Positions 1-64,000 of a stretch of 64,000 nt of DNA are shown here, piece after piece; the first letter of the stretch is position 1; every line of letters starts with the position of its first letter. The notes below the pieces were generated by a model. It saw nothing but the letters and a program-made list of their open reading frames with translations. It was not told the origin of the DNA and searched no databases. Both the position numbers and the translations under genes were made by a program. Source of the stretch: an uncultured Gammaproteobacteria bacterium (GTDB lineage: Bacteria; Patescibacteriota; Microgenomatia; Levybacterales; GWA1-39-11); the NCBI GenBank assembly GCA_964406795.1, contig CAYOTA010000005.1, forward strand, positions 14,235-78,234, in the 5' to 3' direction.

Positions 1-44
1 ATCTTTCACAAAGTGAAAGGCAGGCACGAGACTTATTTTGTTTT

Positions 45-130
45 GGAGAGGTGACCGAGTGGCCTATGGTAACGGTTTACTAAACCGTCGTCCGCAAGGA
101 CCGAGAGTTCGAATCTCTCCCTCTCCGCCA
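45..130 (+). tRNA. Class II (long variable arm) tRNA, Ser identity (G73 discriminator, 3-bp D stem); hand-folded anticodon loop UUACUAA gives the unusual anticodon ACU (GCU expected)
   Basis: Acceptor GGAGAGG pairs with CCTCTCC, then G, then encoded CCA. D stem ACC/GGT. Anticodon stem ACGGT/ACCGT. Variable stem GTCC/GGAC. T arm GAGAG-TTCGAAT-CTCTC. Confidence 0.75.
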
Positions 131-133
131 ATT

Positions 134-472
134 ATGAGAAAAGATGCAGAACAAAAACCACCTCTTACAGGAAAAGATATTTTACCAATAAATACTATTG
201 AACTTTCAGGCCATGCTCTTTCTAGATTCCAAATGCGCACCGGATTAACACTCATGGAAACCGTGGAACAAATGAGGGGCAGATTAGCCAACGCGACCTC
301 AATAGAGAATCACACTAAAGTAAAAATAAACAAAAAGAAAGGTAAAACATCACTTTATTTCCAAGATTCTACCGACCCTGATTTGGTTTTTGTAGTTGAT
401 AAGAAAACAAAAAAGGCTGGCTATTTGATAAGTACGATATTGTTTCCCTTAAGGAGCACTCTACGTTCGTAA
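134..472 (+). CDS. Small DUF4258-like (putative toxin-like) protein directly downstream of tRNA-Ser
   Basis: In-frame ATG at 134 within the listed 38..472 ORF (the upstream part overlaps the tRNA). The motif IELSGHALSRFQMRTG followed by a beta-rich tail resembles the DUF4258 family as I recall it. Confidence 0.35.
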   Translation: MRKDAEQKPPLTGKDILPINTIELSGHALSRFQMRTGLTLMETVEQMRGRLANATSIENHTKVKINKKKGKTSLYFQDSTDPDLVFVVDKKTKKAGYLISTILFPLRSTLRS

Positions 473-576
473 GCAAATTCATATAGTTAGCTTTCTCTCT
501 TACTCGTTATTTACACCTCAAACTGTTACCATTTTGTAAGGATTTTAAATTGTAAAGGATTCCTATAGGTGGTATC

Positions 577-1230
577 ATGATATACATGACGCAAGCAGTT
601 CCTGAAGCAAAAACTACACCACAACCAACACCCGACGAAACCCAAGAGACAAACGGATTTGGTGTTCCAACTGCCGGACAAAATGAGCCTATCACAAATA
701 CCCAAGCAGTTGTCACCGCTGCTCAAAATTTAGAGGCAGAAACAGGAGTGGTTGATTTCGCAACTAAAGAAATAACTGAAGACCAGAACGTATCGGCTCA
801 GCCTTCAGCAGAACACACACAACCTACAGACATTCACCCTGAAGTAATAGCAGTAGGTGTTGAAGTTGTAAGTCCACACGAAGAAGTACAAGAACTTGAT
901 GCAGCTGCACAAGCACTAGGAGGTGGAGTTGTAGGATCAGTTGCGTCAACTCAGGGTCTTGGACAAGCTCAAGTTGAAATGAATCCCCAACCCTCTCCAG
1001 AACCCGAACTAATTATTTCTGAAACTGATGCGTTTGATGCAAGGAAGTCTCGAAAATTTGAAAAAGGTGAGGGAAGCGTATACAGAAGTGCCGTTATGGG
1101 AAGGTTTAAAGAATTGCTGCATGCCAAAATTCCTAAAATATTTGGCGGACGAAAAGAAATACCTACAGCTCAAGGGCAAAATAATGTAATCCCATTCCCT
1201 CAACCGCAGGAAACAAAAAAAGCGGCATAA
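577..1230 (+). CDS. Hypothetical acidic, low-complexity protein
   Basis: 217-aa ORF rich in T, P, Q and E. It lies immediately upstream of, and probably co-transcribed with, the coupling-ATPase gene (stop at 1230, next ATG at 1233). Confidence 0.45.
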   Translation: MIYMTQAVPEAKTTPQPTPDETQETNGFGVPTAGQNEPITNTQAVVTAAQNLEAETGVVDFATKEITEDQNVSAQPSAEHTQPTDIHPEVIAVGVEVVSPHEEVQELDAAAQALGGGVVGSVASTQGLGQAQVEMNPQPSPEPELIISETDAFDARKSRKFEKGEGSVYRSAVMGRFKELLHAKIPKIFGGRKEIPTAQGQNNVIPFPQPQETKKAA

Positions 1231-1232
1231 CC

Positions 1233-3668
1233 ATGAATACTTTTGAAACAGTAGATTTAATAATAAATGTGTTAATGGCGCTAATCATCTCGTTTTTATT
1301 ACTGAGCGTTTTTATTGCCATGGGAATTGGCACGTTCATAGGATATAAAATTTGGTCAAAAAACAAAGCTCGGCAAAAAAAAGCGCTGGACATGGTATTA
1401 CTGGAAGTCCAACTTCCTCGCGAAAACGAAATAAAAATAGATGCAGCCGAACAAATGTTTTCTGCTTTTACCGGAATCAAAGGAGTTAAAGGAAGACTTG
1501 GCTTTACAAAAGTTCCGGATCACATTGTATTCGAAATTGTGGCAAAAACTGGAGATATTCGATTTTATGTCTCAATGCCAAAAAAACTTCAGGATATGGT
1601 AGAAAAACAAATCCATGGAGCATATCCTGACGCAGCTATACTAGAAGCTGAAGAATATGATTTGTTTACCGATGACAGCAAGGTGTCTTTTGCAGGTCTG
1701 GTCACTAAAAAAACAGCTCCTTACTCACCTATCAAAACATACCAAAATTTAGCTGTTGACCCTATGTCTACCATTGTTTCAACGTTAGGTAAAATGCAGG
1801 AGGGTGAATCAGCCGCTATCCAAATATTGATAACCCCTGGAGGAGATGCATGGAAAAAAGCCGGGAGAGCTCACGTAACCGGAATTAAAAAACGGGAAGC
1901 AAATTCAGAAACAGCAAAATACAATGTAGACCAAAAAGAACTGGAGGCAATTGAACAAAAATTAACAAAGCCCGGATTTAATACATATATTAGGCTTGTT
2001 GTATCCTCTTCATCCAAGGAAGCGGCAGATGCACATTTGGAAAATATGATTACATCGTTTACACAGTTCTCGTCCTACAATTCTTTCAGTAAAGAAAAAT
2101 TCAAATACTTTAAGGGAATGTTTATGGTGGACTTTATTTATAGAACACTCCCGCTTTTGAAACAAGGATCCATCTTGGCAACCGATGAATTGGCTACTCT
2201 TTTTCACTTTCCTAATAAGTCCGTGGAGTCCCCACATATCCACTGGCTGGCGGCGCGCAGTGCTCCTGCTCCAGCAAGCATCCCTACAGAAGGATTATAT
2301 ATTGGAAAAAGTGTATACCGTGGGTATGAAAAACCAATTTTCATAGGAGATGATGACAGACGGCGCCACATGTACATTATTGGAAAAACCGGTGTAGGAA
2401 AATCCGAGTTTTTGAAGGATATGATTCTGCAGGATATTAGGGCCGGTCACGGCGTGTGCTTTATTGATCCTCATGACACTATTGATTTAATTCTTCCTCT
2501 AATTCCGCCGGAACGGGCCGAAGATGTAATCTTGTTTGACCCATCAGACACAGAACGCCCCATGGGGCTTAATATGCTTGAGGCTACCACTGAAGAACAA
2601 AAACATTTGGTTGTAACTTCCATTATTGGTCTTATGTATAAACTCTTTGACCCTAATCAAACCGGTATCATAGGTCCCAGGTTTGAACATGCAGTTAGAA
2701 ACGCTATGCTCACGGTTATGTCAGAGCCGGGAAGTACGTTTGTTGAAGTTATGCGTGTCTTAACTGATCAGAATTTTGTGCAAGAATTACTACCTAAAGT
2801 GAAAGACCCAATTATAAGACGCTACTGGACTGACCAAATTGCACAGACCTCAGATTTCCACAAATCTGAAGTTTTGGATTACATCACCTCTAAATTCGGA
2901 CGGTTTGTTACCAACACCATGATGAGAAATATGATTGGACAGTCTGATTCTTCATTCAATTTTAGAAAATCTATGGATGAAGGAAAAATTTTATTAATTT
3001 CTTTGGCTAAAGGAAAAATTGGTGAAGAAAACTCAAGCTTTTTAGGACTCGTGTTAGTTCCAAAGATTCTGGTAGCAGCCATGAGCAGACAAGATATTCC
3101 CCAAGAGCAAAGACGCGACTTTTTCCTCTATGTTGATGAGTTTCAAAACTTTGCAACAAAAGACTTTGCGCAAATTTTGTCAGAGGCCAGAAAATATAGA
3201 TTAAATCTTATTGTAGCCAATCAGTTTATAGGGCAAATTGAGGAAGAAATTAAAAACGCTATTTTTGGAAACGTGGGAACAATTGTGTCTTTCCGTGTAG
3301 GAGTTGCTGACGCAAACTATCTGCAGCATGAATTCCAGCCCACATTTGGAGAAGCTGATCTTATTAATATAGAAGCACGTCACGCGTATGTTAAAACAGT
3401 TGTTAAAAATGAACCCGCTCCCCCATTTTCTATGGATTTAACCCGTGACTTGGAGGTAGAGCGCAAATTGTCCAATCCACGCGTTACTGAATTAATTAAA
3501 GAATTATCCCGACTTAAATATGGAAAACCCAGAGAACTTGTAGAGGCTGAAATTGCAAAACGCTCTAAATTATTTGAAGTGTTTGGTGACTTAGGACCTG
3601 GCGAAACCGACCCATTTAATGGTGGTGAAGGAAAATTAGGAAGCGGAAACGGTGGCGGAATGGTGTAA
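1233..3668 (+). CDS. Type IV secretion/conjugation coupling-protein-like ATPase (VirD4/TraG/TraD family)
   Basis: N-terminal TM helix. Walker A IIGKTGVGKSEF and Walker B FLYVDEFQNF. The C-terminal region ANQFIGQIEEEIKNAIFGNVGTIVSFRVGVADANYLQHEF resembles the conserved tail of T4 coupling proteins. Confidence 0.55.
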   Translation: MNTFETVDLIINVLMALIISFLLLSVFIAMGIGTFIGYKIWSKNKARQKKALDMVLLEVQLPRENEIKIDAAEQMFSAFTGIKGVKGRLGFTKVPDHIVFEIVAKTGDIRFYVSMPKKLQDMVEKQIHGAYPDAAILEAEEYDLFTDDSKVSFAGLVTKKTAPYSPIKTYQNLAVDPMSTIVSTLGKMQEGESAAIQILITPGGDAWKKAGRAHVTGIKKREANSETAKYNVDQKELEAIEQKLTKPGFNTYIRLVVSSSSKEAADAHLENMITSFTQFSSYNSFSKEKFKYFKGMFMVDFIYRTLPLLKQGSILATDELATLFHFPNKSVESPHIHWLAARSAPAPASIPTEGLYIGKSVYRGYEKPIFIGDDDRRRHMYIIGKTGVGKSEFLKDMILQDIRAGHGVCFIDPHDTIDLILPLIPPERAEDVILFDPSDTERPMGLNMLEATTEEQKHLVVTSIIGLMYKLFDPNQTGIIGPRFEHAVRNAMLTVMSEPGSTFVEVMRVLTDQNFVQELLPKVKDPIIRRYWTDQIAQTSDFHKSEVLDYITSKFGRFVTNTMMRNMIGQSDSSFNFRKSMDEGKILLISLAKGKIGEENSSFLGLVLVPKILVAAMSRQDIPQEQRRDFFLYVDEFQNFATKDFAQILSEARKYRLNLIVANQFIGQIEEEIKNAIFGNVGTIVSFRVGVADANYLQHEFQPTFGEADLINIEARHAYVKTVVKNEPAPPFSMDLTRDLEVERKLSNPRVTELIKELSRLKYGKPRELVEAEIAKRSKLFEVFGDLGPGETDPFNGGEGKLGSGNGGGMV

Positions 3669-3670
3669 AA

Positions 3671-4516
3671 TCAAGATAACTTTTTACCCAAAACACCTTT
3701 TAATAATTTTTCCTGTTCTTTTTTTAACTCTTTAATATATCTTTCGGGCACTAAGTCTTCTGGCATTTTCCCACCAATTTCTCTGATTGTTTGTCTTACT
3801 TTTTTGCCAATTTCAAAATGTGTGCTACTGGATTGGTAGTCTCCCTTTATATTTTCATTTCTTATCTTTTCATCTGTTTGAGTTATCCTGAATAAATTGG
3901 CGGCAAGCTCTGTTGAGCCGGCCCTATCTAAAACGTCATCTTTCCCAATTTTTTTCCTACTTTGAATTTTATCTTTTTTCATCCCATATAGTCCTTCATA
4001 TCCCGCATTATTAAATCTACCGAAATTATTTACACCAGCCTGCTTTGCCGTTTGAAAAAGTTTCTTGTTGTGGTCTTTCACCTCATCTCTTATAAATAGT
4101 CTTTTTTCATTGTCTTCTAATTGTGCTGAGATTTCTTGTCGCCTAGTTTGAATAGCAAAGTAAGTTTGAGCTAGTGAAATTTCTTTTTTTCGAGAGTCTC
4201 CATTTTGTGCTATAAGATAACAAGCATATCTAGATAACTTATAATCCTGAACAGACCTGGAAGCTTCTCTAGGACTTCCTTTCGCGATTATTATCATTTT
4301 ACCGACGTCGGTAAAATGATCAAAAACATCTTGTCCGCTATTCTTACAAGCTAGTTTTGCCTTCTCAATTACAACACTCTGGAAATTACTCCACTTACTA
4401 TATCCTAAAAGAGGCATTAACTCCCGTGCCTCCCAATACTCAATGCCATTTTCATCAACTTTTTTAATCTGTTCAAAATTTTTACTAGGACTTGTTGGAA
4501 ACTGAGAATTATTCAT
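3671..4516 (-). CDS. dinD: DinD-like DNA-damage-inducible protein
   Basis: IEYWEARELMPLLGYSKWSNFQSVVIEKAKLACKNSGQDVFDHF and YKLSRYACYLIAQNGD match the DinD pattern as I recall it. Confidence 0.5.
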   Translation of the reverse strand: MNNSQFPTSPSKNFEQIKKVDENGIEYWEARELMPLLGYSKWSNFQSVVIEKAKLACKNSGQDVFDHFTDVGKMIIIAKGSPREASRSVQDYKLSRYACYLIAQNGDSRKKEISLAQTYFAIQTRRQEISAQLEDNEKRLFIRDEVKDHNKKLFQTAKQAGVNNFGRFNNAGYEGLYGMKKDKIQSRKKIGKDDVLDRAGSTELAANLFRITQTDEKIRNENIKGDYQSSSTHFEIGKKVRQTIREIGGKMPEDLVPERYIKELKKEQEKLLKGVLGKKLS

Positions 4517-4741
4517 TGTGGTTCATAATATAACAATTGAAAATAGTCAATGTCAATTAAAATTATTGAATGACTTCTCCTCCTTCAAGTACATGGTCAT
4601 CGCGAGGCTACATGGTAGCCGTGGTGATCTCTTGAGATTGCTACGCTCGCAATGACAAACCCGCTGGGAAAAAGTGAATTCACTAAAGTTATTTCTGAGC
4701 ACTGTGGGGCAAAAAATGATCTTGTTTGGTACAAATAAATT

Positions 4742-4816
4742 TGGTGGAGCCGACAGGATTCGAACCTGTGGCCAGGTGTGTATAAGACACCTGCTCTACC
4801 GCTGAGCTACGGCTCC
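4742..4816 (-). tRNA. tRNA-Ile with UAU anticodon (reads AUA)
   Basis: Reverse complement GGAGCCG-TA-GCTC-AGCGGTAGAGC-A-GGTGT-CTTATAC-ACACC-TGGCC-ACAGG-TTCGAAT-CCTGT-CGGCTCC-A-CCA gives a full cloverleaf with anticodon loop CUUAUAC. Confidence 0.8.
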
Positions 4817-4913
4817 AAGTGTTAGCATTATACCAAAATAGGAACACGCCTACAAAGAATTTGCTGCTGAGGTTGTAAGATCACCTCTAAATCCTCTATA
4901 ATAGTTTTATCCC

Positions 4914-6605
4914 ATGAAAAGAATTGTTTTAGCATTTATATTCACATTTTTTATAGCCTTTGCCTTCTCTATAACTTCACAAAAAGCATACTCTGATGAA
5001 TTGGATGAAATTAGTAAAAAAATTGCTGATTTACAGTCCGCACTCTCCTCATCTGAGCGCGCAACTGCTCCTTTCCTGGTACAGTTAAACCAACTCAAAA
5101 CACAGCTTGACGGAATTACCAACCAAGTAGCCGTTACTGAAACAAATATTGCCGTTAAGAAAAAAGGTATAGATAAAGGGTATATAGATTTAGAAGCGCA
5201 AACAGATGTGTTTAATAAAACGGTCAGAAATTACTATATTAAAAGCTATTTATTCTCCCCTATTTTAGTGTTTTTGTCCTCTGATGACGCGCAAAACGCA
5301 ACCAGGCTTATTGCATATCAAAAAAAAGGACAAGACCAGGACAAGTCGATTCTGACAAATATCGCATTAAAAATTGTAGACTTAGAGCAGCGTAAAGATG
5401 CTTTAGAAGAAGAGCAGCAAATCTTAACTGCCACAAAAACAAAGCTTGATATCCAAAATGCGGAAATTAAAAAATTGGTTGATGGAGCCAAAGCATATCA
5501 GACCACGTTGTCGTCACAAATTGCTGAAATGTCAGCAAAACAACAAAGTATTATTAACCAAAGATCAGGAGGATTTACGGCTACCATTGGTGACTCGGGA
5601 CTAGCAGATGACTATAATGCCTCAATCAAGGGATTTAAAGAATCTGCCCCAAGCGGATACTTTGCTGTTTTCTCCTTTGGCGCTCACACTCATAGAAAAG
5701 GTATGAGTCAATACGGGGCACGTGGTAGAGCACAGTCCGGTCAAGATTTTAAAACAATTTTAAAAGCATATTATGGGAAAGAACCGGTTTCAAAAGATAC
5801 GGGTGGAAGTATTAAGGTAGCAGGTTTTGGAGAAATAGATTTTGAAGGAAAATATCTGTATGGCATTGCTGAAATGCCTTCATCGTGGCATCCTGAAGCA
5901 CTTAAGGCGCAGGCAGTGGCCGCCCGTACATATGCCTACAGATATAAAAATGAAGGAAAAGAAATATGTACCACTGAAGCATGTCAAGTATATAATGATG
6001 GCAAGGCAAACAGCGTTCCTCAAGCTTGGAAAGACGCTGTTGACTCCACAAAGGGGCAGGTTTTAGAAGGTGTAGTTACCTACTATGCATCCACTCACGG
6101 TGGTTTTGCCTCCCCCATTGGGTGGGATACTACGGACGGAAGCGGCGGATCCAGCTTTATAGACAAGTCTTATGATAAAATTGGTGGATCTCCATGGCTT
6201 TATAAAGCATGGTACACCAAGGGTTATAGTGTGTCTTCAGACAAATGCGGCAGATCAAATCCATGGCTGTCTCCTGAAGAAATGGCAGACATAGTTAACG
6301 CAGCCCTTGCCCTTAAAACTTCCGGTATTGATACAGGAAGAATTACCCCTGTGACCACTTCCTGCTGGGGTGGTGGAACCCCATATAGTATGGATGAGTT
6401 AAAAAATTTAGTATCTGGCAATGGTGGGATTTCTCAAGCAACCAGTGTTACTGTTACTCAAGGAAATGGAAGCACAAATAATGTAACTATAAACGGTGTT
6501 TCACTGTCCGGTGAGGACTTTAAGCGAGCATTTAATCTCCGCGCTCCCGGATATCTTGCGATCCCCCAGTCAGGATTTGCATTCTTTAATATAGAAAGAA
6601 AATAG
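4914..6605 (+). CDS. Secreted SpoIID/LytB-domain protein (peptidoglycan-remodelling) with an N-terminal coiled-coil region
   Basis: Signal peptide MKRIVLAFIFTFFIAFAFS. SpoIID motifs GMSQYGARGRAQSG and YLYGIAEMPSSWHPEALKAQAVAARTYA. Confidence 0.6.
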   Translation: MKRIVLAFIFTFFIAFAFSITSQKAYSDELDEISKKIADLQSALSSSERATAPFLVQLNQLKTQLDGITNQVAVTETNIAVKKKGIDKGYIDLEAQTDVFNKTVRNYYIKSYLFSPILVFLSSDDAQNATRLIAYQKKGQDQDKSILTNIALKIVDLEQRKDALEEEQQILTATKTKLDIQNAEIKKLVDGAKAYQTTLSSQIAEMSAKQQSIINQRSGGFTATIGDSGLADDYNASIKGFKESAPSGYFAVFSFGAHTHRKGMSQYGARGRAQSGQDFKTILKAYYGKEPVSKDTGGSIKVAGFGEIDFEGKYLYGIAEMPSSWHPEALKAQAVAARTYAYRYKNEGKEICTTEACQVYNDGKANSVPQAWKDAVDSTKGQVLEGVVTYYASTHGGFASPIGWDTTDGSGGSSFIDKSYDKIGGSPWLYKAWYTKGYSVSSDKCGRSNPWLSPEEMADIVNAALALKTSGIDTGRITPVTTSCWGGGTPYSMDELKNLVSGNGGISQATSVTVTQGNGSTNNVTINGVSLSGEDFKRAFNLRAPGYLAIPQSGFAFFNIERK

Positions 6606-6628
6606 AAATAGTAGAGTATAATAAGCTT

Positions 6629-7330
6629 ATGCCAGATTTAACCCTCCAAGGAGAATTTGTATTACCTAAAAAATCAGTAGAACCTGCAAAACAGCCAGAT
6701 GCACTTAATCAAACGAATGCCCCAAAAGCACCTAAACAATCGGTGGACAAAACGGGAACCAACACGCATGAGCGGAAAAATATGCATTTTTTCTCGTCAC
6801 TTGGATATTATCCTAGTAACGTAATCTTCCAAAACCAGGAGGCGGATGAGGAGGTTGTGCTAGTTGTAAGACGCGACCTAATAACAAATGTTCCTTGGGT
6901 ATTGTCTATGATCATATTGCTTATACTACCGGTAGTACTCGCTCCACTGTCTCCCGTCTTTTTCCCAAATTTATCAGTATCCCCTATTCTTGTAACGGTA
7001 ACACTGGCTTTTTATTATTTGATTGTATTTAGTTTTTCACTTCTGTACTTTGCTATCTGGTACTTTAACGCAGGAATTATAACCAACAAACGCGTAATTG
7101 ACCTTGATGTTCCAAATATCTTAGTACGCCATTTGGCAGAAGCTCGTCTTGTCAGTATTGTTGACGTTGCGTTTTCCCAGGTTGGAGGGATCAGAAGCTT
7201 TTTTGACTATGGAAATGTAGATTTACAAACAGAAGGACTTCAGCAAAATATTGAGTTTGATAGGGCACCTGACCCTAACTTTATCAGAAAAGTAATCGGA
7301 GAATTATTAGTTGATAAACCATCATCATGA
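6629..7330 (+). CDS. Membrane protein with bacterial PH (YdbS/YdbT-like) domain
   Basis: Two TM helices followed by the motif NAGIITNKRVIDLD, typical of bPH_2 proteins. Confidence 0.45.
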   Translation: MPDLTLQGEFVLPKKSVEPAKQPDALNQTNAPKAPKQSVDKTGTNTHERKNMHFFSSLGYYPSNVIFQNQEADEEVVLVVRRDLITNVPWVLSMIILLILPVVLAPLSPVFFPNLSVSPILVTVTLAFYYLIVFSFSLLYFAIWYFNAGIITNKRVIDLDVPNILVRHLAEARLVSIVDVAFSQVGGIRSFFDYGNVDLQTEGLQQNIEFDRAPDPNFIRKVIGELLVDKPSS

Positions 7331-7569
7331 CTATAGAAGATATATACACACAATTTACGTTATTTTTTCAAAACCAGGATTTAATTCTCAAGGGAATTCT
7401 TTTTGTACTTTTACTATTATTCTTACTTTTTACGCTTGTATTCGGACGTCAAATTGATATTTTAACAAAGGTTATAAATCAGGTAACCTTTTCACCCATC
7501 TTTAAATTAATGGGTTACGGCCTAACCGTTGTAACCCTTATACTTTTAGTACTTGTCATAATCGTGTAA
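7327..7569 (+). CDS. Small membrane protein (2 TM)
   Basis: 80-aa hydrophobic ORF whose start overlaps the upstream stop (ATGA). Confidence 0.4.
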   Translation: MTIEDIYTQFTLFFQNQDLILKGILFVLLLLFLLFTLVFGRQIDILTKVINQVTFSPIFKLMGYGLTVVTLILLVLVIIV

Positions 7570-7588
7570 GATAGATATATCTGCCACC

Positions 7589-9373
7589 ATGGAAACACAC
7601 CACATAACAACCGGTAAAATCGTATCATCTCCTACTGACACGACCTGGGCGCAAGCATATAGCGCGGGTAAACTCTACACAGTATTAAGCCTAAAAGGAA
7701 CATCTGACACAACACTTGCAGCCCTCGGGAAAGATATAAATGAAAAGCTCCAGCGGGAGTTTTTTGCACTGGATGACAAATCACTTGCAACCATTAAAAA
7801 AGCTGTTGAAACATCTGTGTCAGACGTGCCTTCTGAAACAACTTACTCACTAGTGTTGACCACTGTTGTAAACGATGCGCTGTACATAGTTATAGCAAAT
7901 AGCGGATATATAGTTTTAAAAAGAGGAGACAATGCATCAGTAATTGCTGCAGGAGAAAATAATTCTATAGCTACATTCTCTGGAAAATATGAGACACATG
8001 ACATATTTATCTTAACAACAGGAAGTTTTCTAAAAACTATACCGCTTGAAGAGGTAACAAAAACGCTGGAGGACGCAAACCCTCATGAAATTGCTGAAAG
8101 TCTTGCTTTACTAATTCACGAAAAGTCAACGGGTTTAGAGGCAGGATTAATTATTAAAATGGGCGGACATCAATCCCCTATTGCAACGCCACGAGATGAA
8201 ACAGTAAGCACACAAGAACAGGAATTGGAAGAAAAAAATGACCATTTAGAATTAGGTGAGGAAATGCCTCAAGGCTCAAAATTTGCGCTTCCTGTCCTAG
8301 GTCTTACTGGTCTTCGAAATCTTATTCCTAAAAGATTCTCAAGAAAGCAGCTTATAGCTGGTGCAATTATTGTGCTAGTCATTGTTTTGGGTGGAGGAAT
8401 ATTGCTTGAAAATAGTAAGCGTCAGGACGCACAGCTAAATACTCAAGCACAAGCTCTTGTAGATTCACAAAAGGAACGGTTTGACGAAGCAGTGGCAGTA
8501 ATTGGCCTTAATAAATCACTCGCCATCGAACAGCTTTCGGGAATTAAAACAAATCTTGAACCAGAACTGAATAAATTCCCAGAGGGAAGTGAGTCACGCA
8601 AAACTATTGATGACTTTTTAAAACAGATTGAAGAAGCCCTGGGAGGAAACACCTCATCTGGTAGCTCACCCATTAGTGTTTTTCTTGAACCTAAAGATGA
8701 CATCAAAACAATTGCATTTGTAACAAACAAAGGAGGAACACTTACAATTTCTGGAGGAACCACAGCCAGCACCATTTCCAGCACTGGAGGCGTTGAAAAA
8801 ACTTTTGAATCAGAAAACGCAAAGGGAATATCCGCTTCAGAAACGAATATTTTTATACTGACTTCAAAAGGAGTCCAAAAAATTGAAAAGTCATCTGGAG
8901 ATGCTGACGAAATATTTGAGGCCGCCGGAAAAAGCATTGACACATTTGGTGACAACATATATGTTTTGGAAGGAAAAACTATCAATAAATATAGACCAAA
9001 TACCTATGCGAAAGAAGCGTATTTAACAGGTGACATAACGTTAACTGATCCTTCAAGTATTGCTATAGACTCATCCATTTATGTTGTGGACGAGGGTAAA
9101 ATAAAAAAGTTCACCAGAGGCGCTGAGGATTCATTTAGCTATAATGGCCCAAGTCTTTCTAATAAATCCCTCGCATACACTGATGAAGAATATACAAATC
9201 TGTATGTGGCTGACCCTGCCTCTAAAATGGCGTATGTCATAGGTAAATCAGGAAATAAAGTAAGTGAAGTGAGCCTTAAAGGAATGAGAACTATAACAGG
9301 AATTTCAGCATCTGAGACTGAAAAAAGAATATACATTGCAGGAGACAATAAAATCTACTCCATTAATTTTTAA
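7589..9373 (+). CDS. Hypothetical protein with a central TM helix
   Basis: 594-aa ORF with TM LIAGAIIVLVIVLGGGILL. No recognisable catalytic motif. Confidence 0.45.
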   Translation: METHHITTGKIVSSPTDTTWAQAYSAGKLYTVLSLKGTSDTTLAALGKDINEKLQREFFALDDKSLATIKKAVETSVSDVPSETTYSLVLTTVVNDALYIVIANSGYIVLKRGDNASVIAAGENNSIATFSGKYETHDIFILTTGSFLKTIPLEEVTKTLEDANPHEIAESLALLIHEKSTGLEAGLIIKMGGHQSPIATPRDETVSTQEQELEEKNDHLELGEEMPQGSKFALPVLGLTGLRNLIPKRFSRKQLIAGAIIVLVIVLGGGILLENSKRQDAQLNTQAQALVDSQKERFDEAVAVIGLNKSLAIEQLSGIKTNLEPELNKFPEGSESRKTIDDFLKQIEEALGGNTSSGSSPISVFLEPKDDIKTIAFVTNKGGTLTISGGTTASTISSTGGVEKTFESENAKGISASETNIFILTSKGVQKIEKSSGDADEIFEAAGKSIDTFGDNIYVLEGKTINKYRPNTYAKEAYLTGDITLTDPSSIAIDSSIYVVDEGKIKKFTRGAEDSFSYNGPSLSNKSLAYTDEEYTNLYVADPASKMAYVIGKSGNKVSEVSLKGMRTITGISASETEKRIYIAGDNKIYSINF

Positions 9374-9716
9374 TATGGACACATCTTTTAAAAATTTTCA
9401 AGAACGCTTAGAACACATGTTATTATTTCAATTAACTCTGAATTTAAAAAGTGGAAAATTGGAACCTTCTGAGGCGCAAAAGATCGCTTCAGAATACTTG
9501 AAAATTATAGCCAAAACAAAAGAAGAACTACTACAGGGAATAATCAACATGGGCCACACATATGTAGTAATTGAACCAGTTGTCGCAAAGTTTTGCGCTG
9601 AATATGATGAAGATTTTAGGAATGACGTACTATCTCATATGAAATCAAAACTACAAACCGGAGACATGGACGGAGCAATTGAAGAAGGAAAAAAGATAGG
9701 AGGAGTTCATGCTTAG
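9336..9716 (+). CDS. Hypothetical protein
   Basis: 126-aa ORF that overlaps its neighbours in operon style. Confidence 0.35.
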   Translation: MQETIKSTPLIFNMDTSFKNFQERLEHMLLFQLTLNLKSGKLEPSEAQKIASEYLKIIAKTKEELLQGIINMGHTYVVIEPVVAKFCAEYDEDFRNDVLSHMKSKLQTGDMDGAIEEGKKIGGVHA

Positions 9717-10173
9717 TGCAATTGGATCCATAGCAAGAGGTATGGCTCGAGGGATAGGAAAAATGGGAGGAGAAACCATGGAAGCGGGACCCCGAATAGC
9801 GGAAAAGATAGCTACACCTCCAAAATTAGCGATTGAAAAACCGGCTGTATCTCAAAGTCTTGTGCCAAGAGTGTTAGATATTGAATCCAGTGCTAAAAAA
9901 GGCGGACGTGGCGGAGCACGAGGAGGTCTTCAGGAAATTTCAGATGGTAAGCTTACAGATAATACAACTTCCGATAGTGCTGAGGAGGAGGCTCAACAGG
10001 ATTTAAGCAAAAGAGAATTTGCTGATCCATTTGCGGGTCTGCCTACACCACCACCTCAACCGTCATACCCGGGAGAGGGGTTTAATGTTGTTTCAAAAAC
10101 GCTAGAGGAATTACCTGAAGCGATTGGCGCAAGCCCCACGAACGTAGAAGTCAAAGCCCCCCAAGGAAGATAA
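9709..10173 (+). CDS. Hypothetical Gly/Arg-rich protein
   Basis: 154-aa ORF followed by a terminator hairpin. Confidence 0.35.
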   Translation: MLSAIGSIARGMARGIGKMGGETMEAGPRIAEKIATPPKLAIEKPAVSQSLVPRVLDIESSAKKGGRGGARGGLQEISDGKLTDNTTSDSAEEEAQQDLSKREFADPFAGLPTPPPQPSYPGEGFNVVSKTLEELPEAIGASPTNVEVKAPQGR

Positions 10174-10203
10174 ACATCAGTGGTGCTGTATTCCCACAAA
10201 AAA

Positions 10204-10228
10204 AGCACTCGATTAAGAGTGCTTTTTG
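10204..10228. terminator. Bidirectional rho-independent terminator hairpin
   Basis: AGCACTC-gattaa-GAGTGCT flanked by an A-run and a T-run. It sits between the 9709..10173 gene (+) and the tmRNA 3' end (-). Confidence 0.6.
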
Positions 10229-10232
10229 TATG

Positions 10233-10658
10233 TGGAGATGGCGAGATTGATCTCGCGTCCAAATGTTGTTTTCTAAAACATCTACAAGCGTAGTTAATAA
10301 TTAATTGTCGTTTTGTTTTGATCTTATTAACAAGAAAAACAATTCCAAGATTTTAATTTTCTAACCTAAAGCCAATCATTCTTTAAGCCCTATCTCAACT
10401 GGTTTATGTTCATGTCTATCCGTTGAGAAAAGAAACAACATGAACGGTGTGAACCGTTATGCAAAAGCTTATGCAGCTAGAGCATATCCCTGAGGGGCGA
10501 ACCCCTTAGAGATCCCGTCAGCTAGACGAGCAACGAGCCCACGTGCCTTAACGACTCCGTCGTTTTTAGCATTTGTGTTTTGACTCCTGTTTTACGACTG
10601 TAAATCAAAGTCGGCTTGCAGTTTTAAAAGAGCAAAATCTGTCGATGCGTGCATCCCC
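10233..10658 (-). ncRNA. ssrA: tmRNA (ssrA), about 426 nt with an extended 5' region; tag reading frame ends ...PQGYALAA-UAA
   Basis: The minus-strand 5' end GGGGAUGCACGCAUCGACAGAUUUUGC resembles E. coli GGGGCUGAUUCUGGAUUCGACGGGAUUUGCG. The 3' end GGACGCGAGAUCAAUCUCGCCAUCUCCA resembles E. coli GGACGCGGGUUCAACUCCCGCCAGCUCCA. The in-frame tag GCU CUA GCU GCA UAA lies at plus 10469-10483. The gene sits directly downstream of smpB on the same strand. Confidence 0.65.
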
Positions 10659-10815
10659 AGATCCTTTTCAAAGTAGGCTTTTTAGGGCTTTTCTTGACCT
10701 TGAAAAGAGTAGTAGTAGTATACCATTTTTGAGGCTCTTAGTCCACTTCGCCTTGCTCAGTGCCAGGTTTTCGCAAGCTCAAAGCTGGCAGCCCCGAGGC
10801 TATTTGAAGCTAAAT

Positions 10816-11256
10816 TTAGGTGTAGTTCTTGATTTCACGCTCCGTATCGCGTTTCATGTCCTTTTCCTTTAAATCTCGTCTTTTATCAGCTTGCTTTTTC
10901 CCTTTGGCAAGTCCAATCTCTACTTTTACAAGCCCGTTTTTGTCATACAATGACACACCAATTAATGTGTGCTTCCCTTCTGACAACTTACTCTTCAGTT
11001 TTAAAAGTTCCTTTTTATGCAGTAAAAGCTTCCTGGTTCTTTTTTCATCAAATCCTGCAGTCCGCGCAAATGCATACGGAAAAATCCGGGCATTCAAAAG
11101 AATTGCTTCAGAACCCAAAATCTTAACATAAGACCCGGTTAAGTCTGCATGTCCTAGCTTTACAGCTTTTACCTCTTGCCCCTGCAATACAATTCCTGCC
11201 TCAAATTTCTGCTCAATAGCAAAATCTCTAGTTACATATTTATTAAATATTTTCAT
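10816..11256 (-). CDS. smpB: SsrA-binding protein SmpB
   Basis: KYVTRDFAIEQKFEAGIVLQGQEVKAVKLGHADLTGSYV and the basic C-terminal tail. I trimmed the start to M22 (MKIFNKY) of the listed ORF. Confidence 0.85.
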   Translation of the reverse strand: MKIFNKYVTRDFAIEQKFEAGIVLQGQEVKAVKLGHADLTGSYVKILGSEAILLNARIFPYAFARTAGFDEKRTRKLLLHKKELLKLKSKLSEGKHTLIGVSLYDKNGLVKVEIGLAKGKKQADKRRDLKEKDMKRDTEREIKNYT

Positions 11257-11541
11257 ATTTGCGCAGATTTTAGGACCGCACCTCGCATAGCGAGTAAGGT
11301 CCGCAAGACTTGCCTGCAAGTCTTATTCAATATTCTCATATAAGTATTATACTGTATCTTTCTTCTAAATCGTCACTTGTGAGCACGCGTAAAAAAATTC
11401 GAGTGATCGAGTCAGGGGGATCCCCGGCAAGACTTTGACCGGGAGGGGGTGATATCACCCGACGAGAAAACGAGAATTTTAGCGAGCGCAACATTGTGAC
11501 AGGAGGCTTTGGTTCTTTCCCCGGAAGGAAAGAACAATACG

Positions 11542-12279
11542 TTAAATTTCTCTTGCAAAGGTCACACCATATACCTCCCGTGCTCCTGCACGCTTTAACA
11601 CCTTTGCACATTCCCGCAGGGTTGCGCATGAGGTAGCCAAATCGTCTACCAGTAACACTGTTTTTCCTTTTAGAAAATCTCTATCCTTTTGATATATTTC
11701 GAATGCATCTTTCACATTTTGTATTCGTGAAATCTTATCCAATTTAAATTGCGGATTTGTATGTCTAATTCTAAACAAAATTTTGTTATTTAATTCCAAA
11801 TTGAATTCTTGCGCCAGGGCTTGCGCTAAAAGCTCCGCCTGGTTATAGCCGCGTTTTCTCAGCTTCTTAGAAGACAGGGGTATTGACATGACTATAGGAT
11901 GTTGAGAGAGGAGTGGTATAAAAACTTCACTTTGGGATATCATTTCAGTAAATAATTTACCCATGGTGTCTTTCAAATTAGAGGTATATGGTTCATATTT
12001 GAAGCTAAACACTAACCGTTTCACAACACCCTTGTACACTACCCCGCACGAAAGACCGTCCAAACCGTAAGGGGTTTTGCAACCAGGGTGCGTTTTGCCT
12101 ATAACAGATCTTTTCATGCACACCGGGCAAACATATTCCTCAAACGGTTTTATGCTAGATAAACAGTTTGCGCATACATATGTCCCAAATTTTTTGCACC
12201 CCACGCACCGTTTTGGGAATATAATATCAAGAATGAAACTCACAATTTCATTATGTACCCTACTTCCCTTTTTATTCAA
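11542..12279 (-). CDS. comFC: ComF/GntX-family phosphoribosyltransferase (ComFC-like)
   Basis: N-terminal double zinc ribbon CVGCKKF...CANC...CPVC...HPGC. C-terminal PRTase motif VLLVDDLATSCATL. Confidence 0.7.
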   Translation of the reverse strand: MNKKGSRVHNEIVSFILDIIFPKRCVGCKKFGTYVCANCLSSIKPFEEYVCPVCMKRSVIGKTHPGCKTPYGLDGLSCGVVYKGVVKRLVFSFKYEPYTSNLKDTMGKLFTEMISQSEVFIPLLSQHPIVMSIPLSSKKLRKRGYNQAELLAQALAQEFNLELNNKILFRIRHTNPQFKLDKISRIQNVKDAFEIYQKDRDFLKGKTVLLVDDLATSCATLRECAKVLKRAGAREVYGVTFAREI

Positions 12280-12393
12280 GAAGAATAGTATGGCTAAATT
12301 ATAGGCCTAGTCCGTTTTACTTATACATAGTTATCCACAATTCTGTTATTTTACTATAAGACTCTACCCTAATTCTGAGGCTAAAATGTGGTT

Positions 12394-12828
12394 TTACTTA
12401 TACTTTAGGGTGTGGAGAACTTCTAAATGGTTAAACCCTATACCTTTCGGCAAGCTTTTAAAATAAGCTACCTCTGCACTCTCCTCTGTTTTCTGGGGAA
12501 TAATATGTGCCTCCTCTACCCTATAAATCATATCTATAATGTGTCCCCGCGGATCTTTATCTAGGTCTTCAAATACTTGCTCTACCTTATACTTCTTTCC
12601 CCCTTCATACCCTAACTCTGTCTTTAAAATTCGCGTAATACACTCCTCTATAGACTCTCCTTTTAAAATAAAGCTTCCCGGCAGATGCCATGCACCTGCT
12701 TCAGGCGGAATTGAGCGCTTGGCAAGTAAAACTGCTCCATCCTTATTTTCAATCAAAAGACTTATGGCAACACGCGGCACCTTCTCAAAGGTTTTTAAAA
12801 ATTCCTCATAGGGAAGTTTTTGTGGCAT
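12394..12828 (-). CDS. Nudix hydrolase
   Basis: Nudix box GESIEECITRILKTELGYEG. Confidence 0.75.
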   Translation of the reverse strand: MPQKLPYEEFLKTFEKVPRVAISLLIENKDGAVLLAKRSIPPEAGAWHLPGSFILKGESIEECITRILKTELGYEGGKKYKVEQVFEDLDKDPRGHIIDMIYRVEEAHIIPQKTEESAEVAYFKSLPKGIGFNHLEVLHTLKYK

Positions 12829-13014
12829 GAGGGAATTGTAGCAAAATAAAAATATCTAATCGAGGACTCTATGCTCCATCTCCCGGCTTCCAACCGCAGT
12901 CTGGGCATGCAGTGAGCTTTTCAGCTTGGATTAGAGAAGCTTGATTTTCATCAGGCTCCCAGGTGCACCTTCTGCAAACTATTTTAAAACATACTTCACA
13001 ATTGTCTTTCATAA

Positions 13015-14442
13015 TTAGTCACAAACTATATATCCTTCCTCAGCGGCTTGCTCTTGTGTCAGCCGGCACTCTGGGTTTGGACAAGGGCCATTTCCAATTG
13101 GGCCACTTGCCCTATAACCACACTTAGGACAACTAAACCATTCCTGCTCATCGTCATCCTTATTAAATCCTGTTCTGGGAGTTATTGAATTCAAAATATT
13201 TTTTTTCTTTCCGCCACCCGCACACCCTGCAATTTTCCTCATTTCCTCAAGTGTGTCTTGCGCGTCAAAAGGAGATACTATTCTATCTTCAATGTCATAT
13301 CTTGCACCGCGCCACATAACTTTCTTTTTTTGTTTTGGCGGACGGATTTCATGCATAAGTTTTAATGCAGTTAACCCCATTGCTGTCTCCAAATCGCCTC
13401 TTGTCTCCTCATCAGAATCAGTGATGCGTTGTGATATATATGCCTTAAGTGGGTCAATATAACTTTTTACGGTAGCATCCAACGTCCACAAGCTATCAGG
13501 GTTTTGTAAGAGGTCCATCATCTCAGCAAAGGTGCGCGACCTATCTGCACTATCCTTATATGCTACTTCTCCCCCTTTTATATGCTGTATGTTTTGTGCT
13601 ATATCTTCAATGCTTTCATCCTCTTTTGGATCAATTACTACTACACTCTCTACTACCCGTTTTATGTCAGCTCTATTGTCTACCACACTCTGAAACGCGT
13701 CTTCTGGCACTCCCAAATTCTTAAGAAGCTGTTTGTTTTGAGATAGCGTCATGTCAGTTTTCAGTGTAAATCCACGGATACTGCCGTCTTTCTGCACTTG
13801 AAAACAATATGTTTGTGAATCCGGATATTCTATCTCCTCAGCATTTCCCATTTTTATATCATATGGATTAAGGGGCTCTAACTTATTGTCTTTTGTTTGA
13901 TACCCACTCCATCCCGCAGGACTTGTCATAATCACCATAGTCCCAGGCTCTGCAGTAAGTAATGTTTCTTCAATTTTCTCAGTAGATTTTTTAACTACTC
14001 CATCCCGCTCATCAGAACTGATTGCATCAGCAAAAGGCTTTCCCCCATATAATGCTCCTACCAACCGTGTCTTACCTTCATATTCTTGCTTTTCTAAAAC
14101 AATTGGAAAAACCGGCAATTCAAGTAGATATTCAGTTTTAAACCCTTGTAAATCCTGTTCAACTTGCTGTAATGAATCAGATAGTGGTACACCATTTTTA
14201 TGGTTTTCTAAAAGCAAATCAACCTGTGTACGTACCTGAAAACCAGTTCCAGGCAACAAATACATATCCTGCTGATTCTTCTTTTTTATTGCATCTACTT
14301 CCTCTGCCAAGACAGGTTTGACTATCCGTTCAACCTCCAATGGATTTCTTAATCTGGTCTTTTGGGATTCTAAAAAACGTGTCGAAGGAGCTTTGAAATG
14401 CTCATATCCTGCAGCTACTCCCCTAGTTGCTAATTCACTCAT
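13015..14442 (-). CDS. Hypothetical protein with C-terminal zinc ribbon
   Basis: 475-aa ORF. C-terminus CPKCGYRASGPIGNGPCPNPEC. Confidence 0.45.
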   Translation of the reverse strand: MSELATRGVAAGYEHFKAPSTRFLESQKTRLRNPLEVERIVKPVLAEEVDAIKKKNQQDMYLLPGTGFQVRTQVDLLLENHKNGVPLSDSLQQVEQDLQGFKTEYLLELPVFPIVLEKQEYEGKTRLVGALYGGKPFADAISSDERDGVVKKSTEKIEETLLTAEPGTMVIMTSPAGWSGYQTKDNKLEPLNPYDIKMGNAEEIEYPDSQTYCFQVQKDGSIRGFTLKTDMTLSQNKQLLKNLGVPEDAFQSVVDNRADIKRVVESVVVIDPKEDESIEDIAQNIQHIKGGEVAYKDSADRSRTFAEMMDLLQNPDSLWTLDATVKSYIDPLKAYISQRITDSDEETRGDLETAMGLTALKLMHEIRPPKQKKKVMWRGARYDIEDRIVSPFDAQDTLEEMRKIAGCAGGGKKKNILNSITPRTGFNKDDDEQEWFSCPKCGYRASGPIGNGPCPNPECRLTQEQAAEEGYIVCD

Positions 14443-14446
14443 ATGG

Positions 14447-15016
14447 TTATCTCTCCCAGGTAGTCTCCTTCTTTTTTTCTATATAATTTGCGTAACGTGC
14501 TAAAGTGAAAAATAAATCCGAGAGTCTATTTACATACTGGATAACCCGAACGTCAACTTTCTCCTGCCTGCCGGCAGGCAGGCTTTTTTTATGCAGCTTT
14601 ATAATAAGCCGCTCAGCCCGTCTACTAACAGTTCTTGCTAAATGAAGATGAGAACCCATCACTCCTCCACCCGGAAGTATAAAGGAAGTGAGCTGTGGGA
14701 GCTGTGATGTCATATGATCTATTTCTAATTCATACATTTTTAACTTGTTTTCAAAATCTATGTCCCCTAAAATGTCTGGAAGGTCTGCCAAATATGAACA
14801 AATAGGGAAAATTGTTTTTTGAATGTCTAAAAGTAAATGATTAATATATGTGTTCTTTTGAGAAGTTTTAGCATTAAGAGAAAGTATTATTCCTATTACA
14901 GAATTTAGCTCGTCTAGGGCGCCGTATGCTTCAATCCGCACGTCGTCCTTCCAAACCCGCTTTCCGGAAAATAATGACGTTTTACCGCGGTCTCCTGTCT
15001 TTGTATAAATTGGCAT
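14447..15016 (-). CDS. ATP:cob(I)alamin adenosyltransferase (PduO/MMAB type)
   Basis: MPIYTKTGDRGKTSLFSGKRVWKDDVRIEAYGALDELNS matches the PduO-type N-terminus. Start set at the internal Met of the listed ORF. Confidence 0.75.
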   Translation of the reverse strand: MPIYTKTGDRGKTSLFSGKRVWKDDVRIEAYGALDELNSVIGIILSLNAKTSQKNTYINHLLLDIQKTIFPICSYLADLPDILGDIDFENKLKMYELEIDHMTSQLPQLTSFILPGGGVMGSHLHLARTVSRRAERLIIKLHKKSLPAGRQEKVDVRVIQYVNRLSDLFFTLARYANYIEKKKETTWER

Positions 15017-15427
15017 GATAATTGTTGTTGTCATTCTGACCATACTATAACTAGGGAAGAATCCAACTGTGAACGAGATCCTTCGCATTGCTCAGGATGA
15101 CATCTTTAAAATAAAAAAACCTCCCCGATAACTCGAGAAGGCCATAAAAAAAGAGCTTGCTCGAGCGAAAAAAAATTACATAGTTTTCTGAGTTTAATCC
15201 TACTTTGCTCAAAGCTTCGTAGAATTCTCCGTAGCCTTTGGCGTAGGAGAACAGTGGCGGCACCCTCATGGACTCTCACCATGATTACCTATGTAATTCC
15301 CTAAGATATATGAATCAAAAACCAAGTTCTTAATTCCTAATTCATACCTCTTAATTCATTCCTAACACTCTGCGTGTCCGCAACTGTAAGATCGCTTTCG
15401 CTAACCTTGCTCCTGGCTCATGCATCA

Positions 15428-18400
15428 TTAACACTCCGCATGACCACAAGAGTAACATTTGCTACATCCTTCTTCATGAACAAAGCTTGCTACTCCACAC
15501 TGAGGGCATACATCAGCATGTGAGTGTGTCTCAACATTTGGTTCTGCTTCCAGTGGAAGTTGTTCTACCTGCGTAGGCTGTTCTAGTACGGCCTGTTTTT
15601 GTCCATATACATCAGCCAAAGATTGCGGCATAGTTCCGTGAGTTCCGGCGCCATTAGACATACTAATTGCGGCGGCTCCATTAGACGCTCCGTTTGTAGC
15701 AGCACCATTGAGAGCTGGGGCGTCTGTAACAGGTACAGAAACAGTAGTTGAAGTATCAAGCGCAGGAAGCGCATCTGCCTGAATAGGCGCTTTTGGAGCG
15801 TCTACCACGCGTCCGTTTACTTTAAAGCTAAATTCCTCAGCAAACACTTTTGCCATAGCATCCGGCACTGAGCGCACCCTATTTTGTCCAAATCCAATGG
15901 ATCTCATACCCCCTATTCCTGATAGTTGAGCTATTATTTGTCTCACTCTCTCGCGTGGCTCCACAGGGCTTTGTAGTCTCAGCGTTAATGAAATAATTCG
16001 TCCCAAAGCGTCAGCCATAGCGGCCACGTCAGATCCTAACTTTCCAATAGTCACAAATACTTCAAACGGATTACCGTTATCATCACTGTTAATCGTTATA
16101 AACGCGTCCCCAAGTGGAGTCTGAGTTTTATAGGTTAAACCGCGCATAACAACAGGGCGGCGTAAAATAGGTGCTGCTTTTTGTACTACTGGTTCTTCTT
16201 TCTTTTCCTCTTTCTTTTCTTCACGTTGCAAAACTCCCACGCGTGATCCGTCTCTCATGTAGGTAATCCCCTTCATGCCCATGTCGTAAGCTGCCATATA
16301 TAAATCTTTTACATCGTCAACGGTGTGGTTATTAGGCGCATTTACTGTTTTGGAGATTGATGAGTCTATATAGCCCTGTGCAATTGCCTGAACTTTTGCG
16401 TGATCCATTGGAGTTAAGTCGTTTGCTGATACAAAATAGTCTGGGCGCTTCTCGTCAGGATTTTGGCGTCTCCACTCGTCATAAAGTGGGTGATACAATT
16501 TGTCAATTCCTAAACGTGACTTTCTGATAAATTCAAATTCATAAACCGGCTCAATTCCTGAAGTAGTATTTGCAAGCAATGAGGTGGTTCCTGTAGGCGC
16601 AATTGTTAAGAGCACTGCATTTCTAATTCCATCCTTTTCAATTTTTTCGCGGATTGCCTTTGGAAGTGCTTTAATGTGGTGCCCCTGTAGGTATTTTTCA
16701 GCTTCAAATTTAGGGAATGCGCCTTTTTCTTTTGCAATATCAGATGACGCAATATATGCATTGTCACGCAAAGTTTTAAATATTTTTTCAATAGTTGGGA
16801 GAGATTCTTCTGCTCCGTAACGCAGCTTCATCATAATAAGCGCGTCTCCCAGTCCCATGATCCCAAGACCGGTGCGTCGTATATCTTTTGCGCATTGCTC
16901 GTTTTCTTTGAGAAAATAATAAGTAGAATCTATAACATTATCTAAAAATCTGGTTGCAATCTTAACATCTGTACCAAATGAATCATAGTCAAATTTTCCG
17001 TCTTTCACATATGCCGTTAAGTTCATGGCACCCAAGTTACATACGGCCCATGCTGATAATGGCTGTTCTCCGCAATTATGGACATAAAACCCATTTGCAT
17101 CAAACGCATGAAGACCTGGAATCTGTGCATCATATACATCTTCTACTCCATCCTGAGAAATTGAGCTCACCGTTACCATAAATTTTTCTCGATTATATGA
17201 TCTTTTATAAGATTTCAGCAGCATTTCAAGTTTTTCTTTCTTGCTTGAATCCATGAATCCAATAAGATTCTTAAACCAAAGCATATTCTCGCCTGATATC
17301 GATAACTCGTGTTGAGCTTTTATTTTGTAGTCTTTCTTTCCACCCTTTCCATCCGGAAGCACAGATATTCCTTCTACTCTTCTATTAAGATATATCTTCG
17401 AGACAACTCCAAACCGAAGAAGAATTCTTTGTACAGCTTCTAGCAATTTTTTATCTGACTGGGCAAGCCTTACACTAACTCCCTTCTGCTGAGAGCCTTG
17501 GACACTCCCATCAGCATCAAATAACCCCTGAAGTAAACCTTTTGAAAATTCACTTGATGCCTGTTCCATACTAGGAGTTATATACTTTTTATTTCTTTCC
17601 ATACCAAGTTCTAAAGCGAGAGTACGAAGGTACGAGAATGCAAGACGGTGTTCTGCTCGCTGAGGAACTTCCATCCAGCCCGTAAAGTCACTTCGATGGG
17701 GCATTGACTGAGAGAGAGAATAGGCATGATTCATAACGCTCTGTGCTCCTTTATTATTTGTTTCCCAAACAGACAGGACTGCTTTATCCTCTTTCAGCGT
17801 ACCATCTCCAACAAGAAGGCCCATTAAATAACCTTCCCCGTAGGTATGCTTACCGTTCCAGAAGACTTTTTCAGAGTGATTATTAATGGAAATCTTGTCT
17901 CCTATTCTTAGCTGGCCAGCTTTTTCCCAAACATAAGAAGCCTTATAACGAGTATGTTTTTCAACTTTTTGAACAGGGTGGTCTTCTGTTAGACGAAGCG
18001 CATACCCTTCCTTTGTAGTAACTGATAATAACTGCTTTGTTCCGGTTTTGAAAAATCCAAGATCTGAAGAAGGAATATCTTTTCCATTCACCCGAGCAAT
18101 GAACTGAACTCCTACAAGGTCTCTAACTTGACGTGGACCTTGCTTTGTGTGAATCCATGCATCTGCTGGTAGGCAAGGGTTAGTTGCAATCAGTTTTTCA
18201 AAATAATGAGTGTTAGATCTTTTGTTAGAGCGCTCCAAGAAGTGAAGTCCTGGCTCAGCCGATCTCCATGCAGCGGTACAAATCATATCCCAAAGATATG
18301 ACGCTTTTATAACCTTGTGAACTTTTACTCGTCCCCCCGCCTTTTTCCAGCCAATCATATCTCCATCCCAAATCTCATCGTACTTTGGGTCATCCAGATC

Positions 18401-19054
18401 CGGGTAGCACAGCTCCCAATCCCCATTATTCTTAACTGCTTCCATGAATGCGTCAGACAAACACACTGAAAGGTTTGCGCCATTAATGCGGGTTAAATCC
18501 TGCTTTACTGTTATGAATTCTTCTACATCTGGATGCCAATCGTGAAGCATAAGCATCAAAGCACCGCGACGTGATCCACCCTGCTGCACTATGTCTTTTG
18601 TGGCAAGAGAATATAATTCTGCCCAGTTAATAGGGCCTGAAGAAAATCCATTTACTTTTTTGACGCGTGCGCCGCGTGGTCGTAAAGACGACAAATTAAG
18701 CCCTACTCCGCCTCCACGAGCCATTATCTCAATCATTGACTTAAGATTATCTAGAATTCCGTCTCTACTGTCTTTTGGGGATGGGATAACAAAACAATTA
18801 TAATAGGTAACGTCATAATTAGTGCCGGCTCCTGCAAAAATACGTCCTCCTGGCAAGAACTTGAAGTCCTTCATGACTTCATAGAATTTTTTCCTCCATT
18901 CAGCTCTCGTCTCTTTGGTTTCAACTTCTGCAATTCCGCGCGCAACTCTCTTCCACATTTCTTCTGGGGTTTTTTCCACAGGATTTCCCGCCTCATCCTT
19001 TAAAGAATAGCGATCCAAAAATACTTTTTCTGAGAGTCCTGTTAATTGTGTCAT
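15428..19054 (-). CDS. nrdJ: Class II (adenosylcobalamin-dependent) ribonucleotide reductase NrdJ, interrupted by an in-frame intein
   Basis: N-terminal RNR motifs FLPGGRIFAGAG and NCFVIP. The active-site motif NPCGE is split as ATNP-[intein]-CGEQPL. C-terminal Cys cluster CPQCG...CSKCYSCGHAEC. Confidence 0.85.
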   Translation of the reverse strand: MTQLTGLSEKVFLDRYSLKDEAGNPVEKTPEEMWKRVARGIAEVETKETRAEWRKKFYEVMKDFKFLPGGRIFAGAGTNYDVTYYNCFVIPSPKDSRDGILDNLKSMIEIMARGGGVGLNLSSLRPRGARVKKVNGFSSGPINWAELYSLATKDIVQQGGSRRGALMLMLHDWHPDVEEFITVKQDLTRINGANLSVCLSDAFMEAVKNNGDWELCYPDLDDPKYDEIWDGDMIGWKKAGGRVKVHKVIKASYLWDMICTAAWRSAEPGLHFLERSNKRSNTHYFEKLIATNPCLPADAWIHTKQGPRQVRDLVGVQFIARVNGKDIPSSDLGFFKTGTKQLLSVTTKEGYALRLTEDHPVQKVEKHTRYKASYVWEKAGQLRIGDKISINNHSEKVFWNGKHTYGEGYLMGLLVGDGTLKEDKAVLSVWETNNKGAQSVMNHAYSLSQSMPHRSDFTGWMEVPQRAEHRLAFSYLRTLALELGMERNKKYITPSMEQASSEFSKGLLQGLFDADGSVQGSQQKGVSVRLAQSDKKLLEAVQRILLRFGVVSKIYLNRRVEGISVLPDGKGGKKDYKIKAQHELSISGENMLWFKNLIGFMDSSKKEKLEMLLKSYKRSYNREKFMVTVSSISQDGVEDVYDAQIPGLHAFDANGFYVHNCGEQPLSAWAVCNLGAMNLTAYVKDGKFDYDSFGTDVKIATRFLDNVIDSTYYFLKENEQCAKDIRRTGLGIMGLGDALIMMKLRYGAEESLPTIEKIFKTLRDNAYIASSDIAKEKGAFPKFEAEKYLQGHHIKALPKAIREKIEKDGIRNAVLLTIAPTGTTSLLANTTSGIEPVYEFEFIRKSRLGIDKLYHPLYDEWRRQNPDEKRPDYFVSANDLTPMDHAKVQAIAQGYIDSSISKTVNAPNNHTVDDVKDLYMAAYDMGMKGITYMRDGSRVGVLQREEKKEEKKEEPVVQKAAPILRRPVVMRGLTYKTQTPLGDAFITINSDDNGNPFEVFVTIGKLGSDVAAMADALGRIISLTLRLQSPVEPRERVRQIIAQLSGIGGMRSIGFGQNRVRSVPDAMAKVFAEEFSFKVNGRVVDAPKAPIQADALPALDTSTTVSVPVTDAPALNGAATNGASNGAAAISMSNGAGTHGTMPQSLADVYGQKQAVLEQPTQVEQLPLEAEPNVETHSHADVCPQCGVASFVHEEGCSKCYSCGHAEC
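17075..18175 (-). other. Intein (367 aa) with LAGLIDADG homing-endonuclease domain inside nrdJ
   Basis: It begins CLPADAWIHT immediately after ATNP and ends FYVHN immediately before CGEQPL. The LAGLIDADG blocks are LMGLLVGDGTL and LLQGLFDADGSV. The coordinates were verified against the codons. Confidence 0.8.
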
Positions 19055-19126
19055 AACTATGCGATTGATATATTGTTCTGTTGCTAAATTGTTAAGAAAT
19101 CAACAATCCAATCATCTAATAATTGC

Positions 19127-19576
19127 TTACTTTATTAATTTCTGTAATTCTTTTTGAAAATCTTCCAAATCTACAAATTGTCTAAATACGCTTGAGAATC
19201 TGATATACGCTACTTTATCTATCTTTTTTAGCTTTTGTGCAACCAGACCTCCTATTTTTTTACTTTCTATCTCAACGCTCTCTCCACCCCGCAACTCCAT
19301 TTCTATTTCGTCCACAATACGCGTTATATCGAGTACTGTCACTGAAGTCTTTTGCGTTGCTGTTGTCATTCCCCGTTGTAGTTTGTGTCTATCAAATTGT
19401 TCCCGTTTTCCGTCTTTTTTTAGAACTATAAGCGGTACGTTTTCAATCCGTTCATATGTCGTAAATCGTTTCTGACACTTTGAACAAGTACGTCTCCTTC
19501 TTATGTTAGCTCCGTCATCCCCGACTCGTGTTTCTACAACTTCCGTTTCATTCCCTTTGCAGTATGGACAATGCAT
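19127..19576 (-). CDS. nrdR: Transcriptional repressor NrdR
   Basis: N-terminus MHCPYCKGNETEVVETRVGDDGANIRRRRTCSKCQKRFTTYERIE (zinc ribbon plus ATP-cone). Confidence 0.9.
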   Translation of the reverse strand: MHCPYCKGNETEVVETRVGDDGANIRRRRTCSKCQKRFTTYERIENVPLIVLKKDGKREQFDRHKLQRGMTTATQKTSVTVLDITRIVDEIEMELRGGESVEIESKKIGGLVAQKLKKIDKVAYIRFSSVFRQFVDLEDFQKELQKLIK

Positions 19577-19783
19577 GATGTACTTTCCTATGTGGCGTAA
19601 ATTCCCTGCCAGTCATTTAGTGCCACCAACAATGGTATGACACTACATTTATCCTGTCAACAGGTAACTACTATATCAAAAACATACATGCCCTTTTTTT
19701 AGCTTCAGTACTATAGTGTAAGAAATGGAACACATTTTTCACATAAAATATGTTAAAAAGGATGGCCGAAAAGAGGGCTTTTT

Positions 19784-20332
19784 TTACTTTATACGTAACT
19801 GCATTTTGTTCAGTCTATCAGTTTCATATTTCAGTTTTGATTTATTTTCTTGATCAACTTTTGGTGTCAATTCTTTTATTAATTGGGTGTGCTTTTTAAT
19901 GGCTGTTTTCATAGTTTTGAGTAATGCTTCCCCTTTGTCACTTGCCTTTTGCGCTTGCGTTATTCCCATGTCCATATAATTGTTACTCTTTGAAATATAC
20001 AAAACCCCCATGTCATCTTTGTCTTTCATAATCAAATAATAGCCGGAGTTAAACCGTTTGTCAGAAGAAAGTAGATAAAATTCTGCCTTTTTAAATGGGG
20101 AAGAAATCAAAAATTCTATAATACGGTCACGCAGTGCCTTTACATTATATAAAGGATTATCTGGTAGCATCCCTGGATACGGCAGCGTATATTCTACTTC
20201 TTCAACTATCGTTGGTGTGGGGTTAGCGGTTACCTCAAGGGAAGGTGTAGTCTCTTGGGCATATACATGAGTGACAAAAACAAACACAAAAGAAATGGCC
20301 AAGAATATATTACTTACTAGTTTGTGTTTCAT
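19784..20332 (-). CDS. Secreted hypothetical protein
   Basis: Signal peptide MKHKLVSNIFLAISFVFVFVTHVYAQ. Confidence 0.5.
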   Translation of the reverse strand: MKHKLVSNIFLAISFVFVFVTHVYAQETTPSLEVTANPTPTIVEEVEYTLPYPGMLPDNPLYNVKALRDRIIEFLISSPFKKAEFYLLSSDKRFNSGYYLIMKDKDDMGVLYISKSNNYMDMGITQAQKASDKGEALLKTMKTAIKKHTQLIKELTPKVDQENKSKLKYETDRLNKMQLRIK

Positions 20333-20437
20333 GGTAGCTGGTACGTATCTGAATAATACTGCAGAAAAATCTCCTTGTCAAACACTCGTTATATAATAAA
20401 GTAGGAAGATGACTGGACGCTTGCTTGACAAGCCTAT

Positions 20438-22186
20438 TTGTTTCTTGCAATACTTGAATATACCTACCCTATGAAACGAATTAAGCGTGTTTCTTTTATT
20501 GCATTATTTTTATTACTGGTCATAACATTGAGTCCCTCAGCGGCCCAAGCACCACAAGAAAACGCACTTGTAAAACCCGCTACATCTACAACTCCCTCCA
20601 CCCCTTCGAATGCTTCAAACACAGAGCTTTTATACGGCAATGTAAATTCTGATGTGCCCCGAAATCTTGGCACGTTAAGTCAAAATGTTTTTATCCAAGT
20701 TTTGGGCAGCACCACCTGCCTTCTCTCAGGTAAAAATCCGCTGGACCCATCTGGAAAATGTCTTGGATTTGACTCATCTACTGGAAAACTTGGGTATGCC
20801 ACTGACTCTTCCACAAATGCAGCAACTGTTATGGGAGGTCTTATTGGAGGCACATTTTCTATTCCTATTTCTGGTGGAGGATATACCACATACATGGCAC
20901 AGAATTTTGGTGTAGGGCAAAAAGCATATGCTCAGGAAAACCCTCTAACCTATGACGCCGAAGGTCTAGGTTATGACAGACTCCAACCTTTGATTGATAT
21001 TTGGACTCGCTTCAGAGACATAGCGTACCTATTCTTTGTACTCGCCTTTACGGTTATAGGTTTGGCAATTATGTTCAGAGTCAAAATTGATGCCAGAACC
21101 GTTATGTCTATTCAAAATCAAATACCAAAAGTGGTAATAGCACTCATCATGGTCACGTTTTCGTATGCTATAGCAGGATTTTTAATAGATCTTATGTATG
21201 TGTTAATGTTTTTAATAATTTTAGCATTTGATAACATAACGCCTTCCAATATTAATCCTGATTCAAATATTTTCAGTACAGTTAACAAAGCATTTAGTCC
21301 AGGCTATAATGTCCCGGGAATAATTGGCCTCACCAGCACTATTTCTTACGGTATCAGTAAGGCTATGGGAGTTCTTGCAATAGATTTTCTTAACTCCACC
21401 ATCTCATCATTCTTTGAAATATTTTTTGGACCATTAAGTGCTCTAAATCTAGGTTGTCAGGCAGCAAAACTTGGCTTAAGTGGGGGGATTAGTGCAATTG
21501 GATACATTCCATGGGGGGTGGGAGAAAAGTTCCAAAGCATTCCTGGCGTTGGATTCCTTTTTGGGTCTCAAGGCTGTGACTTTGTGGAGTCATTTTTCAA
21601 AGGAGTTGTAATTGGCCTCTTTACCGTAGTAGCCTTTATTGTGGTGCTGGTTGCAATCCTCGTATCTTTATTTAGAGTATGGTTTACACTCATCAAATCA
21701 TTTGCGTATGTACTAGTTGACACTATTATGGGACCTCTTTGGATTGCATGCGGAGTGTTCCCTGGTTCTAAACTTAACTTTTCTTCATGGATTAAGCATC
21801 TTGCCGGACACTTATCAGTATTCCCTATGACATTTGGAGTTATTCTACTCGGAAAAACCATTATTGATAGTCTGTCAGGCGGAGCTCCCTTGTTCTCTCC
21901 TCCACTTGTTGGAGACGCAATTGGCGGCAACACAACCGTAGCCTCATTCATAGGATTTGGGTTTATATTATCCACCCCCAGTATTTTAGACAGAGTCAGA
22001 AAAGCAATTGGAGCTATGGACTTTGGATTAACAGATATTAAGAGAGGATTTAATGCAGGACGAGCTATGGGAGCAGTTGGAACAAATACAGCATTTGGAA
22101 ACTACACTCATGTAGGAAAAGATGGAAAGCTTGAGCCGATGCAGGCTCCGAAAAGATTTCTTCATGCTATTGGTATCGTCAAATAA
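20438..22186 (+). CDS. Polytopic membrane protein with N-terminal Ser/Thr-rich ectodomain; possibly VirB6/TrbL-like
   Basis: Signal/TM, then a roughly 150-aa low-complexity region, then at least 6 TM helices. The topology resembles T4SS VirB6-like channel proteins. No motif-level proof. Confidence 0.3.
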   Translation: MFLAILEYTYPMKRIKRVSFIALFLLLVITLSPSAAQAPQENALVKPATSTTPSTPSNASNTELLYGNVNSDVPRNLGTLSQNVFIQVLGSTTCLLSGKNPLDPSGKCLGFDSSTGKLGYATDSSTNAATVMGGLIGGTFSIPISGGGYTTYMAQNFGVGQKAYAQENPLTYDAEGLGYDRLQPLIDIWTRFRDIAYLFFVLAFTVIGLAIMFRVKIDARTVMSIQNQIPKVVIALIMVTFSYAIAGFLIDLMYVLMFLIILAFDNITPSNINPDSNIFSTVNKAFSPGYNVPGIIGLTSTISYGISKAMGVLAIDFLNSTISSFFEIFFGPLSALNLGCQAAKLGLSGGISAIGYIPWGVGEKFQSIPGVGFLFGSQGCDFVESFFKGVVIGLFTVVAFIVVLVAILVSLFRVWFTLIKSFAYVLVDTIMGPLWIACGVFPGSKLNFSSWIKHLAGHLSVFPMTFGVILLGKTIIDSLSGGAPLFSPPLVGDAIGGNTTVASFIGFGFILSTPSILDRVRKAIGAMDFGLTDIKRGFNAGRAMGAVGTNTAFGNYTHVGKDGKLEPMQAPKRFLHAIGIVK

Positions 22187-22213
22187 TAGTCTTTGTCTTT
22201 TTGTACGTATGTA

Positions 22214-25200
22214 TTAATGTGTTGCTTCAGAAACCGCTTTTCCGGCGGCGGCTGCAGGGAGCAACAGGAGTAAAAGGATCATATAAATACTGATCGTGGC
22301 TGCTTTATCCCTAAACATAGACCCACCATCTGCTCTAAGCAATTGCTCTAATTGATTATAATATTTGTGTGCATTATGTGGATGTTCCTTACTATTTCTT
22401 CCTGTCAAAAACGCACTGATGTGATCCAGCTTTTGGCGCGCGTCTTCTGCAGTAATGGGTTTTTGCCCATATCCAAACTTTCTCTGAATTTCAGATGAGG
22501 CCATTCTAAATGGAAGATTTCCGATTTGCAATAAATCTGCCCAGTGATCCTGCAGTGAATAGCGCATAAATGTTCCTGCACTATAACGGAACACGCGGGC
22601 TCCAGCGTCCGGGCCTTCGTATGCTGCCACTTTTTGATGGAATTGTTCAGAGTCCTTAATAACACTCTCAAATCCTTCCTTGGATAATATGCTTACTTTA
22701 AAACCGCTTGCTGCCGCATAATTCATAAAGTCATTTCCGTTGCGCTTGAGAGCGTCTCCACCGGCTTCTCCAGAGTAAATTTGTGACAACTTTTCAAGTC
22801 CTGAGTTCTCTGGTAGATATTCCAGCTGTGACAAAATAGCATCATCCACCAAAAGCGTTCTTTTGTACACATCTTCATACTGCCAGCTATACAACAGCTT
22901 ATTCATGACATCGTTGCTTGAAACAAATCTATCTAATTTTCCAAACGCTTCTACAAGATTTGTTGTTGCTGCTGGATCATTTAGCGCTTTATTAATAGTG
23001 TCCCTCTGCTTTGCAAATTCAGGCTTATTTAAATCCCGAATATCCAGGGGTTGGCCAGAGCCATTTAACATGGCATCTTCACGAATTGCATGAATAACTG
23101 CACCATATTTTATCTTAAATTTATCGTAATCTCCTCCTGCACCGCTAAATACTCCGTTTAGTTCGCGGAGCGTTCGTGCGTCTTGTGTATTCTGTGGGTC
23201 TAGACGTTCGCGCATAACACGCATCATCTCCTCAGGTTTAAACTTTTGAATTCTCTTCCAAACCTTATCCCTGCCATCTTTTTCTTTTTTCCCTCCTAAA
23301 AAGTCTGCACCTAACACTTCTGTTGATGCATCTGTACTCTTAAGACGCAGGAAAAGTCCTAGATTACTTGATACGTCTTTTGCTTTCTTCTTTATATCTG
23401 CACTATCCAGATTGTGGTCGCTAATATACTTGTTTCTCTCGGTTAGCGTCATTCCAAGCGGGGACTCAAGGTCTTCCCTGTCTAGGTGCATTTTCCCTTG
23501 TGTAAAGTCCCGCGTAATGTCCATCTTGGCTGCCGCTTCTATATCCTGCTGACTGCTTGTGGGCATATCAATTCTTTTGGCACCCAGTGACACTTTCCAT
23601 TTAGTTGAACGCTTATATGCCTCTATGTATCGCTCATACTTAGCACGCATCTGTTCTTCCCCCTGACCACTTATAAGTCCTTTGACAATTTCTTCGTTTT
23701 GAATTTTATATTTTGTAACGTCTTCTATTTGCCTGAGTATTCCTTTAATTCTCCACCCTGATGAAAAAAAGTCAGGAGCCGCGTCCATATCCCGCCACAT
23801 ACGTCTTCCGCGCTCCATTAACTGCTTCTTAGTTAATGTTTTTGTGGACTCTCCACTTTTTGCATTGAATTCTTCGTTTTCGGCCAAATCCATTTGCTGA
23901 TATGCAAATAGATCCTCCTGTTCTTCGTTTAAGATGTTAAATTTATCTACTAAAAATGCCCGGGCATTAAAGAATCCAAAAGCACCTACCACGTCAGATG
24001 AAAATGCGTCAAGCTTAGTTTTCAGGTCTTTTCCACGGGCACTACGTAGCGCAACCTGCTGGGATGATACTGCAATATCATATCCGGTTCTGATAGCGCG
24101 CCGTATCTCAGCCTTTAGGAAGGAGTCAGCAATTCCTGCAATATCCCCGTCGCCTCCCATTTTATCTATCTGGTCTTGGGCACGCACCCTGGCTCTCACA
24201 TATTCATCTTTATATATACCTATACCTCTTTTTGCAAAATCCAACTGCTCTTCTTCAATTGATGCTTGCAGTTTTTTCATCATAATGGGTGTTATGTGCT
24301 GCTCCACACCACCGTGAGCCATGCGGACTGTTTCCATGTAGTCCAAAATACGGTTAAACATGGTGCCCACCTTATTGTCATCAAATGACAAAGACCCCAA
24401 GAGCCCCTCAGTTCTCAACCGTCCATAAGCACCTACCACATTTTCCATGTTCTTCTGGTCTATGTTAGTTCTGGTAATAAGTAGGCTAATACGATTTGAT
24501 TGCATTTTATTAAACATATCTATAAACTTTTCATACTTTTCCCGACTTTCCAAATTTCCTGCCTGAAATTCTTTCTCAAACCGTCTACTTAAAAACTGAG
24601 CTGCTTCTCCTACAAGTGACTGCAGCTGCTGGATCATTGGTGACTCCAGCTCTTGACCTGACATGGCAATACCATATACCTGATCAAATTTCCCGTCTAA
24701 CCATCCCAGTGGATCAACCATTAACTCTACCTTATCATCATCCTGTAAATACATACCAATACGCTCATTTTTGACACTCATTTTTTGAAATTCAGTGTTT
24801 GCCCGTGCCTCAAGCATATGCTTTTGCTTCATATACTCAGGGTCTGCAGGATTATCCGGAAGTTCTTGGATTTCATAAATCTTTCCAATCAGTCCCTGCG
24901 TCAATTCCCGCATGTTTTTTGAGTCATTTAATGCGTTTATCTCCTCTACAAACCTTGCAAGATTTGGGTGGGTAATAACGCCAGGATTTATATATATTTC
25001 CTGTTCTGCTTCATAGTTTCTGCGTCTTCTGGGTGACTCTCCACCTTCTGGACCTTCTACTGGCGGATCCCCCACATTTACTTCATTAAATGCATCATAT
25101 TTATAAGGAGATGCAGACATAGCCTGCCCTCTCTCTCCCATTACGTCACGCAACGCTCGCTGAGCTTCTGCCTCATCCTGAGTTGTTTGATTAGTTAATC

Positions 25201-25603
25201 GCTCAAGGATAAGCCGTGCCACATCCGTTTGTTCCCCGGTGCCTCCTGCGACTATGGACTTAATCATGCTCTCAAGAGATTGTCCCTCCCTATATGATTG
25301 AGCAGCACCTTCATGTGGGGTACCTTCCCGCTTTGGCGCTACAGTACCACCTTCCAAAGAGGGAGCCTGGGTGGCTCTGCTGCGTGCCTGCATTTCTTCC
25401 AAGCTGGTAGGCACAGTAATACCTCTTTTTTGGATAAGATCTTGAGAGTTTCGGACTCTGTCTTCCCGTAGTCTTTGTGCTCTATCTTCTGGTGGTTTTT
25501 GATCCATAGCAAATAACACCCTCTCAAAAGGACGTGTCCTATCCAGTGTAGAATACGCTGCTTTGCGTGTCAATTCAGGGCTTGGCATATAGTGTTCTTT
25601 CAT
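22214..25603 (-). CDS. Large (1129 aa) charged hypothetical protein with C-terminal TM anchor
   Basis: Long uninterrupted ORF. The C-terminus is ISIYMILLLLLLPAAAAGKAV. Confidence 0.5.
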   Translation of the reverse strand: MKEHYMPSPELTRKAAYSTLDRTRPFERVLFAMDQKPPEDRAQRLREDRVRNSQDLIQKRGITVPTSLEEMQARSRATQAPSLEGGTVAPKREGTPHEGAAQSYREGQSLESMIKSIVAGGTGEQTDVARLILERLTNQTTQDEAEAQRALRDVMGERGQAMSASPYKYDAFNEVNVGDPPVEGPEGGESPRRRRNYEAEQEIYINPGVITHPNLARFVEEINALNDSKNMRELTQGLIGKIYEIQELPDNPADPEYMKQKHMLEARANTEFQKMSVKNERIGMYLQDDDKVELMVDPLGWLDGKFDQVYGIAMSGQELESPMIQQLQSLVGEAAQFLSRRFEKEFQAGNLESREKYEKFIDMFNKMQSNRISLLITRTNIDQKNMENVVGAYGRLRTEGLLGSLSFDDNKVGTMFNRILDYMETVRMAHGGVEQHITPIMMKKLQASIEEEQLDFAKRGIGIYKDEYVRARVRAQDQIDKMGGDGDIAGIADSFLKAEIRRAIRTGYDIAVSSQQVALRSARGKDLKTKLDAFSSDVVGAFGFFNARAFLVDKFNILNEEQEDLFAYQQMDLAENEEFNAKSGESTKTLTKKQLMERGRRMWRDMDAAPDFFSSGWRIKGILRQIEDVTKYKIQNEEIVKGLISGQGEEQMRAKYERYIEAYKRSTKWKVSLGAKRIDMPTSSQQDIEAAAKMDITRDFTQGKMHLDREDLESPLGMTLTERNKYISDHNLDSADIKKKAKDVSSNLGLFLRLKSTDASTEVLGADFLGGKKEKDGRDKVWKRIQKFKPEEMMRVMRERLDPQNTQDARTLRELNGVFSGAGGDYDKFKIKYGAVIHAIREDAMLNGSGQPLDIRDLNKPEFAKQRDTINKALNDPAATTNLVEAFGKLDRFVSSNDVMNKLLYSWQYEDVYKRTLLVDDAILSQLEYLPENSGLEKLSQIYSGEAGGDALKRNGNDFMNYAAASGFKVSILSKEGFESVIKDSEQFHQKVAAYEGPDAGARVFRYSAGTFMRYSLQDHWADLLQIGNLPFRMASSEIQRKFGYGQKPITAEDARQKLDHISAFLTGRNSKEHPHNAHKYYNQLEQLLRADGGSMFRDKAATISIYMILLLLLLPAAAAGKAVSEATH

Positions 25604-25699
25604 AAGTAGCAGTATAAGAAAATCTGAGTGCTCCCCGCTTGATATGAGGCTTACAACAAGGTTACAATTGTATTACAAAGGTAAAATTTAAAGGTCAAA

Positions 25700-26077
25700 A
25701 TGCAAAATTACAACTCAAAAGGTAAAGGTGATCTTAAAGCTAGATGCTATAGATTTAGCCTTGATATTATATCTCTTGTAAGCACGTTACCCCAAAACAG
25801 AAGCTCATGGGTACTAGGAGACCAAGTGCTAAGAAGCGGCACCAGCATTGGCGCAAACCTAACAGAAGCCTCAGCTTCAAGCTCGAGATTAGAATTTAAA
25901 AAATTCCATGAAATAGCCTTGAAAAGCGCAAATGAAACTAAATATTGGCTCTTGCTCCTTCAAGACTCGAAAATTGCAGAAACAAACAGAACTACTCCCC
26001 TCTTACAAGAAGTAACTGAACTTGCTAATATGATTGCAGCAGGTGTTTTAAAATTGAAGCAAAAAATTACTTTTTAA
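25700..26077 (+). CDS. Four-helix-bundle protein (23S rRNA IVS-protein family)
   Basis: CYRFSLDIISLV...GDQVLRSGTSIGANLTEASASSSRLEFKKFHEIALKSANETKYWLLLL matches the four-helix-bundle (TIGR02436-like) pattern. Confidence 0.7.
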   Translation: MQNYNSKGKGDLKARCYRFSLDIISLVSTLPQNRSSWVLGDQVLRSGTSIGANLTEASASSSRLEFKKFHEIALKSANETKYWLLLLQDSKIAETNRTTPLLQEVTELANMIAAGVLKLKQKITF

Positions 26078-26120
26078 TTTTAACCTGTATTTTTGACTTT
26101 TGCATTTTAACTTTTGATTT

Positions 26121-27455
26121 ATGACAGATATATTAGATTTACCCACCCATTTTGAGTCTCTCTACCCTGAAGAAACACATGAGGCTGAGATTAAAAAAAT
26201 CCTGGAATTCGTTAAAAAAGGGAATTCAGCGCAGGTTGTGGGACTTCCTGGCGTGGGACGCTCAAACCTATTGCGCTACTTGTCTTATAACAATAAGGCT
26301 CGCGTAACCCACCTGGGAGATAACTACAAATGGTACCATTTTGTATACCTGGATTTGTCTGAAATTAAGGGAAGAAACCTGGCTGAACTCACCAAGTTTA
26401 TTTTAATAACCCTTTCTTATTCCTTGTCAGAACGCAAAATGGATTCCGAACAAGCCCAAATCCAAACATTTTTAAAAGAAGTAATTACTTTTTCAGATGA
26501 ATTGATTTTGTTTCAGGCGCTTAAAAAAGCCATAGATTACCTTTCTTTAGAAAAAGAATTAACCGTCATCTTACTGTTTGATAGATTTGACGCATTTTTA
26601 CCTAACTTAACTTCCGAATTTTTTACCAACTTAAATGTGTTACGTAACAGGGTGAAGTACCGCTTCTCATGTGTACTATCTCTTGAACGTCCCATTGAAG
26701 AGCTACTGGAGCCTGAACTATACAAAGAATTTTATGAGTTCATAGTGGGAAACAATGTCTACATGCCTTTGGGGGATAAAACATCTGACATGTTCAGATT
26801 TTCCTACATAGAAAAGGTGAGCGGAAAAGAAATGAGTAAAAAAGCAAAAGATGAAATATTACAGCTTTCCGGAGGACATGGAAAATTATCCCGCATTTCA
26901 TTTGAAACAATACTTGCAGAGGATACAACACCGAAAAATATACCTGAATTTTTACTCACAAAACAATCGGTTAAAAACTGCCTGTTGGAAATCTGGAATG
27001 CCTTAAATCCTGTGGAGCAAAAACAAATACTTCAGGAAAATTTTAGCGAAGTAACTGCTTCCTCATATTTAGAGCTAACAGGCCTTTTAAAAGATTCTGT
27101 TTTGCAAATTCCGTTACTCAAAGAGTTTATTAAAACACTACCTAAAACTACTCATGAAAAAATTACCTATGATGCCTCTACTAATGAAATTACACAAGGC
27201 ACTGAGTCACTAACAGATAAACTGTCCCCTTCAGAATTTAAATTACTGCGCTATTTAATCCAAAATAAAGATAAAGTCTGCGAAAAAGAGGAAATTATTG
27301 CGGCTGTCTGGTCAGATGCCAAAACCCAGGAAGGCGTAACTGACCAAGCGCTGGATCAAATAATTTACCGGTTAAGACGAAAGATTGAGGAAGATCCAAA
27401 TAACCCATCCCACATCCACACCATTAAAGGGCGAGGATACAGATTGGCGGAATAA
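26121..27455 (+). CDS. Regulator with N-terminal P-loop ATPase domain and C-terminal OmpR/PhoB-type winged-helix DNA-binding domain
   Basis: Walker A GLPGVGRSNLLRYL. C-terminus LSPSEFKLLRYLIQN...ALDQIIYRLRRKIEEDP...IHTIKGRGYRL (trans_reg_C). Confidence 0.6.
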   Translation: MTDILDLPTHFESLYPEETHEAEIKKILEFVKKGNSAQVVGLPGVGRSNLLRYLSYNNKARVTHLGDNYKWYHFVYLDLSEIKGRNLAELTKFILITLSYSLSERKMDSEQAQIQTFLKEVITFSDELILFQALKKAIDYLSLEKELTVILLFDRFDAFLPNLTSEFFTNLNVLRNRVKYRFSCVLSLERPIEELLEPELYKEFYEFIVGNNVYMPLGDKTSDMFRFSYIEKVSGKEMSKKAKDEILQLSGGHGKLSRISFETILAEDTTPKNIPEFLLTKQSVKNCLLEIWNALNPVEQKQILQENFSEVTASSYLELTGLLKDSVLQIPLLKEFIKTLPKTTHEKITYDASTNEITQGTESLTDKLSPSEFKLLRYLIQNKDKVCEKEEIIAAVWSDAKTQEGVTDQALDQIIYRLRRKIEEDPNNPSHIHTIKGRGYRLAE

Positions 27456-27510
27456 ATACAGACAATTACTTGACTTCCTTTGTAGTCCTCTCTACCATGA
27501 ATATATACCC

Positions 27511-29313
27511 ATGGCAAAACGCACACGAAAACCATTTAAACTTATTCCTATACTTTTGACGGCTATTATAGTAACCATAGCAGTTGGAGCAATTGTAAAA
27601 CTTGCACCGCTACTTCTGCAGCAGACTCCTTCCCAACAAACTGTTGCCGCAAGTGGACCATTTAAAGATAATTCAGACAATCCGGCACTAGCACGACAAT
27701 GTCCGGTTGTAAGAAAATATCAAGAAGCTTGGCTAACCGGACCTATAACTACTAATTCTAAAATTTCTTGCTACGACACATGCAGTTTAGATTTCATAAA
27801 CAGAGCTAACAGCGCCTACAGTCATCCGCAGACAGAGGACAGCACGAGAAAAAGAATTGACAACTGGCTTTCAGGGGTAGATGAACGTGAGGGTGAGGGT
27901 GGAAAAGTGTATGAAACTATGGCAGCATGTTTTAATGATACTCCTGACCCCTCAACAGGCCCAATAAGTGAGGGCGCAGGTGGAACACTTGATTATCCCA
28001 CTTTTACACTCTTACTCTCCAATAAGCCGGCCGAAAGTAATGATGGGAAATTAGACGCTCAGGTTAGATATGTAACGCTTATATATCCCAATCCGCCTCC
28101 AACAAGTGCTGGCGACAACAAGTACTACTACTGTCTTAAATCAAACCCTCAGGATTGCGATGATGATGATTTAAAAGATGCAACTTATGACAGCAGTAAA
28201 AATCTGATTAAAATAAATAAACTGTGTGGAAATGGGAATAATAAACTCAAAGCCAACGATGATTGTAAGGATGACGGCACTGACTATTTCCATCCTGAAA
28301 GGATATACCGTGTTACATTCTATGAAAAGAAGAAAGCTGACTCTGCTGAAGTTGCCTCAGCATCATTCTATGTGTCTCGCTTCTACCCCAATATTATTCA
28401 ACCAAAAGAAGAGGCAGAACCTCGACTTAATATAAACCAAATCAAAGGAACAAAAGCGGCAGCTCAACAGTATTATGATCTTAAAGTTACGCTTGACGGA
28501 CGAAATACATGGGCAGATAGATCAGTTGCCAACGGTGACCAATATAATGACTATTGGCTGGTAGTTGAAGGTTTTGACAACGACTATCAAAGTGAAAGCA
28601 AGTGTCTGTATGTGGGCGGTTCCGGTCAGGGAACCGCAACCATTCGGCTGTCAGTGAAACCTGAAGGAAGCGTTGATGAGTTGACTGCAGGGAAATATCT
28701 GCTGAAAATTAAAGATGCAATAAATGGAAAACTTCTTACGAGCGACAATCCCCAGTGCCAGGAAAACGATTTTACGTATTGGTTTATACCATTTACCATA
28801 GCTGCTGGGGATAAGTCAGGGACAGTTTCGGCATACATAAAAGACCCGTATGGCAAAGAGATAGGTTACCAGGGCGCGCAATCTGCACCCGCCCCCATAT
28901 GTCCTACCGGTTTTAAAAACTCGGATGGAAACTGTACTAGGATTAGTACAGCTCTTGGAACTATTAGAACTGAACCTATATTCTTTATACGGGATTTATT
29001 TAGACTAGTTTTGGGAATCGGGGGAATTGCAGCAGTAGTCTTCTTTATTCAGGCGGGATATACAGTTATGACATCTGCCGGAAATAAAGAAAAGGTAGGC
29101 CAAGCACGCGAGCAAATAACAGCAGCCGTTATGGGACTTATCTTTATTATTTTGTCAGTGACCATTTTGGAATTTATTGGGGTAAATATCTTGCAGCTGC
29201 CAGGCTTTGGGCCATCAGCTCCTGAGTCGCCTGCTGCAGCCCCCACTATACCGCCGGGAGGAATTGAAAATGATCCTGATTTAAGATCTCAAGATCCTAT
29301 TCTTAATCCATAA
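27511..29313 (+). CDS. Cys-rich secreted protein fused to a C-terminal T4SS-pilin-like (TrbC/VirB2-like) membrane domain
   Basis: Start trimmed to MAKRTRKPF (TM anchor). About 450-aa ectodomain with many Cys. The C-terminus GIGGIAAVVFFIQAGYTVMTSAGNKEKVGQAREQITAAVMGLIFIILSV shares the two-helix motif with the three downstream paralogs. Confidence 0.55.
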   Translation: MAKRTRKPFKLIPILLTAIIVTIAVGAIVKLAPLLLQQTPSQQTVAASGPFKDNSDNPALARQCPVVRKYQEAWLTGPITTNSKISCYDTCSLDFINRANSAYSHPQTEDSTRKRIDNWLSGVDEREGEGGKVYETMAACFNDTPDPSTGPISEGAGGTLDYPTFTLLLSNKPAESNDGKLDAQVRYVTLIYPNPPPTSAGDNKYYYCLKSNPQDCDDDDLKDATYDSSKNLIKINKLCGNGNNKLKANDDCKDDGTDYFHPERIYRVTFYEKKKADSAEVASASFYVSRFYPNIIQPKEEAEPRLNINQIKGTKAAAQQYYDLKVTLDGRNTWADRSVANGDQYNDYWLVVEGFDNDYQSESKCLYVGGSGQGTATIRLSVKPEGSVDELTAGKYLLKIKDAINGKLLTSDNPQCQENDFTYWFIPFTIAAGDKSGTVSAYIKDPYGKEIGYQGAQSAPAPICPTGFKNSDGNCTRISTALGTIRTEPIFFIRDLFRLVLGIGGIAAVVFFIQAGYTVMTSAGNKEKVGQAREQITAAVMGLIFIILSVTILEFIGVNILQLPGFGPSAPESPAAAPTIPPGGIENDPDLRSQDPILNP

Positions 29314-29315
29314 CT

Positions 29316-29792
29316 ATGAATACTATAAAAGAGCTAGCATTAATACTTCCCGGATATGGGCAGGTTCAGACACCTCCGGGAATTCCCTCAGGCGCCTCTT
29401 CTCCTCAAACTATTATTCTGGCCTCACTTAACTTGCTTATCATGGCGGTTGTCATAGGTGCTTTGATTTTTATAATCTATGGCGGTATTCTTTGGGCCAC
29501 ATCAGGTGGTGATAAAGCAAAACTTGACAAGGCACGGCGTAGTATTACATTCTCCATAGTAGGGCTGGTTGTGATGATATTAGCCTTTGTGATAGTCCAA
29601 ACTGTAGGTATGCTTTTAGGTGTTTCTGTTCTCTCAGGATTTGGAAAATCCACAGGAGGTAGTAGTAGCCGTCCCGTTAATATAACAAACCCAACCCAAT
29701 GCAGAGCAGGCGGTGGATTTTGTGACCCCCAGTTTTGTACTGCAGGAAATCCTATTGGATCCTGTGGAGCAGGTGTTATATGTTGCAAATAA
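29316..29792 (+). CDS. Pilin-like small membrane protein (TrbC/VirB2-like two-helix motif) with C-terminal beta-defensin-like 6-Cys tail
   Basis: VIGALIFIIYGGILWATSGGDKAKLDKARRSITFSIVGLVVMILAFVIV. Tail CRAGGGFCDPQFCTAGNPIGSCGAGVICCK with spacing C-x6-C-x4-C-x8-C-x5-CC. Confidence 0.55.
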   Translation: MNTIKELALILPGYGQVQTPPGIPSGASSPQTIILASLNLLIMAVVIGALIFIIYGGILWATSGGDKAKLDKARRSITFSIVGLVVMILAFVIVQTVGMLLGVSVLSGFGKSTGGSSSRPVNITNPTQCRAGGGFCDPQFCTAGNPIGSCGAGVICCK

Positions 29793-29852
29793 ATGAACTC
29801 AAATTCGCATATTGACAAACACTTTGAATGTGTGCATTAATGGTTATAGAAC

Positions 29853-30287
29853 ATGAAAAAAGCACTGACCCACATAACAGTTTTAAGCGTACTTCTTCTT
29901 ATTTCAGCAGGTAGCGCATTTGCAGGCAGCCATCCTCCTGTTAATCCTGGTGGTAACGGAACAGTTAATATTGTACCTACAGCTATTGGTCCTGTTGCTA
30001 CAGACGCAAATGGCCTTGTAAGATTTATCATAAATTCATTAATTGTTATCGGAGTTATAGCGTCCCTTATTTTCCTGCTTTGGGGAGGACTCAGATGGAT
30101 TATTTCAGGCGGAGATAAGGGTAAAGTTGACGCCGCAAGAAGTACTATAGTTGCCGCTATCGTAGGACTTGTTGTAGTTATACTCGCCTACGTTATCGTA
30201 AATACTGTACTAACTATTGTGACCGGCTCTGGACTCTCAGGATTCACTCTGCCTACGTTAAGTAACCCTAACAATACAAAGTTCTAG
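29853..30287 (+). CDS. Pilin-like small membrane protein paralog
   Basis: Signal peptide plus VIGVIASLIFLLWGGLRWIISGGDKGKVDAARSTIVAAIVGLVVVILAYVIV. Confidence 0.55.
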   Translation: MKKALTHITVLSVLLLISAGSAFAGSHPPVNPGGNGTVNIVPTAIGPVATDANGLVRFIINSLIVIGVIASLIFLLWGGLRWIISGGDKGKVDAARSTIVAAIVGLVVVILAYVIVNTVLTIVTGSGLSGFTLPTLSNPNNTKF

Positions 30288-30335
30288 ACATTCTTCTCTT
30301 GCATTTTTACCTTTTTCCTTGCATACTTTTACTAT

Positions 30336-30668
30336 ATGAATTTGTTTACAACTGACTGGGGTAAGTGCTTTGACCGCGGGGTCGTAGATGTTAATACCCC
30401 CCCTAAACTCGGCTGCGCATTTATAGTAATCCAAAATATCATTAATGCAGCACTTGTTTTGTCAGCCGTTGTAGCCGTGTTTCTCATAACCTATGCCGCG
30501 TTTCAGTACGTAACGTCAGGCGGGGATAAAGAAAAAGTAGATTCAGCACGTAAGCGAATTACGTTTGCGATAATTGGACTGGTTATTATCTTCATGGCAT
30601 TTGCTGCAATTAACTTCATCTCCACATTTACAGGGGTAAATCCTTCCCAGCTTGGTGTTGGAAGATAA
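30336..30668 (+). CDS. Pilin-like small membrane protein paralog
   Basis: LSAVVAVFLITYAAFQYVTSGGDKEKVDSARKRITFAIIGLVIIFMAFAAI. Confidence 0.55.
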   Translation: MNLFTTDWGKCFDRGVVDVNTPPKLGCAFIVIQNIINAALVLSAVVAVFLITYAAFQYVTSGGDKEKVDSARKRITFAIIGLVIIFMAFAAINFISTFTGVNPSQLGVGR

Positions 30669-30686
30669 TATTTTCACTTATAAAGA

Positions 30687-32771
30687 TTATGCAGCGGGAG
30701 CAAGAGTAGCGGCGGGTGCTGTAGCCGTTCCTACTGGTGGAGGCGTAGTTCGTTCTGAAAGCGATGTTGGCTCTGTCTTATGATCTTCTTTGTGGTCATC
30801 AGTAGCATGTTCATTTTTCTTTGCAAATAGTTCTTTGGTCGCAAATGCGCCTCCCAAAAGTAATCCTGCCGGTGGGTAAAAGATAGAAATAGCCAACCAC
30901 CAGCCAAATTTAGGATGCTTTTTAATAAAATCTATGGTTTTGCCTGCAAACCCTGCTTCCTTTTTCTTTTGCTCAAACCACTCTTTGTGCGCTTCCATTG
31001 CCGTTGAGATAGCATCTGCACCTAATACATTTTGCACCATTTCAGAGTCTCTCTCAGATAAAACACCGGCCTTTAGTGCCGTGGCAAGCAACTTATTCCT
31101 AACCGCAGGGATAACTTGATCCTTAAACTTAGGTGTTTGTAACATATTATCAATCTGGTCATCTGTATATACCCTCTCCATTACAGGCTTACCCTGTGCA
31201 TCGTACATAAGACTACCGGTAACGGGATCAATTGCGTGATTTTTTTCATTTTGAAGCATATTTTTAACTATCTCTTCGGGTCCTTTCTCCCCGTGTGTTT
31301 TTACAATATTTATGTCAGACTCTATTCTCTTTTTATCAAACCGCTCTACTTCCCCATGTCCCAGATTCTTTCCGCGTCTTAATTTTGGAATTTTAGAAAG
31401 CTTCGAGTCTTCTATTTTTCTCCATCTTCCATCCCGTGCCTGCTCCAAAACCTTCTTTGCCGCAGGGTTAACTTCATCATCAATCATTTTCTGGTATGCC
31501 TCTTCCTCCAAACCTGCTGCTTTTAGTATGCGCTGTTCATAAAGTTTTTTAACCGCATCTTTCATAATCCCCTGCGCATCTTTTACATATTTATCCGCCT
31601 CTTCAAGCTTTGCGGTATCTAGATCTCCATTTAAAGTTGCGTGCTCAACTGCAGCAGCAACACGTTCAGTTTTTAATCGTAAGTCTTCTTGATATTGTCT
31701 GTTAACTTCTGCCTTGAGTCCTGTCTCCTCCGCAGCTAAGGCATCTCTTTTTGTAGCTACTCTATCATATTCTGGCAAAATAAGCTCCGCCTCTTCCAAG
31801 ACCCCTGACGCAGTATCTATTTGATCCTGAACGCCCTTTAATTCTGCAGCCTTTGCAGCAGCATTGTATGTTGTACCAGGTCCTCCCACGGGCTTTTCCA
31901 TAATTGCCGTATACTTATCCTTCAAATTCTGTAACTTTAATTCATTCGTACTCTTTGAAGCCCGCATTGCAGCGATGTCAGCCCCACCCTTTCCTACCCC
32001 AGCTAAATACGCTGATACCTTACCCTCTTCGGCCATTAATTCGAATGCTTTAGGCCCCGGCACCGGAACTCCCCCTACAATTGGTGCTGCAAATTCATTT
32101 AGTTTTTTATTAGTTTCCGCAGATGCAGCATTGTTTGCTTTAATGCTCTCATCAATGGCGTCTACTTTTGCTTTTGCTTCGTCTACCTTTGCCTGTGCCT
32201 CAATTGTCTTTTGGCTTACTACTCGCTCTCGACCAAAGACTTCGTTATATTGTTTTGCATATGAGGCCTTTAGGTCACCTGAATCATCCAAGTTTCCTAA
32301 AGTGCCCATAATGAAAGCATCCAAAGCCGCTGGATCTCCGGCATATTCATCCAATAATGGTTTTGTTTCAGGTATTTCTTTAAGCGCATCGTGCGCACCC
32401 TTACGCATTACATCTTTTTCTGCTATGGTAAGACTTGTAAAGTCTTTCTGAATAATGTTCCTGGCAACCTCTTCTGCATTGCTTACATCTGTGTACCTTA
32501 TTGTCTCGTCTGCCGTTCTCGTAACTGCCCCTTTTGAATCTACGGTCCCAATATTTTGGTTTATGTTTTCTCTCGCGGCTGCTTCGTCGATTTTTACTCC
32601 ACGAGCTCGAGCCATAATTTCATGCGGACTCATATGCTTCGTATCGGCATGGAACCTGTCAGCAACACGCTTGTGGTGCGCTGCTTCTTGCGCATCAGCG
32701 CCCGTGCGCGCCTCGGCGCCTACTCCGGCTCTTACTATATTATTTATTCTTTTTTCTGTATTAAGTGTCAT
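30687..32771 (-). CDS. Coiled-coil-rich hypothetical protein, C-terminally tail-anchored with Pro/Thr/Ala-rich end
   Basis: 694-aa ORF. TM WWLAISIFYPPAGLLLGGAFA near the C-terminus. Confidence 0.5.
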   Translation of the reverse strand: MTLNTEKRINNIVRAGVGAEARTGADAQEAAHHKRVADRFHADTKHMSPHEIMARARGVKIDEAAARENINQNIGTVDSKGAVTRTADETIRYTDVSNAEEVARNIIQKDFTSLTIAEKDVMRKGAHDALKEIPETKPLLDEYAGDPAALDAFIMGTLGNLDDSGDLKASYAKQYNEVFGRERVVSQKTIEAQAKVDEAKAKVDAIDESIKANNAASAETNKKLNEFAAPIVGGVPVPGPKAFELMAEEGKVSAYLAGVGKGGADIAAMRASKSTNELKLQNLKDKYTAIMEKPVGGPGTTYNAAAKAAELKGVQDQIDTASGVLEEAELILPEYDRVATKRDALAAEETGLKAEVNRQYQEDLRLKTERVAAAVEHATLNGDLDTAKLEEADKYVKDAQGIMKDAVKKLYEQRILKAAGLEEEAYQKMIDDEVNPAAKKVLEQARDGRWRKIEDSKLSKIPKLRRGKNLGHGEVERFDKKRIESDINIVKTHGEKGPEEIVKNMLQNEKNHAIDPVTGSLMYDAQGKPVMERVYTDDQIDNMLQTPKFKDQVIPAVRNKLLATALKAGVLSERDSEMVQNVLGADAISTAMEAHKEWFEQKKKEAGFAGKTIDFIKKHPKFGWWLAISIFYPPAGLLLGGAFATKELFAKKNEHATDDHKEDHKTEPTSLSERTTPPPVGTATAPAATLAPAA

Positions 32772-32775
32772 ATGT

Positions 32776-33105
32776 TTATGCTGCTTTTATTGCAGCTAGT
32801 GCTGACTCTACATTTCCTTCTTTTGCATGTGCTTGAGCTTGTGTTATAGCCTTCATTTCTCCTACATGCTGAATTTCACCTTCTAAAAATCTCTCTATTG
32901 GGAGGAAAAACTGCCATTTGGTCGCTAATTCTTCCAGAAACACCCGCATTTCTTCTTGAGTTTTAACGGTGTCTATTTTTTTGAGTACAAAATCCGCTAT
33001 CACACTTAAATCGTACTCTCTTATAGCTCCCGCCTCAAGTGCATCTATTGACGTGTCTACAATCATTTTCTCAATTTTTTTCTTTTCCTCTGGTGTTACT
33101 TCCAT
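32776..33105 (-). CDS. Small hypothetical protein
   Basis: Start trimmed to MEVTPEEKKK because the longer listed ORF would overlap the convergent four-helix-bundle gene. Confidence 0.35.
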   Translation of the reverse strand: MEVTPEEKKKIEKMIVDTSIDALEAGAIREYDLSVIADFVLKKIDTVKTQEEMRVFLEELATKWQFFLPIERFLEGEIQHVGEMKAITQAQAHAKEGNVESALAAIKAA

Positions 33106-33336
33106 GGTACTATTGTATAGTTTCCTAAATGATCCTTCTTGACAGAAAGACAACGCTTCTTTCACAAGCGCCTCACAACTTAATATTACGGAAAAGCTTA
33201 TAAGAAAGTCAACGCTATTTTCACACCAGGCACAAAAACTCTTTTTTTTGACCCATTTTGATGATCTTGCATGCAAATGTTTCACGAGGTAAGCTGAATA
33301 GTAGAAATTGCTTGATTGCTTTCTTGTTAGATTGTT

Positions 33337-33717
33337 ATGGAAAATACTCAATACCTTACTGTTGAAAAGCTTTCGTGCTACAAAAGGTCGTTTGAGTTGT
33401 CGAATTATGTGTGGGGCTTGGTTATAAAATGGCACACTCTCGCAAGACACACTATTGGCGCACAACTTATACGCTCTACCGACTCTATATCAGCGAATAT
33501 TGCTGAAGGATTTGGAAGATACTCAAAAAAAGACAAGACTAAGTTTTATTATATTGGGTATGCCTCCACACTGGAATCTGTAGACTGGACTAAGAAAGCT
33601 TTCGCAAGACATGTCGTAACCAAAGAAGAGTTTGATCACATTGTAATAGAGTTGTCTGCCTTGCCTAAAGAAATTCACCAGTTGATTAATTTTACAAATA
33701 AAAAGCTAACGATATAA
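33337..33717 (+). CDS. Four-helix-bundle protein (second paralog)
   Basis: GAQLIRSTDSISANIAEGFGRYSKKDKTKFYYIGYASTLES matches the conserved block of this family. Confidence 0.7.
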   Translation: MENTQYLTVEKLSCYKRSFELSNYVWGLVIKWHTLARHTIGAQLIRSTDSISANIAEGFGRYSKKDKTKFYYIGYASTLESVDWTKKAFARHVVTKEEFDHIVIELSALPKEIHQLINFTNKKLTI

Positions 33718-33808
33718 CGCAAGTATTTGCTACCTTACTAAACGGCTTGTCTGCTATTTTAAACAATTTTAGCAATGCAGCAATTAGACAATTAATTTAT
33801 TTATATTT

Positions 33809-34984
33809 ATGGAGAACCACCCAATCCCACAAGACGTTACCGGATTTAAATTTAGACTTATAGGATCTATAACGCTCAAGCAGTTTTTGTATTTACTAGG
33901 TGCCGGCGGAATAGATCTTGCCCTCTACTTTTTGCCTATCCCAATATTTGTCAAGATTCCCTTAATGGTAATTCCAGCAATTATTGCACTTGGTCTCGCA
34001 TTTGTGCCAATTGACGGACGACCCATGGACAAAATGATCATGAATTTTTTGCGTGCGCTACCTGCTGAAAACGAATTCATTTTTAGGAAAAAAGGTGCTG
34101 ATATGCCCTACTTTGATTTCCAGGCGCCTGTCAGGGCAAAAACAAGTGTTCCGGCACCAGATTCCCGTGCGTCTCAAAAAGCAATTTTATTTAGTCAACT
34201 TTCAAAGTCATACTTCAACGCAGATGAAGACGAACAGCAGGGGATTCAAAATGTAACGTCTTTGTTCCAAACAGGTGGCGCCCCAACAGCGGGTTTTGTA
34301 AACAGAGTAATTAAGGCTGATGAGGCACCAGCTGCAACAGCTCCAGTTCCATTACCACAGGCTCCTTTAGATGAAGCGTCAACCCAAATCACAGACCTGG
34401 CAAAACCAGTTATGCCTTCTGAAATTGCAAAATCTACACAGACACCAAATGCCAGCGCCCCAGCTCCATTACCAAAAGAGGTTGCACCTGCTGCAGAACC
34501 TGTACCCACTCCACTGCCATCTCCAGCACCCTTGGAAAACCTTGTGATTGAAGCTCAACCCACCACCCAACCAGTAATGCAAACCGTAGTACAAGTGGCA
34601 GCTGTGCCACAAGATGTCCAAGAAGCACCCAACACAACACAACCTGTCTCTACCGCCCCGCGCGCGTCCTATGAGGCACCAAATGTTATAGAAGGAATTG
34701 TGCGTGACCCCCGCGGCAAACCGCTTCCTCATGTAATTGTGGAGATCCTGGATGAAAACAACATTCCAAAACGCACATTCAGAACAGGACAAAACGGTAT
34801 GTTTATATCGGCAACCGCCATGGCACCCGGCACATACACTATTCACCTAGAGGACACGCTTAAAAAGCAGGATTTTACAGATAAAACAATTGAGGTTAAC
34901 GGATCAGTGCTTCCCGTTATTGAAATAACGTCAGTAGATCAGCGGGAAAAATTACGCCGAGAATTATTTGGACAAACTATATGA
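33809..34984 (+). CDS. PrgI/VirB3-like membrane protein with long Pro/Ala-rich linker and C-terminal beta-sandwich-like domain
   Basis: The N-terminus FKFRLIGSITLKQFLYLLGAGGIDLALYFLPIP...IPAIIALGLAFVPIDGRPMDKMIMNFLRAL resembles the PrgI family as I recall it. The gene lies upstream of the VirB4-like genes. Confidence 0.45.
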   Translation: MENHPIPQDVTGFKFRLIGSITLKQFLYLLGAGGIDLALYFLPIPIFVKIPLMVIPAIIALGLAFVPIDGRPMDKMIMNFLRALPAENEFIFRKKGADMPYFDFQAPVRAKTSVPAPDSRASQKAILFSQLSKSYFNADEDEQQGIQNVTSLFQTGGAPTAGFVNRVIKADEAPAATAPVPLPQAPLDEASTQITDLAKPVMPSEIAKSTQTPNASAPAPLPKEVAPAAEPVPTPLPSPAPLENLVIEAQPTTQPVMQTVVQVAAVPQDVQEAPNTTQPVSTAPRASYEAPNVIEGIVRDPRGKPLPHVIVEILDENNIPKRTFRTGQNGMFISATAMAPGTYTIHLEDTLKKQDFTDKTIEVNGSVLPVIEITSVDQREKLRRELFGQTI

Positions 34985-35017
34985 GCAAGAAGGATGTTTC
35001 ATCCATAATTTAAAATT

Positions 35018-35626
35018 ATGTCTAAAATTAAATCGACTACACAACAATTTATTGAGATCGAAGATATTCACGATGAAGTGGTGCTTTTAAGAGGACGCAA
35101 TGCCTGCTCTATCTTGGAAGTTTCCAGTGTTAACTTCTTTTTACTCTCTCAAGACGAACAAAACGCACGCGTGTATGGCTACATGTCGCTTTTGAATTCT
35201 TTGTCATTTGCAATTCAAATAGTGATTATTTCCAAACGCATAGATTTGACCTCTTATCTGGGCTCTCTAGATCACAAAATATCAGTTACTCAAAACGCCA
35301 GGGTGTCTGAGCATTTACGCTTATACCGCGATTTTATCCAAGAACTTATTAAAGACGCTGGTCTATTGGACAAAAAAACGTATGTGGTAATTCCTTTTAC
35401 ATCCCTTGAGTTAGGACCTACTGTCGGCAAAAAAGACTATGCCCAGCGGGTAAATGATTCCATTGCCACCAAACGCACAAACGTTATGACACAAATTGAA
35501 AGAATTGGTCTTTCCAGCAGAGTGCTTAAGGCCGAAGAATTATCCCGCGTGTTTTTTGAGCTGTTTAACCAACAAAATATCACAACTGACTTTAGCTCAA
35601 GCGACATTAAGAACATAATCATCTAA
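35018..35626 (+). CDS. VirB4/TraC-family N-terminal domain encoded as a separate ORF
   Basis: TTQQFIEIEDIHDEVVLLRGRNACSILEVSSVNFFLLSQDEQNARVYGYMSLLNSL parallels the N-terminus of Gram-positive VirB4 homologs such as Tn916 Orf16 (QQTIPYREMLKDGICRVNDKLYTKTIRFFDINYQLAQNEDKNAIF). Confidence 0.5.
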   Translation: MSKIKSTTQQFIEIEDIHDEVVLLRGRNACSILEVSSVNFFLLSQDEQNARVYGYMSLLNSLSFAIQIVIISKRIDLTSYLGSLDHKISVTQNARVSEHLRLYRDFIQELIKDAGLLDKKTYVVIPFTSLELGPTVGKKDYAQRVNDSIATKRTNVMTQIERIGLSSRVLKAEELSRVFFELFNQQNITTDFSSSDIKNIII

Positions 35627-35712
35627 ATTTATCTAACAACTAACAGGTCTCATCTAAAATTGATGGAAAAAATAAATGATAGATTATAGATAATACATAA
35701 TAAATTAAATAT

Positions 35713-37878
35713 ATGTTTGGAATAGGTAAAAAAAATAAAAAACAACAGGCACAGCAGGTTGCAGCGCCACTTGTAGCTGGACAGCCAGTTAAACCAGGAG
35801 CAGTGCCTGCTGCTGCAGGAACTATGATGCCGCAAAAAGCGGCACAGACAGCACTGAATCAAGGCATTCAAACCTTGAAACAAGGCTCGGTGTCACTTGT
35901 GGACCTTATTGCGCCCTCATCTGTTGAAGTGGATTTTAAAAACATCCGCGTAGGAGATGCATTTTATAGAACGTTTATTGTAGTAGATTATCCGCGTGAA
36001 GTGTCCCCGAGCTGGCTATCTGTTTTAATTGACTACAAAGAAACCATGAATATCTCTATGTTTGTGTATCCTGTCGAAAGTAAGGATATTTTGTCCAACT
36101 TACGACGCAAGGTTGCAGAAATGGAAGCAACACTTGAGTCTGACGCCAAAAACGGAATTGAATCAGATCCTAAAGTACGTGCTGCACTTGAAGACGCAAT
36201 TGCGCTGCGTGAAGAGTTGGCCCGCGGCCTAGAACGATTCTTTCAGTTTGGACTCTATATAACGCTTTCAGCCAAAAGTATTGAGGAGCTGGATCGCAAA
36301 ACAAATGAATTAACATCACTGCTTGCCTCCAACTTGCTTGTCATTAAACCCGCTACTCTTCAGATGGAAGATGGGTTTAAAACAACGCTTCCAATTGGGC
36401 AAGATAAATTATTTGTAACTCGCAACATGGATACCACGTCAGTTGCGTCCACCTTCCCGTTTACGTCATATGAAATTTCGCATCCTAATGGTATTTTTTA
36501 CGGTGTTAACACCCTCAACAACTCACTTGTAATAGTTGACCGATTTTCGTTTGAAAACGCAAATTCTGTGGTTTTTGGAAAATCAGGATCAGGAAAATCA
36601 TTCTTGGTAAAACTTGAGATTTTGCGCCAAATGATGTTTGACGCAGAAATATTAATTATTGATCCGGAAGATGAATACAGAACCTTGTCTCACGCACTGG
36701 ACGGAGAATACATTTCATTTTCCAAAGACTCTGAAGTGCGCATAAACCCTTTTGCACTGTTATCAGATGATAGAACTGAGGCACAATTGGGTATTAAAAT
36801 ACTGTCTCTTCACTCACTTCTCAAAACCATGTTAGGTGCCTTTTCGCCAACACAGGAAGCAATTCTTGACCGCTCGCTTGTTCTAACATACAAGCAAAAA
36901 GGAATAACACCGGATCCTGCAACTTACTCAAACGAAGCACCAATTCTGGAAGATCTGTATAAAACTCTTTTAAACGTGGAAGAACCGGAAGCAAAAGACC
37001 TAGCGTTTAGACTGGAAAAATATGTAAAAGGAGGATTTGCAGGGCTGCTCAATGCCCAGACAAATTATGACGTTAAAAACCAGCTGACAGTGTTTTCCAT
37101 AAAACAGCTTGAAGACGCCCTGCGCCCTGTGGCAATGCAGGTTATTTTGGACTTTATTTGGAACAGAGTCAGAACAAAACTCAAGAAAAGAATCCTGATT
37201 GTAGATGAGGCTTGGTACTTAATGCGAAATCCAGACTCTGCCGCTTTTCTCCAGGGAATTGCAAAACGTGCACGCAAATATTACCTAGGTGTGACGACTT
37301 TAACTCAGGATATTGAAGACTTTTTGTCATCAGACTATGGGAAGGCAATTTTGTCCAATTCCTCTATGCAAATACTGCTAAAACAGAATTCATCAGAGGT
37401 TGAAGTGCTTGCTTCCACCCTAAATCTATCTGAAGGAGAAAAACAGTTTTTGCTAACCGCCCAGGTGGGTGAAGGACTCTTTTTTGCAGGACAAAATCAC
37501 ATAACCGCGCAGTTCTTGGCTTCTAACTTTGAGTACCAGCTTATTACGTCAAAGCCGCAAGATATTTTAGATGAAGAAAGCAGAAACCTGCCTCCACAAG
37601 CGGAACAAATTATACAGGCTGACGCACAAACTCAAGCAACAGTTGAACAGCCAGTGACTCCTCCTCAACCTCTTGCGCCTGCGCCTGCGCCGGGTATTCA
37701 AGCACCTGAGGTAGCCTATGAGGCGCCACAAATTGTACCGGCAAATCCAGAACAGCCTATTGCACAACCTCAACCTGCCGTTCAGCCCGCTACGCCTCAA
37801 CCAGCCGCACCTGTGCAAAACCCTACTCCGCCAATACAACCGGGCCCGCAACCTGTGGAGCCAACTACTCCTAGATAA
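35713..37878 (+). CDS. VirB4/TrbE/CagE-like T4SS ATPase (ATPase part) with Pro/Gln-rich C-terminal tail
   Basis: LIAPSSVEVDFKNIRVGDAFYRTFIVVDYPREVSPSWLSVLIDY. Walker A VVFGKSGSGKSFLVK. Walker B ILIVDEAWYLM (DEAW). Confidence 0.7.
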   Translation: MFGIGKKNKKQQAQQVAAPLVAGQPVKPGAVPAAAGTMMPQKAAQTALNQGIQTLKQGSVSLVDLIAPSSVEVDFKNIRVGDAFYRTFIVVDYPREVSPSWLSVLIDYKETMNISMFVYPVESKDILSNLRRKVAEMEATLESDAKNGIESDPKVRAALEDAIALREELARGLERFFQFGLYITLSAKSIEELDRKTNELTSLLASNLLVIKPATLQMEDGFKTTLPIGQDKLFVTRNMDTTSVASTFPFTSYEISHPNGIFYGVNTLNNSLVIVDRFSFENANSVVFGKSGSGKSFLVKLEILRQMMFDAEILIIDPEDEYRTLSHALDGEYISFSKDSEVRINPFALLSDDRTEAQLGIKILSLHSLLKTMLGAFSPTQEAILDRSLVLTYKQKGITPDPATYSNEAPILEDLYKTLLNVEEPEAKDLAFRLEKYVKGGFAGLLNAQTNYDVKNQLTVFSIKQLEDALRPVAMQVILDFIWNRVRTKLKKRILIVDEAWYLMRNPDSAAFLQGIAKRARKYYLGVTTLTQDIEDFLSSDYGKAILSNSSMQILLKQNSSEVEVLASTLNLSEGEKQFLLTAQVGEGLFFAGQNHITAQFLASNFEYQLITSKPQDILDEESRNLPPQAEQIIQADAQTQATVEQPVTPPQPLAPAPAPGIQAPEVAYEAPQIVPANPEQPIAQPQPAVQPATPQPAAPVQNPTPPIQPGPQPVEPTTPR

Positions 37879-37880
37879 GT

Positions 37881-40769
37881 ATGGCAACAGCAACGACAGA
37901 TACTACAAGGCTTCGTGAGCAAATTAAGAGCTTAGAGCTTGATGACATTGCAATAGAAAGAGAAGTTAGAAAAGGATTATTAACTATTGAGGAAGGCAAA
38001 AAAAGAAAAGCCGAAATTGACACGCAACGAAGCAAAATAAGCAAAGAACTACAACACGCAGAAACAGAAACTCCCCATGATGAAAAAAAACATAAAGATG
38101 ACAAGCATGAAAAGGAACAACTAATACCGAATAAACAAACCGAGGAGGCAGAGGCTGATACCGTTACTAGCCCTACAAGCTCATCGACCACTGAAGTTAC
38201 TGAAAACATATCTACCACCCAACCAACTACTACCATAACTGCTTCGCCAGGTTCTGATTCTCCTTCCACGTCAGCTGTGAACCTAACACCAGCTTTCTCA
38301 TCCTCTACAACGCAAGATGTGCCCATAGATTCTCCGCCTCAAAATCAAACACCCAAAATAACGTATAGTGAGCCAAAACCTACAACACTCCCTCTAAATA
38401 CACAAAGCTCGACATCAGACGAATTAGCACCAACTATTCAAAAGGCAACTTCTGCCACCGAGATTAAAACAGCTCCTTTTGCAGTACAGCCCCCAACCCC
38501 AATTGCAAAGCGAACTATTTTAAAGGCAATTGGAAAAGCAGCCCTACAAAAAACCGGAAGTGTTTATAAATATACTCCGCTTGGATTTTTAGTTGGACAA
38601 CTTGATCTTGGAGAAAAAGAACGAGAATTTGCAAAAAACACCACAAAAACTATTCTTTCAGCACCTAAAACTCTCACAAAAGCATCAAGTAATGCTGCCA
38701 AAACTGGCGCCTTAACAGCCCTTAAATATACACCTGGAGGATTACTGTGGGAGCACTTAGTTCCGGAGAGTATAAAAACAAACATAAAAGCGGCACTGCA
38801 CACGAATTTTATTAAGAACCCTCCCCTGAAAATAGATATAAAAGGAACAACCAAATCCGGGGGCAAAAAAGCCATTAATAATTATTCAAAATTCTATAAA
38901 TATACCCCGCTTGGTCTGATTTGGAAAAGTTTTGTTCCTAAGTCAACCCAGGATATGTTGGGGGGTATTGCTAAAAATCCTAAAACAATCACTCAAAATA
39001 AATTTAAGGAAGTCAAAAATAAACAAACACAAGTAGTCAAAAGTGCTTCTAAATCTGTGTTCGGGAAGTACGCCAGTGCCTATAAGAAATATACCCCTCT
39101 TGGTCTACTTTATAAGGCCATTCCTGAGGACAAAAAACAAAAAGCCAAAAAATCTATTAAATCAGCCAAGGAATACCAAAAGGCATGGAACAAAGGAATT
39201 GTATCCAAAGCGCTTAAAAAGGGGTATGACAGGCTTGGTCTGCTTCAAAAGATTAGAAATTCAAAGGTTTGGCAGTCAAAAGCATGGAAATATGGAAAAT
39301 ATGCTGTTTCCCCACTGGGGGCTGCCATGTATGACCGCAAACAGTATCTAAAAAAACAGAATCAAAAAGTACAAAGCGGACAAACACTTCCACCTTCAAA
39401 ACTAAGATCTGCACTACAGGGGAAAAATCCATATGCTGAATGGACTTCTCCCAAAAGTCTTTCCAACAAATTCTGGAATAAAGCTTGGAATAAATTTGGA
39501 ACACCGGGTGCGGGAAATGTAAATAATGCATTGGGACGAAAGATAGGAAATAAGGCGGGTGGGAAAGCAGCCAAGAAAGTGGGCCAACAACTGGCAAAAA
39601 AGGCTGTTCAAACTGCTGTTCAAACTGGTGCACGCGCGCTTATTTTTAACCCCGTAACGCTTGGTTTTATTGGAATTGCAGTGCTCGTACTAATTGCAGC
39701 AATAACCCTTATCATAATAATTTCATCCATTATGGGGGGCGGAGACTCTGGAGGCGGTAATGGAAATGATGAGGAAAATAACGGCAATACTCCTGTTGCA
39801 AACCCCATTCCCGGTTTTACTCTGACACTTACGGGCCCGCCTTCCATTAACACCTGCGGTGACACAAGCGCCCCGGAGTGTGTTATTGAATACTCAGCAA
39901 CCTATTCACAGCCGCAACAAGGCACAAGGCTTGATACTATTACGGTCTACAATGATCTTCCCACCAATACAGAGTTTGTGAGCGCAGGTCCAACAGCAGA
40001 GTACGACGCTAACGCTAAAAGAGTGTCGTGGAAACTCTCTGATACAACAAACGCATCACCACTTATAGTAAGGCTCAGACCAACACAAAATAATATTCGA
40101 GTGAATAATACGGTGTATGCTCTCGCAACACCTGCGGGAGGCGGTATGATTGCGCCGCCATCAGACAGTTTGGTTGCAACCTTTGAGGCAGCGGCAAGAG
40201 AATACAATGTCCCATCAGCTCTCACGCGCGCTATTGCAAAAACAGAAAGTGGAGCACACGACACATACAGTAACGATGACTTTACAACTTTTAATCAGTC
40301 TGGCTGGTTTACAGGTCTTGCTGATGATGCCCCAACCAAAGACCAGCTCCCGGAACTAATTCAGCGTGGATATGCTTATAATACGTGCGCCTATCCAAAA
40401 AGTAACCCAATTTGCCCTGGTTCTGATGTAAGGGGAATAACGCAATTTCTCAATACTACTTGGGATAGTGTTAAAGATAGGATTCCTACTATAAGTGGTG
40501 CCTCGGGAGACAGAAGATACGCAACTGATGCAGTATATGGCCAAGCAAGACACACACGGGATATAATAGAGAGATATGATGGAGATTTTGGCTTTAGCAA
40601 CAACCCCACAGACTTTACTGAAGCACAGGTTAGGGCGATTGCCATATCCTATTGTGCGGGCAATCCCTTCGCAAATATTAATGTGCCTGCCTGTAGTAAT
40701 ACTAGCGGAACATATGACACTAAAGTCTGGAATTTTTATCAAGAAATAAGAGCAACACAAAACCAATGA
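37881..40769 (+). CDS. 962-aa protein with four distinct regions and a VirB1-like lytic transglycosylase C-terminus
   Basis: Regions in order: a coiled-coil plus Ser/Thr-rich segment; Lys-rich internal repeats containing KYTPLG; a TM helix LGFIGIAVLVLIAAITLIIIISSIMGG; and a C-terminal SLT-like domain with LTRAIAKTESGAHD...GITQFLNTTW. Confidence 0.55.
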   Translation: MATATTDTTRLREQIKSLELDDIAIEREVRKGLLTIEEGKKRKAEIDTQRSKISKELQHAETETPHDEKKHKDDKHEKEQLIPNKQTEEAEADTVTSPTSSSTTEVTENISTTQPTTTITASPGSDSPSTSAVNLTPAFSSSTTQDVPIDSPPQNQTPKITYSEPKPTTLPLNTQSSTSDELAPTIQKATSATEIKTAPFAVQPPTPIAKRTILKAIGKAALQKTGSVYKYTPLGFLVGQLDLGEKEREFAKNTTKTILSAPKTLTKASSNAAKTGALTALKYTPGGLLWEHLVPESIKTNIKAALHTNFIKNPPLKIDIKGTTKSGGKKAINNYSKFYKYTPLGLIWKSFVPKSTQDMLGGIAKNPKTITQNKFKEVKNKQTQVVKSASKSVFGKYASAYKKYTPLGLLYKAIPEDKKQKAKKSIKSAKEYQKAWNKGIVSKALKKGYDRLGLLQKIRNSKVWQSKAWKYGKYAVSPLGAAMYDRKQYLKKQNQKVQSGQTLPPSKLRSALQGKNPYAEWTSPKSLSNKFWNKAWNKFGTPGAGNVNNALGRKIGNKAGGKAAKKVGQQLAKKAVQTAVQTGARALIFNPVTLGFIGIAVLVLIAAITLIIIISSIMGGGDSGGGNGNDEENNGNTPVANPIPGFTLTLTGPPSINTCGDTSAPECVIEYSATYSQPQQGTRLDTITVYNDLPTNTEFVSAGPTAEYDANAKRVSWKLSDTTNASPLIVRLRPTQNNIRVNNTVYALATPAGGGMIAPPSDSLVATFEAAAREYNVPSALTRAIAKTESGAHDTYSNDDFTTFNQSGWFTGLADDAPTKDQLPELIQRGYAYNTCAYPKSNPICPGSDVRGITQFLNTTWDSVKDRIPTISGASGDRRYATDAVYGQARHTRDIIERYDGDFGFSNNPTDFTEAQVRAIAISYCAGNPFANINVPACSNTSGTYDTKVWNFYQEIRATQNQ

Positions 40770-41146
40770 GAAAACTAATATTTATACTTACAGCAGGAGT
40801 TATTGTTCTACTAATTATTGTGGCTTTCTTCTTTATACAGTCCCAGAAAACCATAACCCCTCCACTCACGCCACCTCAACCGACACCGTTCCAACTGTCC
40901 AACCCCTCGCCTTCTATCACTACACAAACTAACCCTCTTGAAGCATATGAGCTGTTAAAGCAGGTGCCTTACTCTTCTACAGGCTTTAACATTGAATACC
41001 TTACTGTTTCAGAAGTTTTGATGATAACAATCAAAGAAAGCCCTGTGGAAGCCCAGAAACAGGCTGCGCTCAGCTGGATACAAGATCAAGGTTTTGACCC
41101 TCAAGATTTCAATATTCAGTACAACATCTATCCATACTTGCAATGA
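40766..41146 (+). CDS. Small membrane-anchored secreted protein
   Basis: Start overlaps the upstream stop (ATGA). N-terminal TM. Confidence 0.4.
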   Translation: MRKLIFILTAGVIVLLIIVAFFFIQSQKTITPPLTPPQPTPFQLSNPSPSITTQTNPLEAYELLKQVPYSSTGFNIEYLTVSEVLMITIKESPVEAQKQAALSWIQDQGFDPQDFNIQYNIYPYLQ

Positions 41147-41847
41147 ATACTATTATTAAACCGTTTACCATATCTGTATGTCTGTTGCTTTTTTTTACTA
41201 CGATAACTCACGCTCAATTAAAAACAACCAGCAATACTGTTACAACTAATATCGGAACCCCTCCCTCTACAACGGCGCCGAATGTGGAGGATACAAACCT
41301 GAGGCAAGCTTTAATTGACACTTTTGGGATAACAATGAATGGATTTGATACAACGCATCTTAGATGGACCTGGGAAAAACTCCACGAAACAAACAATACA
41401 ACATTTCCCAGCCTTCTAAGAGGGTCTATTATCCAGGCACAACCATCAGGAATATCTTCACAAGTTGGATGTTTTGGAGGAGAAGTATCTCTCTATCTGG
41501 GACAATACCAAGGTGAGGCTTTTTTTAAGTTTATATTAATTCATGAATTGGCTCATATTGCCCAGAAGTGTCCACTGCGCGAACAAAACAGGGTCGTAGA
41601 ACACGCGAATGCGCTTGCGAGAGAGGGTTATATTGCATATTACCCAGCCAACACGGTACTGTGTGTGGGAGGAGATAATGGTGTAAATGAAGACTATGCC
41701 GATACATTAGCTTACTATTTTAATCCGAATGCGGGATTTTCTTCAGGACCATTAAGCTGTACAGGGCCTGCAGGACAAAATGCCCCTCCTAATCCATACC
41801 TAGGAGGCAAATTTCCATTGCACAAAGCGGTGGCTGAATCTCTATAA
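41143..41847 (+). CDS. Secreted putative zinc metallopeptidase (HEXXH)
   Basis: Signal peptide. Motif ILIHELAHIAQ. Confidence 0.45.
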   Translation: MNTIIKPFTISVCLLLFFTTITHAQLKTTSNTVTTNIGTPPSTTAPNVEDTNLRQALIDTFGITMNGFDTTHLRWTWEKLHETNNTTFPSLLRGSIIQAQPSGISSQVGCFGGEVSLYLGQYQGEAFFKFILIHELAHIAQKCPLREQNRVVEHANALAREGYIAYYPANTVLCVGGDNGVNEDYADTLAYYFNPNAGFSSGPLSCTGPAGQNAPPNPYLGGKFPLHKAVAESL

Positions 41848-41855
41848 TTATTTTT

Positions 41856-42476
41856 ATGAATACATTTTTATCAAATAATAAAAAGCTTACGCTCCTAATT
41901 TTTGTCTCAACAATTATCATAATCGGTATTTTTTTGCTAACATATTTCGCAACCCCTCCCTCTTTATCCCCTAATCAGATCGCTCCTCAACCAACAAAAT
42001 ATATACTTAAAGATCCCATAAGCATTCCATCTTTTCAAAAAACTATAATAGGGAAAACTACAAATCAGGAAATAGAAGCCATTCCTGGTATTACAAAAGC
42101 GCCTGAATCAAATTATTCTTATTCGTCTTACCTTATTACGCGTCCTAATGAAATAAAAACAGAAAACAACACAGCTTCGTTTGAACGTGTATTACTACCC
42201 GTAAGCTCGTCAGATCCAAACTTTACTACAATCCCACAACTTATTGAAAAATACGGACAACCAGATAAAGTAGTAAGAGGATCAAAATACTATGGCGATT
42301 TCCTAAACACGTATATTTACGCCACTCAAGGCATGGCATTTGTAGGAAACCCTAATACTAATGAGGTTTACGAAATTCAGTTTTTTAATCCAATGACACC
42401 AGATGAATACGAAAAAAAATACGGACAAGAAATTCTTAATAGCACAGAATCAATAAAAGAGATTCACGGGCAATAA
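41856..42476 (+). CDS. Membrane-anchored secreted hypothetical protein
   Basis: N-terminal TM followed by an extracellular domain. Confidence 0.4.
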   Translation: MNTFLSNNKKLTLLIFVSTIIIIGIFLLTYFATPPSLSPNQIAPQPTKYILKDPISIPSFQKTIIGKTTNQEIEAIPGITKAPESNYSYSSYLITRPNEIKTENNTASFERVLLPVSSSDPNFTTIPQLIEKYGQPDKVVRGSKYYGDFLNTYIYATQGMAFVGNPNTNEVYEIQFFNPMTPDEYEKKYGQEILNSTESIKEIHGQ

Positions 42477-43583
42477 CTAGTCTTGAACTCTTACTGGCAT
42501 GATTACGTGGAAATATTCAGGATCTTCATCTGTGGTAAAAAGTGCGGGCTCAACAGAACTGTTCACATGTAGTTTTATCTTATCCCCATTTACTGACTTT
42601 AAATAGTCCTGCACAAATTTAATATTAAACGCAATGGTATTATCATCCCCTGACTGCACACCCTCAACAATAGTTTTGGACTCTCCAAGACTTGCTGTAG
42701 ACACGTAAATCGTGAGTTTAGAAAGTGAGATGGTAAGATTTATGATGTTTGCGTTTTCACGCGCAAAAACAGCTGACGCACGCAGTGCATCTAATAGCTC
42801 AGCCTTACTAAATTCAAAAATTGTTTTAGAGCCTACGGGTATTACTTTCTCATAATCTGGATACGTACCTTCTATAAGGCGTCCTACAAGAACTGTGTTT
42901 TCTGATTCAAGTATTGCCTGGTTACCTGGGTTGTACACATACAAAGAGAGTTTATCCACATTTTTCTGCGCAACACCTTCTGAAAGCAATCTGGGAGAAA
43001 GAATTATGCCTGACTCCAACTCGCCTATCCCCTGGCCGTCTTTCACACGCTTTAATGACATCCTGTACCCATCAGTTGCAACATAGTCTACCCCCGCGTC
43101 CTTTTTTACCATATACACTCCGGTTAAATGCGGGCGGGATTCGTCTTGAGACACAGCATACAAAAGTTTTGAGAAAATTGAACCAAATGCGCTTGGCGTA
43201 TATTCTCCAAGCTTATTGCCTTTTTCTTCAAAAAGCTTTGGGAATTCTTCTTTGGGTATTACTTGGAATTTATATTGACCATTTTCAGAATGTATGGTTA
43301 TTTGATCACCGTCTTGAATGAGTGAGACTTTCCCTCGAGGCACGGTTGATAAAATTTCTATAAACTGTTTCCCCGGTACTAGTAGTCCACCGTCTTCCTC
43401 AATTTGGGACGGAAGCACTACTCTCACGCCAAATTCTAAGTCAGTTGATGAAAGACTAAACACTCCATTTTGTATCTCCAGTAAGACACTTGAGAGAATT
43501 GGAATTTGTGAATGTGTTGGAACTATTTTTCCAAGAAGGGATAGTTTTTCTTGTAAGTTATCTGCTAAAAAATTTACTTTCAT
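42477..43583 (-). CDS. dnaN: DNA polymerase III beta subunit (sliding clamp)
   Basis: 368 aa, three-domain clamp-like. N-terminus MKVNFLADNLQEKLSLLGKIVP. Adjacent to dnaA. Confidence 0.85.
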   Translation of the reverse strand: MKVNFLADNLQEKLSLLGKIVPTHSQIPILSSVLLEIQNGVFSLSSTDLEFGVRVVLPSQIEEDGGLLVPGKQFIEILSTVPRGKVSLIQDGDQITIHSENGQYKFQVIPKEEFPKLFEEKGNKLGEYTPSAFGSIFSKLLYAVSQDESRPHLTGVYMVKKDAGVDYVATDGYRMSLKRVKDGQGIGELESGIILSPRLLSEGVAQKNVDKLSLYVYNPGNQAILESENTVLVGRLIEGTYPDYEKVIPVGSKTIFEFSKAELLDALRASAVFARENANIINLTISLSKLTIYVSTASLGESKTIVEGVQSGDDNTIAFNIKFVQDYLKSVNGDKIKLHVNSSVEPALFTTDEDPEYFHVIMPVRVQD

Positions 43584-43749
43584 ACATTTATTTTAAATAG
43601 TAGTAGCAGTAGTATAGGGGCATAAGTGGAAAAAAGCAACGAGGCGTGCCTGGTAAAATGTGGATAACTTGAGGAAAACTTTGTGTATTGTTTGTTTATA
43701 ACTGGGTTTTTCATATTTGTGTGTTTACAACTACTACATAATTCACAGG
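43584..43749. promoter_or_regulatory. dnaA-dnaN intergenic oriC-type region with DnaA box
   Basis: Perfect DnaA box TGTGGATAA at 43649-43657 inside the 14-mer AATGTGGATAACTT. AT-rich flank. Confidence 0.55.
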
Positions 43750-45072
43750 TTATCCCGTGATGATCTGGCGTATATTTTTTACCTCTTCCATGATTCGGAC
43801 GTCCGCTTGAAGCTTTTCAGATACACGATCCACACCATGCATAACCGTTGTGTGATCGCGTCCCCCCAGGAGATTTCCTATCTCAACTAATGATAATCCC
43901 ACATCTTCTTTTAAGATGTACATGCATATTTGTCTGGGTTTTACAAACACGGCGCTGCGCCGCTCTCCTTTTATTTGTGTACTTTTAATGTTGTAAAAAT
44001 TACAGATGATACTGACAACGTCATCAGGATGCAGAAATTTAGATTTTTCAACCTTCTCGCCCAGGAGATGAAGCGTTTCATCATGGGTAATTTGGCGTTT
44101 CTTGGATGTTTGTGCAGTAGCAATTTTTAGCAAAAACCCTTCAAGCGCACGGGTGTTTTCCACACGCTCGGCTATTGTCTTGGCAGTATCGGTAGTCATT
44201 TCTATTCCATGCTTGCGCGCCTTAATAAGTAGGATTGCGGCTCGCAACTCAAAGTCTGGCGGCTGAATGTCTACCGTAAGTCCCCCTTCAAATCTGGATG
44301 CTAGTCTGGCCTCAATTTTTTTAAGCTCTGAGGGTGGTCTGTCTGATGAAAACACTATCTGCCCTCCCCCATCAATGAGTGCATTAAACGTGTGAAAAAG
44401 TTCTTCCTGGACCTTTTCTTTACCAGTCAAAAACTGTATATCATCAAGCAAAAGTAAATTTGTTTGTCTAAATTTACGCCGTATATTTTGTGTGGACTTA
44501 TTCATAATTGCTTCAACTACCTCATTGGTAAACTCTTCTGTCGTAAGGTACAAAATTTTGGCCATAGGATTTTTTGAAAACACCTCATTTGCTATGGCAT
44601 GCATTAAGTGAGTTTTGCCGACACCCACTGTTCCATACATAAAAAGTGGGTTGTACTTTGATCCGGGGGATAGCGCGACCGTTTGACACGCCGTATAAGC
44701 AAGTTGATTTGAGTCAGAAACGGCCAATGTCTCAAATGTATATTCATGCTTAATCCTGGGATTGATGGACCGCTCTATAGGTCTTGTATCAAATAATGGA
44801 CCCGGATCAGATCTAGCTATTTTGCCGGCACTCTTTCCATATTCAAAATGGAGAGTAAGGTTTTCTTTGCCAGACTTTTTCTCAAGTGCCGTTTTTATCA
44901 TGTCTCCATATTTTTTCTCCACCTGAGACGCAATGATAAAGGTGGGGGTTGAGATGATTGCTGTGTTCTCCTCAATTGACACGAGTCTCGTTTGCTTTAA
45001 ATACATAAGAAACGCACCCTTGGTTACATCAAGTTGCAAATCAGACAGTACAGAGTTCCAAAGCGTGTCCAT
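43750..45072 (-). CDS. dnaA: Chromosomal replication initiator DnaA
   Basis: Walker A GTVGVGKTHLMHAIANE. Walker B LLLDDIQFL. C-terminal DNA-binding HTH ICMYILKEDVGLSLVEIGNLLGGRDHTTVMHG. Start set at MDTLWNSVL. Confidence 0.9.
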   Translation of the reverse strand: MDTLWNSVLSDLQLDVTKGAFLMYLKQTRLVSIEENTAIISTPTFIIASQVEKKYGDMIKTALEKKSGKENLTLHFEYGKSAGKIARSDPGPLFDTRPIERSINPRIKHEYTFETLAVSDSNQLAYTACQTVALSPGSKYNPLFMYGTVGVGKTHLMHAIANEVFSKNPMAKILYLTTEEFTNEVVEAIMNKSTQNIRRKFRQTNLLLLDDIQFLTGKEKVQEELFHTFNALIDGGGQIVFSSDRPPSELKKIEARLASRFEGGLTVDIQPPDFELRAAILLIKARKHGIEMTTDTAKTIAERVENTRALEGFLLKIATAQTSKKRQITHDETLHLLGEKVEKSKFLHPDDVVSIICNFYNIKSTQIKGERRSAVFVKPRQICMYILKEDVGLSLVEIGNLLGGRDHTTVMHGVDRVSEKLQADVRIMEEVKNIRQIITG

Positions 45073-45105
45073 AATAAGGCCTTTGAGGATAATTGCGTGC
45101 CGCAA

Positions 45106-45413
45106 GTAGGAAAGGCAGTAAGAGTATAATAATGTGGATAACTTACTGTCAAGTAAGAGTTGAGCCTTAGCATGAGTGATCTTAACTCATGTGTTGATTA
45201 TTGAAAGGATATTGTACGTATTGGTGCAGGTGTAGTACGTGGTCAAACGGTGGGAGTTTCAGGTCTGTTAACGTTCTCTGTTAACGGTACCGAGCTTGTG
45301 GGCGCTCAGCCATTTGATGCATTTAAAACAGCAATTGACGCAGCTAGTGCAGGTAATGCAATGGGCACGTTAAAATAGGTTAAGCGTGGATCCTTTGCAA
45401 AAGCCTGCAAAAT
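45106..45413. promoter_or_regulatory. dnaA upstream region with DnaA box (candidate oriC/promoter)
   Basis: TGTGGATAA at 45131-45139 within the same 14-mer AATGTGGATAACTT as in the dnaA-dnaN spacer. Confidence 0.5.
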
Positions 45414-46260
45414 TTAAGACTGGCACTTGCTGCAAAAAAATGTTCCTCGACCCGCAAGTTCAATTCTTTGAATTATAGTTTCGCATCTACTACATGGCTT
45501 TCCGGTTTTAGCATACACGAGTGAATGTCTTTGATAATTTCCTTCTTGTCCCAGGACATTTACGAATGAGAGTTCGGATGCCCCACCCTCTTCAAAGCTC
45601 TTTTCCATAACAGCCACAATGGATTCAAATAATAATTTCGCTTCTTGAGAATTTAATGACTTGGCAGGTCTTGCGGGGTCTATTTTGGCCCTCCAGAGTG
45701 CGTCATTTGCATAGATATTACCAACTCCTCCCAGTATCTCCTGGTCCATTAAAAGCGGTTTAATCTTGGTGGATTTTGACTTAATTATATTCTCAAACTT
45801 TTCAAGCGTTAAGTCTTTAAATGGCTCTGGCCCCATGTTTTTGAAAAACGGAAGCGTTAATAAATCCTCTGTTTTAAGAATCTTAATCCATCCAAACCGT
45901 CTCTGGTCGTTATAATACAAACGTGCATTGTGATCCAGGTGAAACACAACGTGTGTAAATTTATTTGGAACACATCCAACCTTTTGAGCTGAAACAGGCG
46001 TGTCTTCTAGCTTTTCATCCCGATAGATTAGTTGTCCGGTAAGTTTTATATGAATTCCCATGGAGTACCCATTTTTAAGATCAAGAATAAGTCCTTTGCC
46101 TATTCTTCTCGCTTTAATTATTTTGTCTCCAGTTATATGCTTGGTGTCTCCCTGAATAATTCCGGGATTAATTTCTTTTACAGACTCTATTGTGTGTCCT
46201 ACCTACTACATATTTTTCAAGTCCACGTCTAATTGTCTCAACCTCTGGCAATTCAGGCAT
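45414..46260 (-). pseudogene. mutM: Formamidopyrimidine-DNA glycosylase (fpg/mutM) with a frameshift near the 5' end
   Basis: MPELPEVETIRRGLEKYVVGRT is encoded from ATG 46258-46260 and runs into a stop at 46168-46170. The rest (IESVKEINP...H2TH...C-terminal zinc finger CSRCETIIQRIELAGRGTFFCSKCQ) continues in the +1 frame. The shift maps to the ACACACA run at 46191-46197. Confidence 0.6.
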
Positions 46261-47356
46261 TTTTTACTATCTCCTTTATCTTGCGGTCAAATGTTTCTGG
46301 AGAGAATTTCTGAGCCTGTGTTTTGCAGTCAGATGGGTTGATTCTTAGTTTTTCAAATTTTTCTATAGCAGCACTGAGCGCAGCAGGAGTATTTGGTTCA
46401 TAAAAAAGGCCAGTTTTGCCATCTATAACCGTTTCTTTAACACCCCCGCTATTATGAGCAATAACTGGCGTTCCCTGTCCCATTGCTTCAACTGGGGTAA
46501 TTCCAAAGTCTTCATCATAGGACGTGAATATAAATGCCCGTGCTTCTCTCATAAGCAGATTTTTTTCTTCATCAGATATTTCTCCCAGAAATTCTATATT
46601 GGTTTGTTTATTTTTTAATTTTGAGAGTAATTCTTCTTCAAATCCGGCAAATCCTTTTCCGAAAACCTTGAGTGGTTTGTTGTTTTTCAAAAACGCATTA
46701 ATCACAACGTCTGTTCCTTTTGCTCGTGCTAGCCTTCCACCCGTGAGGAAATAATTTTGTGTCTTTTTTCCTTCAGATTTTGCGGGTAAGCCAACCGGTG
46801 GATAAATGACCTCCGCCTCGCGTCTGTAAAACTTCTTTATTCTTATAGCTACCTCCTGAGAATTTGCAATAAACACATCTACGTTTTTTGACGCATGATA
46901 ATCGGCCATTCGTAAAAAATGATTCATGATGTTTCCAACAACTCGCTTGAACGGGTTTTTCTTCCAGTCCCGCGCCGTCATATATCCATACAGGTATCTA
47001 GGCGGTGTATGCGTGTAGCAAATAAGCTTTGCATTTCCTTTTTGAACTAAATTAGGAAAATACGCGCCAGTTTGGGAAACTATGATAACGTCATAGTCTG
47101 AAAGATTAAAAGATTTAAACACAAAAGGAGCAATGATCCTGAAAGGTGAGATAAGTTTTGCGTTTAATGGAATGTGCTGAAAAAAAGAAGTGTGTATCTT
47201 CATTTTCTCAAACCTATTTTTATGTGGGCCAAGATAATGAGGTAAATAGACAGACGTGTAAATGTGGGCCTCGGGAAAAACTTTTACAAGCTCTTCAAGT
47301 ACTCGTTCTGCTCCACCATACTCTTTTATATAATCATGAACTATTGCAACACGCAT
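46253..47356 (-). CDS. Glycosyltransferase family 4 (GT-B)
   Basis: MRVAIVHDYIKEYGGAERVLEEL at the N-terminus. C-terminal EDFGITPVEAMGQGTPVIAHNSGG. Confidence 0.75.
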   Translation of the reverse strand: MRVAIVHDYIKEYGGAERVLEELVKVFPEAHIYTSVYLPHYLGPHKNRFEKMKIHTSFFQHIPLNAKLISPFRIIAPFVFKSFNLSDYDVIIVSQTGAYFPNLVQKGNAKLICYTHTPPRYLYGYMTARDWKKNPFKRVVGNIMNHFLRMADYHASKNVDVFIANSQEVAIRIKKFYRREAEVIYPPVGLPAKSEGKKTQNYFLTGGRLARAKGTDVVINAFLKNNKPLKVFGKGFAGFEEELLSKLKNKQTNIEFLGEISDEEKNLLMREARAFIFTSYDEDFGITPVEAMGQGTPVIAHNSGGVKETVIDGKTGLFYEPNTPAALSAAIEKFEKLRINPSDCKTQAQKFSPETFDRKIKEIVKNA

Positions 47357-47357
47357 C

Positions 47358-48356
47358 TTAAATTAACTTCATTTGATTCATAGGATCCTTTTTCTTGCCG
47401 TTTTTTAGTCCTGAGTCTGTCGAAGGATTTCCAAAAGCTTCGTCCAGGCGTTTTGGAAGCGTTTTAAATTCATAATCTTCAAAAGCTGCCTTCCAGCCTT
47501 CATAGGAGATATTTTTGAAATCACACTCTGAAAGCTCATGTTTAAACGGAACATTTTGAAGTATTGTGGCCAGTTGGTAGCAGAGTTTTGCACTCTCTTT
47601 GCCTGATTTTAACTTTTCGGCAAGTTTAGGATTTTCTTTTTCAATCTCATCAATATGCTTGTAAATTCCCTCAACTGTTTTATATTTTTCAACAAGCCCG
47701 GCAGCTGTTTTGGGTCCAACCCCTGGTACGCCAGGGTAATTATCTGAGCTATCTCCCTGGAGCGCTTTTAAGTCTACAATTTCTGAAGGCTTGACTCCAA
47801 ACTGTTCTTTTACGCGTGCTTCGTCAAACAGCTTCATCTCAGAAATTCCCTTAATAGGCATTAAGATTTTGGTTCTGCTGTTAACTAGTTGCATCATGTC
47901 CCGGTCACCCGTTACAACATAGCTTACGTCCCCAACTTTTACTCCTTCATGCGCAAGTGTTCCAATAAGATCATCTGCTTCAAATCCGTCAAGCGAATAT
48001 GTTGCAATTTTTGCCTTATCTAAAATATTCTGGATTATGACAAACTGAGGGGATAAATCAGAATCTGATTGGGGGCGTTGCGCCTGGTACTCTTTAAATA
48101 ATTCTTTTCTGAAATTAGGAGTTGGTCTGTCAAAACACACTGCAATGTGCTTTGGTTGTATCTCTTGAATTAAGCGCAAGAGCATTGAAAAAAATCCATG
48201 CACAGCGCCTGTTGGGGTTCCATCGCTTCTGTTTAAACTAGGCATTGCGTGGTACGCTCGGTGTACAATAGCTGAGCCATCAACGATTACAAAAATATCC
48301 CTGCCCGCATCGACAAACGAAGCGTGGGTGGCGGGTTTCTTGAGGTCTTCTTCCAT
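47358..48356 (-). CDS. 5'-3' exonuclease (FEN/Pol I N-terminal-domain family)
   Basis: IFVIVDGSAIVHRAYHAM and the H3TH region GDSSDNYPGVPGVGPKTA. Confidence 0.8.
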   Translation of the reverse strand: MEEDLKKPATHASFVDAGRDIFVIVDGSAIVHRAYHAMPSLNRSDGTPTGAVHGFFSMLLRLIQEIQPKHIAVCFDRPTPNFRKELFKEYQAQRPQSDSDLSPQFVIIQNILDKAKIATYSLDGFEADDLIGTLAHEGVKVGDVSYVVTGDRDMMQLVNSRTKILMPIKGISEMKLFDEARVKEQFGVKPSEIVDLKALQGDSSDNYPGVPGVGPKTAAGLVEKYKTVEGIYKHIDEIEKENPKLAEKLKSGKESAKLCYQLATILQNVPFKHELSECDFKNISYEGWKAAFEDYEFKTLPKRLDEAFGNPSTDSGLKNGKKKDPMNQMKLI

Positions 48357-48393
48357 GTCTTATTCGTATTATATCGGTGGGGAAATAATAAAG

Positions 48394-50262
48394 CTAGGCA
48401 GACTTTTTATTTGTCTCTTTTGTGCCTCCCGACATAATCTTTGCAAAATCTTCCCCTTCAAGCGTCTCCTGTGTTAGGAGTGCTGAAGCTACAGCGTCCA
48501 GCTTTTTTCTATTTTTGGTTAAAATTGCAGTTGCCTTTTTGTGTGCTTCATCAATAATTTTTGAAACTTCTGCATCTATTTTTGCCTGCAGTACGTCAGA
48601 AACTGGAAAGCCTTCACCGTACATGCGAGCCTGTTCCTTATCAAAGGAAATAGGTCCTATGTCACTCATTCCATAGTCAACCACCATAGCGCGTGCTACC
48701 ATACTTGCCTTTTCTATATCATCTGCCGCGCCAGTGGTTATTTCTCCTATTACAATTTCTTCAGCAGTGCGTCCACCCAGCATAGTTGCAACCTGCTCAA
48801 GCAGTCTTGATTTTGTTTCATGAACACGGTCAAGTGCTGGCGGAATTAAGGTGTGACCAAGTGACATACCGCGTCCTACAATAGAAATCTTGTGGACCGG
48901 ATCCATGTGCGGCATGGAGTATGACACTATTGCGTGACCTGATTCGTGATAGGCTGTAATTCTTTTATCTTCGTCAGACTGGAAGCGCCTTTTTTCAGGT
49001 CCCATTTTTACTTTTGTTGCTGCTTCTTCCAAGTCAACTTCGTTAATAATTTTTCTGTTTTCGCGAGCCGTTAGAATTGCCGCTTCATTTAACATGTTTT
49101 CCAGGTCTGCTCCAGAAAACCCTACGGTTCGTCTTGCAACCTTTTCCCAGTTAACAGATTTTTCAAACGGTTTTCCAATAGAATGAATTTTTAAGATATC
49201 TTTTCTACCTTCTATGTCGGGAAGAGGTAGTACAACGCGTCTGTCAAAGCGTCCTGGTCTTACTAACGCTGGGTCCAACACGTCTGGCCTATTTGTTGCT
49301 GCCATAACAACTAGCTGCTCTGTAGGCGAAAATCCATCCATTTCAACCAGAATCTGATTGAGTGTTTGCTCGCGCTCATCATGTCCACCCATCATGCCCG
49401 TACCTCGTTGTCTTCCTATAGCATCAACTTCATCAATAAATATAATCGCAGGCTGCGCTTTTTTAGCAGTTGAGAATAGGTCACGTGCGCGTGCCGCTCC
49501 AACTCCTACTAACATTTCCATAAATTCTGATCCTGCAATTGAAAAAAACGCTACTTTTGCTTCTCCGGCTACGGCTCTGGCAAGTAGTGTTTTCCCTGTT
49601 CCGGAAGGTCCTACAAGCAGCACTCCTTTAGGAGCGCGTGCGCCAACTGCTTTATACTTCTCGGGATGTTTTAGAAAATCTACAATTTCGAATAATTCCT
49701 GCTTTGCTTCATTTACTCCTGCAACCTGATCAAATGTTGTTTTAGGAAAATCTTTATTAAATGCTTTTGCCTTAGATGATCCAAAAGAAAAAATATTCTC
49801 CTGAGCTCCCCTGGCCTGTCTAAATATAAAGAAGAAAAATCCAACCATTAAAAGAATTGGAAGCACGCCTGTGAGTATGTTTACCCATAGCGCCATAGAG
49901 CCAGTGTCTTTAATGGTTATGTTAACCGCAGCTGGATTAATATTTGAGTTTTTAAGAATCTCATAAATAGATGCATTTTGTTCTTTATCGGCTGACGCCT
50001 TTGAGCCGTTCTTATACGTTAATGAAAGTTTTGAGTCTGATACAGATACATCTTTTACCTTTTTGTCTTTAATATCCTTAAGCGCTGTGGTGAGTGGAAT
50101 CGTTTTGCTGCTTTGAGAAGATGTTATGTCGCCTATTCCAAAACTTAAGAAAACGAAAAATAGAAAAATAAATGAGTAAAGAATGAGGTCTTTCCAGGAG
50201 AGGCGGAGTTTAAATCCCTTTTTTTTGTTATTTTTCCCTCTCGGGAGTCTAAGCTGTTTCAT
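48394..50262 (-). CDS. ftsH: ATP-dependent zinc metalloprotease FtsH
   Basis: TM, AAA Walker [25 protein letters not shown], zinc site HESGHAIV. Confidence 0.9.
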
Positions 50263-50316
50263 GTGTGATTAAGTATCTGTGAATTATACCACACATTGAG
50301 GCTCAAATGTATGAGT

Positions 50317-50553
50317 TTAGGGAAGCGGTTTGTAGCCGTGACCGCCAAAAGGATTGCAGGATAAAAAACGCTTGCCTCCTAAAAACGTACCTTTAAATAT
50401 TCCATATTTATGAATTGCCTGATGTGTATAGTCTGAGCAGGTAGGTAGGTATCTGCAGGTAGAGAAAAATGGAAATAATTGTCCGAGTATAATCCTCCTA
50501 TGAGGAGCAGTTTTTTGATACGCTCTAATAATGATTAAAAATGTTTTTCGCAT
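50317..50553 (-). CDS. yidD: Membrane protein insertion efficiency factor YidD
   Basis: 78 aa. Motifs YQKTAPHRR...CRYLPTCSDY. Confidence 0.75.
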   Translation of the reverse strand: MRKTFLIIIRAYQKTAPHRRIILGQLFPFFSTCRYLPTCSDYTHQAIHKYGIFKGTFLGGKRFLSCNPFGGHGYKPLP

Positions 50554-50590
50554 ACTGTTAAGTGTTATTAGTTAGTTGTGAGAGGTGGTT

Positions 50591-51586
50591 TTATGCAAGT
50601 CCCATCTTTTCCTTTACATCATTTAAGGTAATTCTTGCCGCAGCTTGTGCTTTCTTAGCCCCGTCTGCAATTACAGAATCTACGTACTCAGGATTATTTT
50701 CCAGCTCTACTCTTTTAGTTTGAAAGGAAGATAGTTCTGCAAAGATAACTTCTGCAATGTGGTCTTTAAGTTCTACAAATTTTAATGTTCCTGCTTCAAA
50801 ATCAGAGTTAAAGCGGTCATAGCTTGAATCATCAAACATCTTTAAGAACTCAAAGAGTGTTTTGATGCCTCCTGTTTTTTCTCCTCCGACCTCACTGGAT
50901 GTTGGGACAGAGCGCACTTTTTTGCGGATAGCTTCTAAATCATCTGTGAGGTTTATAAATGATCCCTCAACCGTTTTACTCATTTTGCCCTCTCCTGTAA
51001 GTGAAGGAACATATTCGCCTTTTGTTGCAAAGCGCTGTGGTTCCGGAAAATCTGTGCCAAAATCCTGATTAAAGCGCCTTCCTATTTCTCGAGCAACTTC
51101 TAAATGTGGCTCCTGGTCGATCCCCACAGGCACAAGTTCTGCTTTATAGACTAAAATATCTGCCGCCATAAGTGCTGGATAATTTAAGAGTGCTAATGTT
51201 GCATGCTCCGGATATTGTTTTACCTTGTCTTTAAACGTAGGTAAATGCTGCATTTTGGCAATGGTTGTAACTGATGAAAAGAAAAACGCCAATTCTAGAT
51301 GCTCTGGTACATTTGCTTGCTGGAAAAGTATGCTCTTTTCAGGATCCAGCCCAGCTGCTAGGTAGTCCAAGATAATTTCACGTCTGTTTTTCCGTAATTC
51401 CTCTATGTTATATGGTGTAGTTATTGTGTGAACATCAGCTACCATATAAAACGTTTCATAATCTTGTCCTGAGCTTGCCGAAGGATTTTGTAGTTCCAGC
51501 ATGCCTTTAACCGCGCCCAGGTAGTTTCCTAGGTGTAGTCTTCCAGTTGCTCTAATTCCTGACAATACTCTCTTTTTCATAACCAT
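50591..51586 (-). CDS. trpS: Tryptophanyl-tRNA synthetase
   Basis: Class I motifs: SGIRATGRLHLGNYLGA (HIGH-like) and KMSKT. The size, about 330 aa, is typical of TrpRS. Confidence 0.8.
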   Translation of the reverse strand: MVMKKRVLSGIRATGRLHLGNYLGAVKGMLELQNPSASSGQDYETFYMVADVHTITTPYNIEELRKNRREIILDYLAAGLDPEKSILFQQANVPEHLELAFFFSSVTTIAKMQHLPTFKDKVKQYPEHATLALLNYPALMAADILVYKAELVPVGIDQEPHLEVAREIGRRFNQDFGTDFPEPQRFATKGEYVPSLTGEGKMSKTVEGSFINLTDDLEAIRKKVRSVPTSSEVGGEKTGGIKTLFEFLKMFDDSSYDRFNSDFEAGTLKFVELKDHIAEVIFAELSSFQTKRVELENNPEYVDSVIADGAKKAQAAARITLNDVKEKMGLA

Positions 51587-51600
51587 AGTTTACCACTTTT

Positions 51601-51831
51601 TTAAAGCAAAATGCTTGGAGTCCCATGTTTTACTACGCTTTTCATTCCTGGAGTAAGGCTTTGTTCTCCTGGTTTTGTAGTGCGATCTCCTGCGCCATCC
51701 ATTAATATTCCGCGCATGGTTACCCCAGCATTTTCAGGTTTAAGTGCGCTTCCTTGTGTAATTGGCCCATCCTTAGCCGCTATGCCGTTTTTGCCATAAA
51801 TTAATTGTGTTGGTCCGTATTCTTTTTTCAT
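51601..51831 (-). CDS. Small Gly-rich hypothetical protein
   Basis: Strong SD GGAGAGGAGGTGAGTT immediately upstream of the ATG. Confidence 0.35.
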   Translation of the reverse strand: MKKEYGPTQLIYGKNGIAAKDGPITQGSALKPENAGVTMRGILMDGAGDRTTKPGEQSLTPGMKSVVKHGTPSILL

Positions 51832-51913
51832 AAACTCACCTCCTCTCCTATCGTTAACTCTTGGTTTTCAGCCAGAGGCTCACGGTATTTTATCGTCGCA
51901 AGTTCCTCTAAAA

Positions 51914-51944
51914 TAAAAAACCTCCCTTTCAGGAGGTTGTGATT
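51914..51944 (-). terminator. Rho-independent terminator downstream of the yerC-like gene
   Basis: The minus strand reads AACCTCC-tgaaag-GGAGGTT followed by TTTTTTATTTT. Confidence 0.5.
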
Positions 51945-52005
51945 TGCATACAGCAAAGACAATCTCCCCACTTAGGAGATTTGCCAGTTACTATTTGTGT
52001 TTTTA

Positions 52006-52260
52006 CTAGACATTTTTAAATTTTCCTTTTTGTATTTCTTTAGAGCCTCTGGTAACCGTTGCAATTCCAACACCTAGCTTCTCAGCTATTGTGTGTTGTG
52101 CTATTCCGCTCTTGAGTAATCTTACAATTTCAAGTCTGGTGGGAAGTTCTATCAATTCTTTAGGAGTTAAAATTCCTTCTAAGAATGTTTTCATCTCCGA
52201 TTCGGATTTTATTTCTATAAACGCTTTGATTAAATTATCTAGCAACATCCTATCAGACAT
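52006..52260 (-). CDS. TrpR-like protein (YerC/YecD family)
   Basis: 84 aa. ELPTRLEIVRLLKSGIAQHTIAEKLGVGIATVTRGSKE. Confidence 0.65.
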   Translation of the reverse strand: MSDRMLLDNLIKAFIEIKSESEMKTFLEGILTPKELIELPTRLEIVRLLKSGIAQHTIAEKLGVGIATVTRGSKEIQKGKFKNV

Positions 52261-52360
52261 ATATACTAGTATACTAGTGTGCTAGTACAATGTCAATGGG
52301 TTATGTGAGGCTACTTTTTTGAGTTTTGCGAGAAAAAAAAGGAAGAGATAGGAAGTATTT

Positions 52361-53725
52361 CTAGAGCTTATTCACTTCTTTATTAAATTCATCTCCTCTA
52401 TCTTTGTAGTTCTTGAACATGCCAAAGCTGGCACAGGCAGGTGACAAGAGTACAACATCTCCAAGTGTGGCTATTTTAGATGCGCCCTGAACTATTGCAT
52501 GCATATCTTTAGCACCTTCTAATACTAAAACTTCCCGTGTGATGTGTTTTTTAATTTCCGGCCACTCAACTCCTATTCCTATAATAGCTTTTATATTCTT
52601 TGCATTTGTGATGGTTTCACCAAGTTCTGAAAAGTCAGAGTTTTTGGATGAGCCTCCAAGTATTAAAATTTCAGGCTCGCTAAATGCTTCTATGACGGCA
52701 ATTGCCGTTTCAGGAGTTGTTGAGAATGAGTCATTGTAATACTTGACCCCGTTCACTATTTTGACAAGCTCCAGCCTATACTGGAGACCTTTAAATGTTG
52801 TAAGAACGTTTATAATATTTTTCATATCCACTCCAGCGAGTGTAGCCGCCATGACTGCCGCACAAGCATTCTCCAGGTTATGTTTTCCAGGAAGTAACAC
52901 GTCCTTTGTTTCTATAACTTCCTGTTCAGTGTCTGACATTTTCAGAAATATTTTTCCTTCATGCACATAACAGCCATGATCTATGTTTTGCTCGCGGCTG
53001 ATTTTGTAAACGGTTCCAACAGTCTCTACATCAGATTCGTTACTTGCCGGATAGTCTTTATTTACTATTGCGAAATCTCCTGCCTCTTGATGTCTTAAAA
53101 TATTACGCTTCGCATCTATGTATTCATATACATCAGTGTGATAATCCAAATGCTCCGAGGTTGTCATAAGCATGACAGCTATGTGAGGGCTGGAAGTTAA
53201 GTCCTGAAGCTGAAATGATGACATTTCTAAAACAACTCTAGATTCAGGCGCTAACTTTTCTAAAAATGAGATGGGAGGCGTTCCTATGTTTCCACCTAAA
53301 TGCGCGTCAAACCCCTGAGCCTTTATCATTTCATAAATAAGGCTGGATGTTGTCCCTTTTCCTTTTGTTCCAGTTACGCCAATAATAGGACAAGGGCACA
53401 AATCAAAGAAAAGCTGGGTTTGAGATGAAATAGTTACTCCTTTGGAAGCGGCGTTGTTAAGGGCATCCTGATGTCTTTTAATGCCAGGACTCCTAAAGAT
53501 TACGTCAAATGTGTCCAAATCATCAAAAGCGTTTTTTCCAAATACTGTAGGAAGACTTAGGCTTTGGATTTTTTCAAGTTCAATCTTTTCAATTTCAGAT
53601 TCGGGTTTTTCAATCCGAATTGATATATCAGCATCAGTGCTTTTTAAAAACTCTATAAGCGCTAAGCCCTCAATTCCGGCGCCCAGCACTGCAACTTTTT
53701 TATTTCTTAATTCCTCTTTTGTCAT
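52361..53725 (-). CDS. murD: UDP-N-acetylmuramoyl-L-alanine--D-glutamate ligase MurD
   Basis: Mur ligase P-loop GVTGTKGKGTTSSL, about 450 aa. Adjacent to murI. Confidence 0.85.
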   Translation of the reverse strand: MTKEELRNKKVAVLGAGIEGLALIEFLKSTDADISIRIEKPESEIEKIELEKIQSLSLPTVFGKNAFDDLDTFDVIFRSPGIKRHQDALNNAASKGVTISSQTQLFFDLCPCPIIGVTGTKGKGTTSSLIYEMIKAQGFDAHLGGNIGTPPISFLEKLAPESRVVLEMSSFQLQDLTSSPHIAVMLMTTSEHLDYHTDVYEYIDAKRNILRHQEAGDFAIVNKDYPASNESDVETVGTVYKISREQNIDHGCYVHEGKIFLKMSDTEQEVIETKDVLLPGKHNLENACAAVMAATLAGVDMKNIINVLTTFKGLQYRLELVKIVNGVKYYNDSFSTTPETAIAVIEAFSEPEILILGGSSKNSDFSELGETITNAKNIKAIIGIGVEWPEIKKHITREVLVLEGAKDMHAIVQGASKIATLGDVVLLSPACASFGMFKNYKDRGDEFNKEVNKL

Positions 53726-54519
53726 ATGCGTTCGTGTTCTGAATTAATTATTTTGCCTGTTAGTTTTTTAACAGCATTGTTAAAAGCAAGAGCATCTCCA
53801 GTTGTATAATACCAATCTTTGTCAGTTTTTTCCAAAGCAAGAAGATTTTCAGCTTCTAGAACACGTTTTGTCTGCCTTGCAACAGCTCCTCCAGAATCCA
53901 AAATTTGTATATTGGGGCCTGCAACTTCTTGTATTTGGTCTTTTATAAAAGGATAGTGAGTGCAGCCAAGCGCTATTGCGTCCACCCCTAACTTTTTAAG
54001 TGGGATAACGTGTTTTTTAAGAATTGCTTTAATTTTAGGGTCCTCTAAATTTCCTGTTTCAATAAGTGATTCGAGCCCCGTGTTTCCTTCTTTATATATA
54101 GCTATGTCTTTCCCAAACTCTGAAATCAAAAGATCCATATAAATACTTTTGACGGTTGATGGAGTTGCCAAAACTGCTGTTTTTTTAGATTTAGTGACAG
54201 CTGCTAACTGTTTTATAACGGGAACTACTCCAATAATAGGCTTTTCAAAGTCTTTACGAAGTGTTTTAATAGCTCCCGTTGAGGCTGTATTACAGGCAAC
54301 CACAATTAGTTTTGCATGCTTGGAGATTAAAAACTCCGTGATATTTTTACTTCTTGTTTGCACTTCTTTAAGAGTTCGCCTTCCATATGGCGCAAAGGCC
54401 AAATCAGCAACATATATAAATCGTTCTTGAAGTAACAATTTTTGAAGTTCTGACAGGATAGTAAGTCCTCCTACTCCTGAGTCAAATATTCCAATAGGTC
54501 TGTCTTGCATTAGGATCAA
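53722..54519 (-). CDS. murI: Glutamate racemase MurI
   Basis: IGIFDSGVGGLTIL and VVACNTAS. Confidence 0.85.
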   Translation of the reverse strand: MILMQDRPIGIFDSGVGGLTILSELQKLLLQERFIYVADLAFAPYGRRTLKEVQTRSKNITEFLISKHAKLIVVACNTASTGAIKTLRKDFEKPIIGVVPVIKQLAAVTKSKKTAVLATPSTVKSIYMDLLISEFGKDIAIYKEGNTGLESLIETGNLEDPKIKAILKKHVIPLKKLGVDAIALGCTHYPFIKDQIQEVAGPNIQILDSGGAVARQTKRVLEAENLLALEKTDKDWYYTTGDALAFNNAVKKLTGKIINSEHERI

Positions 54520-54614
54520 TTATACATTAAATAGCCTCGTGTCACTAATTACTATTGATTTATTATCAAACCCACGATATATTAATAATATAGATAATTT
54601 GGTGTGTTCTATAT

Positions 54615-55319
54615 ATGGCAAAGTATGATTTGAGGATTAAAGCTAGGGAATTGCGGGGAAATGGAATAAGTGTAAAAGAAATCTCGACATATTTGGGCGT
54701 GTCCAAGAGTTCAGCAAGTTTGTGGGTTAGGGATATAATCCTAACAGTCGAGCAATTGGAAAACTTAAGAAAGGCAGAAATAAAAGGAAAAGAGCGGGGA
54801 CGTTTAAAAAGTGCTCTACTACAGAAGAAAAGGCGCACAAATCAGATAGAAGAAGCAAGAGATGAGGGAATTGGGGTAATGTCTGGGCTTTCAGAGAGAG
54901 AATTCCTTATTGCAGGTAGCGCTCTTTATTGGGGTGAGGGTAGTAAAAAGAGTCAACAGGTGGAATTTTGTAATTCTGACCCTAAAATGATAAAATTCTT
55001 GATTGGATGGTTAAAATTTAATTTTCAGGTTACAACGGAGGAGTTAAGGTGTCGCATAGGAATTAACGAACTGCATAGAAAAAGGGAAAGCGAAGTTAAG
55101 CAATTTTGGTCAAAAACGACTGGTATACCAATAGTCCAATTTAATCAAACAAGTTTTAAGCAGGCAAAAAGTAAAAAGGTATATGGAAATTTTAACGAAC
55201 ACTATGGCACTCTTTCTATAAAAGTTTTAAGGCCAACAAAGAGCTTTTATAAAATCTTAGGTCTTATAAATGGTCTAAGTGAGGCAGGAATGAAACTGGT
55301 GTTTCAGGACGTTTCATAA
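54615..55319 (+). CDS. HTH plus LAGLIDADG-like homing-endonuclease-family protein (paralog 1)
   Basis: N-terminal HTH GISVKEISTYLGVSKSSASLW. LAGLIDADG-like block EFLIAGSALYWGEGSK. Paralogous to 59674..60390. Confidence 0.55.
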   Translation: MAKYDLRIKARELRGNGISVKEISTYLGVSKSSASLWVRDIILTVEQLENLRKAEIKGKERGRLKSALLQKKRRTNQIEEARDEGIGVMSGLSEREFLIAGSALYWGEGSKKSQQVEFCNSDPKMIKFLIGWLKFNFQVTTEELRCRIGINELHRKRESEVKQFWSKTTGIPIVQFNQTSFKQAKSKKVYGNFNEHYGTLSIKVLRPTKSFYKILGLINGLSEAGMKLVFQDVS

Positions 55320-55328
55320 GCGTTCTCT

Positions 55329-55354
55329 GGTGGGTTCAATCCCCACTCCTGCTA
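55329..55354 (+). other. Orphan tRNA 3'-end fragment (T arm plus acceptor 3' strand)
   Basis: GGTGGGTTCAATCCCCACTCCTGCT lies immediately after the endonuclease-like gene. No convincing D or anticodon arms upstream. Confidence 0.4.
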
Positions 55355-55399
55355 CATTTTTCCCAGACTTACTCCTACTGTTACAGTTTTCAATTAATT

Positions 55400-55420
55400 C
55401 GGAGGAGGCGGGGTTTGAAC
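55400..55420 (-). other. tRNA-Ser 3'-end fragment duplicate (att-like)
   Basis: Minus-strand GTTCAAACCCCGCCTCCTCCG matches the 3' end of tRNA-Ser(GGA), about 600 bp away and in the same orientation. Confidence 0.5.
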
Positions 55421-55455
55421 AAAGACGTTTTGAAGCGAAGAAATGCGCTTCTTGA

Positions 55456-55830
55456 TTAATCGCAGTTCGGGATCTTTAGGATATCGCACTTATAAAAGTC
55501 ATACCCTATTCCGTATCCAGCAGAAAGTGCAAAGGCAACAAATACTACTGCAACAATCGCATTCACTACATACAAGCGTCTGTCTTTCAATATCGGGAAC
55601 AGCGCTACAAGGCCACCCACACCCACCAAAGCAATGAGAGCAAGTACAAGCCGTTGCTCGAAACCAGTGGTTTCACCTAGTGGGCGAATGAAAGAGAGGA
55701 AAAAATATGCCTGCAATCTGACAAGGGCGTTAGCAATGAAAAATGGAAGGGAGAATGCTATGCCGATAAACAGATAGCGTTTATTAATCCACATAGTAAA
55801 AGCATACATCTCGTTCAGTATTTGGCACAA
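55456..55830 (-). CDS. Small polytopic membrane protein (hypothetical)
   Basis: 124-aa hydrophobic ORF between the tRNA-Ser fragment and the intact tRNA-Ser. Confidence 0.35.
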   Translation of the reverse strand: MCQILNEMYAFTMWINKRYLFIGIAFSLPFFIANALVRLQAYFFLSFIRPLGETTGFEQRLVLALIALVGVGGLVALFPILKDRRLYVVNAIVAVVFVAFALSAGYGIGYDFYKCDILKIPNCD

Positions 55831-56011
55831 GTCCTCGCCGTTGTGATAGAAAGCTTAGAACCGGGTACAAATACCTTGAGGGTCATTTAGGCGATTTTCT
55901 ATATTACAGGATATGTTTGGGATACTTGCGATTCCTAGTTGTTTTTTTAGCAAGCCACATAGGGCTAATCGAGCATAGGAGATGGGTCTTGGAGCAACCC
56001 AAGGCTTTCTG

Positions 56012-56095
56012 CGGAGGAGGCGGGATTTGAACCCGCGTAAGTTTTCACTTGCACGCTTTCCAAGCGTGTGCCATAGGCCACTAGGCGACTCCTCC
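56012..56095 (-). tRNA. tRNA-Ser (GGA), class II
   Basis: Minus strand GGAGGAG-TC-GCC-...-CACGC-TTGGAAA-GCGTG-long variable arm-GCGGG-TTCAAAT-CCCGC-CTCCTCC-G. Anticodon GGA. Confidence 0.8.
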
Positions 56096-56162
56096 AGTTT
56101 TGTTTAATGTGGCCTGCCTTTTTACTTTGCAAAAAGATAAGGCCACTAGGCGACTCCTCCAG
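56075..56162. repeat. 23-nt perfect direct repeat AGGCCACTAGGCGACTCCTCCAG (56075-56097 and 56140-56162) duplicating the 5' end of tRNA-Ser(GGA)
   Basis: Read directly in the sequence. The second copy abuts the stop of the Nudix gene. Confidence 0.7.
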
Positions 56163-56163
56163 A

Positions 56164-56604
56164 TTAAGCTTGTGCAAGCTTTTCGATAATGGGTCGAGCT
56201 TCTGTGAACACATCTTTATCTGATCTATAAGTAAGACGACCCATAACTTGATCCGGTGGTAGCCATTCTACGGCTTCCATTTCGTGGTCGTGTTGAGTTA
56301 TATCTCCTCCGGTAAATTTCATGATGTAGTAATATACGGTCTTTTTCCTTTTTTCGTTATCCATAACATACCAGTAAGTAATTGGGGTTAATTCGTGAAT
56401 AATTTCTCCCTCAGCTCCTGTTTCTTCTTTTACTTCACGCACGGCTGTATCCTTTTTGTCTTCCCCTTTTAGATGTTCTTTGTCTCCAATAAGTCCTTTA
56501 GGAAAAACCCATCCGTGGTGATACGAATGTTGTGACACTAAAACAAATATCGAATTGTCTTCGACTTTGAAAACTACTCCACCAGCTGAAAATTCAAGTC
56601 TCAT
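56164..56604 (-). CDS. Nudix hydrolase
   Basis: Start trimmed to MRLEFSAGGVV because the longer ORF overlaps tRNA genes. Nudix box GEDKKDTAVREVKEETGAEG. Confidence 0.7.
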   Translation of the reverse strand: MRLEFSAGGVVFKVEDNSIFVLVSQHSYHHGWVFPKGLIGDKEHLKGEDKKDTAVREVKEETGAEGEIIHELTPITYWYVMDNEKRKKTVYYYIMKFTGGDITQHDHEMEAVEWLPPDQVMGRLTYRSDKDVFTEARPIIEKLAQA

Positions 56605-56664
56605 AAATATTTTTGTAAGCTGTACTTCGTCCCTCAGTACCAGGTTTTCGGAATACCTCAAAAC

Positions 56665-56739
56665 TGGCGCTCTCGGTGGGAATCGAACCCGCATCAGAGG
56701 ATCCGGAATCCCCCGTTCTATCCGTTGAACTACGAGAGC
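56665..56739 (-). tRNA. tRNA-Arg (CCG)
   Basis: Minus strand GCTCTCG...GGGGA-TTCCGGA-TCCTC...GCGGG-TTCGATT-CCCAC-CGAGAGC-G-CCA. Confidence 0.8.
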
Positions 56740-56748
56740 ATAGTTCTG

Positions 56749-56833
56749 CGGAGGGTACAGGATTCGAACCTGTGAAGGACTTGCGCCCTCGAGTTTTCGA
56801 AACTCGTGCAATTGGCCGCTATGCGAACCCTCC
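56749..56833 (-). tRNA. tRNA-Ser (CGA), class II
   Basis: Minus strand GGAGGGT...CGAGT-TTCGAAA-ACTCG-long variable arm-ACAGG-TTCGAAT-CCTGT-ACCCTCC-G. Confidence 0.75.
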
Positions 56834-56902
56834 CAGGTTTCAATCCATGCGCCGCATTTGAGTTTATCGAAAACGCGGTGCCAGGTTCAGGCAAGCTGAA
56901 AT

Positions 56903-56978
56903 TGGCGCACCCGAGTGGGGTCGAACCACCAACCGCAAGATCCGCAATCTTGTACTCTATCCATTGAGCTACGGGTGC
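56903..56978 (-). tRNA. tRNA-Arg (GCG)
   Basis: Minus strand GCACCCG-TA-GCTC-AATGGAT-AGAGT-A-CAAGA-TTGCGGA-TCTTG-CGGTT-GGTGG-TTCGACC-CCACT-CGGGTGC-G-CCA. Confidence 0.8.
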
Positions 56979-57118
56979 TCGTCTAAATAACTCCTGCTCT
57001 TCAGATCTTGCAGATCTTTAACGCAGTCGTATTTCTCCTCTTAAAATTGTTTCACAATTTTGGAATACGAATTTAATAGACACCTTGTATTTTAGTTGAT
57101 TTACGGGCAATTTACAAA

Positions 57119-57676
57119 CTATGAGGCGCGTTCCAGAGGAAAATTTTTAGAAAGCCATTCTCCTGACTTTTCCATGAATGTTTGCTGGACTACTTCTCGG
57201 TATGGTAAGAAGTTTATGAGTACTTGCCGCGCGTGTTCTTTAGAAATATTTCCCAGTGTAATTCGTAACTCTCCGGGAATAAGTGCCTCAGTCCTTACAA
57301 TTAGTGTGTCTACCCCATCTATCTTTTTAAAATAAAAGTCATACAGTTCTCCCCAAATGTAAAAATGGTCCTCTACCTTTATACCTTCAGTGGACACTCG
57401 GTAGTGAAAATCTTTAGGAGGCACTGTTGAGAGTACAATTGATAAAAATGTGACTGCTGCGACGGCTAGCATGAGTTGGTATTGTGCAAACAAGAAAACT
57501 ATAAGTTCTATTAAGAAAAATATAAGCATTACTGACAAATAAAACTCACGCTTTTTCTTTCTAAATGGGCGTCCAGGTGCTGTCCAAGACAAGAGAGTCC
57601 GTACATCATTGTATTCTTCTTGAGGCTCGTTTTCGGAAGGGGGAACAGGTTGCTCCATATGTTTACTATGCACCAA
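57119..57676 (-). CDS. Membrane protein with bacterial PH-like domain (hypothetical)
   Basis: Two TM helices followed by a soluble domain. Similar architecture to 6629..7330. Confidence 0.4.
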   Translation of the reverse strand: MVHSKHMEQPVPPSENEPQEEYNDVRTLLSWTAPGRPFRKKKREFYLSVMLIFFLIELIVFLFAQYQLMLAVAAVTFLSIVLSTVPPKDFHYRVSTEGIKVEDHFYIWGELYDFYFKKIDGVDTLIVRTEALIPGELRITLGNISKEHARQVLINFLPYREVVQQTFMEKSGEWLSKNFPLERAS

Positions 57677-57706
57677 ATAGAGCTTTAAATCAAGTGGATA
57701 TGTGTT

Positions 57707-58573
57707 TTACAATTCAATAAGTGTTGTGCTATCAGAGTTTTTTGCGTCTTTAATATATTGAAGGTAGCGTTCAGTGGATGAAAGACGCTTGTGTCCTAAC
57801 ACTTTTGACAAGAATACGAGTGACACACCATTTCTTAAATGGTGAGCTACAAACGTGTGGCGTAAATCATTAATTTTTGCATTTTCAATTCCTGCTTTTC
57901 TAAAGTATCGCTCTACTGCGTCTCTGATGTTTCTAACTAAAAATGGCTTTCCGGTTTTTGTTACAAATACGTGTGTTCCTTCAGTTTTAGTTCTTCCGGC
58001 AAGATATCTTTTAAGACCTTCTTTAGCGCGTCTATTTAGCTGAACTTCACGAGCTGCATGCCCTTCGTAAGGCGCAATGTGAAGCGCATTGTCAGAGACA
58101 TCATCCATTTTAAGATTTGCGAGTTCACCAATTCTTATACCTGTTTGGAGTAATACTTCAATAATTGCGTAAATTCTTGGGTCAACTGATGCCGCATCAC
58201 GTAATGCTCTATATTCAAGAGGAGTTAGCACGCGAGGTGCAGACAATTCATATTTAGGGTGAGAAACAAGTAAAGAAGGATCGTCAGTTATATATTCATT
58301 AATCTTCAAGAATCTATAAAAAGTTCTTGTTGAGTTAAGTTTTCGTGAAAGAGATTTTGGTGTATATCCTTTGTCAGACAAACTTCCTAAAAACGCTTGG
58401 ATATCATTATTATCTATTTCATGGATGTGATGTTTCTCAAGAGTTTCCAGAAAGGATAAGAGTTGGTCAATATCTTTGCCGTATGCTAATATGGTAGCAG
58501 ATGCCCTCTTCTTTGATTTCAAGAAGTCTTGGAATTTGTCATATGCATCTCGCATTTTAGTAGGAGTATTCAT
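57707..58573 (-). CDS. Tyrosine site-specific recombinase (XerC/XerD/integrase family)
   Basis: N-terminal SAM-like domain. C-terminal catalytic residues in LRHTFVAHHL and GHKRLSSTERYLQY. Confidence 0.8.
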   Translation of the reverse strand: MNTPTKMRDAYDKFQDFLKSKKRASATILAYGKDIDQLLSFLETLEKHHIHEIDNNDIQAFLGSLSDKGYTPKSLSRKLNSTRTFYRFLKINEYITDDPSLLVSHPKYELSAPRVLTPLEYRALRDAASVDPRIYAIIEVLLQTGIRIGELANLKMDDVSDNALHIAPYEGHAAREVQLNRRAKEGLKRYLAGRTKTEGTHVFVTKTGKPFLVRNIRDAVERYFRKAGIENAKINDLRHTFVAHHLRNGVSLVFLSKVLGHKRLSSTERYLQYIKDAKNSDSTTLIEL

Positions 58574-58656
58574 GTATGTCTAAATTCAAAGAAAGCTGAG
58601 CTGTTTTAAGCTCAGTTTTCTAAAGATAAAGCCTATAATATCAAGAAGCGCGTGTA

Positions 58657-59016
58657 ATGTCAAGAAGAGCTATGTGGTCACAAAGTAAAAAGATTATTTT
58701 AATAGTAGTATGCATTGCACTTCTTGTGTTGGTAAAAAACATACTTTCCTCCATTCTCTCAACCCACGAACGCGCACAAATTCTTAAAGAATTACGCACG
58801 GAATTAGCATATAAAAAGGAACAAGAAGTATTGCTTACCCAAAAATTGTCGGTTGCCAAAACTGATGAATTTGTAGAAAATGAGGCTCGGTCAAAGCTGG
58901 GATTGGTGAAAGAAGGCGAGAAAATCGTAGTAGATGAGAAAATTAAGCTTGTTGTTCCTCAAATTGTGGCTCCGGAGCCTCCAAACTGGCAAAAGTGGGC
59001 TAAACTCTTCTATTAG
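58657..59016 (+). CDS. Septum formation initiator family protein (FtsB/DivIC-like)
   Basis: N-terminal TM, coiled coil, and conserved ENEARSKLGLVKEGEKIV. Confidence 0.6.
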   Translation: MSRRAMWSQSKKIILIVVCIALLVLVKNILSSILSTHERAQILKELRTELAYKKEQEVLLTQKLSVAKTDEFVENEARSKLGLVKEGEKIVVDEKIKLVVPQIVAPEPPNWQKWAKLFY

Positions 59017-59280
59017 GCCCATTCTCATACTTGATTTCTATATATGGAAGATTTATATTCCAAATATACTCTCATAATTTATGAATATTATTGAAGGAAT
59101 AACCGGTCGTAATATCATCTCAGAAATCAAAGCTCCACCAATTACAGTTACTCGCCCTTCTCCTGACGCCAGGACATCTCGTATGCAGCGGTATGCACAG
59201 CCTCAAAATAATCCTCAAGATGGAGGACTACAATTAAAGGTGAATAGTTCGAATCCGAGAACAAGAAGAGGAAAATAGTA

Positions 59281-59673
59281 GATAGTGTGCTTGCAGTGAG
59301 CGAAGCGAATCTGTTGCGGGGCAAGGAATCGCACCTTGTCTAGAAGATTATGCTTGTTGTTAATCTCCCATTACTGAAAGTATCGGACTATATCATATTC
59401 CAATTAGCTTGGAACTCCAGCGTATAGTCTCTACGGGGTTCAGTTAGATTAAACATCTAAGAGAACTTCCCTCGGTATTGCCCTTTCTGCTTAGTTTTGA
59501 ATTCGGGTTTCACCGATACAGCTAGATTCATTCATCAATGTTACCATTGCGACGGCCCAATTGAGCCTTCTGTGCAGCTTTACACTACCCCGCGCGTCCT
59601 GATCATAATAGCATGTACCTATGTGTAAGTCAATTCGCACAAAATATACAGTTAATATTTTCCTATTGACGAG
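59281..59673 (-). ncRNA. Candidate group-I-intron-like structured RNA core (R and S elements) or remnant
   Basis: Minus strand has GTAGAGACTATACG (R-like, consensus CAGAGACTACACG) at plus 59421-59434. About 25 nt downstream it has TGATATAGTCCG (S-like, consensus AAGATATAGTCC) at plus 59384-59395. Confidence 0.35.
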
Positions 59674-60390
59674 GTGCGGTTATTATTCAATAATAAAAAT
59701 GTGTCATATTCAAGCGTTAAAAAAGATGAGGTAAGGAAGCTTAGGAGAGCGGGTATGAGCTTGAATCACATAGAAAAAACCTCCAATGTGCCTAAATCCA
59801 CTATAAGAGAATGGATAAAGGATATTTCCTTAAACCCAGAACAAACTCAGGTGTTGCTTGAAGGCGCACTCATTGCTCTTCAGAATGGTAGAAAAGTTGC
59901 GCAAGAAAATAAACGCAAAAAAAGAAGTAAAAAAGAAGAAGAATTACACATTCAAGGAGTAGCCGAGATAGGTGCGCTAAATAAACGTGAATTGTTTATC
60001 GCAGGGATCGCTTTATATTGGGCAGAAGGATTTAAGAATAGACATGAAAAAAGGTTGGGTTTCTGCAACTCTGATCCTAAAATGATAAAATTTTATCTTT
60101 ATTGGTTACGTAGTGTATTAGGCGTTGACGCTCTATATATCACTGCTCGTTTAACCATAAATTCTGCACATAAAGATCGTGAAGAAAAAATTCTTGAATA
60201 TTGGCGAAATGTAACTGAATTGCCCGATTCAAGTTTCACAAAGACTTTTTATCAAACCGTTATTTCAGTCAAGCAATTTGAAAATAGAGATTTGTATAAT
60301 GGCGTGCTCCGCCTTCATGTAAAAGAAAGTTTGGACACCTTACTTAAAATGAGAGGATGGATCGAGGGATTAGGAAGTATTCAAAGATGA
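59674..60390 (+). CDS. HTH plus LAGLIDADG-like homing-endonuclease-family protein (paralog 2)
   Basis: HTH MSLNHIEKTSNVPKSTIREW. LAGLIDADG-like ELFIAGIALYWAEGFK. FCNSDPKMIKF is shared with paralog 1. The true start may be a GTG a few codons in. Confidence 0.55.
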   Translation: MRLLFNNKNVSYSSVKKDEVRKLRRAGMSLNHIEKTSNVPKSTIREWIKDISLNPEQTQVLLEGALIALQNGRKVAQENKRKKRSKKEEELHIQGVAEIGALNKRELFIAGIALYWAEGFKNRHEKRLGFCNSDPKMIKFYLYWLRSVLGVDALYITARLTINSAHKDREEKILEYWRNVTELPDSSFTKTFYQTVISVKQFENRDLYNGVLRLHVKESLDTLLKMRGWIEGLGSIQR

Positions 60391-60442
60391 GTTTTTGCAT
60401 GTTTTCTTGCGTTTGTAGAGTATCTTTGGTAGAATCAATTTC

Positions 60443-61183
60443 ATGACACAAAAGCGCGAAAAATTAAGTGTTTCAAAACGTGAAGTATTAGGAAAAGAGG
60501 TTAGAAAACTACGTCGCGAAGGAATTTTACCTGCGAATATCTATGGTGCAGATTTTGAATCTACGGCTGTTTCACTCTTACTCAAAGACTTTAAATCAGT
60601 ATACGCTGTTGCTCGTGAAACTGGACTTGTTGACGTAGAATTAGACGGAAAAGTAGTTCCTGTTCTTATCAAGAATGTTCAAATAAACCCTTCCACTGAT
60701 GAAGTAGTTCATGCAGACTTCCACAAAGTTAACCTTCGTGAGAAAATTTCAGCAAAGATCCCAGTTGAGGCTGTAGGCGAGCCAAAAGCTGTTACTGACA
60801 AGATTGGTCTTTTGGAGCAGCCGGTAATGGAAATTGAAGTTGAAGCACTTCCAACTGATTTACCTGAAAAGATTGAAGTAAATGTAGAAAACTTGGCAGC
60901 TGTTGACGAGCAGGTATTAGTATCTGATCTTTCAGTTCCAGCAGGCGTTGAAGTGTTAACTGATGCCGCTCAAGTAGTCTTTAAGATTGGTGAGTTAGTT
61001 ACAAAAGAAATGGAAGAGCAAATGGCAGCTGACGAGGCTGCAACTGAAGAAGCAGCGGCTGAAGCAACTCCAGCCGAAGGTGAAGAAGGTAAATCAGAAG
61101 ATGGCGCTAATGGTGAGACTCCTTCCGAAGGTGAAAAAACAGAAGAAAAATCAGAAAACACAAAAGAAGCTACACAAGAATAA
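60443..61183 (+). CDS. rplY: 50S ribosomal protein L25 / general stress protein Ctc with acidic C-terminal extension
   Basis: LSVSKREVLGKEVRKLRREGILPANIYGADFESTAVSL. Confidence 0.8.
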   Translation: MTQKREKLSVSKREVLGKEVRKLRREGILPANIYGADFESTAVSLLLKDFKSVYAVARETGLVDVELDGKVVPVLIKNVQINPSTDEVVHADFHKVNLREKISAKIPVEAVGEPKAVTDKIGLLEQPVMEIEVEALPTDLPEKIEVNVENLAAVDEQVLVSDLSVPAGVEVLTDAAQVVFKIGELVTKEMEEQMAADEAATEEAAAEATPAEGEEGKSEDGANGETPSEGEKTEEKSENTKEATQE

Positions 61184-61184
61184 C

Positions 61185-61580
61185 CTACTCCCCTACTATT
61201 TTTTTCAATTCCTTGGCCGGTTCATAATTTTCATTTAAGATAAGCGCTTTTTGAATATAATCAGATGCTTTTTGAGTGTCTCCAAGTCTGGCTGCATGAA
61301 CAGCCGCGTTATAATATGCCTGGGGGTATGAAGGGTGTTTTGTGAATGCTTTTTCCCACCGCTTCAGTTGTGTAAGTTCCTGTGCCCTCTGTGCTTTGGC
61401 CGTGTTGTAAGCGTTAAACGCAAAATAAAGACCAAAGGATGAAAGCACTAAAAGTATGCCTATACATACCACCATTCCCATTAAAAGATTCTCCCGAATA
61501 CGTGCGGGAATCATGCGGTAAAAATGCGGTAATACTCTCTTTTCTTTTTCTTGTACTCCCATTTTTCTATTATACCTCAA
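61185..61580 (-). CDS. Small membrane protein with TPR-like repeat
   Basis: TM plus YYNAAVHAARLGDTQKASDYIQKALILN. Confidence 0.4.
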   Translation of the reverse strand: MRYNRKMGVQEKEKRVLPHFYRMIPARIRENLLMGMVVCIGILLVLSSFGLYFAFNAYNTAKAQRAQELTQLKRWEKAFTKHPSYPQAYYNAAVHAARLGDTQKASDYIQKALILNENYEPAKELKKIVGE

Positions 61581-61874
61581 AAATTGACATGTAAGAAAAA
61601 CAGGAGTATAGTACGTATTGAGGAGAGGCTTACGAAAGAATTTACGAGCGTGTAGATCCCGCTAAGCGGGAAAACGAGGAAGAAGGGTCCCGATTTAATC
61701 GGGACAATCGGACCTCCGATTAAATCGGAGAGTATTTGCGGAAACCTTCAGGTTGTGAATGTCAACCTTAATAGTTTTTTCAAACCTACTAGTAATAGTA
61801 GACACAAAGAAAAACTTATGCATTTTAAGCCCCATTATTCTCCTGAAGTAATTTTTTATATAACAACATAATCT
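61581..61874 (+). promoter_or_regulatory. Structured glmS 5' leader (candidate glmS ribozyme/riboswitch)
   Basis: Three consecutive hairpins CCCGCtaaGCGGG, CCCGAtttaaTCGGG and CTCCGAttaaaTCGGAG, plus an ACGAGGAAGAAGGG segment, upstream of glmS. Confidence 0.3.
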
Positions 61875-63635
61875 ATGTGTGGAATTTTTGGTTATATTGG
61901 ACACAAACATAACGCACCTGAAGTAATTCTGGAAGGTCTTTCTGTGCTTGAATACCGTGGGTATGATTCATGGGGCATAGCCATTAAAGACAAAGATGTA
62001 CTTGCCGTGGATAAACACGTAGGAAAAATTGGCAATGCCAAAACCTCTTTACCGGCTGCTACTATAGGGATTGGGCACACAAGATGGGCAACTCATGGAG
62101 GGGTAACTTGCGAAAACGCACATCCTCATCTTGACTGTACTAAAAGAATTGCAGTGGTGCACAATGGTATCGTGGAAAACTATAAGTCATTAAAAAACAT
62201 ACTTATTGAATCTGGACACACATTCTTATCAGATACTGACTCAGAAGTTATAGCCCATCTTATAGAAGAAAACCTTAAAAAAGATGAACTTTTTGAGGCA
62301 GTAAGAAGTGCATTTAACGCGTGTCAGGGGTTGTCAGCCATTGTTGTCCTGGACACAAAAAATGATGAGATTGTGGCAGCCAAAACCGGCTCACCGCTTA
62401 TTGTAGGTTTAGGAAATCAAGAATTTTTTATAGCCTCTGATATTTCAGCATTAGCACCTCATATTAAAGAGGCACTATACATAAAAGACCATGAGATGGT
62501 AGTGTTATCCCGCAACCACGTAAAGCTATATTCTCTTTTGACGGGTCAGGAGATTTCAGCCCAGGTGGAAGCAGTTGACTATGTGGTGGGTGACGACTCA
62601 ATGGGCTCATACAGCCATTTTATGATGAAAGAAATAGTGGAGCAGCCGGAAGTCTTACTGCGATCCGTAACCGATTTACCTGAGATTGAAAAATTGGCCA
62701 GTCTTATTAAAAGTAAACAGAAAACATTCTTTATTGCAGCGGGTACAGCACATCACGCGGCCTTAACTGGAGTACAAATGCTATCCCAACTAGCTTCAAT
62801 TTCTGTACGTACGCTGGTAGCCTCAGAATTTGCATATATAGAGTCTGAAATAGACTCACATAGTTTAATTGTTGCTTTTTCCCAAAGTGGGGAAACAATT
62901 GACGTTATAGAGCCGTTAAGCAGGGCTCACGAAAAAGGCGCTGTTATCGCAAGCATTGTAAATGCACCAGGTTCAACTATACAGCGCATGAGCGATGTGT
63001 CAATTTTGCTTCACGCGGGCCCTGAAAAATCAGTTGCATCCACCAAAGCATATACAGCAAAGTTGGGCGTTTTGCTTTGTCTCGTGTATATGCTTGCACA
63101 AAAAAAAGATGCCGCTGAATTACTAACGAAAATAGCGCAAGAAGAAAATAGAATACTTTTGCCTGAAAATACGGTAAAAATTCAACAATTAGCGCACAGG
63201 TTAAAAAACAATGATTTTATGTTTGCAATTGGACGGGGCATGTCATATCCTTCAGCGCTTGAAGCAGCACTCAAGATAAAAGAAGTATCCTACACTCATA
63301 TAGAAGGACTTCCTGGGGGAGAATTAAAACACGGATCAATTGCGTTAATTGAAAAAGGCACACCTTGTATTGTTTTTGCGCCTCACGATGATACATTTGC
63401 GTCTATTATTTCAAATGCGATGGAGATTAAAGCTCGCGGAGGGATGATTGTAGGCATAAGTCCTAAAAATTCAGAAGTATTTGATGAATATATAGAGGTA
63501 GCAGATTTAGGAATCGGAAGTATCTTGGCTCAGGTTTTGCCAGTACAGTTGTTAGCATATTACTTGGCACTAGAAAAAGGAGTTACTGACCCGGATAAGC
63601 CTCGGAATTTAGCCAAAAGCGTTACAGTTAAGTAA
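61875..63635 (+). CDS. glmS: Glutamine--fructose-6-phosphate aminotransferase GlmS
   Basis: N-terminal MCGIFGYIG (Cys2 nucleophile), two SIS domains, C-terminal ...AKSVTVK. Confidence 0.9.
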   Translation: MCGIFGYIGHKHNAPEVILEGLSVLEYRGYDSWGIAIKDKDVLAVDKHVGKIGNAKTSLPAATIGIGHTRWATHGGVTCENAHPHLDCTKRIAVVHNGIVENYKSLKNILIESGHTFLSDTDSEVIAHLIEENLKKDELFEAVRSAFNACQGLSAIVVLDTKNDEIVAAKTGSPLIVGLGNQEFFIASDISALAPHIKEALYIKDHEMVVLSRNHVKLYSLLTGQEISAQVEAVDYVVGDDSMGSYSHFMMKEIVEQPEVLLRSVTDLPEIEKLASLIKSKQKTFFIAAGTAHHAALTGVQMLSQLASISVRTLVASEFAYIESEIDSHSLIVAFSQSGETIDVIEPLSRAHEKGAVIASIVNAPGSTIQRMSDVSILLHAGPEKSVASTKAYTAKLGVLLCLVYMLAQKKDAAELLTKIAQEENRILLPENTVKIQQLAHRLKNNDFMFAIGRGMSYPSALEAALKIKEVSYTHIEGLPGGELKHGSIALIEKGTPCIVFAPHDDTFASIISNAMEIKARGGMIVGISPKNSEVFDEYIEVADLGIGSILAQVLPVQLLAYYLALEKGVTDPDKPRNLAKSVTVK

Positions 63636-63780
63636 TTCTTCGGCTTGCGTCGTTTCACTCCTAAAGCCAAGAAATCTAGCAAAATCTGTTACTGTAAAAT
63701 GATTTCTTGTCTTGCGGTGCTCGGCTCCGCCTGTGCTCCTTAAGCCACGCAACTTGGCAAAGAGTGTGACCGTAAAATAA
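63600..63780 (+). repeat. Three tandem copies of the glmS 3' terminus (PRNLAKSVTVK plus stop) with synonymous codon divergence
   Basis: Native copy at 63600-63635 (TAA). Copy at 63667-63702 (TGA). Copy at 63745-63780 (TAA). All encode PRNLAKSVTVK*. A weaker fourth GTTACTGT motif lies near 63848. Confidence 0.7.
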
Positions 63781-64000
63781 GAACCACTCGGCTTCTCCTC
63801 GGAACCTTGCTTTTTCTCATAGATTCGAAAAAGTAATTTTTTCTTGTCAGGTTACTGTCAAGCGGGTTTTTTAAGCGAGGTAAACAATATATAGTGTGAT
63901 AGGTCACGAGACATCGTTTTTAACGCCAGAAGTGTTTTCCGGACAGGTAAACGCTGAGTTTACCGCTGAATCAAAGTATGCCGGGTGGATTTCAGGCCCT

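What the first reader, a model, noticed from the sequence alone, without database searches (positions are those of the whole stretch)
59281..59700. Group-I-intron-like catalytic core motifs on the strand opposite a LAGLIDADG-family gene
About 250 nt upstream of the second HTH-LAGLIDADG gene the minus strand carries GTAGAGACTATACG. About 25 nt downstream it carries TGATATAGTCCG. These closely match the group I intron R (…CAGAGACTACACG…) and S (…AAGATATAGTCC…) consensus elements that form P7. A T-arm-like hairpin CAAGG-TGCGATT-CCTTG-CCCCGCA follows. LAGLIDADG genes are classic group I intron passengers, but here the ORF is on the opposite strand and no host exon such as rRNA or an intact tRNA is evident. 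This may be a degenerate or inverted mobile intron remnant, or a free-standing group-I-derived RNA.
Basis: partly seen in the sequence, partly recalled or inferred. Interest (0 to 1): 0.55.

Follow-up and report, generated by a model that had tools for sequence, protein, structure and literature searches.

The report
Self-splicing intron inside initiator tRNA gene
The motifs belong to an intact, 211-base self-splicing (group I) intron that interrupts the anticodon loop of the start-codon tRNA gene of a candidate-phyla-radiation bacterium; this intron type is already known, and the neighbouring gene is not a demonstrable LAGLIDADG endonuclease but a sporadic, uncharacterised gene that sits next to tRNA genes.

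Summary
Window 59594..59314 (-) is a tRNA(CAU) gene with initiator features. It is split between U33 and C34 by a 211-nt group I intron (59563..59353). Rfam RF00028 scores 53.2 bits (E 1e-10). The "T-arm-like hairpin" is the real T arm of exon 2, and in-silico splicing gives tRNA-Met(cat). The same split gene occurs in at least 165 Microgenomates/Patescibacteria loci. Across 67 aligned sequences 97% of pair cells form standard pairs, 37 of 65 pairs show compensatory changes, and the U·G at the 5' splice site is invariant. The insertion site matches the classical "fMet.2Ug" IC3 class known from cyanobacteria. It is therefore a new member of a known kind, not a remnant or a free-standing RNA. 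The adjacent ORF (59701..60390, +) lies outside the tRNA gene. Pfam, a PDB profile search, hhalign against I-CreI and Foldseek on two confident AlphaFold models gave no LAGLIDADG match. Only an N-terminal HTH is supported. The ORF is present, truncated or cleanly absent between the two Met tRNA genes in related genomes. Paralogs sit directly upstream of tRNA-Met or tRNA-Ile(UAU) genes. A homing-endonuclease-like role is possible but unproven.

The parts
59314..59594 (-). Complete split tRNA(CAU) gene (pre-tRNA, positions 1-73; no CCA encoded). Initiator-type features: C1xA72, G2-C71, C3-G70, A73.
   Evidence: Sequence. ARAGORN calls tRNA-Met(cat) on the in-silico spliced sequence. The spliced sequence folds as a cloverleaf at minimum free energy. 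The same gene occurs in 70 genome loci and about 90 metagenome loci.
59564..59594 (-). Exon 1: acceptor 5' strand, D arm, anticodon-stem 5' strand, C32 and U33. It ends in ...GGCU.
   Evidence: U33 forms the invariant U.G pair of P1 (67/67 sequences).
59353..59563 (-). Group I intron, 211 nt, no ORF, inserted between U33 and C34. It ends in the terminal G at 59353.
   Evidence: Rfam RF00028 at 53.2 bits, E 1e-10, full model. Covariation analysis. Element coordinates.
59554..59567 (-). P1: exon/intron GGCU|C (59567..59563) paired with the internal guide GGGCC (59558..59554). U.G wobble at the splice site.
59532..59552 (-). P2 hairpin with a GUAA (GNRA) loop.
   Evidence: All 9 pairs show compensatory changes among the 67 sequences (helix 5).
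59416..59526 (-). Catalytic core. P3 is 59526..59521 with 59421..59416. P4 is 59516..59511 with 59477..59472. P5 is 59507..59505 with 59483..59481. P6 is 59471..59469 with 59438..59436.
   Evidence: P3 has compensatory changes in 5 of 6 pairs. P4, P5 and P6 are 92.5-99.8% paired (helices 6-9). Coordinates.
59384..59434 (-). P7 is GACUA 59429..59425 with UAGUC 59390..59386 and is pseudoknotted with P3. The P8 hairpin (59414..59398) lies between them.
   Evidence: P7 is 99.1% paired but essentially invariant, so it shows no covariation. P8 covaries.
59365..59380 (-). P9 hairpin with a GUAA loop.
   Evidence: 5 of 6 pairs show compensatory changes (helix 12).
59314..59352 (-). Exon 2: CAU anticodon, A37, A38, anticodon-stem 3' strand, T arm (59338..59322), acceptor 3' strand (59321..59315) and A73 (59314).
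   Evidence: The anticodon stem pairs across the intron, with compensatory changes in 4 of 5 pairs (helix 3).
59605..59633 (-). Sigma-70-like promoter match TTGACT-17-TATTAT (TG-extended), 11 nt upstream of tRNA position 1.
   Evidence: 10 of 12 matches; 5 sites found against 1.2 expected in shuffles. This is a consensus match only.
59701..60390 (+). Neighbouring ORF-A (229 aa, GTG start), divergent from the tRNA gene. It has an N-terminal HTH, a long helix and a C-terminal alpha/beta domain of unknown family. It is not part of the intron.
54615..55319 (+). Paralog ORF-B (234 aa, 33% identical to ORF-A). Its last 37 nt overlap a tRNA(CAU)-like gene.
55283..55354 (+). Probable elongator tRNA-Met(CAU) with an atypical D arm. 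ARAGORN does not call it.
   Evidence: Sub-threshold Rfam hit at 31 bits. Cloverleaf at minimum free energy. Resembles the ARAGORN-accepted tRNA-Met of L059, which lies in the same position relative to the ORF.

Best explanation
Window 59594..59314 (minus strand) is the gene for an initiator-type tRNA(CAU) of a Patescibacteria (Microgenomates, Levybacteria-like) bacterium. A 211-nt, ORF-less group I intron interrupts it between U33 and C34. Proposed mechanism: the gene is transcribed from its own sigma-70-like promoter. The intron folds into P1-P9. P1 forms when exon nucleotides G31-C32-U33, which belong to the anticodon stem and loop, pair with the internal guide GGGCC. The U33.G wobble marks the 5' splice site. 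An exogenous guanosine attacks there. The intron's terminal G (59353) then enters the P7 guanosine site and the exons are ligated. The product is a 70-nt tRNA with anticodon loop CUCAUAA, and CCA is added afterwards. Shown here: the sequence, the exon/intron boundaries, the covariation-supported fold and the wide conservation. Inferred: catalysis and splicing in vivo. The intron belongs to the classical 'fMet.2Ug' IC3 class of bacterial tRNA introns. The neighbouring ORF is not an intron passenger and not a demonstrable LAGLIDADG enzyme. It belongs to an uncharacterised HTH-protein family whose members lie immediately upstream of tRNA-Met or tRNA-Ile(UAU) genes and are sporadically present. 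Its proximity to the intron most likely follows from insertion into the spacer of the tRNA-Met/tRNA-fMet gene pair.
For: Intron identity: Rfam RF00028 full-model hit at 53.2 bits against a gathering score of 50, E 1e-10. Host gene: ARAGORN calls tRNA-Met(cat) after in-silico splicing, and 64 of 71 related spliced sequences give the same call. Conservation: 70 of 80 genome loci and about 90 of 120 metagenome loci carry the same exon1|intron|exon2 architecture. Introns are 178-299 nt, start after ...GGCU and end in G before CAUAA. Structure: 65 pairs in 13 helices are 97.1% paired, against 31-44% when partners are slid by 1-3 columns. 37 pairs show compensatory changes. The covariation score is 0.404 against at most 0.091 for slid partners, and 0 of 500 shuffles reach it. 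The U.G at the splice site is present in 67 of 67 sequences. The anticodon stem covaries across the intron. Class: Williams 2020 (bioRxiv 10.1101/2020.01.27.920355) defines fMet.2Ug as CU/intron/CAUAA and reports that an intron database subgroups this class as IC3. Initiator identity: C1xA72, G2-C71, C3-G70 and A73 match the Fmt determinants listed in PMC5389676. The au/GC/gu anticodon stem with invariant G30-C40 is a documented natural initiator variant. Related loci L133 and L093 carry the same intron in initiator-like tRNAs; L133 has the full GC/GC/GC stem. Neighbouring ORF: it is cleanly absent in related loci, a roughly 750-nt indel between collinear flanks. Paralogs lie 2-27 nt upstream of tRNA-Ile(tat) or tRNA-Met(cat) genes.
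Against: No experiment or transcript data were available, so self-splicing is inferred. The Rfam score is only 3 bits above the gathering threshold; my reading is that this reflects a model built from non-bacterial seed sequences. P7 is invariant and so gives no covariation support. Some initiator features are not canonical: U11:A24 is elongator-like, there is only one G-C pair in the 29-31/39-41 block, and 25 of 71 relatives have U1-A72. I could not check whole genomes for a second, uninterrupted initiator gene. Some alignments and exon calls used my own regular expressions, which required G before CATAA.
Confidence: 0.92

Rival explanations
1. One reading: a degenerate or inverted mobile-intron remnant, or a free-standing group-I-derived RNA with no host gene.
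For: ARAGORN and the Rfam tRNA model find no tRNA at this place in the unspliced DNA. The nearby ORF is on the other strand.
Against: Both tRNA halves flank the intron precisely and splice in silico to a cloverleaf tRNA-Met(cat). All core helices are intact and covary. The architecture is conserved in at least 165 loci.
Confidence: 0.01
2. The intron is real, but the host is an elongator tRNA-Met or a tRNA-Ile2(CAU), not the initiator.
For: U11:A24 is elongator-like, there are not three consecutive G-C pairs, and one third of relatives have a U1-A72 pair. Introns at the same site occur in elongator-looking tRNA(CAU) genes of GC-rich organisms (L140, L148).
Against: The acceptor-end features C1xA72, G2-C71, C3-G70 and A73 are those named as Fmt determinants. 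G30-C40 is invariant, and au/GC/gu is a known initiator variant. A separate canonical elongator tRNA-Met(cat) lies next to it in most loci. A tRNA-Ile(UAU) in the window and in many loci plausibly covers AUA decoding (my inference), which leaves no evident role for a tRNA-Ile2(CAU).
Confidence: 0.06
3. The neighbouring ORF is a free-standing homing-endonuclease-like mobile gene that cooperates with the ORF-less intron ('collaborative homing'). It would cut intron-less or ORF-less alleles, and the intron would protect the resident tRNA-fMet gene.
For: The ORF shows a presence/absence polymorphism at one exact intergenic site between collinear flanks. Four truncated adjacent copies were counted, and some hits are split into two ORF fragments. 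Paralogs lie beside other conserved tRNA genes, which is typical target logic for homing endonucleases. The N-terminal HTH resembles those of transposases and resolvases. Many polar residues in the C-terminal domain are invariant. Collaborative homing has precedents in phages (PMC3984707).
Against: No known nuclease fold or motif was detected. The protein's relationships track host taxonomy in 33 of 37 cases, as expected for vertical descent. The family's constant neighbour is a downstream tRNA-Met or tRNA-Ile gene rather than the intron. No intron-less target allele was seen in 1.3 Mb of related loci.
Confidence: 0.25
4. The neighbouring ORF is a host factor for these tRNA genes: a splicing chaperone (maturase-like) for the intron, or an HTH transcription regulator of the divergent tRNA promoters.
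For: Conservation is high (mean column identity 59%, 21 invariant columns) and descent is largely vertical. The ORF start lies about 100 nt from the tRNA 5' end, with back-to-back promoter-like sites. Maturase activity is the best-documented secondary function of intron-associated endonuclease proteins (PMC3943268).
Against: 35 of the 136 informative intron-bearing loci have no copy within 1 kb or more. Paralogs accompany intron-less tRNA genes. From my own knowledge, IC3 tRNA introns such as those of Azoarcus and Anabaena self-splice without protein.
Confidence: 0.15

Closest known systems
Cyanobacterial tRNA-fMet group I intron (class 'fMet.2Ug', subgroup IC3; for example Synechocystis PCC 6803, whose intron carries I-Ssp6803I)
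   Same: The host is the initiator tRNA. The insertion site is the same, between U33 and C34 (CU/intron/CAUAA). The -1 base is U and the last base is G. The core is small and IC3-type.
   Different: The host here is a Patescibacteria lineage, where the intron looks fixed across many candidate phyla. The tRNA has an au/GC/gu anticodon stem. The intron has no ORF; from my own knowledge, the Synechocystis intron encodes a PD-(D/E)xK endonuclease. I did not compare the sequences directly because no cyanobacterial sequence was fetched.
Azoarcus tRNA-Ile(CAU) and Anabaena tRNA-Leu(UAA) IC3 introns (classes Ile2.5Ug and Leu.3Ug)
   Same: These are roughly 200-250-nt ORF-less introns in bacterial tRNA anticodon loops. 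P1 is built from anticodon-arm nucleotides. GNRA tetraloops cap P2 and P9; they are GUAA in the window intron. The architecture of the comparison introns is recalled from my own knowledge.
   Different: The insertion positions differ: after loop nucleotide 5 or 3, against 2 here. The host tRNAs also differ.
Group I introns and LAGLIDADG homing endonucleases in CPR rRNA genes (Tsurumaki et al. 2024, PMC11270868)
   Same: The same bacterial radiation is unusually rich in self-splicing insertions in structural RNA genes.
   Different: Going by that paper's title and abstract only, those insertions lie in rRNA genes and include sequences that encode a homing endonuclease. Here the intron is in a tRNA gene, carries no ORF, and the neighbouring protein fails every LAGLIDADG test I could run.
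Collaborative (trans) homing: a free-standing endonuclease plus an ORF-less intron in phages (reviewed in PMC3984707)
   Same: [quoted passage not shown]
   Different: No nuclease activity or nuclease fold has been shown for the ORF. Its paralogs accompany intron-less tRNA genes. The host is a bacterial chromosome, not a phage.

Membership tests
Group I intron (Rfam RF00028) | Covariance-model score at or above the curated gathering score | tested here: met
   53.2 bits against 50, full model 1-253, E 1.1e-10. Related loci L074 and L057 score 72 and 60.9 bits.
Group I intron (Rfam RF00028) | P1 helix with a U.G wobble at the 5' splice site | tested here: met
   GGCU|C pairs with GGGCC. The U.G pair is present in 67 of 67 sequences.
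Group I intron (Rfam RF00028) | Terminal G immediately before the 3' exon | tested here: met
   G at 59353 precedes CAUAA. A G before CATAA plus a tRNA 3' half was found in 72 of 73 genome loci. The G was part of my search pattern, so this count is only partly independent.
Group I intron (Rfam RF00028) | Conserved core P3-P9, with P3 and P7 pseudoknotted, supported by covariation | tested here: met
   P2, P3, P5, P8 and P9 show compensatory changes. Overall 97.1% of cells are paired and 37 of 65 pairs covary. P7 is conserved but invariant, so it is uninformative on covariation.
Group I intron (Rfam RF00028) | Guanosine-dependent self-splicing | not testable with these tools
   Needs an in vitro transcription and splicing assay, or RNA-seq across the junction.
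fMet.2Ug class of bacterial tRNA introns (IC3) | Insertion after the second anticodon-loop nucleotide of tRNA-fMet, with U at -1 and G at the last intron position | tested here: met
   Anticodon loop is CU|CAUAA. The class is defined in Williams 2020.
fMet.2Ug class of bacterial tRNA introns (IC3) | Formal IC3 subgroup assignment by comparison with reference IC3 structures | not tested
   Only indirect evidence: the class is listed as IC3, and the size and the GNRA loops on P2 and P9 fit.
Bacterial initiator tRNA | CAU anticodon; 1:72 mismatch; G2-C71, C3-G70 and A73 (Fmt determinants) | tested here: met
   The window has C1xA72, G2-C71, C3-G70 and A73. Among 71 relatives position 1 is C in 44 and U in 25. 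The determinants are listed in PMC5389676.
Bacterial initiator tRNA | Three consecutive G-C pairs at 29:41, 30:40 and 31:39 | tested here: not met
   The stem is A29-U41, G30-C40, G31.U39. This au/GC/gu pattern is a documented natural initiator variant, and G30-C40, the essential pair, is invariant here.
Bacterial initiator tRNA | A11:U24 (purine 11 : pyrimidine 24); this feature is recalled from my own knowledge | tested here: not met
   U11:A24 in all 67 sequences (columns 11 and 23).
LAGLIDADG homing endonuclease (claimed for the neighbouring ORF) | Match to the Pfam LAGLIDADG profiles or to solved LAGLIDADG enzymes by sequence | tested here: not met
   Pfam gave nothing at E<=0.01 for ORF-A. 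For 24 family members at E<=1 the listed matches are almost all HTH families and none is a LAGLIDADG family (25 of 37 matched families shown). A PDB profile search at E<=10 gave only HTH hits and a few unrelated weak hits, with no LAGLIDADG enzyme.
LAGLIDADG homing endonuclease (claimed for the neighbouring ORF) | The alpha-beta-beta-alpha-beta-beta-alpha core fold | tested here: not met
LAGLIDADG homing endonuclease (claimed for the neighbouring ORF) | Motif helix ending in a conserved acidic residue followed by Gly | tested here: inconclusive
   'IAGIALYWAEG' has an invariant E109-G110 at the end of helix 95-108. This resemblance prompted the label, but it is not diagnostic on its own.
Intron-encoded homing endonuclease (intron passenger) | ORF located inside the intron | tested here: not met
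   The ORF starts 107 nt beyond tRNA position 1, on the other strand. The 211-nt intron has no room for an ORF.

The most novel reading that the evidence does not exclude
The HTH protein family next to the intron may be a new kind of free-standing, tRNA-gene-targeting mobile endonuclease with a catalytic domain unlike any solved fold. Its paralogs would have colonised the position immediately upstream of the tRNA-Met, tRNA-Ile(UAU) and tRNA-fMet genes of Microgenomates. At the tRNA-fMet locus it would coexist with an ORF-less IC3 intron that splits its presumed target. That would be a chromosomal, clade-wide example of the 'collaborative homing' stage proposed as the origin of mobile introns.
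Probability: 0.22. Interest if true: 0.65.

Novelty: new member of a known kind. Interest (0 to 1): 0.38.

Why it matters
For the intron, the value is mainly practical. Across many Microgenomates lineages a tRNA gene with initiator features carries a ribozyme, and in the 64-kb window it is the only such gene. ARAGORN and the Rfam tRNA model do not report this gene in the unspliced window DNA, so genome-completeness checks and metabolic reconstructions can wrongly score these organisms as lacking tRNA-fMet. If it is the sole initiator gene, translation initiation in these reduced-genome bacteria depends on a self-splicing reaction. The more open lead is the neighbouring protein family. It is conserved yet sporadically present, always lies next to tRNA genes, and has an N-terminal HTH and a C-terminal domain with no convincing structural relative. 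If it proves to be a nuclease or a tRNA-gene regulator, it would define a new family and could show how free-standing genes and ORF-less introns come together.

Tried and rejected
1. ARAGORN with intron search (-i) on the unspliced region found nothing. I believe it expects introns at the canonical 37/38 position, so this failure is not evidence against a tRNA.
2. A second intron near paralog ORF-B: an Rfam E-value scan of 52500-57200 found none, only a sub-threshold tRNA-like hit.
3. An intron-less copy of the target (GGCTCATAAYC): none in the window and none in 201 loci.
4. LAGLIDADG assignment of the ORF: rejected after Pfam, NCBIfam, PHROGs, a PDB profile search, hhalign, and Foldseek on the full-length and C-terminal models.
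5. IS or transposon reading of the ORF: there are weak HTH-level hits to transposases. However, the indel between ORF-containing and ORF-less alleles is only about 750 nt, essentially the ORF itself, with no room for transposon ends. Rejected as a classical IS.
6. Co-divergence of the ORF and the intron: the Mantel-type correlation is weak (rho 0.16), because the pre-tRNA is short and conserved. Inconclusive.
8. The Paquin 1997 paper (PMC179611) is not held.
9. Williams' Table 1 (counts by phylum) is an image and could not be read.
Full report
OBSERVATION. On the minus strand the window carries GTAGAGACTATACG at 59434..59421 and TGATATAGTCCG at 59395..59384, 25 nt further 3'. It then carries CAAGG-TGCGATT-CCTTG at 59338..59322, followed by CCCCGCA at 59321..59315. 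Rfam Intron_gpI (RF00028) matches 59573..59364 (-) over the whole model at 53.2 bits, against a gathering score of 50. The E-value is 1.1e-10 in the 64-kb scan and 1.2e-12 locally.

WHAT IT IS. Reading outwards from the Rfam hit, the sequence 5' of the intron is CGCGGGGTAGTGTAAAGCTGCACAGAAGGCT. The sequence 3' of a terminal G is CATAATCTTCTAGACAAGGTGCGATTCCTTGCCCCGCAA. Joined, these give a 70-nt molecule that ARAGORN calls tRNA-Met(cat). It folds as a cloverleaf at minimum free energy.

The boundaries are as follows:
- exon 1: 59594..59564
- intron: 59563..59353 (211 nt, no ORF)
- exon 2: 59352..59314

The 5' splice site follows U33, which forms a U.G wobble in P1 (GGCU|C with the internal guide GGGCC). 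The intron ends in G. The spliced anticodon loop is CU|CAUAA.

A sigma-70-like match, TTGACT-17-TATTAT, lies 11 nt upstream of position 1. No CCA is encoded.

RELATED SEQUENCES AND STRUCTURE. I first searched for relatives of the neighbouring protein. All hits that carried a name were Patescibacteria, including Levybacteria. I then fetched 80 genome loci. In 73 of them the R...P8...S motif lies about 250-310 nt upstream of the ORF start. In 70 of them I could delimit the same exon1|intron|exon2 gene, with introns of 178-299 nt. Of the 71 spliced sequences (70 loci plus the window), ARAGORN as tRNA-Met(cat).

A search that did not depend on the protein used an intron-plus-exon-2 DNA pattern against metagenomes. 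It returned 120 loci, about 90 of the same type.

On a 67-sequence alignment, RNAalifold recovered the following helices:
- the acceptor, D and T arms
- the anticodon stem, paired across the intron
- P1, P2, P3, P4, P6, P8 and P9

With P5 and the P7 pseudoknot added, counting gives 65 pairs in 13 helices:
- 97.1% of cells form standard pairs, against 31-44% when partners are slid by 1-3 columns.
- 37 pairs show changes on both sides.
- The covariation score is 0.404, against at most 0.091 for slid partners, and 0 of 500 shuffles reach it.
- The splice-site U.G is present in 67 of 67 sequences.
- P7 (GACUA/UAGUC) is invariant, so it is conserved but gives no covariation evidence.

This is an intact, selectively maintained ribozyme in a maintained tRNA gene. 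It is not a remnant.

WHICH tRNA. [quoted passage not shown] The window tRNA has C1xA72, G2-C71, C3-G70 and A73, and the anticodon is CAU. Two features are not canonical. The anticodon stem is A29-U41/G30-C40/G31.U39 rather than three G-C pairs, and 11:24 is U:A. The same paper documents au/GC/gu as a natural initiator variant and shows that G30-C40 is the essential pair. That pair is invariant here.

Three further points favour the initiator reading:
- A separate, canonical elongator tRNA-Met(cat) lies beside the split gene in most loci.
- A tRNA-Ile(UAU) is present, which plausibly covers AUA decoding and leaves no evident role for a tRNA-Ile2(CAU) (my inference).
- Loci L133 and L093 carry the same intron at the same site in initiator-like tRNAs, and L133 has the full GC/GC/GC stem.

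I therefore read it as the initiator with about 0.9 probability. I could not examine whole genomes for a second initiator gene.

COMPARISON WITH WHAT IS KNOWN. Williams (bioRxiv 10.1101/2020.01.27.920355) lists four classical bacterial tRNA intron classes: Leu.3Ug, Arg.5Ug, fMet.2Ug and Ile2.5Ug. An intron database subgroups all four as IC3. In that nomenclature fMet.2Ug means CU/intron/CAUAA, which is exactly the site found here. The paper also reports 0.49 interrupted tRNA genes per genome in metagenomic assemblies of unnamed phyla. Lui et al. (PMC8172020) remark that tRNAs in their circularised metagenome-derived genomes had group I introns that made them hard to detect. The intron is thus a new member of a known class in a lineage where such introns have been noted. 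I found no paper describing its near-universal presence in the Microgenomates initiator tRNA, nor the neighbouring gene family.

THE NEIGHBOURING "LAGLIDADG" GENE. ORF-A (59701..60390, +, 229 aa) lies outside the tRNA gene, and its start is 107 nt from tRNA position 1. The LAGLIDADG label rests on the motif IAGIALYWAEG. Every test I could run fails to support it:
- Pfam found no family at E<=0.01.
- For 24 members scanned at E<=1, no LAGLIDADG family is among the listed matches; nearly all are HTH families.
- A profile search of PDB sequences gave only resolvase/transposase-type HTH hits and a few unrelated weak hits.
- NCBIfam and PHROGs gave only weak hits confined to the N-terminal region, mostly transposase or regulator HTH-type.
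- hhalign against I-CreI gave probability 0.45%.
- AlphaFold models are confident: full length pLDDT 92.3 and C-terminal domain 89.9. They give an HTH, a 45-residue helix, and then a domain ordered alpha-beta-alpha-beta-alpha-beta-beta-alpha. This is not the alpha-beta-beta-alpha-beta-beta-alpha LAGLIDADG core.
- Foldseek against PDB and BFVD returned no LAGLIDADG enzyme in the top 50. The best matches are OmpA-like and IspF-like sandwiches with TM at most 0.43.

The domain has many invariant polar residues (E109, N123, S124, D125, N154). An enzymatic or nucleic-acid-binding role is therefore plausible, but the family is unassigned.

HOW THE ORF RELATES TO THE INTRON. In most genome loci the gene order is as follows:
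- the split tRNA-fMet gene, on the minus strand
- a spacer of about 110 nt
- the ORF, on the plus strand
- a gap of 10-30 nt
- an elongator tRNA-Met gene, on the plus strand

Counting from the intron side over 165 loci gives (metagenome subset):
- 95 loci with a full-length adjacent ORF
- 4 with a truncated ORF
- 2 with an ORF cut by a contig end
- 35 with no ORF despite at least 1 kb of flank on both sides
- 29 uninformative because the flanks are too short

In ORF-less loci (L169, L184, L129, L114, L158) the elongator tRNA-Met gene lies divergently, roughly 55-85 nt from the split gene. In ORF-containing relatives with identical tRNA exons the tRNA-Met call starts about 875 nt from the split gene. 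The flanks of L169 and L187 are collinear (71-75% identity over 1.3 and 1.5 kb) and differ by a roughly 750-nt indel, which is the ORF.

More divergent paralogs lie 2-27 nt upstream, on the same strand, of tRNA-Ile(tat) genes (L010, L096, L083, L099, L107, L157). Others lie upstream of tRNA-Met(cat) genes with no nearby intron (L073, L075, L120, L134).

In the window itself the module is split. ORF-A keeps the split tRNA-fMet gene. Paralog ORF-B (54615..55319, 33% identical) overlaps a tRNA-Met-like gene at 55283..55354.

The family's relationships track host taxonomy: the nearest labelled neighbour is in the same candidate phylum in 33 of 37 cases.

My reading is that the constant feature of this family is a position immediately 5' of a tRNA gene. 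Its proximity to the intron is most simply a consequence of insertion into the tRNA-Met/tRNA-fMet spacer. I put the probability of no functional link to the intron at about 0.5. A homing-endonuclease-like, collaborative-homing role gets about 0.25 and a maturase or regulator role about 0.15. These remain open and need experiments.

VERDICT. Novelty: a new member of a known kind. Interest is moderate. The intron is routine for specialists but matters for annotating Patescibacteria genomes. The tRNA-associated HTH protein family with an unassigned fold is the part worth following up.

Noticed in passing
window 54615..55354 (+): Paralog ORF-B ends with its TAA stop codon inside the anticodon loop (CAUAA) of a tRNA(CAU)-like gene at 55283..55354. 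ARAGORN and the Rfam tRNA model miss this gene (tRNA-Sec model 31 bits, sub-threshold). It folds as a cloverleaf and resembles the odd-D-arm tRNA-Met of L059. It is probably this organism's elongator tRNA-Met.
   Followed up: partly
L010, L096, L083, L099, L107, L157 (coordinates): Divergent members of the same HTH-protein family (80-108 bits to the family profile) end 2-27 nt before a tRNA-Ile(tat) gene on the same strand. Other members end at, or overlap by about 7 nt, the 5' end of tRNA-Met(cat) genes (L120, L134). The family appears to be tied to the 5' flank of Met and Ile(AUA) tRNA genes.
   Followed up: partly
window 4742..4816 (-), and many loci: A tRNA-Ile with anticodon UAU is present in the window and in many related loci. 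My inference is that these organisms decode AUA without a lysidine-modified tRNA-Ile2(CAU).
   Followed up: no
window 61636..61827 (+): A glmS ribozyme/riboswitch (Rfam 49.6 bits against a gathering score of 37) lies directly upstream of the glmS gene (61875..63635).
   Followed up: no
window 10230..10658 (-): A tmRNA gene (Rfam 108 bits) is 429 nt long against 374 model positions. The alignment shows about 100 inserted nucleotides after the tag-coding region, where 31 model positions are skipped.
   Followed up: no
L140 and L148: GC-rich metagenome contigs carry a group I intron at the same CU|CAUAA site, but in an elongator-looking tRNA(CAU) (GCGCCCGTAGCTCAG...). The intron's P5/P6 region is much larger. 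This may be a different class of interrupted tRNA.
   Followed up: no
L057 2183..2377, L074 2248..2429, L111: In these loci the same intron (Rfam 60.9-72 bits) sits in a tRNA body with an unusual D region (GGGAGGTAAGTATCTC) and T loop (AGCGTAA). The adjacent ORF copies in L057 and L074 lack the N-terminal HTH.
   Followed up: no
L023, L026, L046, L058: These loci have introns of 247-299 nt, against a median of about 200 nt for the set. They are far too short to hold the roughly 690-nt ORF. I did not locate where the extra sequence lies.
   Followed up: no
window 59595..59700: Back-to-back promoter-like sites lie in the 106-nt spacer. TTGACT-17-TATTAT faces the tRNA gene and TTGACG-17-AATAAT faces ORF-A. 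The second site ends 6 nt before the GTG start, which suggests a leaderless or near-leaderless mRNA.
   Followed up: partly
record titles of L002, L007, L008, L016 and others: Many public MAGs that carry this Patescibacteria-type locus are titled 'uncultured Gammaproteobacteria bacterium'. These are probably placeholder or wrong taxonomic labels.
   Followed up: no

What the first reader, a model, noticed from the sequence alone, without database searches (positions are those of the whole stretch)
63600..63870. glmS C-terminal coding end is repeated three times in tandem, diverged almost only at synonymous sites
The last 11 codons plus stop of glmS (PRNLAKSVTVK*) occur at 63600-63635. They recur at 63667-63702 and 63745-63780 in a different frame relative to glmS. 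Ten of the twelve codon positions differ between copies, yet every amino acid is conserved. Examples are CCT/CCA/CCA, CGG/AGA/CGC, TTA/CTA/TTG and AGC/TCT/AGT. The upstream flanks are also related (SxAC/PxVxLLK). Synonymous-only divergence means each copy was once under selection as a real glmS terminus. I read this as the signature of repeated site-specific recombination into the glmS 3' end, in the manner of attTn7 or tRNA 3'-end targeting. Each incoming element brings its own recoded glmS terminus and displaces the previous one, leaving a stack of att relics. The element side would lie beyond the window edge.
Basis: seen in the sequence. Interest (0 to 1): 0.8.

Follow-up and report, generated by a model that had tools for sequence, protein, structure and literature searches.

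The report
Stacked recoded spare ends of glmS
Right after the essential gene glmS sit two extra, differently spelled but fully intact copies of its last 12 codons plus stop, separated by small hairpins; the same odd arrangement recurs in many uncultured bacteria, with no mobile-element genes beside it in any example examined, and I found no published description of it.

Summary
K-PRNLAKSVTVK-stop occurs at 63597-63635 (the real glmS end), 63664-63702 and 63742-63780. All 12 codon positions after the shared AAG vary and no amino acid changes.

It is not the edge of a large integrated element.
- Single-copy relatives with the same gene order show that the 145 bp holding two units is an insertion between the gene body and the original end.
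- The gene starting at 63897 is a conserved host neighbour of glmS.
- No integrase or transposase lies next to any array I examined.

The same arrays (2-4 copies, 62-158 bp apart) occur in 28 metagenome contigs from unrelated bacteria (GC 38-68%) and in close relatives with 1, 2 or 3 copies. In non-terminal units, the 12 nt after the stop pair with that copy's own K-P-R-N codons, and this pairing covaries with codon choice. A conserved GC hairpin follows. The same tail-plus-hairpin duplication occurs at nrdJ in this window and at trmH in a related contig.

Best reading: a stack of displaced gene ends, built by repeated replacement of the glmS terminus with ~70-90-bp [terminus + hairpin] units, newest next to the gene and oldest decaying. 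The recombination mechanism is unresolved. So is the question of whether spare copies are kept by selection.

The parts
61636..61827 (+). glmS ribozyme in the 5' leader (context: confirms the gene and its transcription direction)
   Evidence: Rfam RF00234, 49.6 bits against a gathering score of 37
61875..63635 (+). glmS coding sequence (586 aa), complete
   Evidence: ORF list. A 100% identical protein, P0001, and thousands of homologues with GATase and SIS domains
63597..63635 (+). Terminus copy 1, the working end of glmS: AAG CCT CGG AAT TTA GCC AAA AGC GTT ACA GTT AAG TAA
63636..63663 (+). Spacer 1. It holds a degenerate inverted repeat of the K-P-R-N codons (ATTCTTCGGCTT, overlapping the last base of the stop; 9 of 12 Watson-Crick), then GCGTCGTTTCACTCC TA. 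It is homologous to the first spacer of relative L113.
   Evidence: The fold is not better than shuffles (z = -0.36)
63664..63702 (+). Terminus copy 2 (spare, +1 frame): AAG CCA AGA AAT CTA GCA AAA TCT GTT ACT GTA AAA TGA. Its closest match is the working end of relative L113 (36 of 39).
63664..63713 (+). Hairpin 1 of unit 2. Arms 63664-63676 (codons K-P-R-N plus C) and 63701-63713 form 13 pairs with one mismatch. The 24-nt loop holds the rest of the copy; the stop codon lies partly in the 3' arm.
   Evidence: the repeat finder pair I1; MFE fold z = -2.16; covariation across 15 units
63714..63741 (+). Hairpin 2 of unit 2 (GCGGTGCTCGGCTCCGCCTGTGCTCC) plus TT. This is the conserved 'CTTGCGG...' module also found in arrays of other genomes.
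63742..63780 (+). Terminus copy 3 (spare, +1 frame; most likely the original end): AAG CCA CGC AAC TTG GCA AAG AGT GTG ACC GTA AAA TAA. No inverted repeat follows it.
   Evidence: Its downstream flank is homologous to the flank of the single terminus in L114
63781..63896 (+). Native glmS downstream region and the upstream region of the next gene. It is conserved in relatives L114 (gaaccact...ttctcatagattcgaaaaagta) and L113/L115 (ctgtcaggtt.ctgtcaagc). 63787-63808 resembles hairpin 2 (73%).
   Evidence: D2
63897..64000 (+). Start of the next host gene (MIGHETSFLTPEVFSGQVNAEFTAESKYAGWISGP...), which runs off the window. It is a conserved neighbour of glmS in relatives, not a mobile-element gene.
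   Evidence: Reading. Called genes of 133-139 aa with no Pfam hit in L115-L117
15362..15454 (-). Second example in this window. The nrdJ tail YSCGHAEC* (15428-15454) has a recoded copy, YSCGHAEC* (15362-15388), downstream. A hairpin (GGTCATGC 15438-15445 / GCATGAGCC 15415-15423) encloses the real stop codon.
   Evidence: Fold z = -3.94, 0 of 200 shuffles as stable

Best explanation
The region is a stack of glmS gene ends. The unit is about 70-90 bp. It consists of the last 12 codons plus stop, then 12 nt that pair with that copy's own K-P-R-N codons (so the stem closes around the rest of the terminus and the stop codon), then a GC-rich hairpin.

Units lie between the gene body and the previous end, so the copy next to the gene is the working end and older ends sit downstream as untranslated spares. 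Two such units precede the original end in this window.

Each copy carries synonymous-only differences because each has been a real glmS terminus, here or in a related genome.

Inferred mechanism: the first array arises by tandem duplication of [terminus + native 3' hairpin]. Arrays then spread, grow, shrink and reshuffle by recombination with diverged alleles, for example after DNA uptake. The highly conserved terminus and the conserved hairpin ends serve as the only homology blocks in an otherwise unalignable intergenic region. No dedicated mobile-element genes are needed.

Shown: the anatomy, the insertion relative to single-copy relatives, recurrence in unrelated bacteria, the covarying hairpins, the lack of neighbouring mobile genes, and decay of distal copies in some arrays.

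Inferred: the direction of growth and the recombination route. Whether the spares are actively maintained is left open.
For: Recurrence and variation
- Three intact copies in the window, against none in shuffles.
- Relatives with the same L25-TPR-glmS gene order carry 1 copy (L114, L115-118, L239), 2 copies (L113, L241-247) or 3 (window).
- The flank after window copy 3 matches the flank after the single copy of L114.
- 28 metagenome contigs hold 2-4 tandem copies, with K- or E-terminal peptides and GC 38-68%.

Structure of the units
- Non-terminal copies are followed at once by an inverted repeat of their own first 12 nt, matching 11-12 of 12 in many arrays. The last copy usually lacks it.
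- 79 single-copy relatives have no such repeat (best 9 of 12).
- Across 15 units, hairpin 1 is 88% paired with 4 doubly changed pairs. Hairpin 2 is 95-100% paired with compensatory changes. 0 of 500 shuffles reach the covariation score, and slid registers drop to 21-50% paired.
- The spacer motif occurs only in these arrays, not dispersed elsewhere.

No mobile element
- Downstream genes are host genes with no integrase or transposase.

Origin and age of copies
- L110 and L112 look like plain tandem duplications, because their successive spacers are homologous. In the window, the region after copy 3 resembles hairpin 2.
- Decay rises with distance in L087 (copy 3 has one replacement, copy 4 has five). 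L079 has a decayed relic 13 nt after its stop.
- Window copy 2 most resembles L113 copy 1 (36/39) and window copy 1 most resembles L113 copy 2 (34/39). The same two termini therefore occur in opposite order around a homologous spacer, as expected if ends are exchanged by recombination.

Generality
- The same architecture occurs at nrdJ (window; three copies in relative L248) and at trmH (L092). There were 0 hits in shuffled-tail controls over 3119 ORFs.
Against: - Spare copies seem too well kept for dead relics. L089 and L090 share a specific spacer, yet their second copies differ at 14 of 39 nt with only one replacement, at the leading Lys codon.
- The eight differences between the window and L113 counterparts are all synonymous, while glmS-wide codon identity between these two genomes is only 0.57.
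- This points to selection on the spares, or to turnover faster than I can document.
- Arrays are identical across 5-7 independent samples of one species, so rearrangement is not frequent on short time scales.
- Similarity between genomes rises sharply at the Lys codon, not further upstream. That fits a fixed boundary (site-specific event or structural constraint) better than ordinary homologous crossovers.
- My test for recently shared terminus pieces between genomes was negative once codon frequencies were allowed for.
- The metagenome search required two intact copies. The high share of intact second copies in that set is therefore partly due to how the arrays were found. The unbiased counts are small: about 5 intact and 3 decayed.
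Confidence: 0.45

Rival explanations
1. Functional cassette array. The units are recombination cassettes in the manner of integron cassettes. The stem formed by the K-P-R-N codons and the post-stop repeat is a folded recombination site, recognised by shape rather than sequence. A recombinase encoded elsewhere excises units and re-inserts them at the Lys-Pro boundary of glmS. Every copy therefore takes turns as the working end, which keeps it coding.
For: - The stems covary while their sequence varies. There is a conserved C.U (C.T) mismatch at pair 4 in 11 of 15 units and a conserved U-G (T-G) pair on the sense strand. Such features recall integron attC sites (my own knowledge, not tested here).
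- The spare unit 2 in the window has a better stem than the working unit 1.
- Order is swapped between the window and L113, and between L094 and L107 (39/39 identical terminus in different positions).
- Intact spares persist across saturated divergence (L089/L090).
- Similarity has a sharp boundary at the Lys codon.
Against: - No recombinase lies near any array.
- The attC core consensus (RYYYAAC / GTTRRRY) is not met. Arms end in AAT/ATT as often as AAC/GTT.
- All cassettes encode the same peptide, so shuffling has no obvious pay-off.
- Arrays are invariant across samples.
- Distal copies decay in L087, and L079 carries a decayed relic.
- E-type and high-GC arrays lack the 12-nt repeat.
Confidence: 0.22
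2. The copies are att relics of site-specific integrative elements (phage, ICE or Tn7-like) that target the glmS 3' end. Each element brought a recoded terminus, and the element itself lies beyond the window or has been lost.
For: - The glmS end is a real target for integrating elements.
- A 37.6-kb viral contig carries an identical glmS-end repeat of about 48 bp near both ends (L082/L084).
- A 93.7-kb viral contig has a 92-aa ORF ending DPDKPRNLAKSVTVK* (L083).
- Many provirus calls end at glmS.
Against: - Copies are 67-78 bp apart with no element remnants between them.
- The downstream neighbour is a conserved host gene.
- No integrase or tns genes lie next to any of the 23 distinct arrays from other contigs (22 with downstream sequence).
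- Spacers are homologous, structured modules across genomes. Independent deletions of elements would not leave that.
- The viral example has identical repeats, not recoded ones.
- Tn7 does not duplicate the terminus (established knowledge of Tn7).
- The same pattern occurs at nrdJ and trmH.
Confidence: 0.08
3. RNA-level element. The hairpins are a 3'-UTR structure of the glmS mRNA (3'-end protection, termination or attenuation). The downstream copies are read by ribosomes at some frequency, for example by translational bypass from the Lys codon of copy 1 to the matching Lys codon of copy 2. That reading would keep them coding.
For: - The structure is on the sense strand, with tolerated G-U pairs and a conserved U-G.
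- The stem starts exactly at the Lys codon and closes around the stop codon.
- Every spare copy is preceded by a Lys codon (AAG or AAA). In E-type arrays it is preceded by Val-Asp-Lys, as in the gene.
- The spares look as if they are under coding constraint.
Against: - Relative frames of the copies are 0, +1 or +2 without any rule, which rules out read-through or frameshifting.
- No consistent start codon precedes the spares.
- The loop is 24-27 nt, unlike the compact take-off hairpin of T4 gene 60 (my own knowledge).
- Bypass would give the same protein, so it offers no benefit that could maintain the hairpins.
- There is no U-tract terminator and no Rfam match.
Confidence: 0.1
4. Assembly artefact. 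Strain variants of the glmS end were concatenated by a metagenome assembler.
For: All sequences come from metagenome-assembled contigs.
Against: - The same arrays were recovered by different assemblers and projects (JGI, NCBI, ENA, Logan), and identically in 5-7 samples.
- The copies are about 30% diverged and separated by unique structured spacers with covariation. Strain bubbles do not produce this.
Confidence: 0.01

Closest known systems
Prophage e14 / phage 21 integration into the 3' end of icd in E. coli, which leaves a displaced icd pseudo-terminus (from my own knowledge; not retrieved here)
   Same: An incoming DNA supplies a synonymously diverged replacement for the last codons of an essential gene. 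The old end is left downstream as an untranslated copy.
   Different: In the icd case the two ends flank a whole prophage with an integrase, kilobases apart, and there is one event. Here the ends are 67-78 bp apart, stacked up to four deep, separated by conserved hairpin modules, and have no element or integrase.
Tn7 / Tn7-like attTn7 targeting of the glmS end by TnsD (PMC2918618; PMC11014353)
   Same: The same roughly 36-bp coding end of glmS is the recognised landmark. It is usable because protein-level conservation fixes most of its bases.
   Different: Tn7 inserts downstream of the stop, makes a 5-bp duplication and does not copy the terminus. No tns genes or Tn7-type ends are present, and the phenomenon also occurs at nrdJ and trmH.
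Integron cassette arrays and attC sites, including clusters of attC sites lacking an integrase (from my own knowledge)
   Same: Tandem short units are bounded by imperfect palindromes whose shape is conserved while their sequence covaries. Arrays can stand without a neighbouring recombinase gene. Silent downstream units are kept.
   Different: The attC core consensus is absent, no IntI is present, the 'cargo' is only the gene's own last 8 codons inside the loop, and all units encode the same peptide.
SCC elements at the 3' end of rlmH (orfX) in staphylococci, with repeated integration-site sequences in composite islands (from my own knowledge)
   Same: Repeated copies of the end of a conserved gene mark successive insertions at the same site.
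   Different: Those repeats are short, near-identical and separated by whole elements carrying ccr recombinases.
Translational bypass in phage T4 gene 60 (from my own knowledge)
   Same: A stop codon lies inside a stem-loop that starts at a codon which is repeated downstream.
   Different: The gene 60 gap is non-coding and compact. Here the 'gap' contains a full working terminus, the loop is long, and bypass would not change the product.

Membership tests
Tn7-like insertion at attTn7 | tnsABC plus tnsD/tniQ genes, and transposon ends, immediately downstream of glmS | tested here: not met
   The downstream ORF is a conserved host gene in the window and in L113 and L115-118. None of the 22 distinct arrays from other contigs with downstream sequence has transposase-like neighbours. 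The window's own contig beyond 64 kb could not be fetched.
Tn7-like insertion at attTn7 | Insertion a fixed distance after the stop, with a 5-bp duplication and no copy of the glmS coding end | tested here: not met
   What is repeated is the 39-nt coding end itself, at 67-78 bp spacing.
Integrase-type att relics (icd/e14-like, tRNA-island-like) | The replacement terminus next to the gene differs from the displaced one at synonymous sites | tested here: met
Integrase-type att relics (icd/e14-like, tRNA-island-like) | The two ends flank an element (or its remnants) that carries an integrase | tested here: not met
   Spacers are 28-39 nt in the window and 23-119 nt elsewhere. They are homologous between genomes and contain no gene remnants. 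No integrase is adjacent.
Integrase-type att relics (icd/e14-like, tRNA-island-like) | Displaced copies evolve neutrally and decay | tested here: inconclusive
   Decay is seen in L087 copies 3-4 and in L079. Spares are intact despite saturated divergence in L089/L090 and window/L113. The metagenome search was biased towards intact copies.
Integron cassette array / attC | Imperfect palindrome with conserved structure, covarying sequence and conserved unpaired bases | tested here: met
   4 doubly changed pairs in a 12-bp stem, and a C.U mismatch at pair 4 in 11 of 15 units.
Integron cassette array / attC | Core sites RYYYAAC ... GTTRRRY, and an IntI integrase with attI | tested here: not met
   The arms are AAGCCNMGNAAY / RTTNCKNGKCTT, with AAT/ATT as common as AAC/GTT. 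No tyrosine recombinase is next to the arrays. The only one seen is a Xer-like gene 3 kb upstream in L115-117.
Intrinsic (Rho-independent) terminator | GC-rich stem with a short loop followed by a T-run | tested here: not met
   No terminator-like site in 63300-64000. Hairpin 2 is followed by CCTAAAGCC.
REP / BIME-type dispersed palindromes | Many copies dispersed in intergenic regions of the genome | tested here: not met
   The spacer motif occurs once in the 64-kb window and only inside glmS arrays among the 112 loci fetched up to that point. CTTGCGG is not clearly enriched: 11 found against 5.1 expected.
Diversity-generating retroelement (template/variable repeat at a gene's 3' end) | Differences confined to adenines of the template, and a reverse transcriptase nearby | tested here: not met
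   Differences fall on all four bases and are synonymous. No RT is adjacent.
Programmed translational bypass (T4 gene 60 type) | Matched take-off and landing codons, a compact hairpin at take-off, and a product that needs the bypass | tested here: inconclusive
   Matched Lys codons are present (partly forced by my search pattern). The hairpin has a 24-27-nt loop, and the product is complete without bypass. Whether ribosomes bypass cannot be tested with these tools.
Any Rfam family | Covariance-model match | tested here: not met
   No relevant match in 63400-64000 at E <= 10. The single hit, at 63415-63449, is a chance-level snoRNA match.

The most novel reading that the evidence does not exclude
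The arrays may be a previously undescribed genetic device: 'tail cassettes'. These would be heritable stacks of intact, synonymously recoded spare ends for genes whose extreme C-terminus is essential (GlmS lid, NrdJ redox tail, TrmH). Each would be enclosed in a covarying stem that closes around the stop codon, and each would be kept coding by selection. The cause would be either shape-directed cassette recombination (integron-like, with the recombinase encoded elsewhere) or an RNA or ribosome process that actually reads the downstream copies.
Probability: 0.3. Interest if true: 0.9.

Novelty: new variant of a known kind. Interest (0 to 1): 0.7.

Why it matters
The finding matters in three ways.
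- Gene ends can be replaced repeatedly, and the replaced ends stack up as a readable record. If my preferred mechanism holds, this needs no integrase, transposase or phage, which would make it a new way for essential genes to exchange sequence in uncultured, probably naturally competent bacteria.
- The glmS end is the classic landing site for Tn7-like elements and for engineered insertion tools. Genomes with two to four candidate landing sites change where such tools and elements might go.
- If the spare ends are truly kept by selection, something must read untranslated DNA at the protein level. That would mean a new recombination system or a new translational event, and either can be tested directly with the constructs and read data named under next steps.

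Tried and rejected
- Fetching the window's own contig beyond 64 kb. The exact GlmS protein and P0001 (100% identical, NCBI, 114-kb contig) are not retrievable.
- Tn7-like or integrase neighbours: none found.
- Phage carriage of the units. K-type termini occur in only 4 stretches from 3 viral contigs, none with the 12-nt repeat. E-type hits are almost all full glmS genes or provirus edges, with no tandem copies.
- A known RNA family: none. The whole 250-nt region does not fold better than shuffles (z = -0.34). Only the individual unit hairpins do.
- Dispersed REP-like or uptake-signal explanations for the CTTGCGG motif: rejected.
- Read-through, frameshift or an independent small ORF as the way spares are translated. 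Relative frames are unsystematic and start codons inconsistent.
- 'Mosaic termini prove recent horizontal exchange'. A null model with position-specific codon frequencies gives as many near-identical halves as observed, so I dropped this argument.
- 'Nearly all spares are intact, hence selected'. This is weakened because the metagenome pattern demanded two intact copies. An unbiased scan of 71 relatives found one intact and one decayed duplicate.
- Literature. Four successful full-text searches found no description of tandem recoded gene ends. The Tn7 papers found concern insertion downstream of glmS only.
Full report
**1.

glmS runs from 61875 to 63635 on the + strand behind a glmS ribozyme at 61636-61827. 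It ends ...DPDKPRNLAKSVTVK-TAA.

The 12 residues KPRNLAKSVTVK plus a stop recur at 63664-63702 and 63742-63780. Both extra copies are in the +1 frame relative to glmS.

After the shared AAG Lys codon, all 12 codon positions, including the stop, differ in at least one copy. These include switches between the two Ser, Arg and Leu codon families. No amino acid changes. Nucleotide identity between copies is 27-28 of 39.

A degenerate pattern for the peptide finds exactly these three sites in 64 kb, even with three mismatches allowed, and none in 100 shuffles. Only selection on a translated sequence produces this pattern. Every copy has therefore been, or still is, treated as a real protein end.

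**2. It is not the border of a large element**

The exact contig could not be extended, so I used relatives with the same L25 - TPR(-) - glmS gene order.

| Relative | GlmS identity to window | Copies |
|---|---|---|
| L113 | 83% | 2 |
| L241-L247 | 60% | 2, identical in seven samples |
| L114, L115-118, L239 | 66-67% | 1 |
| Window | - | 3 |

Three points follow.
- The sequence directly after window copy 3 (gaaccact...ttctcatagattcgaaaaagta) is homologous to the sequence directly after the single terminus of L114.
- The ctgtcaggtt.ctgtcaagc box and the ORF starting at 63897 (MIGHETSF...) are the conserved neighbours of glmS in L113 and L115-118.

**3. The phenomenon is recurrent**

A pattern asking for two back-translated termini 25-55 nt apart found 28 metagenome contigs, about 20 of them distinct arrays. 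They have 2-4 copies, start-to-start spacing of 62-158 nt, lysine- or glutamate-terminal versions, and GC from 38% to 68%.

One of 80 Patescibacteria relatives also has a duplicate (L067).

Downstream of the arrays lie ordinary genes:
- a TrmH/SpoU-like methyltransferase, in at least nine distinct Microgenomates-type contigs;
- type IV pilins;
- UppP, ArgS, IorA and sigma factors.

None has an integrase or transposase.

Viral contigs show that the glmS end can be a phage attachment site.
- One 37.6-kb contig has an identical repeat of about 48 bp near both ends.
- One 93.7-kb contig has an ORF ending DPDKPRNLAKSVTVK*.
- None contains the short tandem arrays.

**4. Anatomy of a unit**

In most lysine-type arrays, every copy except the last is followed by 12 nt that are the reverse complement of that copy's own first 12 nt (AAG CCN MGN AAY). 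This repeat starts at or overlaps the last base of the stop. It tracks the codon choice:

| K-P-R-N codons after AAG | Repeat after the stop |
|---|---|
| CCT CGC AAT | ATTGCGAGTCTT |
| CCA AGA AAT | ATTTCTTGTCTT |
| CCG CGT AAC | GTTACGCGTCTT |
| CCC AGA AAC | GTTTCTGGGCTT |
| CCA CGC AAT | ATTGCGTGTCTT |

The stem thus closes around the remaining eight codons, with the stop at the loop-stem junction. A second, GC-rich hairpin beginning CTTGCGG follows, then TAAAG and the next copy.

On an alignment of 15 units:
- The first stem is 88% paired with four doubly changed pairs and a recurrent C.U mismatch at pair 4.
- The second hairpin is 95-100% paired with compensatory changes and a conserved U-G pair on the sense strand.
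- None of 500 shuffles reaches the covariation score.
- Sliding the partners by 1-3 columns drops pairing to 21-50%.

None of 79 single-copy relatives has such a repeat after its stop. The spacer motif is found only in these arrays.

In the window, unit 2 has a 13-bp stem with one mismatch (z = -2.16). The stem of unit 1 is degenerate (z = -0.36). Copy 3 has none. Glutamate-type and high-GC arrays keep the second hairpin but mostly lack the 12-nt repeat.

**5. Origin and growth**

L110 and L112 look like plain tandem duplications of [terminus + downstream flank]. Their successive spacers are homologous, and in L110 the flank after the last copy is homologous to the spacer. In the window, the region after copy 3 still resembles hairpin 2 (D2).

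In the lysine-type arrays, the last copy sits in the native context without the repeat. The hairpin-bearing units therefore lie gene-proximal to it.

In L087, decay increases with distance from the gene. Copies 1-2 are intact, copy 3 has one replacement and copy 4 has five. L079 has a decayed relic (EPRNLAGCVIIR*) 13 nt after its stop.

**6. Are the spares dead relics?**

The evidence here is mixed.

Evidence that they are maintained:
- Window copy 2 matches L113 copy 1 (36/39) and window copy 1 matches L113 copy 2 (34/39). The same two termini sit in opposite order around a homologous spacer.
- All eight differences between these counterparts are synonymous. Yet glmS-wide codon identity between the two genomes is 0.57.
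- L089 and L090 share a distinctive spacer. Their second copies differ at 14 of 39 nt with only one replacement, at the leading Lys codon.
- Between genomes whose glmS upstream of the Lys codon is about 50% identical, the two arms and the start of hairpin 2 are about 100% identical. The loop codons meanwhile drift at synonymous sites.
- Under neutral decay such intact spares would be vanishingly unlikely, unless ends are replaced often.

Evidence that weakens this:
- The metagenome pattern demanded two intact copies. The unbiased tally is only about five intact to three decayed.
- A null model shows that near-identical terminus halves in different genomes are expected by chance, given the few codons in use.
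- Arrays are invariant across 5-7 samples of a species.

I therefore cannot decide between fast turnover by recombination and true selection on the spares.

**7. The pattern is not confined to glmS**

I scanned 3119 ORFs in all fetched DNA for a recoded copy of the last seven residues plus stop within 300 nt. Apart from glmS, this gave two hits, against none with shuffled tails.

The first is nrdJ in this window (15428-19054, -).
- Its tail YSCGHAEC* is repeated with five synonymous codon changes at 15362-15388.
- A hairpin enclosing the real stop has z = -3.94.
- Relative L248 has three nrdJ tail copies, two of them partly decayed. L249 and L250 have one.

The second is trmH in L092, where MISLAIVLYRTI* is followed by MVSLAIVLFRTI*.

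The GlmS and NrdJ proteins depend on their extreme C-terminus (my own knowledge of these enzymes). A glmS-specific agent such as TnsD cannot explain the nrdJ and trmH cases.

**8. Mechanism**

I commit to the following, at about 45% confidence.
- An array starts as a tandem duplication of the gene end with its 3' hairpin.
- It then spreads and is remodelled by recombination with diverged alleles.
- The conserved terminus, and the conserved hairpin ends, act as the only homology downstream of the gene. A donor's second copy can then pair with a recipient's only copy and carry a [terminus + hairpin] unit in front of it.
- This needs no element genes. It explains recoding, gene-proximal growth, distal decay, varying copy number and swapped order. 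It also explains why the pattern is seen at genes with very conserved tails.

It does not explain two things well. One is the sharp similarity boundary at the Lys codon. The other is why the 12-nt repeat is seen only with arrays.

The main rivals and their rough weights are:
- a shape-directed cassette system, 0.22;
- an RNA or ribosome process that reads the spares, 0.10;
- classical integrative-element relics, 0.08.

**9. Comparison with known systems**

The nearest known thing is the displaced pseudo-terminus left by prophages that integrate into the 3' end of a gene, such as icd with e14. The present arrays fail that family's defining feature, an element with an integrase between the copies.

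They also fail the defining features of the other candidates:
- attTn7 insertions;
- integron attC sites;
- REP elements;
- DGRs;
- intrinsic terminators.

Four successful full-text searches found no description of such arrays. I file it as a new variant of gene-end replacement. There is a real chance, about 0.3, that it is a new kind of device.

Noticed in passing
window 15362-15454 (-): The nrdJ (class II ribonucleotide reductase) tail YSCGHAEC* is followed 39 nt after its stop by a synonymously recoded copy, YSCGHAEC*. A strong hairpin closes around the real stop codon. This is the same architecture as at glmS.
   Followed up: partly
L248 637-785: A related nrdJ (65% identical over the C-terminal region) has three tail copies: CYSCGHAEC*, then DYCGHAEC* and CSCDHAEC*. 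The distal two are partly decayed. L249 and L250 have a single tail.
   Followed up: partly
L092 (oriented as): trmH stop at 7667, copy about 35-76 nt downstream: The TrmH/SpoU-like gene just downstream of a glmS array has its own recoded tail copy (MISLAIVLYRTI* followed by MVSLAIVLFRTI*).
   Followed up: no
window 15428-19054 (-): NrdJ is 1208 aa. It has a large insert with LAGLIDADG-like motifs between conserved RNR blocks, probably an intein. NrdR is the next gene upstream (19127-19576).
   Followed up: no
window 59364-60390: A group I intron (Rfam, 53 bits) on the - strand at 59364-59573. Next to it, on the + strand, is a 238-aa ORF (59674-60390) that looks like a homing endonuclease. Both lie near a cluster of four tRNA genes (56011-56978). 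The host gene of the intron was not identified.
   Followed up: no
L082 1-60 and L084 1810-1890 (IMGVR_UViG_3300002059_000031, 37.6 kb): An identical repeat of about 48 bp covering the glmS end (KPRNLAKSVTVK*) lies 9 nt from one contig end and 1.3 kb from the other, beside a glmS that reads as fragmented in code 11. This may be a prophage integrated in the glmS end of a host with an altered genetic code, or an assembly break at a repeat.
   Followed up: partly
L083 2994-3272 (-) (IMGVR_UViG_3300005573_000073, 93.7 kb): A 92-aa phage ORF with no other GlmS similarity ends in DPDKPRNLAKSVTVK*. It is a candidate attP overlapping an ORF end.
   Followed up: no
L079 about 11754-11792: A decayed copy of the glmS end (EPRNLAGCVIIR*) lies 13 nt after the real stop in a Daviesbacteria contig. 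It was the only decayed relic found in an unbiased scan of 71 relatives.
   Followed up: partly
window 4742-4816 (-): A tRNA-Ile with anticodon TAT (UAU), an uncommon way to read AUA in bacteria.
   Followed up: no
L090, L092, L096 downstream of the trmH and pilin genes: Genes for small four-helix-bundle proteins of the '23S rRNA intervening sequence protein' type recur a few kb downstream of the arrays. No link to the arrays was established.
   Followed up: no
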